In this document: piece after piece, positions 1 to 64,000 of the stretch
Layout: each line of letters begins with the position of its first letter
Position numbering within the stretch: position 1 is the first letter of the stretch
IMG/VR virus record: IMGVR_UViG_3300014204_000140
Span: 31,074 to 95,073 of that record
DNA from: a virus
Taxonomy: Duplodnaviria; Caudoviricetes
DNA length: 64,000 nucleotides
Strand: one strand, 5' to 3'
Notes under the pieces: model-generated
Databases searched by the model: none
Told to the model about the DNA's origin: nothing
Seen by the model: the letters and a program-made list of their open reading frames with translations, nothing else
Program-made: the position numbers and the translations under genes

Positions 1-372
1 AAGAGAACTGGTGTTGGTCGTTTAACACTTAGTAATGCAGCTACAACTATTAATACTGGTGTATATATTCCTAAAGGAGCTATTATAACTGGTATTACAT
101 GGTGTTCAGGTGATGCTGTAACTATTTCAGCTACGACTTTAGCAACTGGTCAATGGAGATGTGGTACTGTTGCATTATGTGCCACTCTTAACTTAAGTGT
201 TATTGGTGCTGCTTCTGTACCTACTACTACTGCATTAAGTGCTGGTAGATTAGTTGGTGACAATAGTCTAAATAACCAAATCAACTTCATTTGTGGTTCT
301 AGTGTTAGCACTGGAGTAACTGGAAGTTATGATGTCTATGTAGATTATCTCTATGTAGCAGAACATGAATAA
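1..372 (+). CDS. 3' part of a virion structural protein (partial; beta-rich, T/G/S-rich)
   Basis: Frame 1 is open from base 1 (KRTGVGRLTLSNAATTINTGVYIPKGAIITG...YDVYVDYLYVAEHE) to TAA at 370-372, followed by a terminator. Confidence 0.7.
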   Translation, partial: KRTGVGRLTLSNAATTINTGVYIPKGAIITGITWCSGDAVTISATTLATGQWRCGTVALCATLNLSVIGAASVPTTTALSAGRLVGDNSLNNQINFICGSSVSTGVTGSYDVYVDYLYVAEHE

Positions 373-378
373 TGATTT

Positions 379-414
379 AAAGGGTGGATCTAAAACATCC
401 ACCTTTTCTTTTTT
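379..414 (+). terminator. Rho-independent terminator
   Basis: GGTGGAT-CTAAAAC-ATCCACC stem-loop followed by TTTTCTTTTTT. Confidence 0.85.
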
Positions 415-439
415 AATATTAAATCTAGTCTAATAAACT

Positions 440-1159
440 ATGGAATTAAGAATATTAGGTGATAATACACCTGGTCTACATAATAGCGATCTCGGAAAGT
501 CGATTGATCGAGTAGACAAATCAAAAATGTATGAAGATTTATCAACAATTATAATTTGTCCAACTAGAGGTATATTTCCAACAAGGGTTGTTCAATCATG
601 GATGAAGTTATTAAAACCAATGAATCAACTTGTAGCTGGTCCTATTTTTGCAGAAACTATGAAGGTTGATGCAGCCTACAATGCGTTAATAAAATATATT
701 TTAGATAATGATTATCTTAAAACTTTTAGATATATACTAACAATAGAAGAAGATAATTTACCACCAGTAGATGGTTTACTTAAGTTATATGAAAATATGG
801 ATAAGTATGATGTTATTGGTGGATTATATTGGTCTAAATCAGTAGACGGTTTTCCAATGATATTCGGAGATCCTGATGGTGATCCTTTAGATTCTAAACC
901 AAGAGTTCCTAAACACGGAGAGTTAGTTCCAGCAAATGCATTAGGAATGGGATTTAATTTATTTAAGTTAGATATGTTTAGACATATTGAAGAACCTTGG
1001 TTTCAAACAGAAGAAGGTAGAGATGAAAATGGTGCAGTTAAACAAATGACTCAAGATTTTTATTTTTATAGGAAAGCTGCTAAATTAGGATTTCGGTTTG
1101 CATGTGATTGTAGAGTTCTTGTGGCTCATTTGGATGTCAAAAATGATATATTATACTAG
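440..1159 (+). CDS. GT-A fold (family 2-like) glycosyltransferase
   Basis: IIICPTRG start, ILTIEEDNLPP (DxD-like), YDVIGGLY, GMGFNLFKLDMF..PWF, QDFYFYRKA..GF...H. This is the typical phage GT2-like pattern. Confidence 0.75.
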   Translation: MELRILGDNTPGLHNSDLGKSIDRVDKSKMYEDLSTIIICPTRGIFPTRVVQSWMKLLKPMNQLVAGPIFAETMKVDAAYNALIKYILDNDYLKTFRYILTIEEDNLPPVDGLLKLYENMDKYDVIGGLYWSKSVDGFPMIFGDPDGDPLDSKPRVPKHGELVPANALGMGFNLFKLDMFRHIEEPWFQTEEGRDENGAVKQMTQDFYFYRKAAKLGFRFACDCRVLVAHLDVKNDILY

Positions 1160-1163
1160 GACA

Positions 1164-1739
1164 ATGGAACAAATTTTTAAGGAATATCAAGAGAAATATG
1201 GTAGGATTTGTATAGATCTTGCTTGTGGGAATAGTAAAAAAGATGGATATTTAGGAGTAGATAAAGTAGAAACAAGTAGTACAGATTATATATTTGATTT
1301 ACAAACATATCCTTGGCCAATAGAAGATAATAGTATTGATGAAATTCATTGTTCTCATTATGTAGAACATATACCTCACGATATTAAAAATCCTAATGAT
1401 GATAGAGATGGGTTTATTCAATTTTTTGATGAAGTATATAGAATACTCAAAGTAGGTGGTAAGGCTACAATTATAACTCCATATTATACATCAATAAGAG
1501 CAATCCAAGATCCTACTCATTGTCGTTCGATTAGTGAAGCTACCTATTCTTACATCAATAAAGAATGGAGAGAAAAAGTTAATATGTCTCATTATGGAAT
1601 GAAGTGTGATTTTGATATTAGATATTCATTTTATGTAACTAACGAATTAATATTAAAATCAGAAGAAATTAGAAATCATGCATTCAAATATGATTGGAAT
1701 ACAGTTGATGATATTATAGCTGAAATTATAAAAAGATAA
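1164..1739 (+). CDS. Class I SAM-dependent methyltransferase (Methyltransf_11-like)
   Basis: IDLACG motif I, GVD, DL..YPWPIEDNSIDEIHCSHYVEH, EVYRILKVGG, DPTH. ATG at 1164 just after the upstream stop is preferred over 1098. Confidence 0.85.
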   Translation: MEQIFKEYQEKYGRICIDLACGNSKKDGYLGVDKVETSSTDYIFDLQTYPWPIEDNSIDEIHCSHYVEHIPHDIKNPNDDRDGFIQFFDEVYRILKVGGKATIITPYYTSIRAIQDPTHCRSISEATYSYINKEWREKVNMSHYGMKCDFDIRYSFYVTNELILKSEEIRNHAFKYDWNTVDDIIAEIIKR

Positions 1740-1824
1740 TAAAATACAAAATGAGTGGTAAAATTATTTATGGTGGTAGTACTCCTATAATAAATAAAGA
1801 TATAATAATATAAAAATATAGAAT

Positions 1825-2457
1825 ATGGCATTAACATTAGATTTATCTACTATAGAACAAAATGATGGCAAATTAATAACTTTTACAGATACATCAACTG
1901 GTTGGGGAACTGGTGGAGATCCAAGTTATACTATTATAGAAGCATATACTACTCAAACATATGCTTTAACATTAGATATAACTATAAATACTCCTACTGG
2001 AATAACTGTATATGATACTATAGATTTATACGGAAAAGGATTAGCTACTCCTTTTACTGTTCAATCTGATTTAGTATTTGCATTAGATGCTAGTATGATA
2101 TTTGATAGTGCAGTAGCTCTAGGAACATCTGCTACTCTATTACCAGATGGTATATGGGATATAGTTTACAAAGTACAACATTATACAGGTTCTGCTTGGA
2201 CTACTATTACTAGCAAAATTGAATCATTATTAGTATATGGGCAGGTAAAGAAAGATGTATATGATAAATTAAGATTAGTTCCCAGGTGGACAGAATCGGA
2301 TGTCAATAAATATAGAGATATTCAAGAGGCTGGTTACTATTATACTTATTTACAATCTATAGAAAAAAGTGCATTTATAGCACGAAAAGAAGAGTTGTTA
2401 CAAATGTTAGAAACACTACAAAGACTACTCATTAATGGAAGTAATTACCCTTGGTAA
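1825..2457 (+). CDS. Putative virion structural protein
   Basis: 210-aa ORF, Ig-like beta N-half with LPDGIWDIVY and a helical C-terminus; sits at the head of the fibre cluster. Confidence 0.55.
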   Translation: MALTLDLSTIEQNDGKLITFTDTSTGWGTGGDPSYTIIEAYTTQTYALTLDITINTPTGITVYDTIDLYGKGLATPFTVQSDLVFALDASMIFDSAVALGTSATLLPDGIWDIVYKVQHYTGSAWTTITSKIESLLVYGQVKKDVYDKLRLVPRWTESDVNKYRDIQEAGYYYTYLQSIEKSAFIARKEELLQMLETLQRLLINGSNYPW

Positions 2458-4357
2458 TCCTTTTTTGGAGGATTATGGAACACTAACACCAATAGTTGTT
2501 CCTTCATATGAAGCTGAAGAAGCTGTTATTGAGTTAACTACTGGATACAATCCATATATTATAAATGGATCTGGTGGTGATTCATATTGGACTAAATCAA
2601 CAGTTACTACTTTAAATCCTATCTTAACTACTGATAAAGTAGTTATCGGTGGGGTTTCTTTTTTAGGTACTGAAGTATTTAGAGTAGTAGGAGGAGCAAA
2701 TATTACTAGATTAACATTTGGATCTGAGTCTACTTATATAACTAGTGTAAAAGATGAAGATACATTAGTATCTAATGATGCACATGCTATACCTACACAA
2801 CAATCAGTTAAAGCATATGTAGATAATGCAATAACTACTGGATTACAACCTGGAGATAATATATCTCTTTTAACAAATGATGTACCATACTTAATAACTG
2901 AAACTGATCCTATTTTTGTAGCATCTCCTGCTTATACTGTAACTAGTACTCAAATAACTCATTGGGATACTGCTTATGGTTGGGGAAATCATGCTTCTGC
3001 CGGATATTTAAGTATAGAAAATGATCCTATATTTACAGCTTCTGAAGCTTATTTAATTACTACTACAGATACTACTAATTGGGATACAGCATATACTAAT
3101 AATCACACCCATGTTAATAAAACATTATTAGATTCATTAATTTCTTCTGGAGCAGGAACTTCTGCATTAATGAATGATGGTACGTATAAATCTATTGCTA
3201 TTATAGCAGGATCAGATACATACGTACAATTTAATGATGGTGGAATATTTGGAGGAGATTCAACATTTATATTTAATAAGACTACAAATAGATTAAGTGT
3301 TGAAAATATAACAGTTACAACTAATTTAGATTTTAATGTTACACCATCTACAACTTATATATATGAAGATGGTAGTTCTAATTTAACATTTGTAGATTCT
3401 GTTTCTGGATCTGCTACATTAGCGGATCTATTAGGAGCTGGAACATCTTTTACGTTTACGTCCCCAACAGGATGGATTGAAACTTCTTCTACAGTTGGTG
3501 GTATACCAGCAGGAACCCCGGTAGCTTCTTTAAATGGACAAACATTAGTTGCTATATTACGAATGATGTTATTTTCAACTCCATCTAATCCTATATTTGT
3601 CATTCCTACTGAAACTATAGTATTAACAGAAGGAACTCCTGTTAATTTTAATGGATTATATGTAGAAAGAGGATCTACTTCAATAATGACTATAGTTGGA
3701 ACATTTGTTAGTACGAATGGTCCTGGTGGAAAAGCATATGCATTATTTGATGGTGCTGCTACATATGAATTAAATGATACTGCATTTACTAATCCTAGTA
3801 GTGTTACCTTTACTTCCGGAACTTATAAATTTGAAGTAAATCAAGTATTTAAATCTAATGGGTTGGGAGAGGCAGATCCTGAGTTTGTTGTTTTATCAAA
3901 TGGAGCAACTGTATACGCAAATGATTATACTGGATATGCTCCAGGAACTGCCACTAATACAAAAACATATACTGCTGTTGATCCTATATATTATGGAGCA
4001 TTTACAGCAGGTACATCAGATTACAATACAGTACCTACTTGGAGTGAAATTACAACTGGTTGTACTAAACTTATATCAATAGAACCTACAATTCTTACAG
4101 TAAATATTACTACTTATTCTGGAACTGTAAATACTCATGAATATATTTGTGTTGCTTATCCTGATTCATATGGATTATTATCACATATATATTATGTAGA
4201 AGGAGGTAATAATGATGTCATTAGTTCTTTCTTAAATACTACAGAAACTTATACTAGAACTGATTCTACTACAGTTACTTATAGAGTATATTATGCGTTA
4301 AATAGTTATTCTGGAGAAACTACTCCTAGAACATTACATTATACAATTACATTTTAG
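2435..4357 (+). CDS. Tail fibre / virion fibre protein
   Basis: T/S/G-rich. Contains PTQQSVKAYVD, tandem ETDPIF.AS.A...WDTAY repeats and the VQFNDGG.FGGDS.F.FN motif common in phage fibres. Confidence 0.7.
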   Translation: MEVITLGNPFLEDYGTLTPIVVPSYEAEEAVIELTTGYNPYIINGSGGDSYWTKSTVTTLNPILTTDKVVIGGVSFLGTEVFRVVGGANITRLTFGSESTYITSVKDEDTLVSNDAHAIPTQQSVKAYVDNAITTGLQPGDNISLLTNDVPYLITETDPIFVASPAYTVTSTQITHWDTAYGWGNHASAGYLSIENDPIFTASEAYLITTTDTTNWDTAYTNNHTHVNKTLLDSLISSGAGTSALMNDGTYKSIAIIAGSDTYVQFNDGGIFGGDSTFIFNKTTNRLSVENITVTTNLDFNVTPSTTYIYEDGSSNLTFVDSVSGSATLADLLGAGTSFTFTSPTGWIETSSTVGGIPAGTPVASLNGQTLVAILRMMLFSTPSNPIFVIPTETIVLTEGTPVNFNGLYVERGSTSIMTIVGTFVSTNGPGGKAYALFDGAATYELNDTAFTNPSSVTFTSGTYKFEVNQVFKSNGLGEADPEFVVLSNGATVYANDYTGYAPGTATNTKTYTAVDPIYYGAFTAGTSDYNTVPTWSEITTGCTKLISIEPTILTVNITTYSGTVNTHEYICVAYPDSYGLLSHIYYVEGGNNDVISSFLNTTETYTRTDSTTVTYRVYYALNSYSGETTPRTLHYTITF

Positions 4358-4359
4358 TT

Positions 4360-7041
4360 ATGACTAGAATACCATTTCCTTTAGGATTTAAAATAGTTGA
4401 AACATCAGGAACTACAAATACTGGAATTGCAATAGACGATAGACAAGTATTTGCTTCTAGTAGTGATAGAACAGCTTATGATAGTAATTTTTTCTATGAA
4501 GGATTATTATCTTATACTATAGGATTACCTTATCATGTTTCTGGAGTTACTAGTGATGCAGGATTTTATTATAGAAATAGTGCTAATACATGGACTGGTT
4601 TTAATTCTGATACTATAGATGATAAACATGCAAATGGTACTATGGATAGTACTAGTGTTGCTGAATCTGATCCTACTACTGGAACAAATATAGTAAATCA
4701 TATTAATTACTTATATACATTAAATTCTGCGTTGAGTACTGGACGTACTTGGAAAGAACCAGTATTAAATGTTACAACCACTATTCCAGGATCTCCAACT
4801 GCTGGAGATAGATATGCTATTAATGGTGTTGGAACTGGAGATTGGACTGGACATGATGGAGATATTGCTATTTTTACTACTATATGGACATTTGAAGATC
4901 CATCAGTTGGTTGGGCAGTATTAAATCTTACAGATGGTAAGATTTATAGTTATGTAGCCTCAACTTCTTATTGGATTCAAACTAGTTCAGATTTACCGAT
5001 TTTATCTGGATCTGTAGATGGTATTGTGAGTCATACATGGTATACAGATTTGTATGATGTAGTTACAAACACATCTAATTATTTAAATAAAAGTGTATTT
5101 GGTTATGTAGTTGTAGAAAATGATGGAAGTCCTACAACTGGATCTCCAGTTACAGCTACCATACAACAAGATTCTTTTACTATAAATACAGTTGGTGGAT
5201 TAACATCTACTATTTCTGGAAAGATAATTACAATAGATGGATCAGGATTAGGAACTCCGAGTAATGCTAGTTTTTGGACATCAAAGTCTGAATCTGGATT
5301 ATCTAATGAAGTTAATATTGGAGCATTAACTACTGGATTAGTTAAAATAACTGTATCAGGTGGAATTGCTACTCCTACTACTGCTATAGCAGGGACTGAT
5401 TATCAATCACCTATTACTGTAATTAATGGATTAAATTCTCCATATCCAGGTACTATAATTAGATTAGGTGGAAACTTAACTGAAAATACAAGTATAACTC
5501 TTGGATCATATAATGCTGTATTTATAGTTGATAGTACTGGTATATTTTCAGTTGGAAGTTTACGTACAGGAGGAATAGTAGTTACTACCACTGGTGGATT
5601 TACAACTGAAACAATTGGTAGTTCTGGTGGAGGATATTTTGCATTTAGTAGTACAGGAGTTAGTTTTATTAGTAGTATTGCATTAGGTGGAATAAAATAT
5701 TCTGGAGATTATTCATCTGGATTTACAGATAGATCTTTAGTTGATAAAGCATATGTTGACAATAGAGTGGGAGGAAGTGATGGTTATGTTCAATATAATA
5801 ATACAGGAATATTAGATGGAGATAGTACATTTTTCTTTAATAATTCTAGTAAGATATTGTATGTAGATTATTTAACTATGCAATATAGTTTAACTTTAGG
5901 AAGTTCTGTAATTTATACTAACACTGGAAATTTAACATTTTACGATACAGTAATAGGAACTGTAACATTATCAGATTTACTTAATAGTGGAGGAGTTACA
6001 CCAGTTGATGATATACTAGACTGGTCTACAGATAAATATATTCCATATACATCACAGACTGCTGGATGTTTTGATAATAGTTCTACTAATCCAATTCATA
6101 CTAATAGACTTAATTATGATGGAAACTTTTATGCTCATGAAATACATGGATTTACATCCACTACATTTGGAGTATTTGGGTTTGCGTCATCTTCTGGTGC
6201 TGGCGTAAGTGGAGCATCAATTACAGGTGCAGGTATATCTGGTAGTAGTGGAAGTGGATATTTAGGAGAGTTTGTTCATTCTGTAAATACAACAAGATCA
6301 AATCCATATATATATATAAGTAAGGAAACCACAGGAACTGTAGATGATACTAGTAATATTATATATATAAATGATAATCCTGCAACTTCTGGAACTATAT
6401 CTGGATCAGTTTTAAAAGTAACAGTTGTATCAACTGTAAGAATAGATATGAATCCTCGTGTTGCAGCAACTGGAGAAAGTGCTTACATTTTAGATACTCA
6501 TAATGCTCTCACAACTTCTAATATACTAAGTTTAAGAAATCAAGGAGTGGCTAAAAACTATATAACAAGTTCTGGTAAAAATCTTTATACTGCTGGAACA
6601 TCTAGTACATTTGTTATAACTCCTGGAATAATAAAAGATTTCTATACTGATGCTTCTACAAGTGGAACTGGAGAAACTGATTTATATAGTTATACAGTTC
6701 CGGCAAATATATTAGCAACTAATGGAGATAAACTGTTAGGTTATTATATAATTAATTCTTCAGCAAATAATTCTATAGAAGTATATTTTGCAACTTCATC
6801 TATAGGTTTATTAGATATAGGTACAAATACGTATAAAGTAAATTTTGAAATAATAAGAGTTAGTTCTACTGTTGCTAGATGCAGTGTTTCTATGGGAAAT
6901 TATCAAAATGTATTTTATACAGAACTTACATCTAAAGATTGGACAACCACTAATATTTTAAAAGTTACAGGAACAGCATTAACTGGAACTGTAACAGCAA
7001 GATTCGGATCAATTGAATACAAACCAGCAGCAATAAATTAA
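4360..7041 (+). CDS. Tail fibre protein with DUF2793-like module
   Basis: PGSPTAGDRYAI..GTGDWTGHDGDIA...WTF..P..GW (DUF2793-like), SLVDKAYVD and VQYNN.G..DGDS motifs; 893 aa, T/G/S-rich. Confidence 0.75.
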   Translation: MTRIPFPLGFKIVETSGTTNTGIAIDDRQVFASSSDRTAYDSNFFYEGLLSYTIGLPYHVSGVTSDAGFYYRNSANTWTGFNSDTIDDKHANGTMDSTSVAESDPTTGTNIVNHINYLYTLNSALSTGRTWKEPVLNVTTTIPGSPTAGDRYAINGVGTGDWTGHDGDIAIFTTIWTFEDPSVGWAVLNLTDGKIYSYVASTSYWIQTSSDLPILSGSVDGIVSHTWYTDLYDVVTNTSNYLNKSVFGYVVVENDGSPTTGSPVTATIQQDSFTINTVGGLTSTISGKIITIDGSGLGTPSNASFWTSKSESGLSNEVNIGALTTGLVKITVSGGIATPTTAIAGTDYQSPITVINGLNSPYPGTIIRLGGNLTENTSITLGSYNAVFIVDSTGIFSVGSLRTGGIVVTTTGGFTTETIGSSGGGYFAFSSTGVSFISSIALGGIKYSGDYSSGFTDRSLVDKAYVDNRVGGSDGYVQYNNTGILDGDSTFFFNNSSKILYVDYLTMQYSLTLGSSVIYTNTGNLTFYDTVIGTVTLSDLLNSGGVTPVDDILDWSTDKYIPYTSQTAGCFDNSSTNPIHTNRLNYDGNFYAHEIHGFTSTTFGVFGFASSSGAGVSGASITGAGISGSSGSGYLGEFVHSVNTTRSNPYIYISKETTGTVDDTSNIIYINDNPATSGTISGSVLKVTVVSTVRIDMNPRVAATGESAYILDTHNALTTSNILSLRNQGVAKNYITSSGKNLYTAGTSSTFVITPGIIKDFYTDASTSGTGETDLYSYTVPANILATNGDKLLGYYIINSSANNSIEVYFATSSIGLLDIGTNTYKVNFEIIRVSSTVARCSVSMGNYQNVFYTELTSKDWTTTNILKVTGTALTGTVTARFGSIEYKPAAIN

Positions 7042-7045
7042 TTAT

Positions 7046-8008
7046 ATGGCAGCAACACTAACAGAGATTAATGATTTTAAAGTCACTGTGATGGCTAAAC
7101 AGGTAGAGATATGTAATATATTAACTAATATATTAAGTATTGGTGGAAGATTTGATAATGAAGTTTATCTTATTAAATTACAAGGTATCAATGAATATTG
7201 TAATATTATCATAGATTATCTTAGTGAATCAGATTATGAAAATGACAATTTCTTTACTTTAGTTGAATTTCAAGATATTATAGAACACTTTAATGATTTA
7301 TGTAATACAGATTATTGGTTTCCGATTTCTGTTGTAGAAGTTATTCCAACAGTTTTCTATAATACTGTACAATCTGGAAACTTTACTAGAAATAATTGTG
7401 GTGGAGGATACTATGGAAGTTTAGTAACATATACTGTTCCAGCTGGTACATATATGTCTAGTGTTTCTCAAGCAGATGCTGATAGTCAAGCTTTAACTGA
7501 AATTACAGCAAATGGACAAACTTATGCTAATACTTATGGAACATGTACAATAATTCCTACTGTTTTGTTTGAATCTGATTTTGCAACACCATGGGTTGGA
7601 GGTCTTCCAGTTAGTTGGTCAAGACATGTTGGATTTCCAGATATTGGAACTATTACTGAAGATCCAACTGATCATGTTAAAATGTCTTATACTGGGAATG
7701 TGTATACTAATAATCATATAGTATATGCTGGAGCTATTTCTAATACTCCTAGAAATGTAAGAATAGAAGTTAAGATAGATTCAATGTCTGCTGATACTGA
7801 TATACTAATAGGATTTATACAAAGTATGACATTACCATATGGTGGAGGTTACAGAACTATACAACCATTTCCAACAATAGCAGGAACTTATTCTCAAGTT
7901 ATATGGACTAATGGATATACTGATATAGCAATAATAACTAGAAAGACGATTTCTGGACCAAGGACTATAGAAGCTGTAATAGAATATGTGAAAATTTATC
8001 CTGTTTAA
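7046..8008 (+). CDS. Virion protein with DUF5977-like domain and C-terminal jelly-roll
   Basis: FYNTVQSGNFTRNNC..GYYGSLVTYTVPAGTY.S.VSQADADSQA....ANGQTYANTYGTC matches the DUF5977 pattern. Confidence 0.7.
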   Translation: MAATLTEINDFKVTVMAKQVEICNILTNILSIGGRFDNEVYLIKLQGINEYCNIIIDYLSESDYENDNFFTLVEFQDIIEHFNDLCNTDYWFPISVVEVIPTVFYNTVQSGNFTRNNCGGGYYGSLVTYTVPAGTYMSSVSQADADSQALTEITANGQTYANTYGTCTIIPTVLFESDFATPWVGGLPVSWSRHVGFPDIGTITEDPTDHVKMSYTGNVYTNNHIVYAGAISNTPRNVRIEVKIDSMSADTDILIGFIQSMTLPYGGGYRTIQPFPTIAGTYSQVIWTNGYTDIAIITRKTISGPRTIEAVIEYVKIYPV

Positions 8009-8068
8009 ATACAAACGTAACATATATTATAATTTAACGTACGATAGATTATATAATATAAATTATTT

Positions 8069-8548
8069 ATGAAACAATTTAATGATTATTTAAAAGTAAT
8101 ATTGAAACATGAAGGTGGTTATGTAAATAATTCTTCTGATCCAGGTGGAGAAACTAATTATGGTATTAGTAAGAGGTCTTATCCTGGTTTAGATATTAAA
8201 AATATAACTACAGAAGATGCTTCTAATATATATTATAATGATTATTGGGTTAAATTAAATATAGATAAAATATCAAATGAAGACTTAAAACTTCATATAT
8301 TTGATATGTCTGTAAATGCAGGAATTAAAGTTGCTGTTAAACTTTTACAATCTATAGTAAAAACTACTCAAGATGGAATAGTTGGTTCTATTACATTATC
8401 TAAAGTTAATAATGAAGATTTAGTAGATAAATATAAAGAGTCTAGAATTAATTACTACAATAATTTGGTAGACAAGAATCCTAAATTAAGTATATTTCTT
8501 AAAGGGTGGATATCTAGAGTAAATACAACAAAATTTAATAATGAATAA
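8069..8548 (+). CDS. Endolysin, glycoside hydrolase family 108 with PG-binding C-terminus
   Basis: HEGGYVN..SDPGGETNYGIS, YW, FDMSVNAG, DGIVG..T, FLKGWISRV. Confidence 0.93.
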   Translation: MKQFNDYLKVILKHEGGYVNNSSDPGGETNYGISKRSYPGLDIKNITTEDASNIYYNDYWVKLNIDKISNEDLKLHIFDMSVNAGIKVAVKLLQSIVKTTQDGIVGSITLSKVNNEDLVDKYKESRINYYNNLVDKNPKLSIFLKGWISRVNTTKFNNE

Positions 8549-9383
8549 TAGATCTGAAAGTTTAATTAAATCTTGGAAAAATAGACCAAATTATATTGGA
8601 GATATTAAACATCCTAAATTATATAATATTTGGAGATCTTTCATGTTTACTAAGAAAGGTCAAGAAATAGGTTGTTCAGAGGAATGGAAAGATTATAGAA
8701 CTTTTTATAACGATATTAAAGATTTATATTCTGAAGGACTTAGACTAATCAGAAAAGATAAAAATTTAAATTTTAATAAAGATAATTGTGTATTTGTATC
8801 AGATATAGAAAGTGCTAATTTAAAAGGTAATAATATATTATTAACTTATAAAGAAGAAACTAAAACACTTTTAGAATGGTCTATAGATTTAAATATTAGT
8901 CTCAAAGGTCTTAGAATAAGATATCATAGATATAAAGATATTTTACCAATAGATCAGATATTATTTGGTAGAATTAAGACAAAGAAAAGAAATATAACAG
9001 ATTATAAATTATTAGAATATCAACAACAAAAGAATAAGATCTCTAAAATGTTATCCTCTTATAAAGTTAAAGATAACAATAAAAGATTAGAATTTGATTT
9101 AGATTATGATTTTATGATCAATAATATAGTTAGTAAAAATTGTATATATTGTAATAATAATTTGAATATTGGTTGTGATAGAATAGATAATAATATTGGA
9201 CATATAAAGACAAATGTAGTTCCGTGTTGTTATATTTGTAATATTGTTAGAAGTAATAATTTTACAATTGAAGAAATGAAATTACTTGGTAAAGTTATAG
9301 AAGAAATAAGAATAAATAAAAGCAATCCTATATTGAAAGAAACATTTGATAAAGGAGAAGAAATAATAATTGAAATAGTATAA
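8541..9383 (+). CDS. Free-standing HNH-type (homing) endonuclease
   Basis: C-terminal CIYC..GCDRIDNNIGHIKTNVVPCCYICN, plus an N-terminal degenerate HNH-like segment and a TLLEWS HTH-like linker. Confidence 0.75.
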   Translation: MNNRSESLIKSWKNRPNYIGDIKHPKLYNIWRSFMFTKKGQEIGCSEEWKDYRTFYNDIKDLYSEGLRLIRKDKNLNFNKDNCVFVSDIESANLKGNNILLTYKEETKTLLEWSIDLNISLKGLRIRYHRYKDILPIDQILFGRIKTKKRNITDYKLLEYQQQKNKISKMLSSYKVKDNNKRLEFDLDYDFMINNIVSKNCIYCNNNLNIGCDRIDNNIGHIKTNVVPCCYICNIVRSNNFTIEEMKLLGKVIEEIRINKSNPILKETFDKGEEIIIEIV

Positions 9384-9384
9384 A

Positions 9385-11568
9385 ATGGAAGAGGTAAATG
9401 ATTTATTATATCAATTAAGATCTATTAGATTTAATGAAGATGAAATTACGGAATTTTTAACATTGATTTATAATAGTTTAATTGTATATAATCAGGATGT
9501 AGAATCTCAAATTGCTCAATTTGGAAATTATAAATATATAGATGCTTTTTCATTATTACAGGATATTTTATTAGATGAAAATATTGTAAGAAATTGGATG
9601 ATGCAAGGAAGTTCAATTGTTTGGGATGCTAATGCATTAAATTATATCAATTTTTTAGAATTACAAAGTGTTGTTTTAACATATGGAGAAAAATCAGCAA
9701 TAAACACATTATTTATTGATTTGAAATCTTTGAATAGTACCTGGGATGGTTTTTTCACCCCCAATGACCCAGCTAATTCTAAATTAAAATGTTTATGGAT
9801 TTCTAAGGTAGGAGATGGGTTTAAATATAACTTAGTAGATCCAAGAGATGTGGATGACGCATATAGATTATCTTATGGGGGGAATCCGACAATCACAGAG
9901 AATGGTATGGTTTTAAATGGAACAACGCAATATGCAAATACTCATTATAATACATTAAATAAAACTTCTATATGTACTGGTGTGTGGTTAAAAGATAATA
10001 ATTTGCCACTAGTTTCAAATCAAGGATATGCTTTGATAGCAAATACAGTTTCTAACAATTCTTCTCGACAATCATTGCAATTATTAAACAATGCAGGAAC
10101 TAATTATTTACTGCTTTCAGATAACTTTAATGCAACGAGTGGTCAAGGAAGATCCACATTTGTGATCACAAGAGGGGATGGGTTTTTTGCAAGTAGTGTT
10201 TCTGGTAGTGCATATAATATTTTTAAAGATGGATTGGTTGTTTCGTCTGGAACTCGTAGTACATACGGGTCTCCTCCTAATTTAGTATTATATTTAGGGG
10301 CACAAAATAAAGAAGGAACAGGAGCAGTCAATTTTTTGAATAACACAGTAAAATATGCATTTATCGCGGAAGATATTTCACCAGAAATTATAGTATTGTT
10401 TTATTCTTATTTGTATAAATATGATCTTGGTGTTTTTTCTTTAAATTTTTCACAAACAATTTTGCAAGATACTTCTCTTGCTACGGTACTATATTCTCCA
10501 ATTACAGTATTGGAACAAAGACATGGATGCACATTAGCTTGGTATGCAGGAATTAATTTTATATTTTTTTCAGAAGATGATGGGGTTACTTATCCTTATT
10601 CACATGCAATTATTATAGATGAATTAACATTTGCATATATTTTTTCAAATAAAAACATATATTTTGCTACAAGATACCATCTTTATTTTTCTTATGATAA
10701 ATTAAATACAATTAATGAGGTGGATGTTCTTGATTTGGATGGAATAAATATATATAATTCTGTGCAATACACAGGTTGCTCTTTTAAACAAGCATTTACT
10801 TCTAAAACTATATCTTATTTGGGGGAAGAAATTGTATTGTGGGGAAATTACACAAATATAGATTGCAATGGTGATGGAATATCAGATAATTCACCAGTCA
10901 ATTTATATTGGGGGGATAATGTCGGGAATGTTAAAATAATATATCAGTGGGGACGAAATGCTGGATATAAAAAGCCAAATGGGGACCTGATAGGCAATTC
11001 AGATAACCCATTATATTGCAGGCATATTCATTTTGCAATATATGATTCTATATCGGGTTATTTTTATATGAATACAGGAGACGAAAACCAAGAATGTCAT
11101 TTTATGAGAGGAAATTTAGTTGAGGGAGTGTGGACTTGGGTTGAAGTATTTAGTGATTGGAATTGGGGAATGGCACAAATGATATTGGATTCGGATGCTG
11201 GGTATATCACAGGAGATCAAAGCACATCCGCACCTATACAACATCCTGGAGTTTGGAAGTTTGCATTATCTGATGTAGAAGATACAGATAATTGGGTACA
11301 AGTTTACGATCCAGGAAAAGCGTTTGCACCATTAATGACAGACAATGCCGGTGAAGTCGTTGCTCATGGGGGAGGAACATTTGCTTTATCTAAAAACTAT
11401 GGATCTACTTTTAATACTATTGATATTGGTGGGACTATAGCAGGAAAATTCAAGATTTCTGAAAAAAACTCATTTGGGTACTATCGAATCTCACCAGTAA
11501 TTGTGTCTTTAAATGGATATACGGTAAGGAATTATGGAAATGGGACGGTTTGGATTAAAATAAAATAA
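9385..11568 (+). CDS. Putative receptor-binding / tail spike protein (LamG-like plus beta-propeller/BNR-like)
   Basis: LNGTTQYANT and LYLGAQN (LamG-like); SEDDGVTY and SKNYGSTF Asp-box-like motifs; RHIH..YD....FYMNTGD propeller motif. Confidence 0.55.
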   Translation: MEEVNDLLYQLRSIRFNEDEITEFLTLIYNSLIVYNQDVESQIAQFGNYKYIDAFSLLQDILLDENIVRNWMMQGSSIVWDANALNYINFLELQSVVLTYGEKSAINTLFIDLKSLNSTWDGFFTPNDPANSKLKCLWISKVGDGFKYNLVDPRDVDDAYRLSYGGNPTITENGMVLNGTTQYANTHYNTLNKTSICTGVWLKDNNLPLVSNQGYALIANTVSNNSSRQSLQLLNNAGTNYLLLSDNFNATSGQGRSTFVITRGDGFFASSVSGSAYNIFKDGLVVSSGTRSTYGSPPNLVLYLGAQNKEGTGAVNFLNNTVKYAFIAEDISPEIIVLFYSYLYKYDLGVFSLNFSQTILQDTSLATVLYSPITVLEQRHGCTLAWYAGINFIFFSEDDGVTYPYSHAIIIDELTFAYIFSNKNIYFATRYHLYFSYDKLNTINEVDVLDLDGINIYNSVQYTGCSFKQAFTSKTISYLGEEIVLWGNYTNIDCNGDGISDNSPVNLYWGDNVGNVKIIYQWGRNAGYKKPNGDLIGNSDNPLYCRHIHFAIYDSISGYFYMNTGDENQECHFMRGNLVEGVWTWVEVFSDWNWGMAQMILDSDAGYITGDQSTSAPIQHPGVWKFALSDVEDTDNWVQVYDPGKAFAPLMTDNAGEVVAHGGGTFALSKNYGSTFNTIDIGGTIAGKFKISEKNSFGYYRISPVIVSLNGYTVRNYGNGTVWIKIK

Positions 11569-11570
11569 TT

Positions 11571-11879
11571 ATGCAATTAGAAGATATAAAAACCGGTGAT
11601 GATTTATTCAGAAAGGACAAAAGTTTTTTAAGTTTTAGCAATTATAATAAACCATCTAATCCTTTATTTAAAAGAATTGGAGATATATGTTTATTTACAA
11701 TACCATTATACATTCCTATATTAACAAGTATTCCTATATTAGAAAATACTAAGTTATGGATAATTGGAATATTATCTATTGTATTAGCAACAGTGAAGAT
11801 AATAAGTAAGTTTAGTTTAAATCCTAATTTTAAAGATAATGTGGACAGTAATATTGAGTTGGGGAAAGAAAATTCTTAA
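11571..11879 (+). CDS. Putative holin (2 TM)
   Basis: Small protein, NY.KP...FKRIGD followed by two hydrophobic helices, in the lysis region. Confidence 0.5.
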   Translation: MQLEDIKTGDDLFRKDKSFLSFSNYNKPSNPLFKRIGDICLFTIPLYIPILTSIPILENTKLWIIGILSIVLATVKIISKFSLNPNFKDNVDSNIELGKENS

Positions 11880-12417
11880 TAGTAAATTATTCTTATATAC
11901 AGTAATTGTAGGATGTATATATCTATGGATAGTAGATAGAAAGAATCTTGCAGAAAATGTAGATAGATTAGGAAGAAATCAAACTGCATTAGTTCTTAAG
12001 AATAGTGAACAGATAGAACTTACTAAGAGAGAATTTACAAGACTTTATCATAAAGAAGATTCTATAGCACAATTTATTGGTATTAAACCAAAACAGTTAC
12101 AAAATGTAATAGTTAATAACTATCATTATAAAGATACTAGTATAGTCAAATTTCCTCTTATTCCTACTAATACTGGAGATACGGTAAAGTTTATTAAACC
12201 TACAGGATGTGTTAGAGTTGAAGGATATGTATTAAATAAAGATATAATATTTAATAAAGTAGAGGTATTTGATACTTTTACTACTTATTTATATGGTAAG
12301 AGACCTCATAAATTTTTATTTATTAAATGGGGTAAATGGATTATAGATGCTAAAACGTATTCAGAATGTAAAAAAGATACTATACAAGTTGAAAAGAATT
12401 TAAAAATTAATAATTAA
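11839..12417 (+). CDS. Putative spanin-like membrane-anchored protein
   Basis: N-terminal TM helix, coiled coil, then a beta-rich periplasmic part with KFLFIKWG; typical of Bacteroidota phage lysis cassettes. Confidence 0.5.
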   Translation: MWTVILSWGKKILNSKLFLYTVIVGCIYLWIVDRKNLAENVDRLGRNQTALVLKNSEQIELTKREFTRLYHKEDSIAQFIGIKPKQLQNVIVNNYHYKDTSIVKFPLIPTNTGDTVKFIKPTGCVRVEGYVLNKDIIFNKVEVFDTFTTYLYGKRPHKFLFIKWGKWIIDAKTYSECKKDTIQVEKNLKINN

Positions 12418-12429
12418 AAATTAGAAATT

Positions 12430-12579
12430 ATGCCAGTTGATCCGCCACAATTACCTAGACCACGAAGTTTAGTAATTAAAGATATTAATGAAGTAAATAT
12501 ATTAGATATAAAGAATATAAGTAAAGAAAACGTACTATTTAGAATGTTAGTATGGACAATAATAAAGTTGATGTCTTAG
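12430..12579 (+). CDS. Small hypothetical peptide (49 aa), not in the ORF track
   Basis: ATG 12430 to TAG 12579: MPVDPPQLPRPRSLVIKDINEVNILDIKNISKENVLFRMLVWTIIKLMS. Fills the gap between flanking genes. Confidence 0.45.
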   Translation: MPVDPPQLPRPRSLVIKDINEVNILDIKNISKENVLFRMLVWTIIKLMS

Positions 12580-12983
12580 AAATTTCTGCAATTACTCTTT
12601 CTCTATTATTTATACTAGTTATTAGTCAATATCATATATCATATGAAGGATTTAGAGGGTTAACAGAAAATCAATGGAATAGAGTATGGGTAATTGCAGA
12701 AAATTCTTTAAATTTAACTATGTCTACACTAATTACTATTCTTGCGGGAAGTGGATTAATACGTTTAATGTTTAAGTATATATTTATTCCATATTTTATT
12801 GTAAAGTTAATTTATCAATGTAGTATGTTTTTTCAAATATATATAGTATCTAAAGAATGGTGGGAAAGTATATGGAGTTTTATATGTGTATCTTTATTAA
12901 CTATAGGGGTATTTTATTGTTTAAGATTAATTAGAAAATATAGAAAAAATGTGGCCAAAATTTTTAAATTCAAAGTGGTTTGA
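12552..12983 (+). CDS. Membrane protein (about 4 TM)
   Basis: Four hydrophobic segments in 143 aa. Confidence 0.6.
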   Translation: MDNNKVDVLEISAITLSLLFILVISQYHISYEGFRGLTENQWNRVWVIAENSLNLTMSTLITILAGSGLIRLMFKYIFIPYFIVKLIYQCSMFFQIYIVSKEWWESIWSFICVSLLTIGVFYCLRLIRKYRKNVAKIFKFKVV

Positions 12984-13398
12984 GAGATTATTTACAGCTA
13001 CTCTAAGTATAATGTTATTACTTATAACACAACGATTTACTATTATTCGTGAAGATAAGATTAAGGCAGCTGAAGAAAAAGCCAAGATAGAAGAGAAAAT
13101 AAATGAAAGAGCTCTTACTGTATATGTTGATTCAAAAGATAAAGAATTAAAAGATGAAATTAGCAAGAAATCTGATGAATTAAGAGTATATGTAGATAGA
13201 ACAGTTATATCATTTGGGAATGATGTACGTGAACTTAGAAACTATTTCTTTTCATTACATAGTACTAATAGAAATAAAATAATTAATCATTTGAAAAGTA
13301 ATATAACAAAAGATACTATAAAATCTATTCCTACTATTAAACCAATAGAATATGCAAGAATTGGAGAATGTGCGTTGAACAATGTAAAAATTAATTAA
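12949..13398 (+). CDS. Single-TM coiled-coil protein (holin/antiholin-like)
   Basis: N-terminal TM helix followed by a charged coiled coil. Confidence 0.45.
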   Translation: MWPKFLNSKWFERLFTATLSIMLLLITQRFTIIREDKIKAAEEKAKIEEKINERALTVYVDSKDKELKDEISKKSDELRVYVDRTVISFGNDVRELRNYFFSLHSTNRNKIINHLKSNITKDTIKSIPTIKPIEYARIGECALNNVKIN

Positions 13399-13399
13399 A

Positions 13400-14101
13400 A
13401 TGGCAATTGAATTTGTATCATTAGATACTATCATATATGATCTTTTATATATCATAGAAGGTTCTCAAGTATCTCAAAGTATATCTATTACAACTAATCA
13501 AATAGAAAATTGGATTCATCAATACAGAGCTTTATTAATTAAACAAGATCTTGATAAAGGTAAAATTGTTAATCCAGACTATGTACAAGAGATACAATGT
13601 ATGAAACTTATAGTTGTAGATAAATCTGAAGATTCAACTATACAAACTGGTAGACTTTTAGTTAGATCTGAATTACAAGTTCCTAAAACTATTGATTTAA
13701 ACTTTAGATCTGGATTTACTTATATAGGTACATTAGATGGTAGAGAATTAGATTTTGTTCCACAATCTAGAGTTAAATGGCAGAAAGAAAAATACTATAC
13801 TCAAAATTCTCCATTAGTATACTTAAAAAATGGATATTTATTTGTTGATAATGATCATGTTATAGAATGGTTATGTGTTAGAGGTGTATTTGAATTACCA
13901 CCAGAAGTTGGTAATTTTGTTAATCCTTATACTAATACTCCGGAATTTACTATTAGTAGTAAATATCCTATTCCTATTAATATGTTACCAACTCTTAAAG
14001 AAATGATATTAAAAAAAGAATTAGCAATAACAGTTGGTTCTCCTTCTGATACTAAAAACGATGCTTCTAATATAGTTACTCCAAATGAGAGGGAAAAATA
14101 A
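13400..14101 (+). CDS. crAss-like tail ring protein
   Basis: QIENWIHQYRALLIKQD, ELQVPKTI, VRGVFELP, YPIP...PSDTKND; immediately upstream of the IHF-like gene as in crAss-like phages. Confidence 0.7.
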   Translation: MAIEFVSLDTIIYDLLYIIEGSQVSQSISITTNQIENWIHQYRALLIKQDLDKGKIVNPDYVQEIQCMKLIVVDKSEDSTIQTGRLLVRSELQVPKTIDLNFRSGFTYIGTLDGRELDFVPQSRVKWQKEKYYTQNSPLVYLKNGYLFVDNDHVIEWLCVRGVFELPPEVGNFVNPYTNTPEFTISSKYPIPINMLPTLKEMILKKELAITVGSPSDTKNDASNIVTPNEREK

Positions 14102-14573
14102 GATAAAGAATTGTTATACAAGTAGGGATTTATATAGTGATTATATAAAAGATAAGATTCCTGGAGATCCATATTATATATCATTTAAAGAATACTATAG
14201 TATATGTGGAGATTATTATAAGTGGATTGTTAGTCAAATGATAGATGAATCAAAGACGATTAAATTACCATTTCGTTTAGGATATATTTATGTAGGTAAA
14301 AGAAAACCTGCTATATTATCTGGAGCAACATTACCATTTGATAAACGTCCAATGAATAGTTTAAGTATAGATTGGAAAGAAACTAAGAAGTTTGGTAAAT
14401 GGATTCATCATATAAATGATCATACTGGTGGATATAAGTATAGATTTATTTGGTCAAAGATAGAATGTTTTGTACTTAATAGAGAGTTTTATAGATTAGT
14501 TTTTACTAGAACCAATAAAAGATATTTAGCTAAAATGATTAAATCTGGAGAACATGATTATTCAGAGATTTAA
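14085..14573 (+). CDS. IHF/HU-like phage protein
   Basis: IKLPFRLGYI, IDWKETKK, HINDHT.GYKYRFIWSK, FTRTNKRYLAKMIK; conserved position in crAss-like tail modules. Confidence 0.7.
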   Translation: MRGKNKIKNCYTSRDLYSDYIKDKIPGDPYYISFKEYYSICGDYYKWIVSQMIDESKTIKLPFRLGYIYVGKRKPAILSGATLPFDKRPMNSLSIDWKETKKFGKWIHHINDHTGGYKYRFIWSKIECFVLNREFYRLVFTRTNKRYLAKMIKSGEHDYSEI

Positions 14574-14588
14574 AAATAATAAAGTAAT

Positions 14589-15461
14589 ATGATATATAAT
14601 TTAGTTTCAGTTAAAAAAGTTATAGCAAAAGTCTTTGCTGATTTAGATTTACAAGAACAACCTCATAGAATTAGTGATATGATCGAATATGCTGGTGAAG
14701 CTCTTAAAAAGATAGGAGCATTTCCAGCAATGGTAACTAGAGTAACTGGTAAGGAAGATCTTCCATTATTACTTATTAGTAATTATCAAGCTAAACTTCC
14801 TGCCGATCTCAATACTATTAATCAAGTATCTTACTCTGTTGGTAGCACTGGACCATTTTATCCTATGAGATATGCCACCGGAAGTTATTCATCTAATCAT
14901 GTAGTTAAAGGAACAGAAGGGACAAATACTACATCTCATGTTCCATTTTATCCATCTCAGTATTCTACAACTACTAGTAATATTCCAAGTAGTGAAAAAG
15001 ATACTATATTCTCTTTAGATTATTCTTATATTATAGTCGGAGGATATATAAAAACTAATATTAAAGATGGATATTTACTTATATCATATCAAGCTATTCC
15101 AACAGATCGAGATAATTATCCATTAATACCAGATGATGAATCATTTTTTGAAGCCATATATTGGTATATTAATATGAAATTAACTTATCCAGAATGGAAG
15201 AACGGACGTATAAGAGATGCTGTATATTATGATGCAAAAAGTTCTTGGAATTTCTATCGTAAACAATCATATGCTAATGCTATGATGCCTAATTCAGATC
15301 AACTTGAATCTATTAAAAATACTTGGATTAGACTTATTCCTGAGATTAATGCTCATGATACATTCTATTCTACACTTGGAGAACAAGAAACAGTATATAA
15401 TAACGATTTAACTCCTACTGTTTTATTTCCATTTACTGAAACTAATATTAGTCCTAGTTAA
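14589..15461 (+). CDS. Tail tubular / ring protein (P22 gp4-like in crAss annotation)
   Basis: EYAGEALKKIGA, YQAKLP.DL, GYIKTNIKDG...SYQAIPTD..YPLIPDD..F.EAIYWYI. Confidence 0.75.
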   Translation: MIYNLVSVKKVIAKVFADLDLQEQPHRISDMIEYAGEALKKIGAFPAMVTRVTGKEDLPLLLISNYQAKLPADLNTINQVSYSVGSTGPFYPMRYATGSYSSNHVVKGTEGTNTTSHVPFYPSQYSTTTSNIPSSEKDTIFSLDYSYIIVGGYIKTNIKDGYLLISYQAIPTDRDNYPLIPDDESFFEAIYWYINMKLTYPEWKNGRIRDAVYYDAKSSWNFYRKQSYANAMMPNSDQLESIKNTWIRLIPEINAHDTFYSTLGEQETVYNNDLTPTVLFPFTETNISPS

Positions 15462-15463
15462 CA

Positions 15464-18400
15464 ATGGCAGAAACTAACAGATATCAAGTCATAAATACTT
15501 TTTCTGGAGGTATGAATACTGATGCTGACAAATCAGTAATACCTAAGAATCAATATTTATATGCAGAAAACTATAGAATTTTTGGTGATTCTACTAATAC
15601 TGTAGGATCTTTAGAGAATATATTAGGAAATACTTTATTAACTAGTGTTATAACTCCTGGATATTACCCTATAGGGTATTGTAATATAAGGGATGAATTA
15701 TATATATGTACCACTCAAAATCAACATCCCACAGATGGATTATATAGTGAGTTAATAAAAGTTATATTTACTGCGGATGGAGAAAGTATATCGTCTCATA
15801 CTCATATATATAATGATCAATATTCATCTGATGGATCTAGACTTAATTGGAGTAGGGATTATTTGATAAAAGCAATAGGTAGATATGAGTCTGATACGAT
15901 TAAGAAAATATATTTTGTAGATGGATACAACATATTTAGAAGTATGAATGTTGTTAGTATATCTACTACTTCTCCAGTTAATAAATTTGATGTTATTCCA
16001 AATTTTAATTTAAGTTCTCCAGTATTCGATAGATTTGTTTCAGGTAGATTAACTTCTGGTAAAATACAATATGCTTATCAAATGTATAATTTGTATGGAG
16101 CAGAAACTCTATTTTCTCCAGTATCTCAATTAATACCTATATCAGAGACATCTGGACAAACTGGAAGTAATAAAACATTTAAAGGATCTGAGATAGATGA
16201 AAATACTGGAAAAGGTATTAGATTTTCTATATTTCCTCCTACAGGATTTGATAGAATTAGAATAGTATCAATAAAATATAATTCAATAAATTCAATACCT
16301 GTTATTAAAATTATAGTTGATCAGAATATTTCAACTAATCCTATTACTACTTATTTCTATGATTTTGGAACAACTGCTTTAGGAGAATATACTTATGAAG
16401 AATTTGCAGTTATAGGAAGAGAAGTATTTGTAGCTTCTGAATTAGAAACTAAGAATAATTATTTATTTGTTGCTAATATTACAGATAATGATTGGGATGT
16501 AGATTTTGATGCTAGAGCTTATAGATTTGTTTCTAGTACTGCTAGTGGATCTCTAACTACTGGACATACTGCTATATTTGATGCAGGAGAATGGGGAACC
16601 AATAATTGGTATGATATTAATAGTAATTTTCTAATAGGAGGAACTACATCAGTTCCAGAAACATATGATTGTTTAAATCCTTATAATGATATATCTTTAG
16701 ACAAAAGTAGAACTGATACAACTCCTTCATGGATTCATTTATATAATTTTATTTATCAAGTTAATGGTACTACAATAGGAGGTGAAGGTCTTAATGTTTC
16801 TTATTCTTTTATACAACACCAATTTATTATAAGTAATACAGGAACTAATTATGGAGAAGATTATTGTTATAATACTGATTATAGTAATGTAAATGTAGAA
16901 TTAAATTATAAAGGATATCAGAGGGATGAAATATATAGATTTGGAATAGTATTCTTTGATGATAAAGGAAGATCATCTACAGTAAAATGGATTGGTGATA
17001 TTAGAATGCCTTATTATACTGATATTATTGGTGGGTATGATAATTTTCCGTTTACATGGGATGTTGATGAAATTTCTTACGGAATGTCTCTAGGAATAAG
17101 TTTTACAGTAGATACTAGTAGTGCTTATTCACAAGGAGCTAAATATTTTAAAATAGTTAGAGTTAAACGTGAATCTGCTGATAGAACAATATTAGCTCAG
17201 GGTATTATTCCAACAATGTTGCTTTATAATGATGGTTCTGGATTGAGTTATAGGGGATATACTATTCCATATACAGCAACTGGTACAGTATCAGGCATAA
17301 CAAAGTACACTTCTCCTTTAGAATTTATATCTCCTGAAATTAATTTTAATAAGAACTTATCTTATACAATTGGAGATAGTCTTGAATTAATAGCAACTAG
17401 TACAGTTGCTAAACAATGGGATAATTTTTCAAATGTTAGTATGACTATTGGAACATTACCAACTACTAGTAACTATTCACAGACAGTTAAATACAGTGGT
17501 TTTGATACTTCTCTTCCTATATCAACTAGAAGTTCAAAAATAAAGAATGTTAATAATTTTCAAATATTAGGTCCATTAACAAAAATAAATAATCTTACTT
17601 ATAGTGATGGAATTTTCATGACTGGAGTTGATTATAGAATTTTAAATATAACAGAATGTGCAAGTGTAGGTAGTGGAAGTAGTAGTATGCATCTTAGTGC
17701 TGGAGGTACTAAAGGAATTGTAGAATCTGATTCTTTTGCAGGTAATATAGCTGGTACATCATTTAATTGTTACTATTGTAACTATAAAAGAAATGTGTTT
17801 AGTAGTCAATATGGAGGTAATACATACACCGCTAGACAGAATAATTCATATATAAGTTGTAGTTCATTACAAATATGTATAGATGACACTACAGTTAATG
17901 TATATGAAGGAGATACTTATATATCTATGTTTGATTATCTTCGTAATATAGTTTATGGAGATATTATAAATGATCGTAGATCACAATTAATAGTATACTT
18001 TCCAGTTGAAACTTCTATCAATCTTAGATATAGAAGTGACGATTGTTTTAGTAAAACTACTGATGATCCAAATCATAGTAGAAGATATATGCAGGAATTA
18101 GCTGGAATTTATACATCTGGTAGTATAACTTATAATCAACTTACTGATTTATATAAATATAATTCTGTATATTCTCAAGAAAATACAACTATAGGATATT
18201 ATCCAGAATCTAATATTGCCGATAATAGTAATGAAGTACATGATAATAGAATATTAGTTTCAGATCTTAAAATAGATAGAGAAACATCTGATAGTTGGAC
18301 AATGTTTAGAATGGATAATTTTTTAGATGTAGATTCTAAATACGGTAAGATAACATCTCTATTAGTTAAAGACAATTATTTATATTTTTGGCAACCTAAA

Positions 18401-20371
18401 GCATTTGGAGTATTATCTGTTAATCAGCGTTCTGTTATACAAGATAATAATCCTGGAGCATTAGTCCTTGGTACTGGAGGGGTATTGGATAGATATGATT
18501 ATTTATCTACTAGTTATGGATCTACTTGTAGATTTTCTCCAGTTAATGGAATAAATGGATTATATTGGATTGATAACATTAATAGAACTATTTGTAGATA
18601 TAATGGAGAAGGCGTTGAACCAATATCTAAAAGTAAAGGAATAAATTCCCTTATATCTAGTTCCATAAGTTTAGATACAGAAACTATATCATGTTCAGAT
18701 AGAAAGTATAATGAAGTATTATTTACTATTCCTTATACTTATACTACTATCTCTGGAGATTCAATGCAACCAAGTACCTATAAACTAGAAGCTACTAGTA
18801 TACCAAGTTATTATTATACAGATTGGAGATATAATACATCTCTATTTACTACTATTAAAAATTTTAAACTTGTAGTTGAGGTAATTGAAGTATCAGCAAA
18901 TGAAAGTACATTTACAGATGGATTTGTATCAATATCTGATGAATTTAGTGTTACTAATTATAAAAAGTATTTAAGAAATGGTACTAATACATTTGATATT
19001 AATAGTTCTATTACAAATACTTTAACTTGGTTAAATTTTGGATTAGGTAATGATAATGAATATACTAATCCTCATAATTATAAATTATTATTAAGTTCTA
19101 TAAATTGTTATGAAATCGTAGATTCATTATATTTAGATGAAGAATTTGTTTATTCAGATGGAGATATAGAAACTGTTACTACTGGTATTTGGACTATGAA
19201 TGTTTATCCTCCAACACTTAGTATGACTAGGGAAATAACTTCTGGTAAATTACATATGGCAGTTACTGGTTTTGCTGGATTATATTCTACTCAAGCATCT
19301 TATAATAATGCAATTCCTGCTGGAAATGGAACAGAATTTAAAATAGAAATTAAAGTTGATGAGGCAATAGGATACCATGCGTTTCCATCTTGGAATAGTT
19401 GCGGATTATGGATTATGAATGCTGACACTGGAGCATCAGTTTATTATCTTAATTTTGCTACAACTGGAACATATACATATGTTGGAGGAATAGATTTTCC
19501 TGTATTAGATGATACAGTTAATTATAGTTTACAAGTAGCTTTAGTTGATTTTGGTAATCCTTCAGTAACCATGTCTATAATAGTAGATTATATAAAAGTA
19601 TATAAAAGAGTAAGTAGTCCTACTGCATTCTTTACTGAAGATTTTGATTCATTTTATTCACTTCCTATTGGAGATGTACCTACTAATTGGATTGCTAATT
19701 ATAATATAAATTGGGATGTTGTAGGTTCAGGATATCATGCTGGTGGAACATCAGTTAGTACAGTAGCTCCTATAGTATACAATGAATTAATGGAGTCATT
19801 TAATGGAGTATATACATTTAATACAGATGCTATATCTTTATTCATAGTTCCATCTAGTACTAATTATATAACTAATTCTGGATCTTCTCTATATATGCAT
19901 AACATAGGAAATAGAAATACATTCTATGGAGTTAAGTATCCATCTACATTAAAATTTATTGCTAATGATAATTTCGAGGAAGTTAAGACTTTTGATAGTT
20001 TTAAATTTAATTCTACTTGTAGAACAGAGATTGATGATATAGATCAATATGATAAGACATTTGTAACTATACGTTGTTATAATGATTATCAAAATTCTAA
20101 TTTTCAAACTATTTATACTTCTGGAGTTAATACTAATATTACTCGTAAAGAAAGAGAATTTGTATTAAATGTTCCAAGAAGTAGAGTTAGTATATCACAA
20201 CCTAATTATCCAAATATATTTGATCCAGCTAATCTATCAAATGAAACAAGATTATTTAAAGAACGTATGAGAGATAAATATCTTATTACAGAATTATTAT
20301 ATAATGATACAGGAAATAATAGATTTAATGTTCCTTATATAACCACTAATTATAGAATATCTAAACGATAA
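15464..20371 (+). CDS. Muzzle / tail stabilisation protein (P22 gp10-like)
   Basis: NTFSGGMNTD start, KGYQRDEIYRFGIVF, YEGDTYI, FLDVDSKYGKIT, LGTGGVLDRYDY, RMRDKY end; 1635 aa. Confidence 0.85.
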   Translation: MAETNRYQVINTFSGGMNTDADKSVIPKNQYLYAENYRIFGDSTNTVGSLENILGNTLLTSVITPGYYPIGYCNIRDELYICTTQNQHPTDGLYSELIKVIFTADGESISSHTHIYNDQYSSDGSRLNWSRDYLIKAIGRYESDTIKKIYFVDGYNIFRSMNVVSISTTSPVNKFDVIPNFNLSSPVFDRFVSGRLTSGKIQYAYQMYNLYGAETLFSPVSQLIPISETSGQTGSNKTFKGSEIDENTGKGIRFSIFPPTGFDRIRIVSIKYNSINSIPVIKIIVDQNISTNPITTYFYDFGTTALGEYTYEEFAVIGREVFVASELETKNNYLFVANITDNDWDVDFDARAYRFVSSTASGSLTTGHTAIFDAGEWGTNNWYDINSNFLIGGTTSVPETYDCLNPYNDISLDKSRTDTTPSWIHLYNFIYQVNGTTIGGEGLNVSYSFIQHQFIISNTGTNYGEDYCYNTDYSNVNVELNYKGYQRDEIYRFGIVFFDDKGRSSTVKWIGDIRMPYYTDIIGGYDNFPFTWDVDEISYGMSLGISFTVDTSSAYSQGAKYFKIVRVKRESADRTILAQGIIPTMLLYNDGSGLSYRGYTIPYTATGTVSGITKYTSPLEFISPEINFNKNLSYTIGDSLELIATSTVAKQWDNFSNVSMTIGTLPTTSNYSQTVKYSGFDTSLPISTRSSKIKNVNNFQILGPLTKINNLTYSDGIFMTGVDYRILNITECASVGSGSSSMHLSAGGTKGIVESDSFAGNIAGTSFNCYYCNYKRNVFSSQYGGNTYTARQNNSYISCSSLQICIDDTTVNVYEGDTYISMFDYLRNIVYGDIINDRRSQLIVYFPVETSINLRYRSDDCFSKTTDDPNHSRRYMQELAGIYTSGSITYNQLTDLYKYNSVYSQENTTIGYYPESNIADNSNEVHDNRILVSDLKIDRETSDSWTMFRMDNFLDVDSKYGKITSLLVKDNYLYFWQPKAFGVLSVNQRSVIQDNNPGALVLGTGGVLDRYDYLSTSYGSTCRFSPVNGINGLYWIDNINRTICRYNGEGVEPISKSKGINSLISSSISLDTETISCSDRKYNEVLFTIPYTYTTISGDSMQPSTYKLEATSIPSYYYTDWRYNTSLFTTIKNFKLVVEVIEVSANESTFTDGFVSISDEFSVTNYKKYLRNGTNTFDINSSITNTLTWLNFGLGNDNEYTNPHNYKLLLSSINCYEIVDSLYLDEEFVYSDGDIETVTTGIWTMNVYPPTLSMTREITSGKLHMAVTGFAGLYSTQASYNNAIPAGNGTEFKIEIKVDEAIGYHAFPSWNSCGLWIMNADTGASVYYLNFATTGTYTYVGGIDFPVLDDTVNYSLQVALVDFGNPSVTMSIIVDYIKVYKRVSSPTAFFTEDFDSFYSLPIGDVPTNWIANYNINWDVVGSGYHAGGTSVSTVAPIVYNELMESFNGVYTFNTDAISLFIVPSSTNYITNSGSSLYMHNIGNRNTFYGVKYPSTLKFIANDNFEEVKTFDSFKFNSTCRTEIDDIDQYDKTFVTIRCYNDYQNSNFQTIYTSGVNTNITRKEREFVLNVPRSRVSISQPNYPNIFDPANLSNETRLFKERMRDKYLITELLYNDTGNNRFNVPYITTNYRISKR

Positions 20372-23172
20372 TGAAAAGAAGATTAAAAATAAAAAGATAT
20401 AAGTATCAAACTGGAGGGTTAAGTTATATGGATACTACTCCTAAATTACTAACTCCAAGAGGTACTAGCGGGGTTGGACAGAACTTACAATTACAAAGTA
20501 GTCAAATACCTAGTATTCCAGTGGGAGATATGCAACAACATTTTAATCAACAAATTCCACAACAGTCATTTCCTCAACAACAATCTCCTCAATTTGGTCA
20601 GAGTATGAGAACTGCTGGATCAGTTGGAAGGATGCTTGGATCTGGATATTACGGTAGTCAAATGGCCAGTAATCAAGGAGAACAGGCTTATAATGCAACT
20701 ATGGGAGTTGTATCTCAAGCTGGTCCTATAGGTGGGGTAATTGGTGGAATAACTGCAATAGGAGATGCTATAGGTAAACCTATTAGAGCTAAAGCTGAAG
20801 AAGTTGATCCTAATACTGGTGGATATGCTGATATAGGAAAAGCTAGACGTACAGCAGTTATAGGAGGACTTACTAATCCTTTAAAAGCGTTAATAGAACA
20901 TCCTAATTATAAGAAAAAAGATAAAGAGATGAGATGGCAAAAACAACTTACAGATTGGAATAGTTCTTTACAAAAAAGTTCTGTATATAGGCAACAAAAT
21001 CCTCAATATAATTATAATCCTACTTTTGCTACTGGAGGAGATTATAAAGGAGTATCTATGAGGTTATTACCTAATAAATATCCTAATGGAGGTAATGTTT
21101 TAGATCCGTATGCAGAAATTGAAGAAAAATATGCAGATGATCCTAGATTAAGAGATCTTGACTATAAAGATTGGTTGTCTGCCGTAGAAGGAGGGAATAA
21201 AAAGAATTATCCTAATTTAGTTAGTGAAGGTGAATTAAAAGATAAAGCTAGATTATATTATTATTCTCAACAATTAAATAAGAAACTTAGAGAAAAGAAT
21301 CCAGACGTATATACTAATTTACAAGAACGTTACGGATGGAAAGGAAATAAAAGTACTTGGGATGATTCTAGTGATTTATCGAATATGACTAGAGTTGAAG
21401 GAGCTGAATCTTACGCTAAACAACATCCTGATTTCTATCTTTCTCCAGAAGAACAAAGAAGTACATTAGATAAATATTGGGATGATTACAATACTCTTAG
21501 AGGTAAATACGGTAAATCTTTAAATTTATTAGGATCAGATGAAGATCCTAATAAACCAGAAACTTGGAAAGTTGGAGCAAGACATTCAGTAGCATTTAAT
21601 CCTTCTAGATATGGATTAGTTATTCAACCTGAGAATGAAAAGGCTGCTAAACAAAGAGGATATGAAGCTAAAAGATTTGATTACAATGTAGAATATGATC
21701 CTAGTAGATATTCAGATGATGAAGGATATAATATTAGTATAAATAGAGCTATAAAGAAATTATATCAACCTGAATACCAAATGTATGCTAGAGGAGGATA
21801 TAATACAAATGGTATGATAGGTAATGCTGAATTAGAAGATGAAGAGATATTTAGAGTACCTGATGGTACAATAGAAAAAGTTAATGGACGTACTCATGCT
21901 CAAGGAGGAGAAGTATATAATCTTCCAGAGAATACTGAAATACTTGGTAAAAATATAGCTCCTAACGGAAAGTCTTATAAAGAGAATGGAGATAAGTTAA
22001 TAAGACAATTTAATAAATATACTAATATATTAGAAGACAAACCTACAGCATTAGCTAGAAATACTGCTGCTATGATGTTGGATAAAATACAGAATAAGTA
22101 TACCGATTTAATGAATATGCAAGAAATGGAGAAAGGTTATTATTTAAGTCCAGATGAAGAAATGGAATATGCTTGTGGGGGAATTACTCCAGAATATAAA
22201 AGTGGCGGTTGGATTCAAAAAGCTACTGCTTCTATAAAACGTAGAGGTACTAAAAGTAGAGGATTAATTGATTTTCCAATGTATGAAGATGGAGATATAA
22301 CTAGTAGATATGATAGAAGGATTCCAACAAATAGAAATTCTTATTCTCCAACTGGATATAGTGGGTCAGATTTTCTTAGATATTTAAGACCAACTGGTAC
22401 TGATCAAAGAACGGGTATGCCTAATCCTATAAAGTATAATGATCCAGCTGGACGTGTAGGGCCTGGATATTTTGTTGGTAATATCAATCAACCTGAAAAA
22501 TATGATTTATCTTATGATATTGAAACCTCTCCTAGATATGAACGTACTAGATTTATAGATGAACCTCAAGATAAATGGTATAATAAAGCTATTGAAGGAG
22601 CAGGTCAATATGCTCCAATTGCATATAATTTATATCAAGGATTATTTGGTAAAGCAGAACAAGAAGATCCTTCTACTAATCCTTATGAACCCGAAATTAG
22701 AAGTTTAATGAGAAGTAGAAGATATAATGTTGATCCTGAATTAGAAGCTAATAGATTGGCTACTGCTAATTACTATAGAAACTTAAGACAAGCAGCTCCT
22801 TCACAAGGACGATTACTATCTGGATTACAATCAGGACAAATCGGTAGACAAAGATCTGATGCAGAAGCTTATGCTAGAAAACAAAATATGGATAATCAAT
22901 ATATTGGAGAAGAAGCTCAGACATTGATGGGTCTTTCTGATATAGATGCTAGATCTAATGAAGCTATTGATGAAAGAAATGAAAGAGCAAGAGCTGCACA
23001 AAAGAGGTTCTTACCTACTGCTTTAAGTCAATTACAACAACAAACTCAGGTTAATAAAATAATGAGAGAGAAAGAAAAACTAATGAGAAATAAAGCTCTT
23101 AGAGATGAAGAACGTCAGAGAATTATGGAAGAATATTTCAAAGGATATAATTTTAATTTAGGAGGAGTATAA
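20371..23172 (+). CDS. Virion cargo (ejection) protein 1
   Basis: Follows the muzzle gene. Glycine-rich hydrophobic segment, AELE.EE...NGRTHAQGG motif, Q/R-rich helical C-terminus and repeated YxxGG motifs. Confidence 0.65.
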   Translation: MKRRLKIKRYKYQTGGLSYMDTTPKLLTPRGTSGVGQNLQLQSSQIPSIPVGDMQQHFNQQIPQQSFPQQQSPQFGQSMRTAGSVGRMLGSGYYGSQMASNQGEQAYNATMGVVSQAGPIGGVIGGITAIGDAIGKPIRAKAEEVDPNTGGYADIGKARRTAVIGGLTNPLKALIEHPNYKKKDKEMRWQKQLTDWNSSLQKSSVYRQQNPQYNYNPTFATGGDYKGVSMRLLPNKYPNGGNVLDPYAEIEEKYADDPRLRDLDYKDWLSAVEGGNKKNYPNLVSEGELKDKARLYYYSQQLNKKLREKNPDVYTNLQERYGWKGNKSTWDDSSDLSNMTRVEGAESYAKQHPDFYLSPEEQRSTLDKYWDDYNTLRGKYGKSLNLLGSDEDPNKPETWKVGARHSVAFNPSRYGLVIQPENEKAAKQRGYEAKRFDYNVEYDPSRYSDDEGYNISINRAIKKLYQPEYQMYARGGYNTNGMIGNAELEDEEIFRVPDGTIEKVNGRTHAQGGEVYNLPENTEILGKNIAPNGKSYKENGDKLIRQFNKYTNILEDKPTALARNTAAMMLDKIQNKYTDLMNMQEMEKGYYLSPDEEMEYACGGITPEYKSGGWIQKATASIKRRGTKSRGLIDFPMYEDGDITSRYDRRIPTNRNSYSPTGYSGSDFLRYLRPTGTDQRTGMPNPIKYNDPAGRVGPGYFVGNINQPEKYDLSYDIETSPRYERTRFIDEPQDKWYNKAIEGAGQYAPIAYNLYQGLFGKAEQEDPSTNPYEPEIRSLMRSRRYNVDPELEANRLATANYYRNLRQAAPSQGRLLSGLQSGQIGRQRSDAEAYARKQNMDNQYIGEEAQTLMGLSDIDARSNEAIDERNERARAAQKRFLPTALSQLQQQTQVNKIMREKEKLMRNKALRDEERQRIMEEYFKGYNFNLGGV

Positions 23173-23173
23173 T

Positions 23174-25021
23174 ATGCCTACTATAGGTCAATACGATGTT
23201 CCAGCTGAGAGTAACGCATATGATACTTTTGTAGATACATATGTTCCAATCCCATTTGATGAAATGATGAAAGTTGGAATGATGAAGCAACAACAGCAGG
23301 AACAAACTTATGATGCTTTGTCTAAGACATATGAAGATGTTTATAATTTAAAATATATACCAAATTCTAAAGATGAACAGTATGTTAAAAGTGTAGTTAT
23401 TCCTACAGCTAAAGAAATATTTGATAAGTATTCTACATCTGATCTTAGTCCAATCACATTACGTCAAATACGTAGAGATTTTAATACTAAAATTGATAAG
23501 AATTTAGTTAAAGATATTCAAGATTCATATTTAGGATGGAAACAACATGAAGTTCAGAAACAGAAGTTAGCTTCTGAAGATAGATTAGATCCATATGAAG
23601 AAGATAGATCTAGTGGATATAATACTGCTGTTCATGGAGTATACAATAACTTTTCTGTTGCATATAGTGATCCTATTGCAGATTTACAAAAGAAATTCTT
23701 TGTACCATTAAAGGAGTCTCTTCTTAGAGATAGTAAAGGTAATTTACGTACTACTAGTAGAGGATTTAATGTAGAAGGAGTTACTCCTGAAATTATTCAA
23801 AATGTTGTAGAAAAGAATCTTGATACTGAAGTGGCTACTAGAGAAGGACGTAGAGCAATTAGCCTATACAGAGATAGATATGGTCTTACTAAAGATCAAG
23901 CTAGTGATAAAGAAGTATTAAGAAAAGCATTTACAGAAGCCGGAGAACCATTTATTAGGGAAAACTTAACTGGATCTCAATATCCAGAATGGATGTTTAG
24001 AGATAAAGGTGAGAAGGAAAAGTCTATACCACTACAACCTGTATCTATGTCTCCTCAGTTTAACCTAGCTGGTATAAAAGAAGGAGATGTACCAAGTATA
24101 GAAGATATTACAGGAGTTAAACAGAAAGGATTTTTTGGAAAAGTATTAGCTGCTGCTAAAGAAGGATTTACTATGGGATTCGGAACTCATGAAGAAAAAC
24201 AAAGTTTTAAAACTCAACATGAAGATGCTTTAGATAAACTATTTTCTGGAAATTATATAAGACCTGAAGATAAGACTCCACAATATAAACAAGTTGAACA
24301 ACAAGCTAAGAATTTCTTTAATTATAAAGGAAAAGATGAAAATCAATTATCTGATTTAACTAAAAAGTATATAGAACATTTTTATACTAAAGGTCATTCC
24401 ACTCCAGTTTTTGAAATACCTACAGATGAAGCTGCTAAACAATCTAACGATTTAATGTTTAATAAAAATAATATAGCTACTAATAGAGAATTCTATGATA
24501 CAGATAAACCGTTAACTCCTACTAATAGAATGCAATATTCTGAGTTAGTAGATGAATATCCCCAGAGTAAATATTTATATAATATAGTTGGTGCTATAGG
24601 TGCTAATAATCCAATGTTTCCATCTGGTAGACAGGTTAATATTTACAAGAAGGATAAGAATGATCAACCTACAGAATTAGTTAAAACATTCTTTATGGGA
24701 CCAGGGGAAGGAGAAAAGGATTTAGGTAGATTTCCTCATAATTTTCATCAAATAAATTACAACGTTCAAGGAAATAGAAAATACAATGATACTTTTTGGG
24801 ATGGTAAATTAGGTAAAACAGTACCTATGGAGATATCTCAAGAACGAATAGATTTTCCTCAAGGTGATGAATTTAAAGTAGATATTAAATTTAAAGTTGA
24901 TGGAAAGAGTTATACGTTTCCACCAAAAGATACATCTGAAGATAGAAAATATTTTCCAGATACAGAATCAGCATTAGCTACCTTTACAAATTATTATAGA
25001 TCTATTACAAGAAGTAAGTAA
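23174..25021 (+). CDS. Virion cargo protein 2
   Basis: DTYVPIPFDEM N-terminus; lies between cargo protein 1 and the RNAP locus. Confidence 0.6.
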   Translation: MPTIGQYDVPAESNAYDTFVDTYVPIPFDEMMKVGMMKQQQQEQTYDALSKTYEDVYNLKYIPNSKDEQYVKSVVIPTAKEIFDKYSTSDLSPITLRQIRRDFNTKIDKNLVKDIQDSYLGWKQHEVQKQKLASEDRLDPYEEDRSSGYNTAVHGVYNNFSVAYSDPIADLQKKFFVPLKESLLRDSKGNLRTTSRGFNVEGVTPEIIQNVVEKNLDTEVATREGRRAISLYRDRYGLTKDQASDKEVLRKAFTEAGEPFIRENLTGSQYPEWMFRDKGEKEKSIPLQPVSMSPQFNLAGIKEGDVPSIEDITGVKQKGFFGKVLAAAKEGFTMGFGTHEEKQSFKTQHEDALDKLFSGNYIRPEDKTPQYKQVEQQAKNFFNYKGKDENQLSDLTKKYIEHFYTKGHSTPVFEIPTDEAAKQSNDLMFNKNNIATNREFYDTDKPLTPTNRMQYSELVDEYPQSKYLYNIVGAIGANNPMFPSGRQVNIYKKDKNDQPTELVKTFFMGPGEGEKDLGRFPHNFHQINYNVQGNRKYNDTFWDGKLGKTVPMEISQERIDFPQGDEFKVDIKFKVDGKSYTFPPKDTSEDRKYFPDTESALATFTNYYRSITRSK

Positions 25022-25026
25022 TAAAC

Positions 25027-28000
25027 ATGCCCGATAAGACTTTTAGAGATACAGATTATTATAGTGGTCAAATAGATCCTATGACTGGGTTACAACTTGC
25101 CCAAGGAATTCCAGAGAGTAGTTCGTATGATCCTATGTTAGGAGTATGGAATACTCCACATCCTACCATACAAGATACTGGAGCAGAATTAACTTCTAAA
25201 TATGATACATCTGTACAACCATTTGTAGACATAAACAGACTACGTGGAGAGAGACAGTCTGGATTTGCTCAACTAGGATCTGCTATTAATCAAGCTGTAG
25301 TTGGACAGGTTGTTGGGGGTACTGTAGAAGGAATAGGATATTTACTTGATTTTGAACAATATGCTAATCTTGCTAAAGGTACTGAACAAGAATTTGGAAA
25401 CTGGTTTTCAGATATAGGTAAGTCTTTACAAACTTGGACTCAAGAAGAAACTCCTGTATATACAACTTATGAACCTGGATCTTTTAGTCCTGATCATTGG
25501 AGTTGGTGGATGAATAATGTTCCATCTGTAGCATCTACATTATCATTATTAATTCCTGCCGCTGGTGCAACTAGAGGATTAAGTATGTTAGGTAAAGCTG
25601 CTAAGATTGGAAGAGAGTTAGGAGTTGCAGAAAGATGGGCAGCTAAAGGAATTACTCAAGCTATTGTATCTCGTCATATGGAAAGTATGATGGATTCTAA
25701 TCAAACTTATAACGATGTTCTTAATAAATCATTAAGTTCTGGAATGTCTGATGAAGAATCTAAAAAGAAAGCTTCTATAGCCGCATCTAGTGTATATAAA
25801 ATGGAATGGGCCTCACTAGCTCAAGATATACCACAATACTTATTATTGAATAGATCATTTAGTACTGCTTCTTTAGAAAATACAATTGGTATTGCTAGAA
25901 AGATGGGTAAGACTATCACTCCAGTCATTGGGAAGAAAACTGCTGCGATTGGATGGGATATGTTGACAGAAGGTGGAGAAGAAGCATTTCAATATATAGC
26001 TCAAAAGGAAGGTGAATATTTAGCTAATACTACTTATGATCCATCTCTAAAAAGATTATTCTCCGATAGATTAGATTCATATCTTGCAGATGGAGATTTA
26101 TGGACACAAGGTTTTTTTGGTGCTGTAGGAGCTGGGGTTGTACAGACTACTGGACATGCAATCAATAAAGCTATAATGGGTAATAAAGATCCTAGGATAG
26201 AAGATATTCAATCTTGGGGTAGTCAATTCTCTTACTGGAATCAAAGGATGAAAGAAGCTCAAACTGATGGAGATACTAATGCTGAGAGATTCACTAAGGA
26301 TGCATTATGGTCTACATTAGGTACTAAAGCTGCTACTGTTGGGAATGCTAGGAATGCTATGGATTTTTTAGAAGCAATGAAGAGTCCTACTCAAGAAGAA
26401 TTAGATAGATTTGGAGTTGATGAAAATGATCTTAAAGTATTTCAATCTGAACTTCCTAAAGGAATAGAGAAGATTAAAAGAATTGAAAAGATATATAACG
26501 ATAATTCTAAACTATATAATCCTGACAAAGCTCAGTTAGTTACATATCATCAAGCTTTATTAGAAGATCAAATTAATAATAGAAATAGATTAGAATCATT
26601 AAGTAATCAAGATAGGTCTATGATTCCTAATCTTGATATACTACCTCCACATGTTAAAGATTATTTATTTCATGAAGTAGATTCTAGGTTAATAAATAAA
26701 AGAATTAAATTCTTTGAAAAAGCTTTAAATAGATCTGAAACTGAATCAGAAGAAGCTCAATATCAAAAGAACATTGATAAACTTAAAACTCAACTAAGTA
26801 CTGTAGAAGCTGCAAAGAAAGATATAGAGTCTATTGGTGGATTTACTAAAACTACTATTAATAATTACTTACCACAATTAGAGTCTAAAGCTTTTGAAGA
26901 TTATAGGAGACACACTCAAGAATTAGAATATAGCAGACATGCTATATCTGATCTACAGAGTGATCTTGAACGTATCAAGAGAGATGATTTTATATCTACT
27001 CCTGAAGAACGTACTAAGTATACTCAACAGGCAAAAGAAGAACAAGAAGAGAATAAAGTATATCAACCATCTATTGATGATATGGTTGTTTATACTGCTC
27101 CTGATGAATCTATTAGTTTACATAAGATAAATGAAATAGATGAAGAAGAAAATGCTACTATAACTCCTGTTGATGAAACTGGTAATCCTACTGGAGATCC
27201 AGATATAATAGTAGATAGAAATAATCTTACTTTGTTTCATAAAGAAGGAGCTGAAGAGTTAGATCAGCCTGAAACTATTAATTGGGATGAAACTCCAGAA
27301 GTAGAGAAAACTTTATACGATGAACCTGGAAGAGGCTTAAGAGATGTATCTGCATCTATATCACATTCTCATTGGGAACCATCTCAAAGAAAAACTATAG
27401 TTAGAAATAAAGCATTTGATATACACGTTAGTACACCTAGTAATGACTTAAAAGGAGATAATGTCAGTTTTAGTATTGATACTAATGTTGCTAATGTAGC
27501 CACTGATGAGAGGTATAGGAAGGCTTTAGAGAAAACAACTAAGACTGTTAATGATAAGATTAATAATGGTGAGAAGTTTACTAAAGTAGAAATTAACAAT
27601 ATAGTAAACACTATAAGATTAACTAATAATGAAGATAGATTTAATTCATTAGTTGATATTATACCTATTAAAATATCTTATAAAACTAAAGATAATCAAA
27701 TATTCGATACAGGATTATATTATCATGATACTAATTTTATTCATAGATTATCAGGTGGTGGATGGAATATAGTTATTCCTTCTGATGTAGAAGATGTTGA
27801 GGTATATATTCAATCTGAGAGAGAAAAGGTAAGGAAGAATAGAAAGATATTATTGACAGCATTATTATCTGGAAAAGAAGTTATCCTTTACAATATTGGA
27901 AAGACAATGGGTATTCCTAATAATACTGGAGTTAATAGACGTATTGACGAAGTATTAAAACAAGATGCTAATGAAATAAAATTAGGAGTAGTAGACAGTA

Positions 28001-31000
28001 CTGAAAGAGCATGGACTGGGCAGGGTAATGAGGATATGAAAGGTAAAGGAACCCCTGGTAATGTACTATTTGAAACTAACAAAACTTGCAACGGAGAAAC
28101 TGGTACTATCAAATGTAATATATCTAAGTTATCTCCCGAACATGCTGCAATATTATGGGATGTATTAATTACTAGGTCTCATAGAGGAAGTGGTGGTAAT
28201 CAAGCTGTATATAAAACTGAAGATGTTGAAGGATTAACTATTGGACAAGTATTAAAGTTATTAACTAATTTTGGTCCTAAAACTAATATTAATCATCCTA
28301 ATAAAGTTGGTAAAGAATATCTTAAAAATAAACAACTATTTATAGATAATAAACTTATTCTTCATTATGGAGAGAATACTGTAGATATACATGATATATT
28401 CAAGAATAGAATTAATATAACTCAGGAAAGAGAGAATTTTATTAATTGGGCTACTAAGAATAAAAATTATACTATTACTAAAGAGATTCCAGAATTAGGA
28501 ATTGAACTTAATAAACCTATGAAGAAGAAATTTAAATTAGGTTCATGGGTTAGTGAAGGTAATGATAACTATAGTGGATTCTTAATTAAGAATGGGATAG
28601 TTCAAACTGATGTAGATGAATTTGAAAATACAGGATCATTATATCATGCTCCTGTAACTATAATTGATATATCTGAATCAGGATATGAAGTTATTCCTGC
28701 TAAACCAATTATAAAGAAAGCTAAAGCTACTGCTAAAGAAATTGAAACTCAAAGTAACAAACCTTCTACAAATCCTAAGAATACCGGAACTACTAAAGTT
28801 ACTTCTACTAAAACTGGAGAACTTACAGTATCTCCTACAGAAATAAATAAGTTAAAATCATTACCAATAGGAACTGATATATATCTTAATATACATAGTA
28901 AACTTGGAGTTGATGAAGATAAAGATATAATTACTCCAGTATTAGTATTATCAGTTGTAGATAGTGGAGGAATTAAATCTTATCGACTTAAAGGTGCTAG
29001 ATTAAGAACTGCATTTGGAATATCTATTGAATCATTTCAACAAGATCCTGAGCCTATAATTGAAATTAGTGATCAATCTGTTAGTAAGATTAGTACTGTA
29101 TTAACTAACTATAAAGACTATAGTATCAATGTACCTAAAGAAATTGAAACTAAGGAACCTGATATTAAGGAAGAATCTACAATTGAAGAATTTACTCCAG
29201 ATATTAAAAAGTCTGATGTTATTACTGGGTATAGTGCTGATCCTATCACTGATATTAATTCTGGTAATGAAGCTCCGTTCAAGTTGGCTTATACAATTCC
29301 TCCTCATTATGAGATAATTGATATACAAAAAGAAACTAGATGGTTACGAGATAAATTAGGTAATATTCCAGTTGAGATAGTAAACGGATTAATATATATG
29401 TCCAAAGGTAATAGAATAGCTATTGGACAAATGAAGAGAGATTCAATTGCATTATCTAATGTAGCAATGTCTAGTACTAGTTATCATGAAGCTTTTCATA
29501 GAGTATCATTATTATATTTAGATGAAGAAACTAGAGGTTCTATATATAACGAAGCTAGAAAAAGATATACACTTACTAACCAAACAGATAGTCAAGTTGA
29601 AGAAGTATTAGCTGAGAAGTTTAGAGAGTATGTAATTGATAGAGAAAGTGAATCTCCAAGACTTACATTTTTTGGTAAGATTGCAGAGTTCTTTAAAAAC
29701 TTATATTTATTAGTTAAACATGTATTTACTGGATCTAATAGATTAACTGATTTAGATATTGATAAATTATTTCAATCTATTCAAAGTGGTAAATTTAGAT
29801 ATAATAAACCATCTAAAGAAAACTTAGATAGATTAGGATTTGGTACATATGAATTAGAATACAAAGATAGACAATTAAATAATGTTGTTAACTTTAAGAT
29901 GTTTAGATCTTTAGTTAGAGGATTATCTAGTATTGTAATGAAAGATGTTAGTACTAAGTTATTTAGAGAATATACTCCGGATAATATAAATACTCTCAAT
30001 CCTAATGAAGTGTTTGTATTTGGTAGTAATGCTGAAGGAGTTCATGGTAAAGGTGCAGCTTTGTTAGCTAAACAGAAGTTTGGAGCTGTACAAGGACAAT
30101 CTGAAGGATTACAAGGACAATCTTATGCTATAATTACTAAAAAAGATTGGAGAGTTGAAAAATCATCTACTTTGCAAGAAATTCAAAGTGGATTAGAAAA
30201 GATGTTAAAGTTTGCAAGTAATAATCCAAGTAAGAAATTTTTAGTAACTAAATTAGGATCTTCTTTAGCAGGATATACAATAAATGAAATAAGACAAATA
30301 TTTGAAAATCTTAAAACTCAAATTCCTAATAATGTAATATTACCAAAAGAATATGAACTTAGAGATCAAATATCTAAGTATACAGCAGTTGATGTAATTG
30401 ATTCTATTCAGTCTATTAACTTTAACAGCTTAAAGAATAGAATTGAGAAATTAGTTGATGATTATAGTAAACATGCAGAGTATAGTAGTTGGATATTAAA
30501 GACAGTTGAGAAAGGGCAACTAACCCCTAAATTAGCCTCACAGTTGAAAGATATGTGCAAGGTGGACTCTATATCCAATCTTACATTAAAAGTTAACCAC
30601 GGGCTTGAAAATGCCCTTAGATTGGCTGATTTATATCAGGAGGTTGTAGATAACTATGAAAACATATATAAAGATGCAATTGAGGAGTATATCTATAATG
30701 AGTTAGGAATTAGAAAGGTAAATAAAGAAGGAGAAGATAGAAAAGTAGATAATAGAGAGATAGCTAGATTTGATGAAGAATCTTACGAAAGATCTGCAAA
30801 AGATAGTATATCTAACTCTATTAAATTTTTAATATCAAATTTACATGAATCTACAGAAGTAGATCAATTAACTGGACTTTACAAATTTGTAGAGTTTGAT
30901 GAGATATGGAGTAGATTAATGAATGATATTCATAGTCGAGATAATATTGAAGATATGATGAAAATTCTTGAATCTAAAGATTACTTTCCATATCAACAAT

Positions 31001-31458
31001 TAGTTAAGAAATTAAAGAATGGTAGTGAACTTCTTAGAACTCAATTCTATACTTCTATTCATAGACATAGACATTCTTTTATCAATGTAATGTTTAGTGA
31101 GTTTAAAGAGAAAGGTAAATTACCAAACTTTAATATGTATTTTACTGATGCGGATATTCAAAATGCTGCTAAGAATACAGTTAATACTTGGGGTGAAATA
31201 TTTGCTTTATCTAATCTATTTGATGAGGATAAACTTGATCAAAAGAAATTAAATAAAATATTTGATAACTATAATCAATTAAAGAAAGATTATAAGACAG
31301 CTAATGATAACAATCCATTAGTTAATACAACTGAATTTAAAGATAAATTAATATCTATTCTTAATGATATTCATATAGAAGTAGATAGTAAGACTATAGA
31401 TGATCTTATATTTGATATTATAAAATCTGGTAAAACTGGTACAGAAGAAAAGCTTTAG
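25027..31458 (+). CDS. Giant virion cargo protein / N-terminal part of the vRNAP locus, with zincin and macro-like domains
   Basis: 2143 aa. TEGGEEAFQY cargo motif, HEAFH (29485-29499) plus EEVLAE zincin motif, and a VFVFGSNAEGVHGKGAA domain. Ends at TAG 31456-31458, overlapping a -1 frame that runs into the next ORF. Confidence 0.8.
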   Translation: MPDKTFRDTDYYSGQIDPMTGLQLAQGIPESSSYDPMLGVWNTPHPTIQDTGAELTSKYDTSVQPFVDINRLRGERQSGFAQLGSAINQAVVGQVVGGTVEGIGYLLDFEQYANLAKGTEQEFGNWFSDIGKSLQTWTQEETPVYTTYEPGSFSPDHWSWWMNNVPSVASTLSLLIPAAGATRGLSMLGKAAKIGRELGVAERWAAKGITQAIVSRHMESMMDSNQTYNDVLNKSLSSGMSDEESKKKASIAASSVYKMEWASLAQDIPQYLLLNRSFSTASLENTIGIARKMGKTITPVIGKKTAAIGWDMLTEGGEEAFQYIAQKEGEYLANTTYDPSLKRLFSDRLDSYLADGDLWTQGFFGAVGAGVVQTTGHAINKAIMGNKDPRIEDIQSWGSQFSYWNQRMKEAQTDGDTNAERFTKDALWSTLGTKAATVGNARNAMDFLEAMKSPTQEELDRFGVDENDLKVFQSELPKGIEKIKRIEKIYNDNSKLYNPDKAQLVTYHQALLEDQINNRNRLESLSNQDRSMIPNLDILPPHVKDYLFHEVDSRLINKRIKFFEKALNRSETESEEAQYQKNIDKLKTQLSTVEAAKKDIESIGGFTKTTINNYLPQLESKAFEDYRRHTQELEYSRHAISDLQSDLERIKRDDFISTPEERTKYTQQAKEEQEENKVYQPSIDDMVVYTAPDESISLHKINEIDEEENATITPVDETGNPTGDPDIIVDRNNLTLFHKEGAEELDQPETINWDETPEVEKTLYDEPGRGLRDVSASISHSHWEPSQRKTIVRNKAFDIHVSTPSNDLKGDNVSFSIDTNVANVATDERYRKALEKTTKTVNDKINNGEKFTKVEINNIVNTIRLTNNEDRFNSLVDIIPIKISYKTKDNQIFDTGLYYHDTNFIHRLSGGGWNIVIPSDVEDVEVYIQSEREKVRKNRKILLTALLSGKEVILYNIGKTMGIPNNTGVNRRIDEVLKQDANEIKLGVVDSTERAWTGQGNEDMKGKGTPGNVLFETNKTCNGETGTIKCNISKLSPEHAAILWDVLITRSHRGSGGNQAVYKTEDVEGLTIGQVLKLLTNFGPKTNINHPNKVGKEYLKNKQLFIDNKLILHYGENTVDIHDIFKNRINITQERENFINWATKNKNYTITKEIPELGIELNKPMKKKFKLGSWVSEGNDNYSGFLIKNGIVQTDVDEFENTGSLYHAPVTIIDISESGYEVIPAKPIIKKAKATAKEIETQSNKPSTNPKNTGTTKVTSTKTGELTVSPTEINKLKSLPIGTDIYLNIHSKLGVDEDKDIITPVLVLSVVDSGGIKSYRLKGARLRTAFGISIESFQQDPEPIIEISDQSVSKISTVLTNYKDYSINVPKEIETKEPDIKEESTIEEFTPDIKKSDVITGYSADPITDINSGNEAPFKLAYTIPPHYEIIDIQKETRWLRDKLGNIPVEIVNGLIYMSKGNRIAIGQMKRDSIALSNVAMSSTSYHEAFHRVSLLYLDEETRGSIYNEARKRYTLTNQTDSQVEEVLAEKFREYVIDRESESPRLTFFGKIAEFFKNLYLLVKHVFTGSNRLTDLDIDKLFQSIQSGKFRYNKPSKENLDRLGFGTYELEYKDRQLNNVVNFKMFRSLVRGLSSIVMKDVSTKLFREYTPDNINTLNPNEVFVFGSNAEGVHGKGAALLAKQKFGAVQGQSEGLQGQSYAIITKKDWRVEKSSTLQEIQSGLEKMLKFASNNPSKKFLVTKLGSSLAGYTINEIRQIFENLKTQIPNNVILPKEYELRDQISKYTAVDVIDSIQSINFNSLKNRIEKLVDDYSKHAEYSSWILKTVEKGQLTPKLASQLKDMCKVDSISNLTLKVNHGLENALRLADLYQEVVDNYENIYKDAIEEYIYNELGIRKVNKEGEDRKVDNREIARFDEESYERSAKDSISNSIKFLISNLHESTEVDQLTGLYKFVEFDEIWSRLMNDIHSRDNIEDMMKILESKDYFPYQQLVKKLKNGSELLRTQFYTSIHRHRHSFINVMFSEFKEKGKLPNFNMYFTDADIQNAAKNTVNTWGEIFALSNLFDEDKLDQKKLNKIFDNYNQLKKDYKTANDNNPLVNTTEFKDKLISILNDIHIEVDSKTIDDLIFDIIKSGKTGTEEKL

Positions 31459-31487
31459 GAATTTTAATAGATAGAGATATATTCTAT

Positions 31488-34400
31488 TTGTTTTCTAAGG
31501 ATAGTACTTTATATAAATATGCTACTGGACAAAAGATAGAATCTAAGTCAAAAGGAGTACAATGGGAACCTAAAACTTTATTTAAAAATGAATCTGTAGT
31601 TAGTAAAATTGCTACATCATTTGCTAAGACTAATTATGAAAATATATCAGATAATGTTCCTGGAGCAGAGGGTAATAATCATCATGTATTTTCTGAAAAT
31701 AGTTATGTTACTGATATAGTTCGTTATTTAAAAACTAATGATAAATTTTTAGATGATAAATTTAAAGATGTTTATTCTAGATTTTCAGAATATCTTGATC
31801 AATTAAAAACTAATAAAGATATTAAAGATGGTTTACAAGTTAAAACATTTAATGCTTTTATTAAGGATGGTACTCCTGATACAGGACGTAACTATATTGA
31901 TATAACTCCAATTGAAGATTTTTTATACAAACTTAATTTAATTAGATCTGGATATTTTGTATTCCCTACTATGGCTAGTAGAAGAACATACTACATGTTA
32001 AAAGGTCTTAAAAGGATAGAACTTAAGTATCAGAAAGAAGGAGATAATTTAGTAATACCAGATGAAATAATTGATGTATTTTATAAGTATGCATTAGCTG
32101 AGAAAAATAGAATATATAATGCATGGAGGACTCTTGAGAAGTATAGTGATCTTGATGAGAATGGTAATATTATAAAAGTAAACGATTTTACAAATCTTGT
32201 TGAAAATTATCATTATGTTACAGAAGGTAAGGTTAAGAACTGGCATAAAGGATTAGCTTATAAATATCAACATATGTTTAATTCTTTCAATAAGAAAGGA
32301 TTTGTATTTGATGAAGTATCTGTTAAGAATAGTATAAGGAATATCTTACAAAATGATATTAATGAAACTATTGAATTTGCTAGAAATAATGATATAGTAA
32401 GATTTGATAAAGGTAAATTATCATCTGTTCTTGTTGACAATGGAATGGTAACTGAACTTGCTAAAGAATACGCTGGAGATAAAGATAATGCTTTAAGATC
32501 AATATTAGCTGATTATACTATTAATACTAAGATATCATCTATTGAAACTATGATGATATTTATGGGTGATGTAGCTTTCTATAAACCAGATAACTCAGGT
32601 AATCCAGCAGAAGATTATGCAAAACGTTTATCAGTATTAACTTCTAGTGGATCTACTCCAAGGGAGATTATTCCTATTGAATACGAAAGTCCAGTATATA
32701 ACGTAACTACATTAACTGAACAGAAAATACCAAGTATATACTACGAAGCAATTAGAAAAGTACAAAAGAGGTTATTACTTCCTAAGTATAATAATGATGA
32801 AGTTTTAGTTGATAGGATACTTGATAAAGTTCTTAGAGACTATACTAAGGTTTCTCCTACTGATGCTCAGGTTTTAATAACTCCTGATATGTTTAAAGGA
32901 GATTCAATACGTAGAGGTAAATGGTCTGATAAAATAGATATAGCATTTAATATGCTTCAATCCGATAAAGTACTTACTGTTGAAGAAGAACAAGAAGCAT
33001 TGAATATTGTAATGCAACCATTAAAACATGTTTATTTTGATACAGTTAGTTATGATATAGATGATAATAATAAAGTTCTTATTCCTACTTATGATAAGAT
33101 GGCTATATTTACTTTATTTAGACGTTATGTTAATGGAACTCATCTTGAAGAACTTCTTGATAGAATGGAACTGAAAGGAAAGTATGCTTCAGGAAATCTT
33201 GAAAAGATTTATATGGTTAAGTTTAGTAGTGCTGTTAAAGTAGGAAATAGATTAACAACTGAATATTTTAAAAATCCTGATACATCTAGTCAATCAATAA
33301 ATGATCTTACAAAATTGCCAGTATACTATCAAAAGTTTAAATTCCTACGTAATCAAACTGCTACAGATCCTCATGAAATTCAGAAGGTATTACTTGCGTC
33401 TCAATTTAAAAAGATTACTCAAGCTAATATAGATGACAATGCTGATTATATTATAGATGGTAAACCTGCAAAAGGCAAAGATATAAAGAATAATATTACT
33501 AATTCTTTGATTAATTTATCAGATAAAGAAACCCACAGACTTCTTGATAAATTAGGAGTGGATGAAGATGGTAAGATGAATGAAGATTTATTCTATAATT
33601 CATTATTATCTGATGCTAAAGTATCTGGAATGCCTGAGAATGTTCAGGAATCAATTCGTAGACATATTCCTATAGATCTACTTCCTGAAAGAAAATGGAT
33701 ATTTCAGAGGTTTACTGCAATGATTAATAAGTATGGGATAGACTTACATTTACCTGGACAGCAGTTAATACAAATGTCTGGATTTGGATTAGGTTCTAAA
33801 TCTATTACAGATCAAACCAATAACTTAAAATTTTTATTTGATAATAAAGATAAAGAAAATCCTAAAATTGTAGGTACAGAATGTAAACTATCTGTACAAA
33901 TATTTAAAGATATTATCCCTGGATATGAGAATAAGTCATGGGAAGATAAAGTTAAATGGTTAAAGGATAACCCAGAGGTATTGGAAGGAATAGGTTATCG
34001 TATTCCTAATCAAGGACAGAGTTCAAGTATATTCTTAAAAATTAAAGAGTTCTTACCAGAGAGTTCTGGTGATGTTATTATATTACCTAATGAGTTTACA
34101 GCTTTAACTGGATCTGACTTTGACGTAGATAAAGTATTCTTTATTAGATATAATTATAAGACTGATAAAGATGGTAAAGTGTCTAAAGTTCCATTTATGA
34201 CTGATGATAATTCTACTATTGATCAGAGATATAATAAAATTCTAGATGAATCTTTCTATGATAATAAATTTATATTTAGTAAGGAATCTTATGAAGACTT
34301 TAGAGAGATTAAGGATAATATTTATAGTTCTTTAAATCTTAAGAGTAGGTTATTAGGTGATGAAGATGGTAGTAAATTATCTACTTTGTATGATAAAAGA

Positions 34401-37400
34401 AATGAATTATACAAACAACTTGATAATTCGTCTAATAGAGAGAAGGAATTCTATCATAGACAGATTATTGATATTGATAGTAGAATAGATGATCTCCTTT
34501 ATTATAAGAATATTATTAATGAAGATAATGATGTTCTTAAAGACTATAGAGATATAATTGAAAAAACTTTAGTTAAATATAATTTACTTCCATCTAGAGA
34601 AGAATTTAAAAAGTTACATTCTAACGGAAGTATAAACTATTTTCAACAGAATACTAAACAAGCTATACAGAATTATTACTTAGATAATGTTAAAGCTATA
34701 TTATTAAGCGAACAACATTTCTTATCTACTAGTGCTCCTCTTGGTGCTGTTACCGGTAGATTAAAATCATTAGCTGAGAAAGTTAGAGATGCCGAACAAC
34801 TTGGTAAAGAAAAATCATTTGATTTCACTGGACCTGTTTATCAATCTAATCTTAAATTTAAGTTTGCTAGTGGTAGTTTAGGAAAAGGATCATTTTCCTT
34901 AAGTAATTCTCATCATGTTATATCTCAGTTAGCAAATATATCATTTAATAGAGATATAAAAATTGGTAAAGTAGTAGATGGAAAGACTAGTTTACATGAA
35001 ACAGAAGGAGTAATAGAAAAAGATGGGCAAAGAATATTAATATCTGACTGGGGATCAGCATTGATTGATTCACAAGTTGATATTGAAAAAGATCCATATA
35101 TTATTGATCTAAATGTAGTTCAACCAACTTATAATGTTGTTCAGTTATTAATTAGACTTGGTGTTGGAGAAAAGACATTTGAGTTTACATCTCAACCTAT
35201 CCTTAAAGACTTATCAATAAAATATATTAATGAAGTTAAAGAAGGTAATGAATTAGGAGTGAGGAAATTTGATAAACCTATAACAATTATAAGAGATAAA
35301 TGGAATGATTTATATGACAATTCTTTAAAGAAACTTGGTAGTGTAAAAACAAGGAATGCAGAAGATGCTAGAATTAAAGAGAAGTATACTGATTATAAAC
35401 CATTAGAAGATGATTTATTGAAACTATTACAATCTCCAGTTAGAGATGCTGAGTGGTATTATAAACAACTTAAGATAGTAGATTTATTTCATACTTTAGA
35501 TAAAGGAGCCGCTAAAGATCTTAATAGATTAGTAATGGCTTCTAGAGTTGATACTAAGAAGTGGGGAAGTAACTTTATTGAAACTAAGATGTATATAGAT
35601 TCTATTAGGAGTTTATATGACGATAAGTTGTTTAGTAATCTTAATAAATTATTACCATTTGATCCTGAAACAGAAATTTCTACTGATGTAGAAGATGGAA
35701 CATTTAATTCAGCTTATTTGCGTAACGGTCCATTACTATTTACTAAGTTGATGGAAGGACAAACTATTACATCTACTAAACCATTTAATGATATTATAGA
35801 TAGAATTATTACTCTTACTAAAAATAAGTTTGCTAAGAATAAAGAGGGATTAATGAATCATATCTCAGATGAACTTCATTCTGCATTATTATCTAGATTC
35901 TTTTCTGATAAAGGACTATTAAACTTAGACACTAAGAAAGTTGCTATTATTATGGGTAAAGTAGTTCATTTCTTATCTACTGTTAATAGTAATCCTAAAT
36001 ATAAAGAATTATTAAAAGATAATGTATTAGTACAATCTCTTATAAAAGGTAAAACTACTGTAGATGGATTAGTATTTTTTGGAATACCAACTATTAAATC
36101 AGATGATAATTTTGTTAAAGAAGATTTAACATTTGCTTGGCAAGAGTTATTACAAAGTGACGATCCAACTCTTAGAGATTTTGCTAAAGAATTGTTTGTA
36201 TACTCATTTTATACATCTGGATTTAAAAGAGGAATATATTCTATATTTCATTATATACCACCTTCATTATTTCAAGAATTAGAATATACTTACACTAATA
36301 TTGAAACTGGAGAGGTAATTCAAGATATACTAAATTTCTCAAAATATACTACTAATTTATTACATAACTTACAAAACTTAGATATAGTTGATTCTATAGT
36401 TGCTAATATAGATAAAGAGATATTTAAGAATAATTGGTATGATTCTAGATATGTAGAACAATTATATACTGATGATCTTAAGAATGTAATAGAAACTAGC
36501 AAAACTAAACGTCCTGCTATTGGAACTGTAGATGATGTAGATATTAAGAGGAGACTATATCTTGGAAATAATGAACTAAATCAACCTGTCTTTAAATCTT
36601 ATATCAACTATCATACTAATGATAAAACTTCTTATTTAATGGAATATATTGGATATGATGGAGTATCTAGATCTCCAGTATACAAATTAATTAGTAAGAT
36701 GGGATTTCGTAGTAAAGGTAGAATTGTTAAAGAATATGGATTAGAACAGTCAATGTTTAAAAGAAATCAAGTTATAGAGATAACAGATGAGAAAATAATA
36801 AATATTATTAGTAAAGATCCTATGTATTCTTATTTTAACTATGTATATCCAAATAATAGAGAGTTAGTTATAAATAAAAGATTTGATGAAGAAACAGAAG
36901 AGAATGAAGGATTAATTAAAGATCAAATGCAACTTCCTATTACTTCTAGATTTCAAGGATATAAAGGTGGATTTGAAGATAAAGGTAAAGGTACTCCTCA
37001 AGGAGATGGTAAAGATAAAGCAATGAGAGAAGTTGCAACTACTTCTATAACTGAAGTAATGGATAGAAATAAACAATCTTCTTCATATACTACAGAAAAA
37101 ACTTTACCTTGGGATACTAACAAAACAATTGATGGAATAGTAATGTTAGCTAGGAATAAAGAATTTACTGGAAGAAATTTAGAAGTAGAAACTAAAACTA
37201 GAATTAATGAAGCTAATGAAAGAGGTGCTCAGTTTGTAGTAGGAGATATGCCTAATGTAGATAGTCAATTTATAGACTATTTACAAGAAACAGGAGCTAA
37301 ATTTACTATATATCATACCGGATCTGAGAGTAGAATTAAAATTGATAAACCTATTATTTCTAATATACAATTAGAAATAGAATCTTTAAAAACTGAAATA

Positions 37401-37580
37401 TCTGAGTCTGGAGTTTATACAGAAGATCAAATTAAAGAATTAAATGAGTTAATAGATAATACAGAGGTTAAATCTATAGAGGATTTAAATGAATTAATAA
37501 ATAAAATATGTAATCAATTTGGATCTCCAAAACTTAAATTATCACTAGGAGGTAAAAATAGATTTTCAATTAACGATTAA
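31488..37580 (+). CDS. Virion-packaged DNA-dependent RNA polymerase (catalytic part)
   Basis: GYRIPNQG and LTGSDFDVDK (34116-34130), the crAss vRNAP DFDxD active site, plus TDAQ and DIEKDP. The frame is open back to 31434, so it is probably joined to the upstream ORF. Confidence 0.9.
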   Translation: MFSKDSTLYKYATGQKIESKSKGVQWEPKTLFKNESVVSKIATSFAKTNYENISDNVPGAEGNNHHVFSENSYVTDIVRYLKTNDKFLDDKFKDVYSRFSEYLDQLKTNKDIKDGLQVKTFNAFIKDGTPDTGRNYIDITPIEDFLYKLNLIRSGYFVFPTMASRRTYYMLKGLKRIELKYQKEGDNLVIPDEIIDVFYKYALAEKNRIYNAWRTLEKYSDLDENGNIIKVNDFTNLVENYHYVTEGKVKNWHKGLAYKYQHMFNSFNKKGFVFDEVSVKNSIRNILQNDINETIEFARNNDIVRFDKGKLSSVLVDNGMVTELAKEYAGDKDNALRSILADYTINTKISSIETMMIFMGDVAFYKPDNSGNPAEDYAKRLSVLTSSGSTPREIIPIEYESPVYNVTTLTEQKIPSIYYEAIRKVQKRLLLPKYNNDEVLVDRILDKVLRDYTKVSPTDAQVLITPDMFKGDSIRRGKWSDKIDIAFNMLQSDKVLTVEEEQEALNIVMQPLKHVYFDTVSYDIDDNNKVLIPTYDKMAIFTLFRRYVNGTHLEELLDRMELKGKYASGNLEKIYMVKFSSAVKVGNRLTTEYFKNPDTSSQSINDLTKLPVYYQKFKFLRNQTATDPHEIQKVLLASQFKKITQANIDDNADYIIDGKPAKGKDIKNNITNSLINLSDKETHRLLDKLGVDEDGKMNEDLFYNSLLSDAKVSGMPENVQESIRRHIPIDLLPERKWIFQRFTAMINKYGIDLHLPGQQLIQMSGFGLGSKSITDQTNNLKFLFDNKDKENPKIVGTECKLSVQIFKDIIPGYENKSWEDKVKWLKDNPEVLEGIGYRIPNQGQSSSIFLKIKEFLPESSGDVIILPNEFTALTGSDFDVDKVFFIRYNYKTDKDGKVSKVPFMTDDNSTIDQRYNKILDESFYDNKFIFSKESYEDFREIKDNIYSSLNLKSRLLGDEDGSKLSTLYDKRNELYKQLDNSSNREKEFYHRQIIDIDSRIDDLLYYKNIINEDNDVLKDYRDIIEKTLVKYNLLPSREEFKKLHSNGSINYFQQNTKQAIQNYYLDNVKAILLSEQHFLSTSAPLGAVTGRLKSLAEKVRDAEQLGKEKSFDFTGPVYQSNLKFKFASGSLGKGSFSLSNSHHVISQLANISFNRDIKIGKVVDGKTSLHETEGVIEKDGQRILISDWGSALIDSQVDIEKDPYIIDLNVVQPTYNVVQLLIRLGVGEKTFEFTSQPILKDLSIKYINEVKEGNELGVRKFDKPITIIRDKWNDLYDNSLKKLGSVKTRNAEDARIKEKYTDYKPLEDDLLKLLQSPVRDAEWYYKQLKIVDLFHTLDKGAAKDLNRLVMASRVDTKKWGSNFIETKMYIDSIRSLYDDKLFSNLNKLLPFDPETEISTDVEDGTFNSAYLRNGPLLFTKLMEGQTITSTKPFNDIIDRIITLTKNKFAKNKEGLMNHISDELHSALLSRFFSDKGLLNLDTKKVAIIMGKVVHFLSTVNSNPKYKELLKDNVLVQSLIKGKTTVDGLVFFGIPTIKSDDNFVKEDLTFAWQELLQSDDPTLRDFAKELFVYSFYTSGFKRGIYSIFHYIPPSLFQELEYTYTNIETGEVIQDILNFSKYTTNLLHNLQNLDIVDSIVANIDKEIFKNNWYDSRYVEQLYTDDLKNVIETSKTKRPAIGTVDDVDIKRRLYLGNNELNQPVFKSYINYHTNDKTSYLMEYIGYDGVSRSPVYKLISKMGFRSKGRIVKEYGLEQSMFKRNQVIEITDEKIINIISKDPMYSYFNYVYPNNRELVINKRFDEETEENEGLIKDQMQLPITSRFQGYKGGFEDKGKGTPQGDGKDKAMREVATTSITEVMDRNKQSSSYTTEKTLPWDTNKTIDGIVMLARNKEFTGRNLEVETKTRINEANERGAQFVVGDMPNVDSQFIDYLQETGAKFTIYHTGSESRIKIDKPIISNIQLEIESLKTEISESGVYTEDQIKELNELIDNTEVKSIEDLNELINKICNQFGSPKLKLSLGGKNRFSIND

Positions 37581-37607
37581 TACTAAAATTATAATTTATG
37601 TACTAAG

Positions 37608-37979
37608 ATGAAAGATAATAAGAGATACGGAATAGAAATAATAGTAGATCTACATGATTGTGATATTAAGAGATTTACTAAAAAAAGTCTAGATGAGTTT
37701 TTCTTAAAATTATGTGAGTTAAGTGATATGACTCCAGTAGGTAAACCTAAATACTGGCACGAGTTATCTAATATACCACATCTTAAAGGTTACTCAGGAA
37801 TACAGTTTATAAAAACAAGTAATATATTAATACACACATTGGATATTACAAAAGATGCATATATAAATTTCTTTAGTTGTAAAGACTTTGATCCTAATGA
37901 AATTCTTGATTTTATTATAGAACATTTTAGAGCAAATAGAGTATACTCAAGAGTAATATATAGAGGAGAATATAGTTAA
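37608..37979 (+). CDS. speD: Pyruvoyl-dependent S-adenosylmethionine decarboxylase family proenzyme
   Basis: YG.EIIVDLHDC, GYSGIQFIKTSNILIHT (self-cleavage Ser), AYINFFSCKDFD. Substrate is not certain. Confidence 0.8.
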   Translation: MKDNKRYGIEIIVDLHDCDIKRFTKKSLDEFFLKLCELSDMTPVGKPKYWHELSNIPHLKGYSGIQFIKTSNILIHTLDITKDAYINFFSCKDFDPNEILDFIIEHFRANRVYSRVIYRGEYS

Positions 37980-39241
37980 TGACAAATTATAAAACTAAAT
38001 CAGTATTAATATACGATCATGGTACATTTGTATCTGTAGCAGAAAGATTAGCAAAAGATTTTGGTAAAGTTTATTATTATTCTCCTTGGAAGAGTTCATT
38101 TCCTCAAAAGAAATTTACTTTAATAGGAGATGGAATAAAAGGAGTAGAAAGAGTTAATAACTACTTTGATTATATTAATGATGTAGATTTATTTGTATTT
38201 CCAGATCTTATAGATGGAGATTTACAACTTCATTTAGAAAGTTTAGGATGTAAAGTATGGGGTAGTAGAAAAGGTGAAGAATTAGAACTCGAAAGAGTTG
38301 CAATGAAAAAACTAATTGTAAAATTAGGATTACCTTTAGGTCATTATGAAGTAGTTAAAGGTGTTGAAAATCTTAGAACCTATCTTAAAGAACATAAGAA
38401 TATATGGATTAAAGTTGATTGTTTTCGAGGAGACTTTGAAACTGTAAAATCTATTAATTATGAATATATATCTCCAAAGATAGATGAAATTGAAGCTAAT
38501 TTAGGAGCATTTAAAAATCATGTTGAATTTATATGTGAAGATGATTTACCAAATAGAGTAGAATTAGCTTATGATGGATATACTGTAGATGGACAGTACC
38601 CTACTAAGACTCTTTGTGGAATAGAAATAAAAGATTTAGGATATATTGGAGTTTGTAAAGATTATAAAAATCTCCCAGATCCTGTTAAAGAATTTAATAC
38701 TAAAATATCTCCAATATTAAAGAAATATAATTATAGAAATTTCTTTCATCCTGAAATGAGAATTGGTAAAGATAAATTAGGATATGTAATAGATCCCGCA
38801 GCTAGATTTGGTTCTCCACCTAATGAAGTATATCAAGAATTATTTACTAATTTATCAGATATAATTTGGAATGGAGCACATGGAGTATGTATAGATCCTA
38901 TTCCTCAAGGTAAATATGCAGTAGAGGTATTAGTTCATTGTAACTGGGCTGAAAGAAATTGGTTACCTGTACAATTTCCAAGTAAGTATAAAGACAATAT
39001 AAAATTTAGAAATGTCACAGTTATTGATAATCAGTATTATATTGTACCTCAATATTTAGGATTACCAGAAATTGGAGCTATAGTAACTATGGATGATACT
39101 ATTCAAGGTGCTATGGATAAAGTTAATGAAATAGCAGATGAAATGAAAGGATATTACATAGATATTCCTTGTCAATCATTAGATAAAGCTACTGAGGAAA
39201 TAGAAAAGTTAAAGAGTTTCGGATATAATTTATTTGAATAA
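37979..39241 (+). CDS. ATP-grasp amine-carboxylate ligase, PurD/GARS-like fold
   Basis: VWGS..GEELELER..MKKL..KLGLP, IWIKVD, ELAYDG, IEIKD, IDPAARFGSPP (compare PurD E.N.RFGDPE). Confidence 0.7.
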   Translation: MTNYKTKSVLIYDHGTFVSVAERLAKDFGKVYYYSPWKSSFPQKKFTLIGDGIKGVERVNNYFDYINDVDLFVFPDLIDGDLQLHLESLGCKVWGSRKGEELELERVAMKKLIVKLGLPLGHYEVVKGVENLRTYLKEHKNIWIKVDCFRGDFETVKSINYEYISPKIDEIEANLGAFKNHVEFICEDDLPNRVELAYDGYTVDGQYPTKTLCGIEIKDLGYIGVCKDYKNLPDPVKEFNTKISPILKKYNYRNFFHPEMRIGKDKLGYVIDPAARFGSPPNEVYQELFTNLSDIIWNGAHGVCIDPIPQGKYAVEVLVHCNWAERNWLPVQFPSKYKDNIKFRNVTVIDNQYYIVPQYLGLPEIGAIVTMDDTIQGAMDKVNEIADEMKGYYIDIPCQSLDKATEEIEKLKSFGYNLFE

Positions 39242-39243
39242 TT

Positions 39244-42200
39244 ATGATAACTTGTCCAAATAAGGCATCGAAAGCATGGAAGTCATTGAATTCTTTAGTT
39301 CCAGATTTATCTCATCATATATGGAATAAGTTAGAAGGTGATATATCTGATAATGGAAAACCTACGGAAGATATAGATAGATTTAATCAATTATTAGAAG
39401 AGAATGATAATGATTATAAACAAACTTATTTAGATTTTTTAGGATTAAGTGAACCTGCTTTAAGAGAGACTTTAACTAAAGAAGATATAATAGGAGATAG
39501 TAAATCTGTTGAGAATCAATTACTATCTGAATCAGATAAAGCTTTATTAGAAGATCTGAATCAATTAGATAGAATATCAGAAGTTAGACGTAAAGCAATA
39601 ATAGCTACTGAATCTAAGTTAGAGTTACAAATTAGACGAAAAAAGGTAACTGAAGGTGAAGTTGAAAAAAGAGAAGAGTTTATAAAAAAATTAGAGACTC
39701 TTGAGGCTGAAGAAGCTATGATATTATTTACTAGACAAGCTACTGAAAGTACAAATAAAATCTATTATGAATGGTTAAAGGTCAAAAAAGAACTAAAAGC
39801 TATTTCAGATGGAACTTCAAATAAAACTAGACAAGAAGTATTAACTCCTGGTATGTTATATAATTGGAGAGATTTTCTATCTGCTTATGATTCTATTGAA
39901 GAATTTCAAGCTATTCTAATGGATGATGGAAGAATAGATAATATAATGACTATAGATAGTAAAGGTAAAAAAGTTAAATTAAGTAAAGTATTATCTGATA
40001 CTATTTCTAAAAAGAATGATATTAAAAAATTATATGATGTATTAGGATTAGAATTAACAGCTGAAAGTCTATCTCCATACTATAATAAAATATATAAAGA
40101 TTTTGAAATACAATTATCTAAGAAATACAAAACGTTAAATAATGAAGAAAAATCTAAAATATCTGAAGTTGATTATATAAGATCTCAAAAATATCTTAAA
40201 GAACAAGATTTAAAACAACAAACTAGATTACTAATTCGTAAAGAACTTCTTAAGGCTAATAAAGATATTAATTTAGCTGCAAGATGGACAGGAATTGTAT
40301 TAGATTCATCTGACCCGATTATTGCTGCTATGTCTAAAAGAATGATATTAGCTGAAATAGAAACTAATTCTGCTAAATTAAAATTTAGAGATGAAATAGT
40401 TCCTTTAATGGAAGAATTAGAGAAATTTCAGAAAGGCAAAAAAACTATGAAAGAAATGTATGATTTTATGTTAGAGAAAGATTCTAAAGGAGATTATACA
40501 GGAAATATTATAGGTAAATTTTCAAGTGATTTCTGGAATGAATATGAAATAGAAAGACAGAGATTAAGAACTGATGAAAAATTAGATTCTAAATTAAGAA
40601 AAAAAAGACTTAATGAATGGCTTAAAAATCATGCGAATGTTCATGATAAGAAATTTAATATAGCTAAATGGGAGTATATAGATTCTTTAAAAGAACAGGG
40701 AATATTAACTGATGAAGAATATACAGAGTTAGAATGGAATGAAACATCGTATGATCGAAAAGGTATTTATGATTTATATGAAGCTAATGTATTATCAAGA
40801 GAATCTTCTGATTTAATAGGAACTTGGATTAGTGAACATTATTGGGATTATGTAGATCCTATTACTGAAAATAAACAATGGAATGAACTTAGTAGAATAT
40901 TAAAAAATCCTAATGACCCAAGAAGTAAATTCTATGAGTTTATAAAAGAAAAAGAAGATGAAGCTAATTCATATCTTTCAGTTCAAATGAGATTAAGACA
41001 TGGAAAACTTCCTGCTATTACTAAAAAAGGTAAAGAAAGGTTTGAAGAAGGAGAATCTCCTGTTAAATTACTTAGCGAAACTATGAAAAGATGGTTTGAT
41101 GTTCTTCCAGATGATACTGAAAGAGGCAATGAACCTATTATAGATGAACAGGGTAATCTTAGATATTTTGTACCGATGTACTTTACCGGAGAACTTAAAA
41201 AGTATCAAGTAGTTGATGTTAAAGATAATAATAAGTTAATTAAAGAATTTGGTAGTAAAAAAGAAGCTGAAAATTATATATCAAAAATTAAAGAACCGAG
41301 TTATGAAATAAAAACTAGAAGAGCAATAGAAGATCAATCTTATGATTTATCTACTATGTATTTTAGATTTTATTCAGCTGCTGTAGATTATAATTCAAAG
41401 AATTCTATACTTCCAGAAATGGAAATGGCTAGGTACTTTGTAAATAATAGAGAAGTTACAAGAACAGATCCTAAAGGTAATCCTATTAAGAAATTATTTA
41501 GAGTAACTAAACAGGAAGGAACTGAATCTAAACCTGGTAAAGGTGGTAGATTAGCTGAACAATTAAATGATTGGTTTGAAATGGTCTTTTATGGAGTTAA
41601 AGAAAACAAAGAAGGATCATTTAAATTGTTTGGAATGAATGTTGATGTTGCTAAACTTGCTAATAGTTTAGGTAGGTTTACATCTCTTAATATACTAGCT
41701 TTAAACTTTAGAGCAGGTACGGCAAATGCTATTCTTGGAGAGGCTTTACAAGCTAGTGAAGCATTTGCAAAGCAACATATGACTTCTAAATCATATACTA
41801 AAGCAAATATATTTTATACTAATCATCTTCCTGGAATAATAGGTGATGTAGGTAAGATAAAGAAAGAAAGTATAATCAACCTATTATATGAAAATTTTAA
41901 TATTCCAACTGATCCTATAGATACTAATCTTAGAGATAATACTAGAATTAAAAAATTAGCTAGTTTTAGTTCATTATATTTCTTTATGCATGCTGGTGAT
42001 GATTATATGCAAACTAGATTATTCCTAGGAATGCTTGCAGAAAAGAAAGCTTATGATAAAGATGGTAAGTTATTAGGATCAATGTTAGATTTCTATAAGA
42101 AAAATAATAAAGGAGAATTAGAATTAGATTCTAAAGTTGATCTAACAAAGTCAGATTGGACTAAATCTGATCAAGATAATTTTTCATCAAAAGTTAAAGG

Positions 42201-42864
42201 GGTTATATCAGGAGTACATGGTGAGTATTCAGATTTAGGTAGGATGGCTATTCAAAAAATGTCAATCGGTAGATTAGCTATAATGTTTAGAAAATTTATA
42301 GTACCTGGATTAACTAAGAGATATAAAAAAATGTCTTATGTTGAAAGAGTTGGAGATTATAGTGAAGGATACTATCGTACAACTGGAAAATTTATATCAA
42401 ATTTAGCAAAAGAATTAAAGACATATCAATTTACAGTATTCGGAGAAGAATGGAATAAATTATCAGATATGGAGAAATCTAATATTAGAAGAACTGCATC
42501 TGAAGTTGGATTCTTAATATTAGCTTATGTAATGGCTACTGCTTTTATGAAATTAGGTGAAGATGATGATAAATGGGTGTATGATTTTGCTACATATCAA
42601 ATGTTAAGATTTAAGACAGAGTTATGGTTTTATATTAATCCAGCAGAAGCTCAAAAAATATTAAGATCTCCAGCTGCTACAATGTCACTATTTGAAAATA
42701 CAATGAAATTATTTCATCAAATAATGACTCCATTTGAAAGATACGATAGAGGAATATGGGACGAACATCTTAAATTAGAAAAGATATTTTGGGATTTTGT
42801 TCCTGCTGCTAGATCATTTTATCAAACTAAAGATATAAAATCTCAAATTAATTTTGTAAGATAA
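39244..42864 (+). CDS. Large virion cargo protein (last gene of the late arm)
   Basis: MITCPNK.S..W start, helical 1206 aa, IMFRKFIVPG..KRY...EGYYRT, and a C-terminal hydrophobic segment, as in crAss cargo proteins. Confidence 0.7.
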   Translation: MITCPNKASKAWKSLNSLVPDLSHHIWNKLEGDISDNGKPTEDIDRFNQLLEENDNDYKQTYLDFLGLSEPALRETLTKEDIIGDSKSVENQLLSESDKALLEDLNQLDRISEVRRKAIIATESKLELQIRRKKVTEGEVEKREEFIKKLETLEAEEAMILFTRQATESTNKIYYEWLKVKKELKAISDGTSNKTRQEVLTPGMLYNWRDFLSAYDSIEEFQAILMDDGRIDNIMTIDSKGKKVKLSKVLSDTISKKNDIKKLYDVLGLELTAESLSPYYNKIYKDFEIQLSKKYKTLNNEEKSKISEVDYIRSQKYLKEQDLKQQTRLLIRKELLKANKDINLAARWTGIVLDSSDPIIAAMSKRMILAEIETNSAKLKFRDEIVPLMEELEKFQKGKKTMKEMYDFMLEKDSKGDYTGNIIGKFSSDFWNEYEIERQRLRTDEKLDSKLRKKRLNEWLKNHANVHDKKFNIAKWEYIDSLKEQGILTDEEYTELEWNETSYDRKGIYDLYEANVLSRESSDLIGTWISEHYWDYVDPITENKQWNELSRILKNPNDPRSKFYEFIKEKEDEANSYLSVQMRLRHGKLPAITKKGKERFEEGESPVKLLSETMKRWFDVLPDDTERGNEPIIDEQGNLRYFVPMYFTGELKKYQVVDVKDNNKLIKEFGSKKEAENYISKIKEPSYEIKTRRAIEDQSYDLSTMYFRFYSAAVDYNSKNSILPEMEMARYFVNNREVTRTDPKGNPIKKLFRVTKQEGTESKPGKGGRLAEQLNDWFEMVFYGVKENKEGSFKLFGMNVDVAKLANSLGRFTSLNILALNFRAGTANAILGEALQASEAFAKQHMTSKSYTKANIFYTNHLPGIIGDVGKIKKESIINLLYENFNIPTDPIDTNLRDNTRIKKLASFSSLYFFMHAGDDYMQTRLFLGMLAEKKAYDKDGKLLGSMLDFYKKNNKGELELDSKVDLTKSDWTKSDQDNFSSKVKGVISGVHGEYSDLGRMAIQKMSIGRLAIMFRKFIVPGLTKRYKKMSYVERVGDYSEGYYRTTGKFISNLAKELKTYQFTVFGEEWNKLSDMEKSNIRRTASEVGFLILAYVMATAFMKLGEDDDKWVYDFATYQMLRFKTELWFYINPAEAQKILRSPAATMSLFENTMKLFHQIMTPFERYDRGIWDEHLKLEKIFWDFVPAARSFYQTKDIKSQINFVR

Positions 42865-42880
42865 TTATATTAATTATAGT

Positions 42881-42926
42881 AAAAAGCAAAAGGCTTAGAG
42901 TTTTTAATTCTAAGCCTTTTTTATTT
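42881..42926. terminator. Bidirectional Rho-independent terminator between the convergent arms
   Basis: AAAAGGCTTAGA / TCTAAGCCTTTT stem flanked by an A-tract and a T-tract. Confidence 0.9.
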
Positions 42927-42949
42927 AATCAACCTCTTAAATTGATATA

Positions 42950-43642
42950 TTAATTTTTACATACTTCTGAAAATACTTTTTCCATTACATCTTTATTCCA
43001 ATCAAATTCTTTATTTGATTCAGGTTTTTTAGTTTTTATATAGATATCAGTAATATCTTCAATTTCATCTTGTAAATTAAATCCTGCAACTATAGGTCTA
43101 GATGATGAAATAGTATCTTTAATTATAAGTTCTTTTTGTATTCCAGTTTTTTTAAGATCTATACTTATTGCTATAATATCCCTAATAATATGTCTAATCC
43201 TATCTATAGATTTATTTTTATAATTTTTAAGTTTGGTTACTAGTTCAGATATTTCAATATCATTATAGTATTTTTTAGGAATCATATTTTCTACTATACT
43301 TGTTAATATATCTTCATCATCAAAACTAAAATAGAATTCTTCTTCAATTCTACTAGGTCTATCTTTGATAAATGATGGAAGTTTATTGCTATCATTAACA
43401 GTATTAATAATTATTAAGTTATCTCTTTCTTTAGCTCCACTTAAAAATGATAAAGCATCAGTATTATAGTCTCTAAATGTTTTTTCCATTTCGTCAATGA
43501 TTAAAACTATAAGTCTATTTTTATCATTAATTCTAATTGTATCTATTAAATTAGAATAATCGGCATATTTAGTAACTAATATTGCTATAGCATCTCTTTT
43601 TTCACATATTTCTTCGGCTATCTGTCCAGCTAAGAATGTTTT
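42950..43642 (-). CDS. AAA ATPase, exon 2
   Basis: Reads KTFLAGQIAEE...LIVLIIDEMEK (Walker B)...INTVN...DRPSRI. Joined to exon 1 it restores the Walker A motif GDPGTG|KT (329 aa spliced). Confidence 0.85.
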   Translation of the reverse strand, partial: KTFLAGQIAEEICEKRDAIAILVTKYADYSNLIDTIRINDKNRLIVLIIDEMEKTFRDYNTDALSFLSGAKERDNLIIINTVNDSNKLPSFIKDRPSRIEEEFYFSFDDEDILTSIVENMIPKKYYNDIEISELVTKLKNYKNKSIDRIRHIIRDIIAISIDLKKTGIQKELIIKDTISSSRPIVAGFNLQDEIEDITDIYIKTKKPESNKEFDWNKDVMEKVFSEVCKN

Positions 43643-44759
43643 CGATTTTGTTATCGTTGAGGTTGTTATCTCAACTTCTAGTATTTCTTATTTATACTAG
43701 TCCAGCGTACATTTTCATCCATCTTTCGATTAGGATGTAGAGTACTCTTGGGAGAATTATATTTATTCATCTCCTACGCGTTACAGTGATTTAGATCCTT
43801 TCGTAATATCTAAATTTACCACGGTATTCACATCTCAGTGTTCACCGTTTTTACTCTATTATCATATTATATATTACTATATAACACGGCAAATTCTTTG
43901 TATTTATTATATTTTCTATCTAAATAAATACTAGCATCTTTATATAATTCTTCTAAAATAGTTAATGCTGTTTTTCCAGCATACCGTATGAAAATAGTAT
44001 TTTCGTTATGTCTTTTATCATGCATTAATTTATTTGTTTTCCATTTCATTAAATTAATAGTATTACTAATAAAATGATATGTTCCAATTAATATTATACA
44101 ACAATTTGTCTTTTTTAGACTAATGTGAGTACAACCGTCTCCATCAAAATATCCTCTTATAAAAGAAGTTATTAGATTTTTTGGTAATATATTAATTGGA
44201 AATTGTAATGTAAGAGATTTTTTAGAAGTACATCCATATTGAATAAGTATATTTTTTAAATGTTTATTAGAAATACTAACTCTACATCTAAAATAATCAC
44301 TTCTAATATTTCCTGACCATTGTAAAAAAGTTTTAAATTTTTTTAAATGATTTATATCACTAAGTTTTAAACTTAATTCTATATTATTTCTTTTATCGCT
44401 TACATATCCATCTGCAAATAAAAAACCTAACCAATAAGCTTTTTCTTCATTATCTATACTATCAAATATATGTTGATTAAATTTACATATATTTTGTTTA
44501 TTATTAACTATAATATTATTATTTTTTAAATAATTAGAAAATCTTGATTTATTAATTTTAAATATTTTTGAGAGATTAGTCAAACTATATTCTCCTGTTA
44601 TATATAAAAGTTTAGCTTTTTCAAATTTTTCTAAACTATTTTGATGCATTATTTTATTATATTTTTCTAGCTTATTCATGATAAGGTATATACTTATAAT
44701 ACCTTATACTTGCTATTAAATATAATGTTTCATTTTAATAGAAATATTTTAAATTATTT
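43643..44759 (-). mobile_element. Group I intron (1117 nt) in the AAA ATPase gene
   Basis: 5' exon ends in U (ACAGGU) and the intron ends in G (ACAAAAUCG). P1 GGU/AAA pairs with UUUGCC near 43890. S-like AAUGUACGCUGGAC and P9 hairpins are present, and removal restores the frame. Confidence 0.88.
43867..44679 (-). CDS. Intron-encoded LAGLIDADG homing endonuclease
   Basis: AYWLGFLFADG and FIRGYFDGDG motifs, YLDRKY end, N-terminal HTH. Confidence 0.92.
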   Translation of the reverse strand: MNKLEKYNKIMHQNSLEKFEKAKLLYITGEYSLTNLSKIFKINKSRFSNYLKNNNIIVNNKQNICKFNQHIFDSIDNEEKAYWLGFLFADGYVSDKRNNIELSLKLSDINHLKKFKTFLQWSGNIRSDYFRCRVSISNKHLKNILIQYGCTSKKSLTLQFPINILPKNLITSFIRGYFDGDGCTHISLKKTNCCIILIGTYHFISNTINLMKWKTNKLMHDKRHNENTIFIRYAGKTALTILEELYKDASIYLDRKYNKYKEFAVLYSNI

Positions 44760-45056
44760 ACCTGTTCCAGGATCTCCGTTAAATATTACACCAACTTTAT
44801 GTTTCATACCTAATGCTTCTCTAGCTTCACTTTTAGAACTACTAAAGAAATCATCAAAGAAATCTCTAACTTTTTTAAATATTCCTTGATTTAATTTAAT
44901 ACCATTCTTATAATCATTATTTTTAGTAAAATATAATTGTGGTGGATCATCAGAAATTACTAAATTATATACTCCTTTATCTAATTTTTCAATTAATCCG
45001 TTTGGAGTATCTCCTATCGGAGTATATTTTTCTACTTTACTATCTAATATAAACAT
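44760..45056 (-). CDS. AAA ATPase, exon 1
   Basis: Ends GVIFNGDPGTG, a Walker A motif cut by the intron. Confidence 0.85.
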
Positions 45057-45090
45057 ATGTTTTATTTGTTAAATTTGTAAATTATAATTT

Positions 45091-45197
45091 AGACTCTAGA
45101 TAGGATTCGAACCTATACGTGTAACTTTCTTGGGCTTTCACCAATGGCACACTATCCACTGCTTAATCTAACGTCTACCAATTCCGTCACTAGAGTC
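45091..45197 (-). ncRNA. tRNA-like RNA with non-canonical central region (possible pseudo-tRNA)
   Basis: GACTCTAG/CTAGAGTC acceptor stem, Leu-type D arm ACG-GAATTGGTAGA-CGT, and T arm ATAGG-TTCGAAT-CCTAT. There are 54 nt between the D and T arms, no canonical anticodon arm and no encoded CCA. Confidence 0.65.
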
Positions 45198-45302
45198 TTT
45201 AAAATAAAGCCTTACATTAAACGATCTATATAAAGTAATAGAATTATATTACTAAATATAGATCATTCAACTATGGGGCTAAAAATGGCCTTTAAATGGA
45301 TT

Positions 45303-46007
45303 TTAGAATCCGAACACATTGTTCCAATTATACCAGTTATTAGTACCTTTAATTTTATCTACTAATTTTTCTTTTTCAATTATTTCTTTCTGAGCTGCAA
45401 TTCTAGCATTCTTATCAAGAATAGCATTCCAGATACGTTTAATTAAATTAGTAGAAGTTAAGTTCTTAACTACTTTTTCAAGATCTTTAATACGTTGCTT
45501 TAAATCAATAATTTCTTGATTTCTACGTTCAGTTTCTTGTTCATCAGTTTTATCTTCTTTAACTTTCTTAAGTTCTTCTTTAAGATCTTTAATCTTTCTA
45601 TCATAATCAATCTTTAAATCAGTACGATAGTTTTCATAAGAATTTTCTAATTCTTTTTTAGATCTACTATGTGAAGATTTAAGATCTTCTAAATTAGAAG
45701 TTAAAGTTCTAATCTCTTTATCTTTATTATCAATCTCAGTTTTGTATTTTTTTCCGATTAATTCTTCTACATCTCCAAGATTACGAGTTTCAACTGAACT
45801 TATTACAAATTCCTTATCTCCTCGATAATTTTCTCTATTATATCCATTTATAACTTTTACTTCTTTCTGATCTTCTTTAATCTTATCTTCAAGATTCTTT
45901 TTATCAGCTTTCAATTCACCTTTTTCTTGTAATAACTGTGCATTCTGTTTTTCCAATGAAATGATTCTTTCAACTGATATTTCGTTAACGTTAACTTTCT
46001 GTTCCAT
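45303..46007 (-). CDS. Coiled-coil hypothetical protein
   Basis: K/E-rich heptad pattern, 234 aa. Confidence 0.7.
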   Translation of the reverse strand: MEQKVNVNEISVERIISLEKQNAQLLQEKGELKADKKNLEDKIKEDQKEVKVINGYNRENYRGDKEFVISSVETRNLGDVEELIGKKYKTEIDNKDKEIRTLTSNLEDLKSSHSRSKKELENSYENYRTDLKIDYDRKIKDLKEELKKVKEDKTDEQETERRNQEIIDLKQRIKDLEKVVKNLTSTNLIKRIWNAILDKNARIAAQKEIIEKEKLVDKIKGTNNWYNWNNVFGF

Positions 46008-46051
46008 TTGTTTTATTTGTTAAATTGTTATTAATTAGAATTTAAATTATA

Positions 46052-46513
46052 TTAATCATCAATTTCTTCGTAATCGTCTTCTTCAACCTTTGTATTTTTA
46101 TTATATAAATATTTATCAACATCTATATAATTAATCATACTTTCAATAATAATATCAAAATTATCTGCTTTCATAAGTTGTAAGCGAGATTTTATATCTT
46201 CTATTATTTCTCTTTTTATATTAAATGTATTTTTAATATTTAAAGATTCAAGAGTTTTAGTATTTAAAGAACTTTCTTCTACATTAATAGTAGAATAATA
46301 ATCATTAGTTAGTTTTACTAGTTGTTTAGTTACTTTATTTGATTCTATAGAAAGTTCTTTAATCTTATTATAAATTTCTTTATAATTATCATTTTTTTTT
46401 ATTAAATTAAGTCTTTCTTCAATCTTAGGTATAATATAATCTTTTTCAAGAATAGATATTAATCCATTTATTTGGTCTTTTGTTAAAAACTGAATTTCAT
46501 TATTATTACACAT
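46052..46513 (-). CDS. Hypothetical protein
   Basis: ORF in the operon, acidic tail. Confidence 0.6.
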   Translation of the reverse strand: MCNNNEIQFLTKDQINGLISILEKDYIIPKIEERLNLIKKNDNYKEIYNKIKELSIESNKVTKQLVKLTNDYYSTINVEESSLNTKTLESLNIKNTFNIKREIIEDIKSRLQLMKADNFDIIIESMINYIDVDKYLYNKNTKVEEDDYEEIDD

Positions 46514-46531
46514 TTTTGTAAAATTTAAGGT

Positions 46532-46951
46532 TTAACATTTCAAACTTTCTTCATTTATATTAAATCTTGGCCAATATTCTTTATCTTTAGATTGGTATAA
46601 TTTCTTACTAGTCTTAGACTGCCAATAGTTTAATATTTTTATAGTTTTATATAATATACTATAAAGATATGAAGTTTCATCTTCATTCCAAAAGTTTAAT
46701 ATTCTTTGTTTTGATTTATCTGATATCTTTGAATATTTACTTCTGATTATTTTTTTGTAGTCGTTTATTAATTCATCTGATATATATATTTCTACAATAT
46801 TATTATCATATTTTATGATAACTTTATCTTCATTACATATATAACAATTTGAAAAATTCTTTGTAATTATTTCGGTAAATTTGTAATCAAGATATAATAA
46901 TGGAAGTATAAAAATTGTAGTTTTACTTCTTTCATTATTAATTATATCCAT
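46532..46951 (-). CDS. Hypothetical protein
   Basis: KTTIFILPLL...KYSKIS..SKQRILNFW; ORF in the operon. Confidence 0.65.
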   Translation of the reverse strand: MDIINNERSKTTIFILPLLYLDYKFTEIITKNFSNCYICNEDKVIIKYDNNIVEIYISDELINDYKKIIRSKYSKISDKSKQRILNFWNEDETSYLYSILYKTIKILNYWQSKTSKKLYQSKDKEYWPRFNINEESLKC

Positions 46952-47035
46952 TTATTTATTTTTAGTTATCCATGAACTATACCATGATAGTAATATAAAT
47001 AGTATCAATCCTAGTAATATATTAGTTGTTATCAT
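46952..47035 (-). CDS. 27-aa single-TM peptide (not in track)
   Basis: MITTNILLGLILFILLSWYSSWITKNK; abuts or overlaps both neighbours. Confidence 0.45.
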   Translation of the reverse strand: MITTNILLGLILFILLSWYSSWITKNK

Positions 47036-48000
47036 AATTCTTCTATTCCGTTATTTTCATAATAAGATCTAGTATGATCCCATAAGTTATTATCATAATG
47101 CCATTTAATTTCTGGAAATAGAATGTCAAATTCATTACATGCTTTAAGTAACCATTTTTCAGATATTTCAAACACTCTACATTCTGGTAAATCTCCTTTT
47201 TGTAATCCTATTATATATGTTTCTTTTTTAAAATCATCTATATTTATAGACTTTTCTTTGCAAAAGTAATGTATAGCTGCCCAATAAAAAGCCATTTGTC
47301 TATAATATTTAAATTCTTCAAATGAATGTTCAAATTCTCCTAAATTACTAGTAGTTTTTATATCAATAAGTTTAATTATTTTATTCTTATGATCTATAAC
47401 TAATCTATCTATCATAGATTTACATTCTATATCTAAAAATTTAAAGAATAGTACTAATTCATTATATTCTTCTATATTATTCATTTTATCTTCATCTGTA
47501 ATATATAATAATTTATTAGCAGCGATATGATCTTTAACACATTGTTCTAGTTCATTGATTAACTTATTATCTGAATAAGTTAATATATCTTTATATTCAG
47601 ATCTCTTTTTAAGATATACTATGTATTTACTTAAAGATTTTCTAAGTTCTTCGGCTTTCTCAAGTAATTTCTCTTCTTGTAATTTCTCTGCTGAGTAGTT
47701 GTTTTTATAGGAGTATTTAAGTTTCTCCGTTTTATTTCCTCTGAAGGTAATATAATCTTCACAGAATTTTCGTTGGTTCTCAGACTTAGGAGTTTCATAG
47801 TCCAAGAATATATAGTTTTTATTAAATTCATCTGATTCTAATAATTTCATATGTATCTTCTTTCCAATCTCAAAATATCTTTTAGTTTCTTGTTCTATTT
47901 CTTTATCTAACATCTTTTTAAAGAATAGAGGAGATATTTCAAACCATTTTAATGATGATGAAGATACTCGTTTCTCATTAAAATATTCTTTTTCTGTCAT
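47032..48000 (-). CDS. PD-(D/E)XK exonuclease (RecE/DUF3799-like)
   Basis: VSSSSLKWF, G..IH..LLE, NEL, CKSMIDRL, LIDIKTT, YYRQMAFY. Confidence 0.85.
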   Translation of the reverse strand: MTEKEYFNEKRVSSSSLKWFEISPLFFKKMLDKEIEQETKRYFEIGKKIHMKLLESDEFNKNYIFLDYETPKSENQRKFCEDYITFRGNKTEKLKYSYKNNYSAEKLQEEKLLEKAEELRKSLSKYIVYLKKRSEYKDILTYSDNKLINELEQCVKDHIAANKLLYITDEDKMNNIEEYNELVLFFKFLDIECKSMIDRLVIDHKNKIIKLIDIKTTSNLGEFEHSFEEFKYYRQMAFYWAAIHYFCKEKSINIDDFKKETYIIGLQKGDLPECRVFEISEKWLLKACNEFDILFPEIKWHYDNNLWDHTRSYYENNGIEEL

Positions 48001-48083
48001 TTTCTATTATATAAATATTTAGCAAATGGAACTGCCAATATACATAATAAGATTACTATTATAAACATTGTAAGTTCTGTCAT
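47997..48083 (-). CDS. 28-aa single-TM peptide (not in track)
   Basis: MTELTMFIIVILLCILAVPFAKYLYNRK; ATGA overlap with the exonuclease start. Confidence 0.45.
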   Translation of the reverse strand: MTELTMFIIVILLCILAVPFAKYLYNRK

Positions 48084-48191
48084 ATTACCACCATTGTGGA
48101 CAATATGTCCCATTTATATTAACATATTCAGAAAATACCCGAACCTTTACTTGTTTAATTTTATCTTTAATTTTTTTAGATTTACTTTTCT

Positions 48192-48671
48192 TCATTTATT
48201 TAATTGTATTAATTTTATACATTGATCTATCTGTTTTTGATTTTTAGGCAGATATAGGTCAAATTTGATATTATTGTCAGTTAGATATTTTTTAAATAAT
48301 TTCCATCTTAGTGGAAATTGATCATTAGGCCTACCTTTTGTTTCTATAATCCATCCTATTCCTACAAAGTCTGGAGTATAAGATATATATTTGATTTTAT
48401 TTGTTCTTTTTGATAATAGATCTCCACTTCTTTTATTAGGTTCATATGATAGATTATCAAAAGTAAATGGATTTACAATTACATACTTTCTATTAGTATA
48501 TTCAAATTGTAATCCTGATTCTACTAGTTTCTTATAACAGTATATTTCTAGTTTACTATCAAACAATATTCCATTATATTCTACTTTAGCAGAATTAACT
48601 TTTTTAGTTCCTTTTTTCTTGGATTTGTTATTGGGACTTAATTGTCTTAATAACTTTTTTTGTTTCTTCAC
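48192..48671 (-). CDS. PD-(D/E)XK endonuclease (DUF1064 / T7 endonuclease I-like resolvase)
   Basis: YNGILFDSKLE, YTPDF, IIETKG, FPLRWKLFK. Confidence 0.8.
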   Translation of the reverse strand: MKKQKKLLRQLSPNNKSKKKGTKKVNSAKVEYNGILFDSKLEIYCYKKLVESGLQFEYTNRKYVIVNPFTFDNLSYEPNKRSGDLLSKRTNKIKYISYTPDFVGIGWIIETKGRPNDQFPLRWKLFKKYLTDNNIKFDLYLPKNQKQIDQCIKLIQLNK

Positions 48672-49635
48672 TTAACAATTCTTTCATTAACTTTTTTCCT
48701 TCATCTAATCCAAACTCTTTAACATAATCTGATATATCTTTATAATTAGTATATGGAATAAAGATAGTAGGAATAGTATATTTATTACTTAGTTTATTAC
48801 TACCTATTTTACCACTTTCGTCATTATCGTAGAATATAACTATTTTGATAAATCTTTTTTTAAGACTATCTATTATACATTTAGGAATTAAGTAATTCTC
48901 TCCATGTGGAGCAATTGCATTATATCCCATTTTATATAGAACCATTACATCTTTTAATGACTTAGTTATAATTAACAGATCATTTTGATATTCTAATTGT
49001 TCATAACCTTGAATATCATATGAATTACAATTACTAATCCATTTATCTTTTTTATTAGATAATGGTTTATATATTTTATATTTGTTATATATCTGATAAG
49101 CATACCCTGGATTTGCCACATTATAGGTCCAAGGTTGAACGATCTCATTAATCCAATACATCTCTATTGGAAATACATTAAAGTATCTTAAATCGCTTCT
49201 TTCAAGGCAATATTGACTCCAGTAGTTATCATCTATTTTACAAAGGTTTCTTCTACAAACTGATATAATAGTTTTAGTAGATTCATAGTCTTCTTTAATA
49301 GATATTCCTTCTACGGATCTAATTAAACTATTGTTTGTTAAATCGTTTAGTATTTTTAGTAATGACTCTCTATATGATATATTAAATAATTCTTGAACAA
49401 ATTGGATACAATTTCCAGTTTTTCCAGTAGCTAGATCTTTGTATAATAATGATTTATTCTTGATAGATTTGAATATTCCAAATGATGGGTGTTTATCATC
49501 TCTAAATGGAGACTTCATTATCCTACCTAACTTAAATGATTGTCCTATATAATATTTATATATATCATATTCTGTAACTTTTTCTAATATACTATCTATA
49601 GATAAATCTATATTTGTTAATCTAGTATCATACAT
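48628..49635 (-). CDS. dnaG: DNA primase (DnaG/TOPRIM)
   Basis: SPFRDDKHPSF, YKDLATG, LIITKSLKDVM, FYDND..G, KDISDY. Confidence 0.88.
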   Translation of the reverse strand: MYDTRLTNIDLSIDSILEKVTEYDIYKYYIGQSFKLGRIMKSPFRDDKHPSFGIFKSIKNKSLLYKDLATGKTGNCIQFVQELFNISYRESLLKILNDLTNNSLIRSVEGISIKEDYESTKTIISVCRRNLCKIDDNYWSQYCLERSDLRYFNVFPIEMYWINEIVQPWTYNVANPGYAYQIYNKYKIYKPLSNKKDKWISNCNSYDIQGYEQLEYQNDLLIITKSLKDVMVLYKMGYNAIAPHGENYLIPKCIIDSLKKRFIKIVIFYDNDESGKIGSNKLSNKYTIPTIFIPYTNYKDISDYVKEFGLDEGKKLMKELLSEETKKVIKTIKSQ

Positions 49636-49638
49636 TTT

Positions 49639-49671
49639 AAAAAAATAAAGGCTTCCATATTTCAGGAAGCC
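49639..49671 (-). terminator. Rho-independent terminator after the SSB-like gene
   Basis: Minus strand GGCTTCC-TGAAATAT-GGAAGCC followed by TTTATTTTTTT. Confidence 0.75.
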
Positions 49672-49698
49672 TGGGGATATATAAAAATGTTCTATTAA

Positions 49699-50280
49699 TT
49701 AGAACGGACTGTCATTTGTTAATACTGGAGCTACAAACCCTGCTTCAGCAAATGGGTTAGATACAGATGGAATTGGATCAGCAGTTGGTCTAGTTAATTT
49801 ATCAATAGATAAGATTTTAATCTTAGATTTCTCTTTAGATACAGTATCCATTCTTTCAATAAATCTAAATTTCCAATAATTCGGAAGACTTGTGTAGTTA
49901 CCAGAATAAACTACTTTTACTCTAAGTTTAATTCCTACATATGTATTACCAAGTAATTCTATAATTTTCTTAGCAAAATCTTCAAATGTATTGGCTTGAA
50001 AAACAAATTTCTCTTCTGGTATAAAACACATACAAATTTGTTTTATCCGACTCATTTGATTTAATTCTTTTTCTGTAACTTTCTCAGGATCAATTCCTCC
50101 TGGTTTCCATTGTGTATATACTAACTTCTCACCATTTTCTCCTTTAAAGTAGAAAGCGATGAATTCATTTGTTGCTTTTCCATATTCAACTTTAACCATT
50201 TCAACATTTTCATGAATACCAGTATCCATAAAATCTGATGTTATGGATTCGAATGGAAGATCTTTTGTTATATTATACAT
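49699..50280 (-). CDS. Putative single-stranded DNA-binding protein
   Basis: OB-fold-like beta pattern, flexible tail ending in DSPF, located between the Sak4-like ATPase and the primase. Confidence 0.55.
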   Translation of the reverse strand: MYNITKDLPFESITSDFMDTGIHENVEMVKVEYGKATNEFIAFYFKGENGEKLVYTQWKPGGIDPEKVTEKELNQMSRIKQICMCFIPEEKFVFQANTFEDFAKKIIELLGNTYVGIKLRVKVVYSGNYTSLPNYWKFRFIERMDTVSKEKSKIKILSIDKLTRPTADPIPSVSNPFAEAGFVAPVLTNDSPF

Positions 50281-50379
50281 ACTTATTTAGTTTTTAAGTA
50301 TAGTATAATAACGCTTTTAATTTAGATAACTTTGAAATTTCTATTAATTTGCATTATTACTACTAACATGATTATTAAT

Positions 50380-50747
50380 TTATTTGTTATTATTTAATAT
50401 TTCTCTTACATGTTCTAAGAACTTATTACAATCATTAGGAATAAAATCCTGATTATCTACTAAGAATATCGGTGGACATTTAGCAGAATCTTTTCCATCA
50501 GTATTTAACTTGAGATTGTATTGTTTCTTTTCGTCTTTAATTCGTACATCAGCATAGGTTACAATGGTGAATTCTTTTTCAATCATACTTTCCCATTCTT
50601 TCCCTTTGACCTTTATACGTTTTTCAATAGCTCCTTCTTCTGTTTGAATCCATTCATAATGAGCTGTTAAAAATATATCTTTTGGATATTTTTTTATGAT
50701 AAACATTAATTTACCAATTTCTTCATTATATAGATTCCAGATGTCAA
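50380..50747 (-). CDS. AAA_24 / Sak4-like ATPase, exon 2
   Basis: (F)DIWNLYNEEIGKLMF...FLTAH...EKEFTIV...SAKCP; in frame after splicing (216 aa total). Confidence 0.85.
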
Positions 50748-51771
50748 CAAATTTGTGTTAACTCATACTTTCATATGAGATCAGACTATATCTTTATTTT
50801 ATATTTCCATTGAAAACCTTTACATGTTTTTCTTAATCCTCTTAAACATCTAGATATATTCGGAGCTTTAATATTAAAAGAATTAGCAGCTTCTATAATT
50901 GAAGACCATTCTTTTATTAAATTTCCTTTTTTATCTAATTGTAAAATTTCAGTTTTAGAATTCCACTTAATATCAAATTTATCAAATGAATCTTTAAAAT
51001 ATCTAAATGTAAATTCTTTACAAGATTTTATTTTACCTTTACAACATTCTGTTATATGAGATCTTTCTATTTTTAATTCTCTAGCAGCTTGTACAGCACT
51101 TTCAAATGTATTTATTAATTTTCCATTTAATGAAAAAAGTTTTATGGGAACAGAATTTCCTTCTCCTATTCTTTTTTTCCATTCTTCTGAAAATCTTCTA
51201 CCTTTAAAAGCTTTAGATAATTTTTCTCTTGTTTCTTTTGTTATATTATATCCATACATTCCTTCACCACCATTAGTAAGATTTTTTAATTCAAATCCTA
51301 ATATTTTTAAATTAATAATCCAATATTCTTCCCAAAATTCCCAATTTTCATAAACTTCATCTATAAGTTTAATTATTGGTTTTAAATTTTGAGATTTTAA
51401 ATATTTAATCCATGATGATTTTTTAGATATAGAAGTATCAGATAAATGTGCTCTATATCTTTTCATTATTGGTTGTATAGTTTTACCTAGATATTTAATT
51501 TTATTATCTATAGGATCAATTAATACATATATACTTGTTTTCATATAAAATACTCCCTGTTTCACTCAATAGAGTTACTCTCTTTCGAGATAGTCGTTGA
51601 ACCTTATTCATATATAATTTTATTATAATTATACGTAGAATCTTGGCTGCGGGTTACCTAATATGAGTAATTTTTCCAACATTCAAATCCGTCTTTTCAG
51701 ATAATTTTGTAGTTTACTCATCTCTAAAGGCTTTCACGCAATTTAAGGAGTTAGGGCTTGACTTTATGTTT
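50748..51771 (-). mobile_element. Group I intron (1024 nt) in the Sak4-like ATPase gene
   Basis: P1 AGGGU/GCCCU with a U.G pair and P10 GUCAA/UUGAC. Core elements P AAUUGCGUGAAA, Q CCCGCAGCCAAG, R GUUCAACGACUA and S AAGAUAUAGUCU are present, with a terminal G. Confidence 0.93.
50786..51565 (-). CDS. Intron-encoded GIY-YIG homing endonuclease with NUMOD3/NUMOD1 repeats
   Basis: IYVL..YLGKT...RY..H, LKNLTNGGEG, ETREKLS, and two FES..AA...I..C..G..KTCKGF.W repeats. Confidence 0.9.
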   Translation of the reverse strand: MKQGVFYMKTSIYVLIDPIDNKIKYLGKTIQPIMKRYRAHLSDTSISKKSSWIKYLKSQNLKPIIKLIDEVYENWEFWEEYWIINLKILGFELKNLTNGGEGMYGYNITKETREKLSKAFKGRRFSEEWKKRIGEGNSVPIKLFSLNGKLINTFESAVQAARELKIERSHITECCKGKIKSCKEFTFRYFKDSFDKFDIKWNSKTEILQLDKKGNLIKEWSSIIEAANSFNIKAPNISRCLRGLRKTCKGFQWKYKIKI

Positions 51772-52054
51772 ACCCTTTCTTAGTTTCACGAGCTGTTTTT
51801 AGTACAGAATCCATGTAAGAACTAAAACTATCAAAGACTACTTCAGTTATTTTGTCATTTTTGGCATATTCGATAAGTTTGGTATAAGCATCTTGCCAAG
51901 TATTAGGACAGTAATAATGTTCAAATTTATTTATGAACGGTAATGGTTTACTTTCCATATTGATAAATCCGCAAGTTTTAGGATTCATATTTACAAATGA
52001 ATATGTTTTTCCTCTACCTGGAGATCCGACAATCATAAACTGATATGGTGTCAT
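51772..52054 (-). CDS. AAA_24 / Sak4-like ATPase, exon 1
   Basis: IVGSPGRGKT Walker A, VVFDSFS Walker B. Confidence 0.85.
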
Positions 52055-52059
52055 TTTAT

Positions 52060-52303
52060 AGTCTTTCTTTAAAAAAGACTGTTAATTAAATATATTATGT
52101 TCTGTGGCAGATATTCTACTATAAATATTTTTCAATATTTATTTTCCTCCATTCTCCGCCTAGAAAAATAAAAGAACATTATTCTCTCCTTTCTCTTTTG
52201 AGTAATCAACCCTTCCATGTCTGGACGTGTCTAACATATTAATAATATATTTCACCTTTATATTAACTATAATTAATTAACAGTCTATATTGTTAATTAA
52301 TTA
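52060..52303 (-). ncRNA. Candidate structured RNA / regulatory leader
   Basis: 14-bp closing inverted repeat (52076-52089 / 52273-52286), nested stems, four internal hairpins and alternative flanking hairpins. Confidence 0.5.
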
Positions 52304-52909
52304 TTTGCACATTTTTAAACATTTCTTCATTATCTGTGAACATAGTGATTCTTTCTTTGGAGATTTAACAAATATATCATTTGTTACTACTTCATAGATA
52401 GTACCATTTATATTTACAAGATCATTTTTAATATCAAATGTGTCATATCCAATCTTTACAAAATTGTTGAATATAGATACTTTTTCATCTATATCTATAT
52501 ATTCATTATCAAAGAGAATTTGTTTTGCAAATTTCTTACCACTTTTGTAATATGGACAATTTTTACAATCTTTATGAGGAAGATTATCTAAATTATCTTT
52601 ATAAAGATTCTTAATCATTTCTTTTATCTTATAGTAATCACTTACTAAACTATATACTTTACTATTAGATACATAATTTTTCTTTATATAGATTTCATTT
52701 TTTGTAAATACTAATAAGTCACCAAAATCAATATTTGACGCTTTTCTTAGATTTACTCCTCTACTATTATGTTTTTCAATAATATTCAATAAAGATTCAA
52801 GATAATCTCCAATACAATCATCTACTTCTACGACAAATTCTTTTGATTCTTTATCTTTATTCTTTTGTTGAACTATTGAAAATATACATCTTTCAATATT
52901 TGGTTTCAT
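52301..52909 (-). CDS. Hypothetical protein (CxxC)
   Basis: 202-aa ORF with DCKNCPY. Confidence 0.65.
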   Translation of the reverse strand: MKPNIERCIFSIVQQKNKDKESKEFVVEVDDCIGDYLESLLNIIEKHNSRGVNLRKASNIDFGDLLVFTKNEIYIKKNYVSNSKVYSLVSDYYKIKEMIKNLYKDNLDNLPHKDCKNCPYYKSGKKFAKQILFDNEYIDIDEKVSIFNNFVKIGYDTFDIKNDLVNINGTIYEVVTNDIFVKSPKKESLCSQIMKKCLKMCK

Positions 52910-52919
52910 TTTTAATTTT

Positions 52920-53577
52920 TTAATTTATTATTGGATTATATTCTTCAATACTATTGTATTTCAAATTATTTATAAAAGATAGTATTTTAGGTTCTCCTTC
53001 TCGACATTTAAGTATATGCATATAGATCATATTGTCAACAGGCCAGTTATTGATTCCATATACTCGTATACCGAGTTTTTCCGGAGTATGTAATACTATA
53101 ACATAATCACTTGAAAAGAATAAACTATCAGATCCTGATAGATCTCGTCTTTGAGGAAAATGTAAAGATGGATTAGTTATTCTACTAATTTCTTCTATTT
53201 CTCTATTTAGTTGACTTAATTGTATAATAGTTGTTTTTCCTATTTTTTTTTCTTCTATAAACATTCTTTCTAAATTTACTAATGTAGTTCTTTCTTGTTC
53301 TCCAGATTCACTTTTAGTTAATAATACATGATCAAAGTCTACTATTAACCATTTATCTTTAGCATATATTTCTCTGAATTTATCAATTGTATTTTTGATT
53401 TCAGATACTGTACCTGGACTATCTACATAATAAATCGGATAAGTCTTAATTTTTTTACTTTCTTCTTCTACCTTTTTAAAGTCTAAATCAGAAAGTGGTT
53501 CTATAACAGTATATAATTCTGATGTTGTCTTCTTTAGTTTGTAGGACAGCTTACGTCCTATTTGTTTAAAACTTAAC
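52920..53577 (-). CDS. dnaB: DnaB-like replicative helicase, exon 2
   Basis: (M)LSFKQIGRK...WLIVDFDHVLL...IIQLSQLNR...DLSGSD...SDYV...HILKCREG. Confidence 0.88.
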
Positions 53578-54551
53578 CAATGTGTTATCGTAAAGGCTCT
53601 TTATCCTTTACATCTACATTTTATTTTGTTATATATGTAGTTCAGACTATATCTTATTCCAATTAGAATTAGTTGCAGTCCATTTATCATTAATTAAACG
53701 ATAAAACGGATGAAAAGATTCTGATTTTGGAATTTCCGCTTTCGTGGTAGAATTATTGTCTACTTGAGACTCACTACTAGTCGTTGAACCTTTCTCTGTA
53801 TTACTACAAGAGCTTGGCTGCTGATTGCCCTCTTCAGGGTTTTCCAGACAATTAACGGAATTACGAGACATTTTTCTAATTTTATATAACATACAAGGAA
53901 TTTTTTGTATATATGGTTTAATTAAATATTCAAAGAGATTTCTTGAGTTTACTCTAATGTAAATTCTATTATCATTAGATATAGTTGTTTCAATATTCCA
54001 CTTATTAAATAAAAATTCTTTAAATAATATTAATGAGTCTTTATCAAATCCACAAGATGCTATTATATAGGAAGTATTTTCTGGATGTGTACTAGATAAA
54101 CTACCATCATCCATATATAAAATTGCTAGTGAAAATTCTGTAAAATTATCCAAAATTTCAGTAGTTATTTTTTTCTTCTTATTTTTATATAATATATTAT
54201 ATAATTTAGTAATTTCTTTATTACAATTTGTAATAGTAGTATTACTTTCATATAATTTTCCTGTTTTTTTACTCACAGTTTTTCGTTTATATTTATAGAA
54301 TTTAGATCCTAATCCTTCTAATATTTGACTTTTCCATTTATTATATTCGTATTGTTTAGGACCATGCTGACATTGAAACATTGCGTTTATACATTTAGAT
54401 GGTATTTTCATATTACCATCTCCTAACATACAACCTGCAAAGAATTCTTTTTGTATTTGTGTTATTTCTTGTATCATCTTTCGTTTAAATTGATTATTTA
54501 TCAAGTTATACGAAAGTTATTTGATAATGTTATATAATATCATTGTTTTTT
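53578..54551 (-). mobile_element. Group I intron (974 nt) in dnaB
   Basis: 5' exon ends GAGAU, which pairs with GUCUC near 53866. Core elements P AAUUGUCUGGAA, Q AAUCAGCAGCCAAG, R GUUCAACGACUA and S AAGAUAUAGUCU are present, with a terminal G. Splicing restores the FSLEM motif. Confidence 0.92.
53647..54504 (-). CDS. Intron-encoded LAGLIDADG homing endonuclease
   Basis: FAGCMLGDG and LAILYMDDG motifs; the C-terminal tail overlaps the ribozyme core. Confidence 0.9.
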   Translation of the reverse strand: MINNQFKRKMIQEITQIQKEFFAGCMLGDGNMKIPSKCINAMFQCQHGPKQYEYNKWKSQILEGLGSKFYKYKRKTVSKKTGKLYESNTTITNCNKEITKLYNILYKNKKKKITTEILDNFTEFSLAILYMDDGSLSSTHPENTSYIIASCGFDKDSLILFKEFLFNKWNIETTISNDNRIYIRVNSRNLFEYLIKPYIQKIPCMLYKIRKMSRNSVNCLENPEEGNQQPSSCSNTEKGSTTSSESQVDNNSTTKAEIPKSESFHPFYRLINDKWTATNSNWNKI

Positions 54552-54838
54552 ATCTCTAAACTAAAACTTAGTATGATAAAATCTATATCTGGATTTAAAT
54601 CAAATAGATCTGTTTCTAACGAATTTAGAAACGCTGACTTCCCTGCTCCGGATATTCCAGCTATTGTATAGATTGTATTAACTTCTATACCACCCATACA
54701 AGTATAATTAAATTTCTTCCATCGAGTTTTTAATGATTTGATAGCTCCTTTTCGTCTGTTATCTATATATTCGATAGCTTCATTTGTTGCATGTGAGATA
54801 TGTTTAAATGTCAAACTATTATTCGAGTTTATTGCCAT
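54552..54838 (-). CDS. dnaB: DnaB-like replicative helicase, exon 1
   Basis: IAGISGAGKS Walker A, ILSFSLE|M; spliced length 314 aa. Confidence 0.88.
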
Positions 54839-55406
54839 AACCTAGCTCCTCCGTATTAGATAAAGATTCTAGATTTTCATCTTTAATTCTTTGTTCATAA
54901 CATTTCCATTCTTCAGATGCTAACCATCTTGGTAATCTTTTCATATATGCAAGTTTACCTTCTTTTCGTTTAATTGCTATCTCAAACTGTAAACATTGTA
55001 ATATATGTAAATGTATAGCATACTTATTATTTGTTATTTTATTATAAGTACGTCTACATCTATTAAGATCTGTTCTTAAATAATCTTTAGTTCCATCTGG
55101 TCTAATTATAAATGCTGGGAATGTTTGTATAAATTCATCAAAGAAGTCACCTTGTGCTAATATACTTACAAAGTATGGTTTAATTATAAACTTGTTAAAA
55201 TCGTATTGATCATTATAATTATAATTATCAATTAATCCAGTTTTAACTAATCCAAGAAATATGTTTTTTAATTCTTCACTTGAATACAAATCAAGATATA
55301 GATTTAATAATTCATAATTCTTTTCATAGATTAATTGAGCGATTAAGAATTGATCTACTGTTATTCTGTTTTTTAACAGATAATTTACATCTACTTGTAA
55401 TAACAT
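54819..55406 (-). CDS. Hypothetical protein upstream of dnaB (possible initiator or loader)
   Basis: wHTH-like N-half, FDEFIQTFP and YMKRLPRWL..EEW; overlaps the dnaB start. Confidence 0.55.
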   Translation of the reverse strand: MLLQVDVNYLLKNRITVDQFLIAQLIYEKNYELLNLYLDLYSSEELKNIFLGLVKTGLIDNYNYNDQYDFNKFIIKPYFVSILAQGDFFDEFIQTFPAFIIRPDGTKDYLRTDLNRCRRTYNKITNNKYAIHLHILQCLQFEIAIKRKEGKLAYMKRLPRWLASEEWKCYEQRIKDENLESLSNTEELGYGNKLE

Positions 55407-55533
55407 ATTATTCCTTGTTATTATTAATGCTCTTATTATTGTAGATGTTTGTAATTTTAGATTATCTATGAGCTATTTATTATTTTCATATTATTATATT
55501 TTATTTTTAATTTGATTTAATAAGATATATTTG

Positions 55534-55743
55534 TTATCTATAGATTATGTGAAATATTGTACGTAATAACTCTAATTCTTTTATATCCTCTTGAGTATTA
55601 TCGTAATCTATAATTTTATTTGTTATAGATAGTACATGTAATTTATCTATACCTATTTTTAAGGCATCATAAATCAACCATTTTTCGTCATATGTAAATA
55701 ATTTACTAATAATCCAAAATCTAATTTTATTAATTAATTTCAT
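55534..55743 (-). CDS. Hypothetical protein
   Basis: Short ORF in a tightly packed operon. Confidence 0.5.
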   Translation of the reverse strand: MKLINKIRFWIISKLFTYDEKWLIYDALKIGIDKLHVLSITNKIIDYDNTQEDIKELELLRTIFHIIYR

Positions 55744-55744
55744 T

Positions 55745-56068
55745 TTATTTCTTTTTATTAAGTAATGACTTTGTAATTCTTTCTGGTTGATATTTAACTT
55801 TATGATTTAATAGTTCACAAATATCAGACATTTCTTCTTCTTTAGATCTAGATAAATTTTTTCTATTTACTTGAAGTTGTGATAAGTACCAAAAATCAGT
55901 TAATAATTTACTTGAAATAAGTTCATTATAATTTGATAATCTACTATCTCTTATTATATCTATTAATATACTTAATTCAGTATTTGTGAGTTCATATCCT
56001 ATATATGGACTATCTATTAAATTTAGTATTATATAATCTATTACATCGTCTATAGTTATATTTATCAT
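55745..56068 (-). CDS. Hypothetical protein
   Basis: Tightly packed ORF. Confidence 0.55.
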   Translation of the reverse strand: MINITIDDVIDYIILNLIDSPYIGYELTNTELSILIDIIRDSRLSNYNELISSKLLTDFWYLSQLQVNRKNLSRSKEEEMSDICELLNHKVKYQPERITKSLLNKKK

Positions 56069-56463
56069 ATATTTGTAATATTTAATAATTTGTTACATTT
56101 GTGTTTCCAATTTGATTTAAATACTATTCCTTTAGTTTTGTTTCTAGTATTTGTTGTAATCATATTACATTCTATATTATTATCATCTAAATGCCATATA
56201 AAGTCTTTATCTATAAAAAATGGCCATTTATCTTGATAATTAGTAAAGTAAATATGATCGTATTTTATTCCTAGGTTTTTAGCAACTTTTAATAATTCAT
56301 TATGATTGAGATGTCCATCTCTATTATTCGGATAATTAGAAGTATCTTCATATCTTGTAGTAACTATATATATATCTATTCCTTTTTCAATTAATTCATT
56401 TGCATAATTTTGAATTATTTTAAATTCTAATGTATCGTCGAAGTCAAAACTAACTTTCTCCAT
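56065..56463 (-). CDS. HAD-superfamily phosphatase
   Basis: VSFDFDDTL (DxD motif I), IVTTR, DK, HLDD. Confidence 0.8.
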   Translation of the reverse strand: MEKVSFDFDDTLEFKIIQNYANELIEKGIDIYIVTTRYEDTSNYPNNRDGHLNHNELLKVAKNLGIKYDHIYFTNYQDKWPFFIDKDFIWHLDDNNIECNMITTNTRNKTKGIVFKSNWKHKCNKLLNITNI

Positions 56464-56960
56464 GATTTGTAATGTTTAAATTTACATTCTTCACTACAAT
56501 AATGTAATATTCTTTTCTTTGCTTTTATATAAATTGGATTATTACATATTGTTAAACATTCTGGATTATCACATATAATACAGTTAAGTTTCTTCATTCT
56601 TTTTATCTATTATAATTATTCGTTTTCCACATTAAGTACAGTAGTTTATACCTACAAATTCTTCAGATCTACATCTTGGACAATTAAATATTGGTTCATA
56701 TTCTTCTTCTGCATTGCATTGATCTACATTCATTTTAATAATTATAGGAAAAAATGGAATATAGTATAATATTTTTCTAATAATTAATATTAATTTTATT
56801 ATATTAAACTTTTTGTTTAGATATTATTTCTTGTATTCCATTCATTAGTCTATCATACATACTTCCATTATAACTATCTGGAGAGTATATTGTTTTTAAT
56901 ATATCTAAACATGTAAAATAATTATTTTGCAAAATTATTACGATATCTTTATTTTCCATC

Positions 56961-58829
56961 TTAAAATAATGTTAATTGTTTATTTTCAATAGTATCAATA
57001 ATTTTATTACATTCATTAATATAATACTGATAGTTTATATTATAGTCTTTCATTGATTTCTGTATATATTTATTAAAGATAGTTACTAACCATCCTTTTT
57101 CTATATTAGATTCTCTTTTATCATTATGGACTTTCATTAAAGTTGATCCTAGATTAGATATATAATATCTTATATTTTTTTGTTGTTTGTCAATTTGTGG
57201 TTGTAAGTTTGAGTCTGTATATCTAGTTTCACTTCTCCATCCTTCTGTAGATCTAAATCTCTTACAGAAATCATATATGTTAGTATGATTAATTATTGTA
57301 TTTCTAATTGGAATTTTATTTAAGAAATATTCTGATAATGCTATTGGTACTATTTTCATAGACATATCTTTCCAATAAGCTATTTTTCCATTAGCCATTG
57401 GAATTATTTCAAAAGCACCTTTATATTTAGATTTTCCTTTAATATCTTTAGCAAGATAGTTATTGACATCACGAATTACCATTAGTTCATAATAATTATT
57501 TTCTAATTTTAATCCTGTTAACCCTTGCCACCAATCCATAATGCCTTTAACTTTTTCAGTGTATTTCTTATTATATTTTAAAGTTACTCCATCAGTATTC
57601 ACTTGTAATATTGTACAGTCTATATAATTTACTATTTCTTCAATTAATATAGATAATAATAATTGTCCATTTACTGTAATTTGCATTGTAAATTTTGGGT
57701 CATAAAAGAATGAATATATATCATTAGATTTACCAAATGTTCCGTTTAGTGCTAATTTTAATCCTCCATTTTTAGCTGATCCTTTTATAGCTGTTTTTCT
57801 TTCTTGATATATTTTATTATATATAGTAGTGAATGCTTCTCCTAAATGTTGAGGTCTAAATTTATTAATTATAGCTATATTTGGATAATAACTCTGGACA
57901 TCAATATCGTGAATTATTTCATCATTATTAGGTATATATTTACCTGGTTTTATTGAACCATGTAGTCCACCTAATCCAAAATCATATTTAAATCCTTTAT
58001 AAATAACTGATTCTTCTAGAGAATTTTTAGTTTCAGTTATATTCTTATTTTTGTACTTTTGTAATAATTCATTAAATTCAGTACTTTGAAATTTAATAAA
58101 TGGTAGTATACAGTCTTTAAGATTAATAGATGATCTATAAGTTCTCATTCTTTTAAGTTCACTTATAGAAATATTCATTTCTTCGCTAAGTAATTTAGCA
58201 AAGATTTCGCTTCCAATTTTAGGTTCATTGGCATTAAGTAAATCTATTCCATATTCTTTGCTTAATTGTTTACGCATTTCTATTTCATCTATATTTAATT
58301 TATAGAATTCATAGGTTGCAATAACATCATTTAAATTATATTCTAATATTCTTTGAACTTCATCATCTATAACTTTATGATTAAATTCAAATGGTAAATC
58401 AACTACATTTTCTAAGTTAATTGCTATTTCTACTGCTTTTAATGATGTTCTTTTAGATTTATTATCAAAATGATTTATTCGATATAGATCTAATTGTGGA
58501 ATTAATACTTTCCAATATGGTACTTCACTAAATTCTGTATCTAATACTATTCTAGTTTGATGATATATAAATTCTGTTAGATTATTAGAATCTCTTTTTA
58601 GTTTATCTTTATTTTCCAAAATAGAATGAATAATAGGATAATCAAATTTTAAATTATTAAATCCTACTAATCCACTAACTTCTTCTTCAAGAAACTTAAT
58701 ATATTCATTAAAATCATTTCTTGATTCATGTATGACAAATTGTTTAATATCTTTGGAATTTCTGTTCAAGAATGTTGCACAATGAAAATTAGAAAATATT
58801 TCTAAATCATAAATATACACATTCTTCAT
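56961..58829 (-). CDS. polB: DNA polymerase family B with 3'-5' exonuclease
   Basis: YDLE, GFNNLKFD and YNLNDV exonuclease motifs; DIDVQSYYPN, KLALNGTFG and QVNTDG polymerase motifs. Confidence 0.92.
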   Translation of the reverse strand: MKNVYIYDLEIFSNFHCATFLNRNSKDIKQFVIHESRNDFNEYIKFLEEEVSGLVGFNNLKFDYPIIHSILENKDKLKRDSNNLTEFIYHQTRIVLDTEFSEVPYWKVLIPQLDLYRINHFDNKSKRTSLKAVEIAINLENVVDLPFEFNHKVIDDEVQRILEYNLNDVIATYEFYKLNIDEIEMRKQLSKEYGIDLLNANEPKIGSEIFAKLLSEEMNISISELKRMRTYRSSINLKDCILPFIKFQSTEFNELLQKYKNKNITETKNSLEESVIYKGFKYDFGLGGLHGSIKPGKYIPNNDEIIHDIDVQSYYPNIAIINKFRPQHLGEAFTTIYNKIYQERKTAIKGSAKNGGLKLALNGTFGKSNDIYSFFYDPKFTMQITVNGQLLLSILIEEIVNYIDCTILQVNTDGVTLKYNKKYTEKVKGIMDWWQGLTGLKLENNYYELMVIRDVNNYLAKDIKGKSKYKGAFEIIPMANGKIAYWKDMSMKIVPIALSEYFLNKIPIRNTIINHTNIYDFCKRFRSTEGWRSETRYTDSNLQPQIDKQQKNIRYYISNLGSTLMKVHNDKRESNIEKGWLVTIFNKYIQKSMKDYNINYQYYINECNKIIDTIENKQLTLF

Positions 58830-58844
58830 AAGTTTAGATAAAAT

Positions 58845-58875
58845 GAGGGATGATCTTTTTTAAGATCTATCCCTC
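58845..58875 (-). terminator. Stem-loop just upstream of polB (terminator or attenuator)
   Basis: GAGGGAT-A-GATCTT-AAAA-AAGATC-ATCCCTC followed by ATTTT on the minus strand. Confidence 0.5.
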
Positions 58876-58905
58876 TTAGTTTTATTATAATATAAGTATT
58901 ATAAT

Positions 58906-60777
58906 TTAAACAAGAACTTTTTCTTGTTTCTTGTTAATTGTAATACGTTTATTTTGTTTTTTCAGTTTCAATTCTTCGTTTAATTTTTCTCTTTCTTTTT
59001 CTAACTTTTTAGCTAAATATTTCTTAGAATAACTCTTCATTGGACATTTCCATTTTTTAGGAGTTTTCCAAGGAGGGTGTAATTCTGGATATTTTCTTAT
59101 ATAAGTTACTATTTCCTCTAATTTCTTATCTCCAGACTTAGTCTTAGTGATTAGAATCAATTTCTTGGCCTCTAGGAAGCCCAAGGTTGAATTATTACCC
59201 TTTACCTGGTCTATTGTATCATTTTCAATAGATCGTTCAACTACGGCCTTATAATAAGGTCTTATTTGATTTAATTTAACATCATATAATGGAACAAACT
59301 CATTCCAGGCTTTATCTATTGCTCCATGTTTAGTTGTAGCTTTAATTTTAAAAGTACATTCATTTACTGGACCAATTGAATTAAAATCATGTTTGGTTAA
59401 AGTTACATTCCATAATACTTCTTTTAAAGTGTTATTTCTATTAGGATGAGATCTTTTAGATTTGTGATGATTTGAATGATCTATTCTCTTAGTTGAACTT
59501 TTAGGTCTTGGAAATTTTGTTCTTTCTTTATAAATATTTTTGTAACTTCCTACACATTCTTCTATATATTCATCAGTTTCGGGTTCTATCCAAGGTTCAG
59601 TGGCTGGTATAAAAGATTGTCCAGGAGTTGGTTTTAAAAGATGTCTACCTTCTTTTTTTGATATGTATTCCCATTGGGGTTCATCTGCTAATTGAGTTAT
59701 TACTTTTTCATTAGCATCCTTCCATGGTAATCTCATATATTGTTGTCTATCTTTAGTGGCGATGTAGACTAATCTATTTGGTGATTTTTCTGGTTGATAA
59801 TTATATAAATTATGATTAATTTCATCTATAGTATGTAATGGTTTATATCCCTTGTTAATACCTAACCATCTATTAGGGTATTTATTGATAATATCTATAA
59901 AAGTTATTCTTTTTGGAATTATTGGACTTAATGATAATTTTATTAAATTAGATAACATTTTTAAGTTAGGTCTAATTAAATTAAAATCTAATTTATATTT
60001 AGATTTTTCAGTTTTACTTTCATATTTTGACATATATTTTTGATAATAATAGTTAACTATTTGTTGAATACTTATATTACTTATTATAAGATACTTTGAG
60101 TCTTGTGCATACGAAAAATATCTTTCTAAATCTGATATAGTATCCCATAATGCTATATATTTATTATTTTCCCATTCTTGATTATGTAATAATATATCTA
60201 TTTGTTTATCTAAAAATATTAGTAGTTCAGAATAAGAAAATGGATTATTTATAAACTTTTGTAATTTCTTTATTAAATCCTCTTTCATCTTATATTTATT
60301 TACTACAGTTATATATTCAATAATATCATTTGATCCTATATATGGTTTTAAAAATTGTTCTTGATATTTTTGAGATCTTATACAGTTTATTTCAAATAGA
60401 TATCTTGTATATTTCCATATAAATGTATCATACCTTTTTTTACCATTATAGTATAAATCGGAATTAAATATCTCATTTTTAGGATCTACTTTCACATATA
60501 CTAAAGAATCATCTTTTGGTACTCTAATATATCCAGCTTCTAAATAAGATTTTAAATTATATTTAGTAATATATTCTCCTTTTCCATCTCCAAATTTACA
60601 TTTATACCAAGTAGGAGTTTCTATATATTCAATTGGTGCTAATTTATAATTAGTAATAGTAAATCCTAAAAATTCATATTCGAATCCATCCACAAATTCT
60701 GTTTCATCTGGAATTCTATAGTTATAGCACCAATTACTATATCCTTTAAATTTACACCATATTGCTATTGGATTCAT
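58906..60777 (-). CDS. Hypothetical protein (basic C-terminus)
   Basis: 623-aa ORF; no recognised motif. Confidence 0.7.
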   Translation of the reverse strand: MNPIAIWCKFKGYSNWCYNYRIPDETEFVDGFEYEFLGFTITNYKLAPIEYIETPTWYKCKFGDGKGEYITKYNLKSYLEAGYIRVPKDDSLVYVKVDPKNEIFNSDLYYNGKKRYDTFIWKYTRYLFEINCIRSQKYQEQFLKPYIGSNDIIEYITVVNKYKMKEDLIKKLQKFINNPFSYSELLIFLDKQIDILLHNQEWENNKYIALWDTISDLERYFSYAQDSKYLIISNISIQQIVNYYYQKYMSKYESKTEKSKYKLDFNLIRPNLKMLSNLIKLSLSPIIPKRITFIDIINKYPNRWLGINKGYKPLHTIDEINHNLYNYQPEKSPNRLVYIATKDRQQYMRLPWKDANEKVITQLADEPQWEYISKKEGRHLLKPTPGQSFIPATEPWIEPETDEYIEECVGSYKNIYKERTKFPRPKSSTKRIDHSNHHKSKRSHPNRNNTLKEVLWNVTLTKHDFNSIGPVNECTFKIKATTKHGAIDKAWNEFVPLYDVKLNQIRPYYKAVVERSIENDTIDQVKGNNSTLGFLEAKKLILITKTKSGDKKLEEIVTYIRKYPELHPPWKTPKKWKCPMKSYSKKYLAKKLEKEREKLNEELKLKKQNKRITINKKQEKVLV

Positions 60778-60988
60778 TTTTTTTCTTTTTATATCTCAAT
60801 CTAGCACGTTGTTTATAGTTTAATCCAGAAGGATCTATAACTTTATTATGAGTTAATCTTTCTGCTATAATATCATCTTTTTTATCTTGTTTACTTTTTT
60901 GCTTTTTAGATTTATAATTAGTCCAAATATCTGAAGAAAAAAATTCTTTATTTATTTTTTCTTGATTTTTTCTAATATTCTTATTCAT
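60752..60988 (-). CDS. Small basic hypothetical protein
   Basis: Lys-rich ORF overlapping its neighbours. Confidence 0.55.
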   Translation of the reverse strand: MNKNIRKNQEKINKEFFSSDIWTNYKSKKQKSKQDKKDDIIAERLTHNKVIDPSGLNYKQRARLRYKKKKNESNSNMV

Positions 60989-61268
60989 AACTAGTTTTGT
61001 ATTTATTCGTTAATTTTTGATGTCTTGACTTTCTATTAGTCATTTTTATATAATTCTTAGTTATAGGATTAGGTTGAGATCTTTGTACTCTAAGATCTTT
61101 ACCTAATAAAATTCCAGTCTTTATTAGAAATAATCTTCTAATAGTAGAAGTTTCTGTATTTCCACTACATATATCTATATGATAAATATGAGGTTTTATA
61201 ACTAATTTTGGACATCTTTTTGGTTCCTTTGCTTTCTTTTTACAAGATACTTTTTGATATTTTTTCAT
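60981..61268 (-). CDS. Small basic hypothetical protein
   Basis: ORF in the operon. Confidence 0.45.
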   Translation of the reverse strand: MKKYQKVSCKKKAKEPKRCPKLVIKPHIYHIDICSGNTETSTIRRLFLIKTGILLGKDLRVQRSQPNPITKNYIKMTNRKSRHQKLTNKYKTSYE

Positions 61269-61271
61269 ATT

Positions 61272-61478
61272 TTATGTAATTATTTCCCATTCAAGACATT
61301 CTTTTAAGTCTTCTATAAATATTGGAGTTATTCTTCCTTCACTATCTCCGTCTATATGCAGCCATACTCCTTTTTGCCATTGAGATCTCCAGGTTCCTAT
61401 TATTCCATCTGGAGTTCTTACCTTTATCTCTTTTAAGTTAGTGTTAGGTGATAAATCTTTTATTTTCATATTTGCCAA
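61272..61478 (-). CDS. Hypothetical protein
   Basis: Trp-rich small ORF (VRTPDG.IG.W.SQWQKGVW). Confidence 0.6.
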   Translation of the reverse strand: MANMKIKDLSPNTNLKEIKVRTPDGIIGTWRSQWQKGVWLHIDGDSEGRITPIFIEDLKECLEWEIIT

Positions 61479-62146
61479 TTTATTTCAGTTAATCCTTGTA
61501 AGGCTAATATTCTATTAGTTTGACTAAAGTGTTTACATCCAAAGAATCCATGTGTAGCTGAATATGGACTTGGATGAGATGCTTTTAGAATATAATGTTT
61601 TCTTTTATTTATTAATTTTTCTTTTTCTTGAGCATCTTTACCCCATAATAAGAATACTAATCCATATCTCCATTGAGATAGTTGACTAATAGTATAATTA
61701 GTTAAAGTTTGCCATCCTATTTTAGAATGAGATTTAGATTGTCCTTTTCTAACTGTTAGGATAGAATTCAATAGTAATACTCCTTGATTACTCCATGATT
61801 GTAAACATCCATGTTCTGGAATATCTATTCCAATATCAGAATCTAATTCTTGGAATATATTATGAAGTGATGGTGGTATTTCAATGTTTTCTGGTACACT
61901 AAAAGCTAATCCATGAGCTTGTCCTTCATTAATGTAACAGTCTTGTCCAACTATAACTATTTTAACTTTTTCAAATGAAGTACTATTATAAGCATTAAAG
62001 ATATCTGATATTTTAGGATAAATAGTATGAGTTTTAAGTTCTTCTTTTAACTTAATCATAGTTTGTTTAAAATACTCTGAATTAAAGTATAGTTTTAATA
62101 TATCATACCAAATATATTCTATTTGTAAAATATCAACTTGTTTCAT
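61466..62146 (-). CDS. ung: Uracil-DNA glycosylase (family 1)
   Basis: VKIVIVGQDCY, QAHGLAFSV, PPSL.NI, QGVLLLN, VFLLWG, SHPSP, FFGCKHFS. Confidence 0.95.
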   Translation of the reverse strand: MKQVDILQIEYIWYDILKLYFNSEYFKQTMIKLKEELKTHTIYPKISDIFNAYNSTSFEKVKIVIVGQDCYINEGQAHGLAFSVPENIEIPPSLHNIFQELDSDIGIDIPEHGCLQSWSNQGVLLLNSILTVRKGQSKSHSKIGWQTLTNYTISQLSQWRYGLVFLLWGKDAQEKEKLINKRKHYILKASHPSPYSATHGFFGCKHFSQTNRILALQGLTEINWQI

Positions 62147-62321
62147 ATAGTAATTCTTTTAACCTTTTCCAATAATAGTCTGAATTTAAATAATTTTTAG
62201 ATAAATTTAATTCATCTATTCTAAGTTTATCTTCTACTATTCTACAATGCATTCCAGATGCTAATGCACAATTGTTCGTATTATTATATGTACATTGTTC
62301 ACATTCATTAAATTTACTCAT
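62133..62321 (-). CDS. Small Cys-rich protein
   Basis: CEQC...C...C pattern. Confidence 0.5.
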   Translation of the reverse strand: MSKFNECEQCTYNNTNNCALASGMHCRIVEDKLRIDELNLSKNYLNSDYYWKRLKELLYETS

Positions 62322-62323
62322 TT

Positions 62324-62758
62324 TTATTTAATATTAAATTGTGATATTAATCTTAATAAATTGTTATAAGATCTGATATACGGATCTCTTAAAAATGGTG
62401 AAATTATATGAGAATTACTCTTTTTAGGTTTAGGATTATAACTTTCTATAATTTTCTTTTGAATAATTTTTACATTCCGTGATACTAATCCAATATTATC
62501 ATAATTTAGTAGATCTTGTACTTCTTTATAAAGTAATCCTTTTTCAGTAACTAGAAAATATGATATAAATTGTCTAGTCATTACGTGGAGTGTTTCTTTT
62601 GACATTTTATTAGAAGGATTATTATTTAATTCTTCTAATGATTCAAATCCAAAATATAAACATATTATATTACATATATCAATTTTAGATAGTTTATGTT
62701 TTTCTATTACTTTAGATTGTTTGGTTTCTGTATCTATTTCTATTAGTAATAAACTCAT
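62324..62758 (-). CDS. Putative HTH DNA-binding protein (DnaA domain IV-like)
   Basis: ICNIICLYFG...TRQFISYFL.....LLYKEVQDLL....GLVSRNVKII resembles the DnaA_C HTH spacing. Confidence 0.45.
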   Translation of the reverse strand: MSLLLIEIDTETKQSKVIEKHKLSKIDICNIICLYFGFESLEELNNNPSNKMSKETLHVMTRQFISYFLVTEKGLLYKEVQDLLNYDNIGLVSRNVKIIQKKIIESYNPKPKKSNSHIISPFLRDPYIRSYNNLLRLISQFNIK

Positions 62759-62776
62759 AATTATTTAATTTTAATT

Positions 62777-62804
62777 AAAAAGCCCCTTTTGGTTATAGGG
62801 GCTT
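62777..62804 (-). terminator. Rho-independent terminator
   Basis: AAGCCCCT-ATAACCAAA-AGGGGCTT followed by TTT on the minus strand. Confidence 0.75.
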
Positions 62805-62811
62805 AATTTTG

Positions 62812-63339
62812 TTAATTTTCTACTGATTTTATAAACTCGTTCATTTCTGGAGTTATTTCAATAGAGATATTTACTTCTTTGTTGAATTTTGCTATTTTAT
62901 CTTTAATTTCTTGAATATCCTTTTCAATTCTTTCTGTTCGTTTTAAGATATCCTTAAGTTTAATAAAAGATAATACTTTTACTTTTTCTTCTGATTCTTC
63001 TTTTTTCTTTGTATCAGCTTTCTTAATTTTTAGAAGATGAAACTTCTCTTGTTCAAGTTGAGATAATTTCTTGATATACCAAGCATTTTCATGACTATCA
63101 CCTTTTAATTTCTTAAGATTAGCTGTTTGAATAGCAATATAAAGTCTTAATATTAAATCAGATTTTAATTCTTTTTTGTTTTCAATTTCTTCAATATCAA
63201 TCTCTCGTTCTTCGTTTGATCTTATTGTATTTTGTTCTTCAATTAGAATATTATCTTTATCTATACTAATTGATCCAGCTTTCTCATCTAAATTCTTTTT
63301 AAGTAATGCTGCTTTAGTTAAATTAAGTATTTTTTTCAT
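62812..63339 (-). CDS. Coiled-coil hypothetical protein
   Basis: K/E-rich helical 175 aa, ending IAKFN. Confidence 0.65.
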   Translation of the reverse strand: MKKILNLTKAALLKKNLDEKAGSISIDKDNILIEEQNTIRSNEEREIDIEEIENKKELKSDLILRLYIAIQTANLKKLKGDSHENAWYIKKLSQLEQEKFHLLKIKKADTKKKEESEEKVKVLSFIKLKDILKRTERIEKDIQEIKDKIAKFNKEVNISIEITPEMNEFIKSVEN

Positions 63340-63491
63340 TCTTTGATTAATTTGTTAAACTAATCTGGCCTATATATTGATCTACATAAAATGATAATCC
63401 TCAGACTTAGAATATCTCTAGATTGCAAATGAGAAATTATTTTTACTCTAATTGTCTATTATCTAGGATCTAATCTGAGGATTATATATTT

Positions 63492-63983
63492 TTAAATTAA
63501 ACTTATAAATTTTCTTATATCTTTAACAGTTATTACAGAATCTTTATTTATATCTAATCCAGGATTCTGATTAAATATTTTACCATTCTTATGACCTATT
63601 ACATAATTATCAGATTTTCCGATTGCAGCTGGTCTAAAAATAGCTAAGTATAAATCTGAAGAACTTTTAATACTGTATATTTTTTTAATTTCTTCTAGAT
63701 ATTTTTCAACATAGACTAACTGTTGAAGTACATTCATCTTTTTTAATTCTGATGTATCTGTACCTAAAAAATTAGCTGTTGTAGGTAGAAATCCAATTAA
63801 TCCTGTTGCTCCAGATCCTTTATATACTAATTTTTTATTCTTGTATTTGTCTCTGTTAACAGCTGAAGGATTTCCTCCACTTTCTATACTAAAGATTTTA
63901 TATAACCATTTTGTTTTTATTTCTTGTCTCTCACAGATTTCTCTGATTTTTGTTTGTTCTTCTTTGGTAAATTTATTAATCAT
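63492..63983 (-). CDS. Lytic transglycosylase (SLT-like)
   Basis: IESGGNPSAVN, GATGLIGF.P.TA, QQL.YV.KY, DLYLAIF.P, NPGLDINKD. Confidence 0.85.
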   Translation of the reverse strand: MINKFTKEEQTKIREICERQEIKTKWLYKIFSIESGGNPSAVNRDKYKNKKLVYKGSGATGLIGFLPTTANFLGTDTSELKKMNVLQQLVYVEKYLEEIKKIYSIKSSSDLYLAIFRPAAIGKSDNYVIGHKNGKIFNQNPGLDINKDSVITVKDIRKFISLI

Positions 63984-64000
63984 TTTAAGTGATTTTAGAG

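Follow-up and report, generated by a model that had tools for sequence, protein, structure and literature searches.

The window analyzed here, a stretch of 64,000 nucleotides, covers bases 31074-95073 of IMGVR_UViG_3300014204_000140 (Caudoviricetes), a complete virus record of 95,073 bp that has direct terminal repeats. The genome has a G+C content of 21-33%, its genes are arranged in two opposed blocks, and a DFDVD motif is located at residue 877 of a 2030-aa ORF. In crAss-like phages, DFDVD is the motif that marks the virion RNA polymerase (bioRxiv 10.1101/2020.03.07.982082). Shine-Dalgarno sites are not used by this genome (9 of 85 genes compared with a background of 11%) and the leaders are A-rich. 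Taken together, G+C content, opposed gene blocks, the DFDVD ORF, and the missing Shine-Dalgarno use point to a crAss-like phage with a Bacteroidota-type host. A search on DNA level for named phage relatives retrieved none.

In the replication block on the minus strand, the order of transcription is dnaB (split by a LAGLIDADG endonuclease ORF), a 202-aa ORF, and the element under study, followed by a Sak4-like ATPase (likewise split, here by a GIY-YIG/NUMOD endonuclease ORF) and then by a 193-aa ORF, primase, a resolvase-like protein, and an exonuclease. The element is bordered by the following genes:

52301..52909, minus strand: upstream gene, 202 aa (from the ORF list), its stop codon at 52301-52303 being the first triplet of hairpin 1
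51770..52054, minus strand: first exon of the Sak4-like ATPase, 94 aa with an N-terminal Walker A motif (PHROG 2872, E 7.9e-12; Pfam AAA_24), start codon ATG at 52052-52054

The upstream gene has no Pfam or PHROG match and its own peptide patterns retrieved no relative; in the related loci described below, an ORF ends at the equivalent position. Sak4 is interrupted after residue 94 by approximately 1.0 kb (50707-51769, minus strand) hosting the homing-endonuclease ORF (50786-51565), and exon 2 picks up again near 50750. This interruption is probably a group I intron; the Rfam group I intron model gives no match to it. Among 157 scored Sak4 ORFs (156 related loci and the window), 136 are unbroken with a length of 210-229 aa, the others being broken at two positions. 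In dnaB (53265-54504, minus strand), the LAGLIDADG ORF spans 53647-54504 and is followed by a structured gap of 382 nt (z -4.5). In one relative, L062, Rfam identifies a genuine group I intron (77.8 bits), located approximately 1 kb ahead of Sak4.

A preliminary description, made from the letters of this DNA, had proposed a multi-branch structured RNA in the gap in front of Sak4, enclosed by a closing stem that competes with two hairpins. All stems listed there, both competing hairpins included, are present on the minus strand at the positions given. In the direction of transcription, the element consists of:

52270..52303, minus strand: hairpin 1 (5' competitor, candidate anti-terminator), arms 52291-52303 and 52270-52282, 8-nt loop, 13-14 bp, perfect
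52273..52286, minus strand: 5' arm of the closing stem, a 14-nt perfect arm, conserved in sequence across the clade
52090..52272, minus strand: interior, about 181-183 nt, multi-branch
52214-52225 and 52198-52209, minus strand: interior hairpins
52162-52196, minus strand: purine/pyrimidine stem, 15 bp with four G.U pairs
52106-52160, minus strand: interior helix carrying a perfect 9-bp hairpin with a GAAA loop (52121-52142)
52076..52089, minus strand: 3' arm of the closing stem, a 14-nt perfect arm
52070..52075, minus strand: U6 run directly after the closing stem
52060..52080, minus strand: hairpin 3 (3' competitor), 7-9 bp, ending 5 nt before the ATG

Hairpin 1 is a perfect 14-nt inverted repeat that begins at the stop codon of the upstream gene and is part of the minimum free energy (MFE) fold. 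It shares nucleotides of its 3' arm with the 5' arm of the closing stem, and hairpin 3 takes up the U run together with the final 5 nt of the 3' arm of that stem. Each strand of the closing stem thus has a competing partner sharing its nucleotides. The closing stem is extendable to 18 bp with one mismatch and has its G+C concentrated in the 6 bp adjoining the U run. Two second-tier pairings (52243-52252/52088-97 and 52233-38/52096-101) also exist as described, with an overlap of 2 nt between the two and a local hairpin as competitor. A U run directly following a 14-18-bp stem, here ending at 52076, is a property of intrinsic terminators, and mutually exclusive pairings that include the terminator stem are a property of attenuators. 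The short loop of an intrinsic terminator is missing: the interior measures 183 nt, and a terminator scan covering loops of 3-8 makes no call.

The strength of the fold bears out the preliminary description. On the sense strand the element reaches -56.3 kcal/mol (z -5.6 against dinucleotide shuffles, with none of 200 shuffles as good) compared with -43.7 kcal/mol (z -4.7) on the antisense strand, and in a separate test its z of -6.5 was the most extreme among the 21 intergenic gaps of the genome. The interior alone folds with z -3.65 on the sense strand; in a test with 150 shuffles, z was -4.0 for sense and -2.7 for antisense. For the inner 129 nt the two strands differ most clearly (-23.8 kcal/mol, z -2.6, versus -12.4 kcal/mol, z -1.2), since the 15-bp purine/pyrimidine stem needs its four G.U pairs, in agreement with the earlier view that G.U pairs favor the minus-strand RNA.

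The element was also correctly placed outside the known RNA families. Rfam 15 gave no match at gathering score for the window or for 16 related loci, and at E<=10 only chance-level matches for 2.5 kb of sequence and the 281-nt element; 19 relatives did not place it in a known family either. A tRNA- or tmRNA-like identity was discarded, as ARAGORN finds no cloverleaf or T-arm in the window, and so was a repeat within the phage's own genome, the element being single-copy. A scan for promoters of sigma-70 type, a model that leaves Bacteroidota-type and phage-polymerase promoters outside its reach, remained at background (173 found versus 181 expected) without a strong site in the element. Literature on crAss-like intergenic stem-loops, terminators, and Sak4-linked RNA motifs yielded nothing specific.

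The first Sak4 exon retrieved 16 related loci and their alignment then 160 more, originating from IMG/VR and from soil, wetland, sediment, and sludge metagenomes. Counted from the upstream ORF to the start of Sak4, the loci provide 108 distinct spacers, 93 of which (those of at least 45 nt) were analyzed. A z below -2 was obtained for 77% of them, with a median of -3.2. The common denominator of this slot is a stem and a T-run approximately 20 nt before the Sak4 ATG, not the fold seen in the window. A helix of at least 8 bp ending at most 45 nt from the ATG is present in 90 of the 93 spacers, and 67 MFE folds combine the ending helix with a T-rich tract at a median of 24 nt to the ATG (interquartile range 19-30), 27 of them as simple hairpins and 40 as long-range pairings (>55 nt); both counts are approximate, as the helix picking behind them is crude and sometimes takes the wrong helix. 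Hexamers of the T-run are enriched 13-25-fold in the last 35 nt before the ATG of the 93 spacers, and textbook G+C-rich terminators are found in the slot, e.g., in L073, L057, and L185.

Two further counts are the robust results of this comparison. In 39 spacers a T-run of at least four is located right behind the 3' arm, compared with 4 spacers having an A-run ahead of the 5' arm. Single non-Watson-Crick positions in the closing helices, read on the sense strand, are G.T in 34 cases and A.C in 4, counted in helices found from Watson-Crick seeds only and with base composition predicting roughly equal numbers. Based on these two asymmetries, the stem acts in RNA and in gene direction. The sequence of the closing stems is wholly different between subclades while the pairing is kept. 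On the Sak4 tree, the content of the slot changes at least 31 times among 87 rows, with a conserved RNA (see below) scattered among plain terminators; a second, smaller insert family and several two-member families occupy the slot as well. About 12 relatives (e.g., L057, L073, L126, L142, and L143) share a recurrent 8-nt motif resembling an extended -10 box, positioned 12-17 nt before the ATG right after the terminator, which may be a promoter coupled to it.

At 48 of the 160 loci, representing approximately 30 distinct sequences, a conserved sense-strand RNA of ~100 nt is nested inside the closing stem and usually followed by a T-run; some of its carriers (L049, L053, L061, and L136) have no T-run after the closing stem. 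It is placed ~30-140 nt before the Sak4 start (e.g., L042-L086, L119-L179) and forms a three-helix junction with an invariant internal loop, a conserved hairpin loop, and a three-base pseudoknot. In an unrefined MAFFT alignment, 80.6% of its cells pair, a value that none of 500 shuffles reached (64%) and that drops to 27-45% on sliding; 19 of the 26 pairs change on both sides. A 7-bp pseudoknot of the UAUUGCG type was set aside, being weakly supported with 59.8% of the cells paired and little covariation. The covariance model R1 (alignment A3) matches only directly upstream of Sak4, with one copy per genome in the three whole records searched, and the RNA is absent from Rfam, as searched with 16 loci and 19 relatives. 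Recurring at a single gene junction across many uncultured phages, it is in our view a good candidate for a riboswitch or ribozyme and a concrete candidate for a phage cis-regulator of a recombination operon. The window's element shares with it the slot, the nesting in a closing stem, the T-run, the sense strand, and the occurrence once per genome; its interior, in contrast, has no detectable sequence or structure in common with it. Membership was rejected on the basis of R1 itself, which, run over the whole window with filters off, gave no match in 52055-52303 and its best one elsewhere at an E of ~1, true members scoring 41-100 bits.

The closest comparison is provided by the window's own clade, comprising the window and 12 other spacers; the Sak4 exons of these mostly share 79-96% identity with that of the window. 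Common to all 12 others are a near-invariant 5' box (hairpin 1), a closing stem using the 3' arm of hairpin 1, and the U run. Hairpin 1 pairs in 88.7% of the cells of the 13 members compared with 11-54% when slid. Its covariation is limited to one pair changing on both sides, matched by 136 of 500 shuffles, the sequence being too invariant for significance. Read from the alignments, A-A versus G-G variants of the central arm are matched in both partners, with G.U in the distal one. Hairpin 3 is found in the window, L110, L111, L036, and partly L114 (~5 of 13) and is missing from the other members. The box of ~13 nt occurs once per genome and is confined to the slot, and a search with it for further clade members returned only contigs already in the set. 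Its carriers form one group on the Sak4 tree (support 99) except for L066, which combines the box with a foreign Sak4. Distant relatives have kept the stem but not the sequence of the box.

The sequence between the arms is unrelated from member to member, with lengths of 33 to 181 nt. Similarity is limited to three pairs of inserts (L033/L115, L112/L114, and L034/L066, with conserved loops and covarying stems), resulting in at least nine insert types. Of the L112/L114 and L033/L115 families, one has a hairpin resembling a tRNA T-arm and the other a hairpin with a conserved 10-nt loop and covarying stems. The G+C content of many inserts (0.34-0.49) exceeds that of the genome (~0.25). As L123 and L110 have short inserts of 33-46 nt, or a plain hairpin takes its place in some relatives, the insert is dispensable. 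The mean z of the inserts of all 13 members is -1.1, the same as antisense, and only the window's insert is strongly structured by itself (z -4.0).

With respect to the expected conservation and covariation in relatives, the preliminary description therefore holds in part: closing stem, hairpin 1, and U run are conserved in 12 of 12 others, whereas the branched interior of ~180 nt is found in no relative. A lack of conservation or covariation in relatives had been named there as a ground for refutation; this ground applies to the interior and not to the closing stem. Local alignments with shuffles against the 12 clade inserts gave no similarity, and blastn against the 16 loci, three whole related genomes, and exact and gapped pattern scans of IMG/VR did not locate the window's insert elsewhere. 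A riboswitch with a conserved ligand-binding domain was rejected for the same reason, the interior having no homologue in the 160 related loci or IMG/VR. The proposal of a new non-coding RNA is likewise retained as far as an RNA-level structure on the sense strand outside Rfam is concerned, and not with respect to the branched interior, on which the look of a new class was based and which is not conserved. The closing stem is the only part of the window's element shown to be under selection, and the branched fold is an orphan; the element is in this respect a caution, since its most impressive feature is the one without relatives.

The two conformations of the window's element are nearly equal in energy, with -54.2 kcal/mol for the closing stem forced and -53.2 kcal/mol for the closing stem blocked, the MFE being -56.3 kcal/mol. 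Near-equal energies are also found in L110 and L111. In most clade members the closing stem beats the alternative by 6-16 kcal/mol, and these would consequently not switch on thermodynamics alone.

The slot also marks a border of exchange. Between L013 and L019, identity is 96-99% as far as the spacer, falls to 54-70% within Sak4, and returns to 84-100% beyond it (locus ~2990-3600). This drop in identity across the gene indicates that Sak4 was exchanged as a cassette with its left junction at the U run of the spacer element.

We interpret the element as a terminator- or attenuator-type RNA punctuation signal with a lineage-specific structured insert, a reading to which we assign a probability of about 0.5 and in which termination, switching, and a role of the ribosome are inferences. 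Its conserved part is positionally equivalent to the plain intrinsic terminators of other relatives. The core would be the long closing stem and the U run, forming an intrinsic-terminator-type signal on the gene-sense strand approximately 21 nt before the Sak4 start codon. Four segments can be envisaged: the stop-codon region of the upstream gene (1), the 5' arm of the closing stem (2), its 3' arm with the U run (3), and the leader before the ATG (4). Pairing of 1:2 together with 3:4 would exclude 2:3. Formation of 2:3 could end the transcript there, or would at least give it a highly stable structure on its 3' side, and would leave the Sak4 leader single-stranded; if 1:2 and 3:4 are formed, there would be no terminator and the A-rich leader would be sequestered. 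A ribosome finishing the upstream gene would occupy segment 1 and push the RNA towards 2:3. The 183-nt interior would take the position of the terminator loop, fold on its own, and probably help to bring the arms together. An open or closed leader would matter for initiation, because the genome has A-rich leaders and does without Shine-Dalgarno sites. Against this interpretation it has to be considered that the loops of known intrinsic terminators are far smaller than 183 nt, that no promoter fits into the short stretch from the U run to the ATG, leaving Sak4 dependent on read-through or on an unrecognized promoter, and that the two states are predicted to work in opposite directions on transcription and, by the openness of the leader, on translation, which blurs the regulatory logic. 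The lack of significant covariation in hairpin 1, the restriction of hairpin 3 to ~5 of 13 clade members, the energetic lead of the closing stem in most of them, and the missing T-run in L049, L053, L061, and L136 also count against it. Moreover, these early or middle genes may be transcribed by the phage's own virion RNA polymerase (bioRxiv 10.1101/2020.03.07.982082), for which a terminator reading would be less secure.

The main rival assumes that the branched RNA of ~200 nt is itself the product of a small RNA gene, released or stabilized by the closing stem (as terminator or RNase III-type stalk) and acting in trans or as a sensor domain, so that the stem is a scaffold and the slot a site for swappable RNA cassettes. 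The window's interior folds well alone and better on the sense strand, the slot hosts the covarying pseudoknotted RNA in 48 of 160 relatives, the paired insert families of the clade have conserved loops and covarying stems, and the elevated G+C content of many inserts fits as well. For the crAss-like phage phi14:2, abundant non-coding RNAs from intergenic regions have been described (bioRxiv 10.1101/2020.03.07.982082), which also speaks for a small RNA. The interior of the window, however, has no relative in which conservation or covariation could reveal selection and fails the model of the relatives' RNA even with filters off, while the other inserts of the clade are not significantly structured, their mean z equaling that of the antisense strand. 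That near relatives can do without a large insert speaks against a small RNA as well. We therefore regard a small RNA as a serious but rather unlikely explanation. A broader version, in which the gap before Sak4 is a dedicated site where small structured RNAs are readily exchanged within a terminator scaffold, each of them a different sensor or decoy (riboswitch-like or anti-defense) setting the read-through of the operon, would cover both the pseudoknotted RNA of the relatives and the orphan five-branch RNA of the window; we consider it unlikely. Alternatively, the stable structure and the short unstructured A/U-rich leader could serve as a translational operator or insulator setting Sak4 translation, with termination being incidental, either by binding of a single-strand-binding protein, for which the autoregulation of T4 gene 32 is the model, or by relaying upstream translation to the Sak4 start. 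The conserved distance from stem to ATG (interquartile range as given above) agrees with this, as does a host-type initiation that needs open A-rich leaders in place of Shine-Dalgarno sites; hairpin 3 would close the region from -5 to -25 and formation of the closing stem would open it, and the apparent indifference to the identity of the structure fits a non-specific boundary role. Most clade members lack hairpin 3, however, and the most enriched feature of the slot, the U run adjoining the stem, is a hallmark of termination rather than of an operator, which renders this explanation improbable.

The remaining explanations locate the function outside a regulatory RNA. The preliminary description had offered a replication origin as an alternative; more generally, the three copies of the ~13-nt box in alternating orientation near helicase, primase, and Sak4 could be an origin or a recombination or protein-binding site on DNA level. 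The restriction of the box to this slot once per genome, the surrounding replication genes, and the slot being a recombination boundary (L013/L019, and the foreign Sak4 next to the box in L066) would suit such a site. This boundary is expected in an intergenic gap anyway, since only such junctions give viable mosaics. An origin finds no support: iterons and tandem or multi-copy direct repeats are lacking, and the cumulative GC skew turns at ~42-44 kb, where the gene orientation flips, with no inflection at 52 kb. The stems have the G.U bias of RNA, and both asymmetries (34:4 and 39:4) point to a function of the transcribed strand; together with the distant relatives that keep the stem without the box, this makes a DNA-level element very unlikely. 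Least probable, to the extent of being nearly negligible, is a micro-protein encoded in the interior, either in an open frame of 31 codons (52160-52255) or in one of 15 codons behind a purine-rich tract resembling a ribosome-binding site, 5-6 nt before an in-frame ATG. This tract is one strand of the 15-bp stem, the genome does not use Shine-Dalgarno sites, and no corresponding frame is conserved in the relatives.

Returning to punctuation by a terminator or attenuator, Rho-independent terminators and trp-type leader attenuators are the general systems for comparison. With both, the element shares a stem base richer in G+C followed by a U run, on the sense strand and downstream of a gene. Plain terminators fill the equivalent slot in relatives, and as in trp-type attenuators the pairings 1:2, 2:3, and 3:4 are available, with segment 1 overlapped by a translated frame. 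In contrast to both, the loop of the element is a 183-nt five-branch domain and its segment 1 is the end of a full-size gene instead of a leader peptide. Unlike in trp-type attenuators, the U run is attached to 2:3 and not to 3:4. Transcription-terminating riboswitches consist of a structured domain closed by a stem, with competing hairpins and a U run upstream of the regulated gene. All of these traits are found in the element as well, whereas the orphan interior of the window has no definable conserved aptamer, and the closing stem of most clade members would be independent of a ligand, as 14-18 bp are too stable.

The element resembles the RNase III processing hairpins of T7 and the processing stalks of rRNA in having a long double-stranded stem between phage genes (18-20 bp in several clade members), with structured RNA inside or before it, that could define stable mRNA ends. 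An adjoining U run, as in the element, is not known from those sites. At the mosaic boundaries of T4-type phages, PeSL (Promoter-early stem-loop) cassettes were reportedly described by Arbiol, Comeau and Krisch in 2010. PeSLs are multi-copy per genome and include a promoter. The likeness is a conserved intergenic stem-loop flanking an exchanged cassette, the Sak4 swap ending at the element; the box, unlike PeSLs, is single-copy and no promoter was recognized. If our interpretation is true, this crAss-like clade uses terminator-type stems as punctuation among its replication genes and can accommodate, perhaps even make use of, large structured inserts in them; such an architecture escapes current terminator predictors, which assume short loops.

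Similar architectures are found elsewhere in the genome. Closing stems with a T-run number 22 genome-wide, compared with 4-12 in 20 local shuffles. Closing stems of 10-17 bp around interiors of 29-136 nt, most of them followed by a T-run, are located in other gaps at 63394-63485 of the window (minus strand) and at 13437-13542, 11883-11975, 12736-12828, 7047-7095, and 3054-3223 of G000 (minus strand). For the gap at 63340-63491, the z of the fold is -5.4. At 49649-49672 (minus strand), ~13 nt before the start codon of the primase, there is a canonical terminator hairpin with a T-run; a terminator directly before the next co-oriented gene is thus normal in this genome. A tRNA-like sequence at 45091-45197 (minus strand) has an acceptor stem, a T-arm, and an over-long middle, and ARAGORN makes no call for it. 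Strongly folding gene-free stretches were furthermore observed at 43490-43866 of the window (minus strand, z -3.4) and at 29875-30024 of G000 (plus strand, z -5.8).
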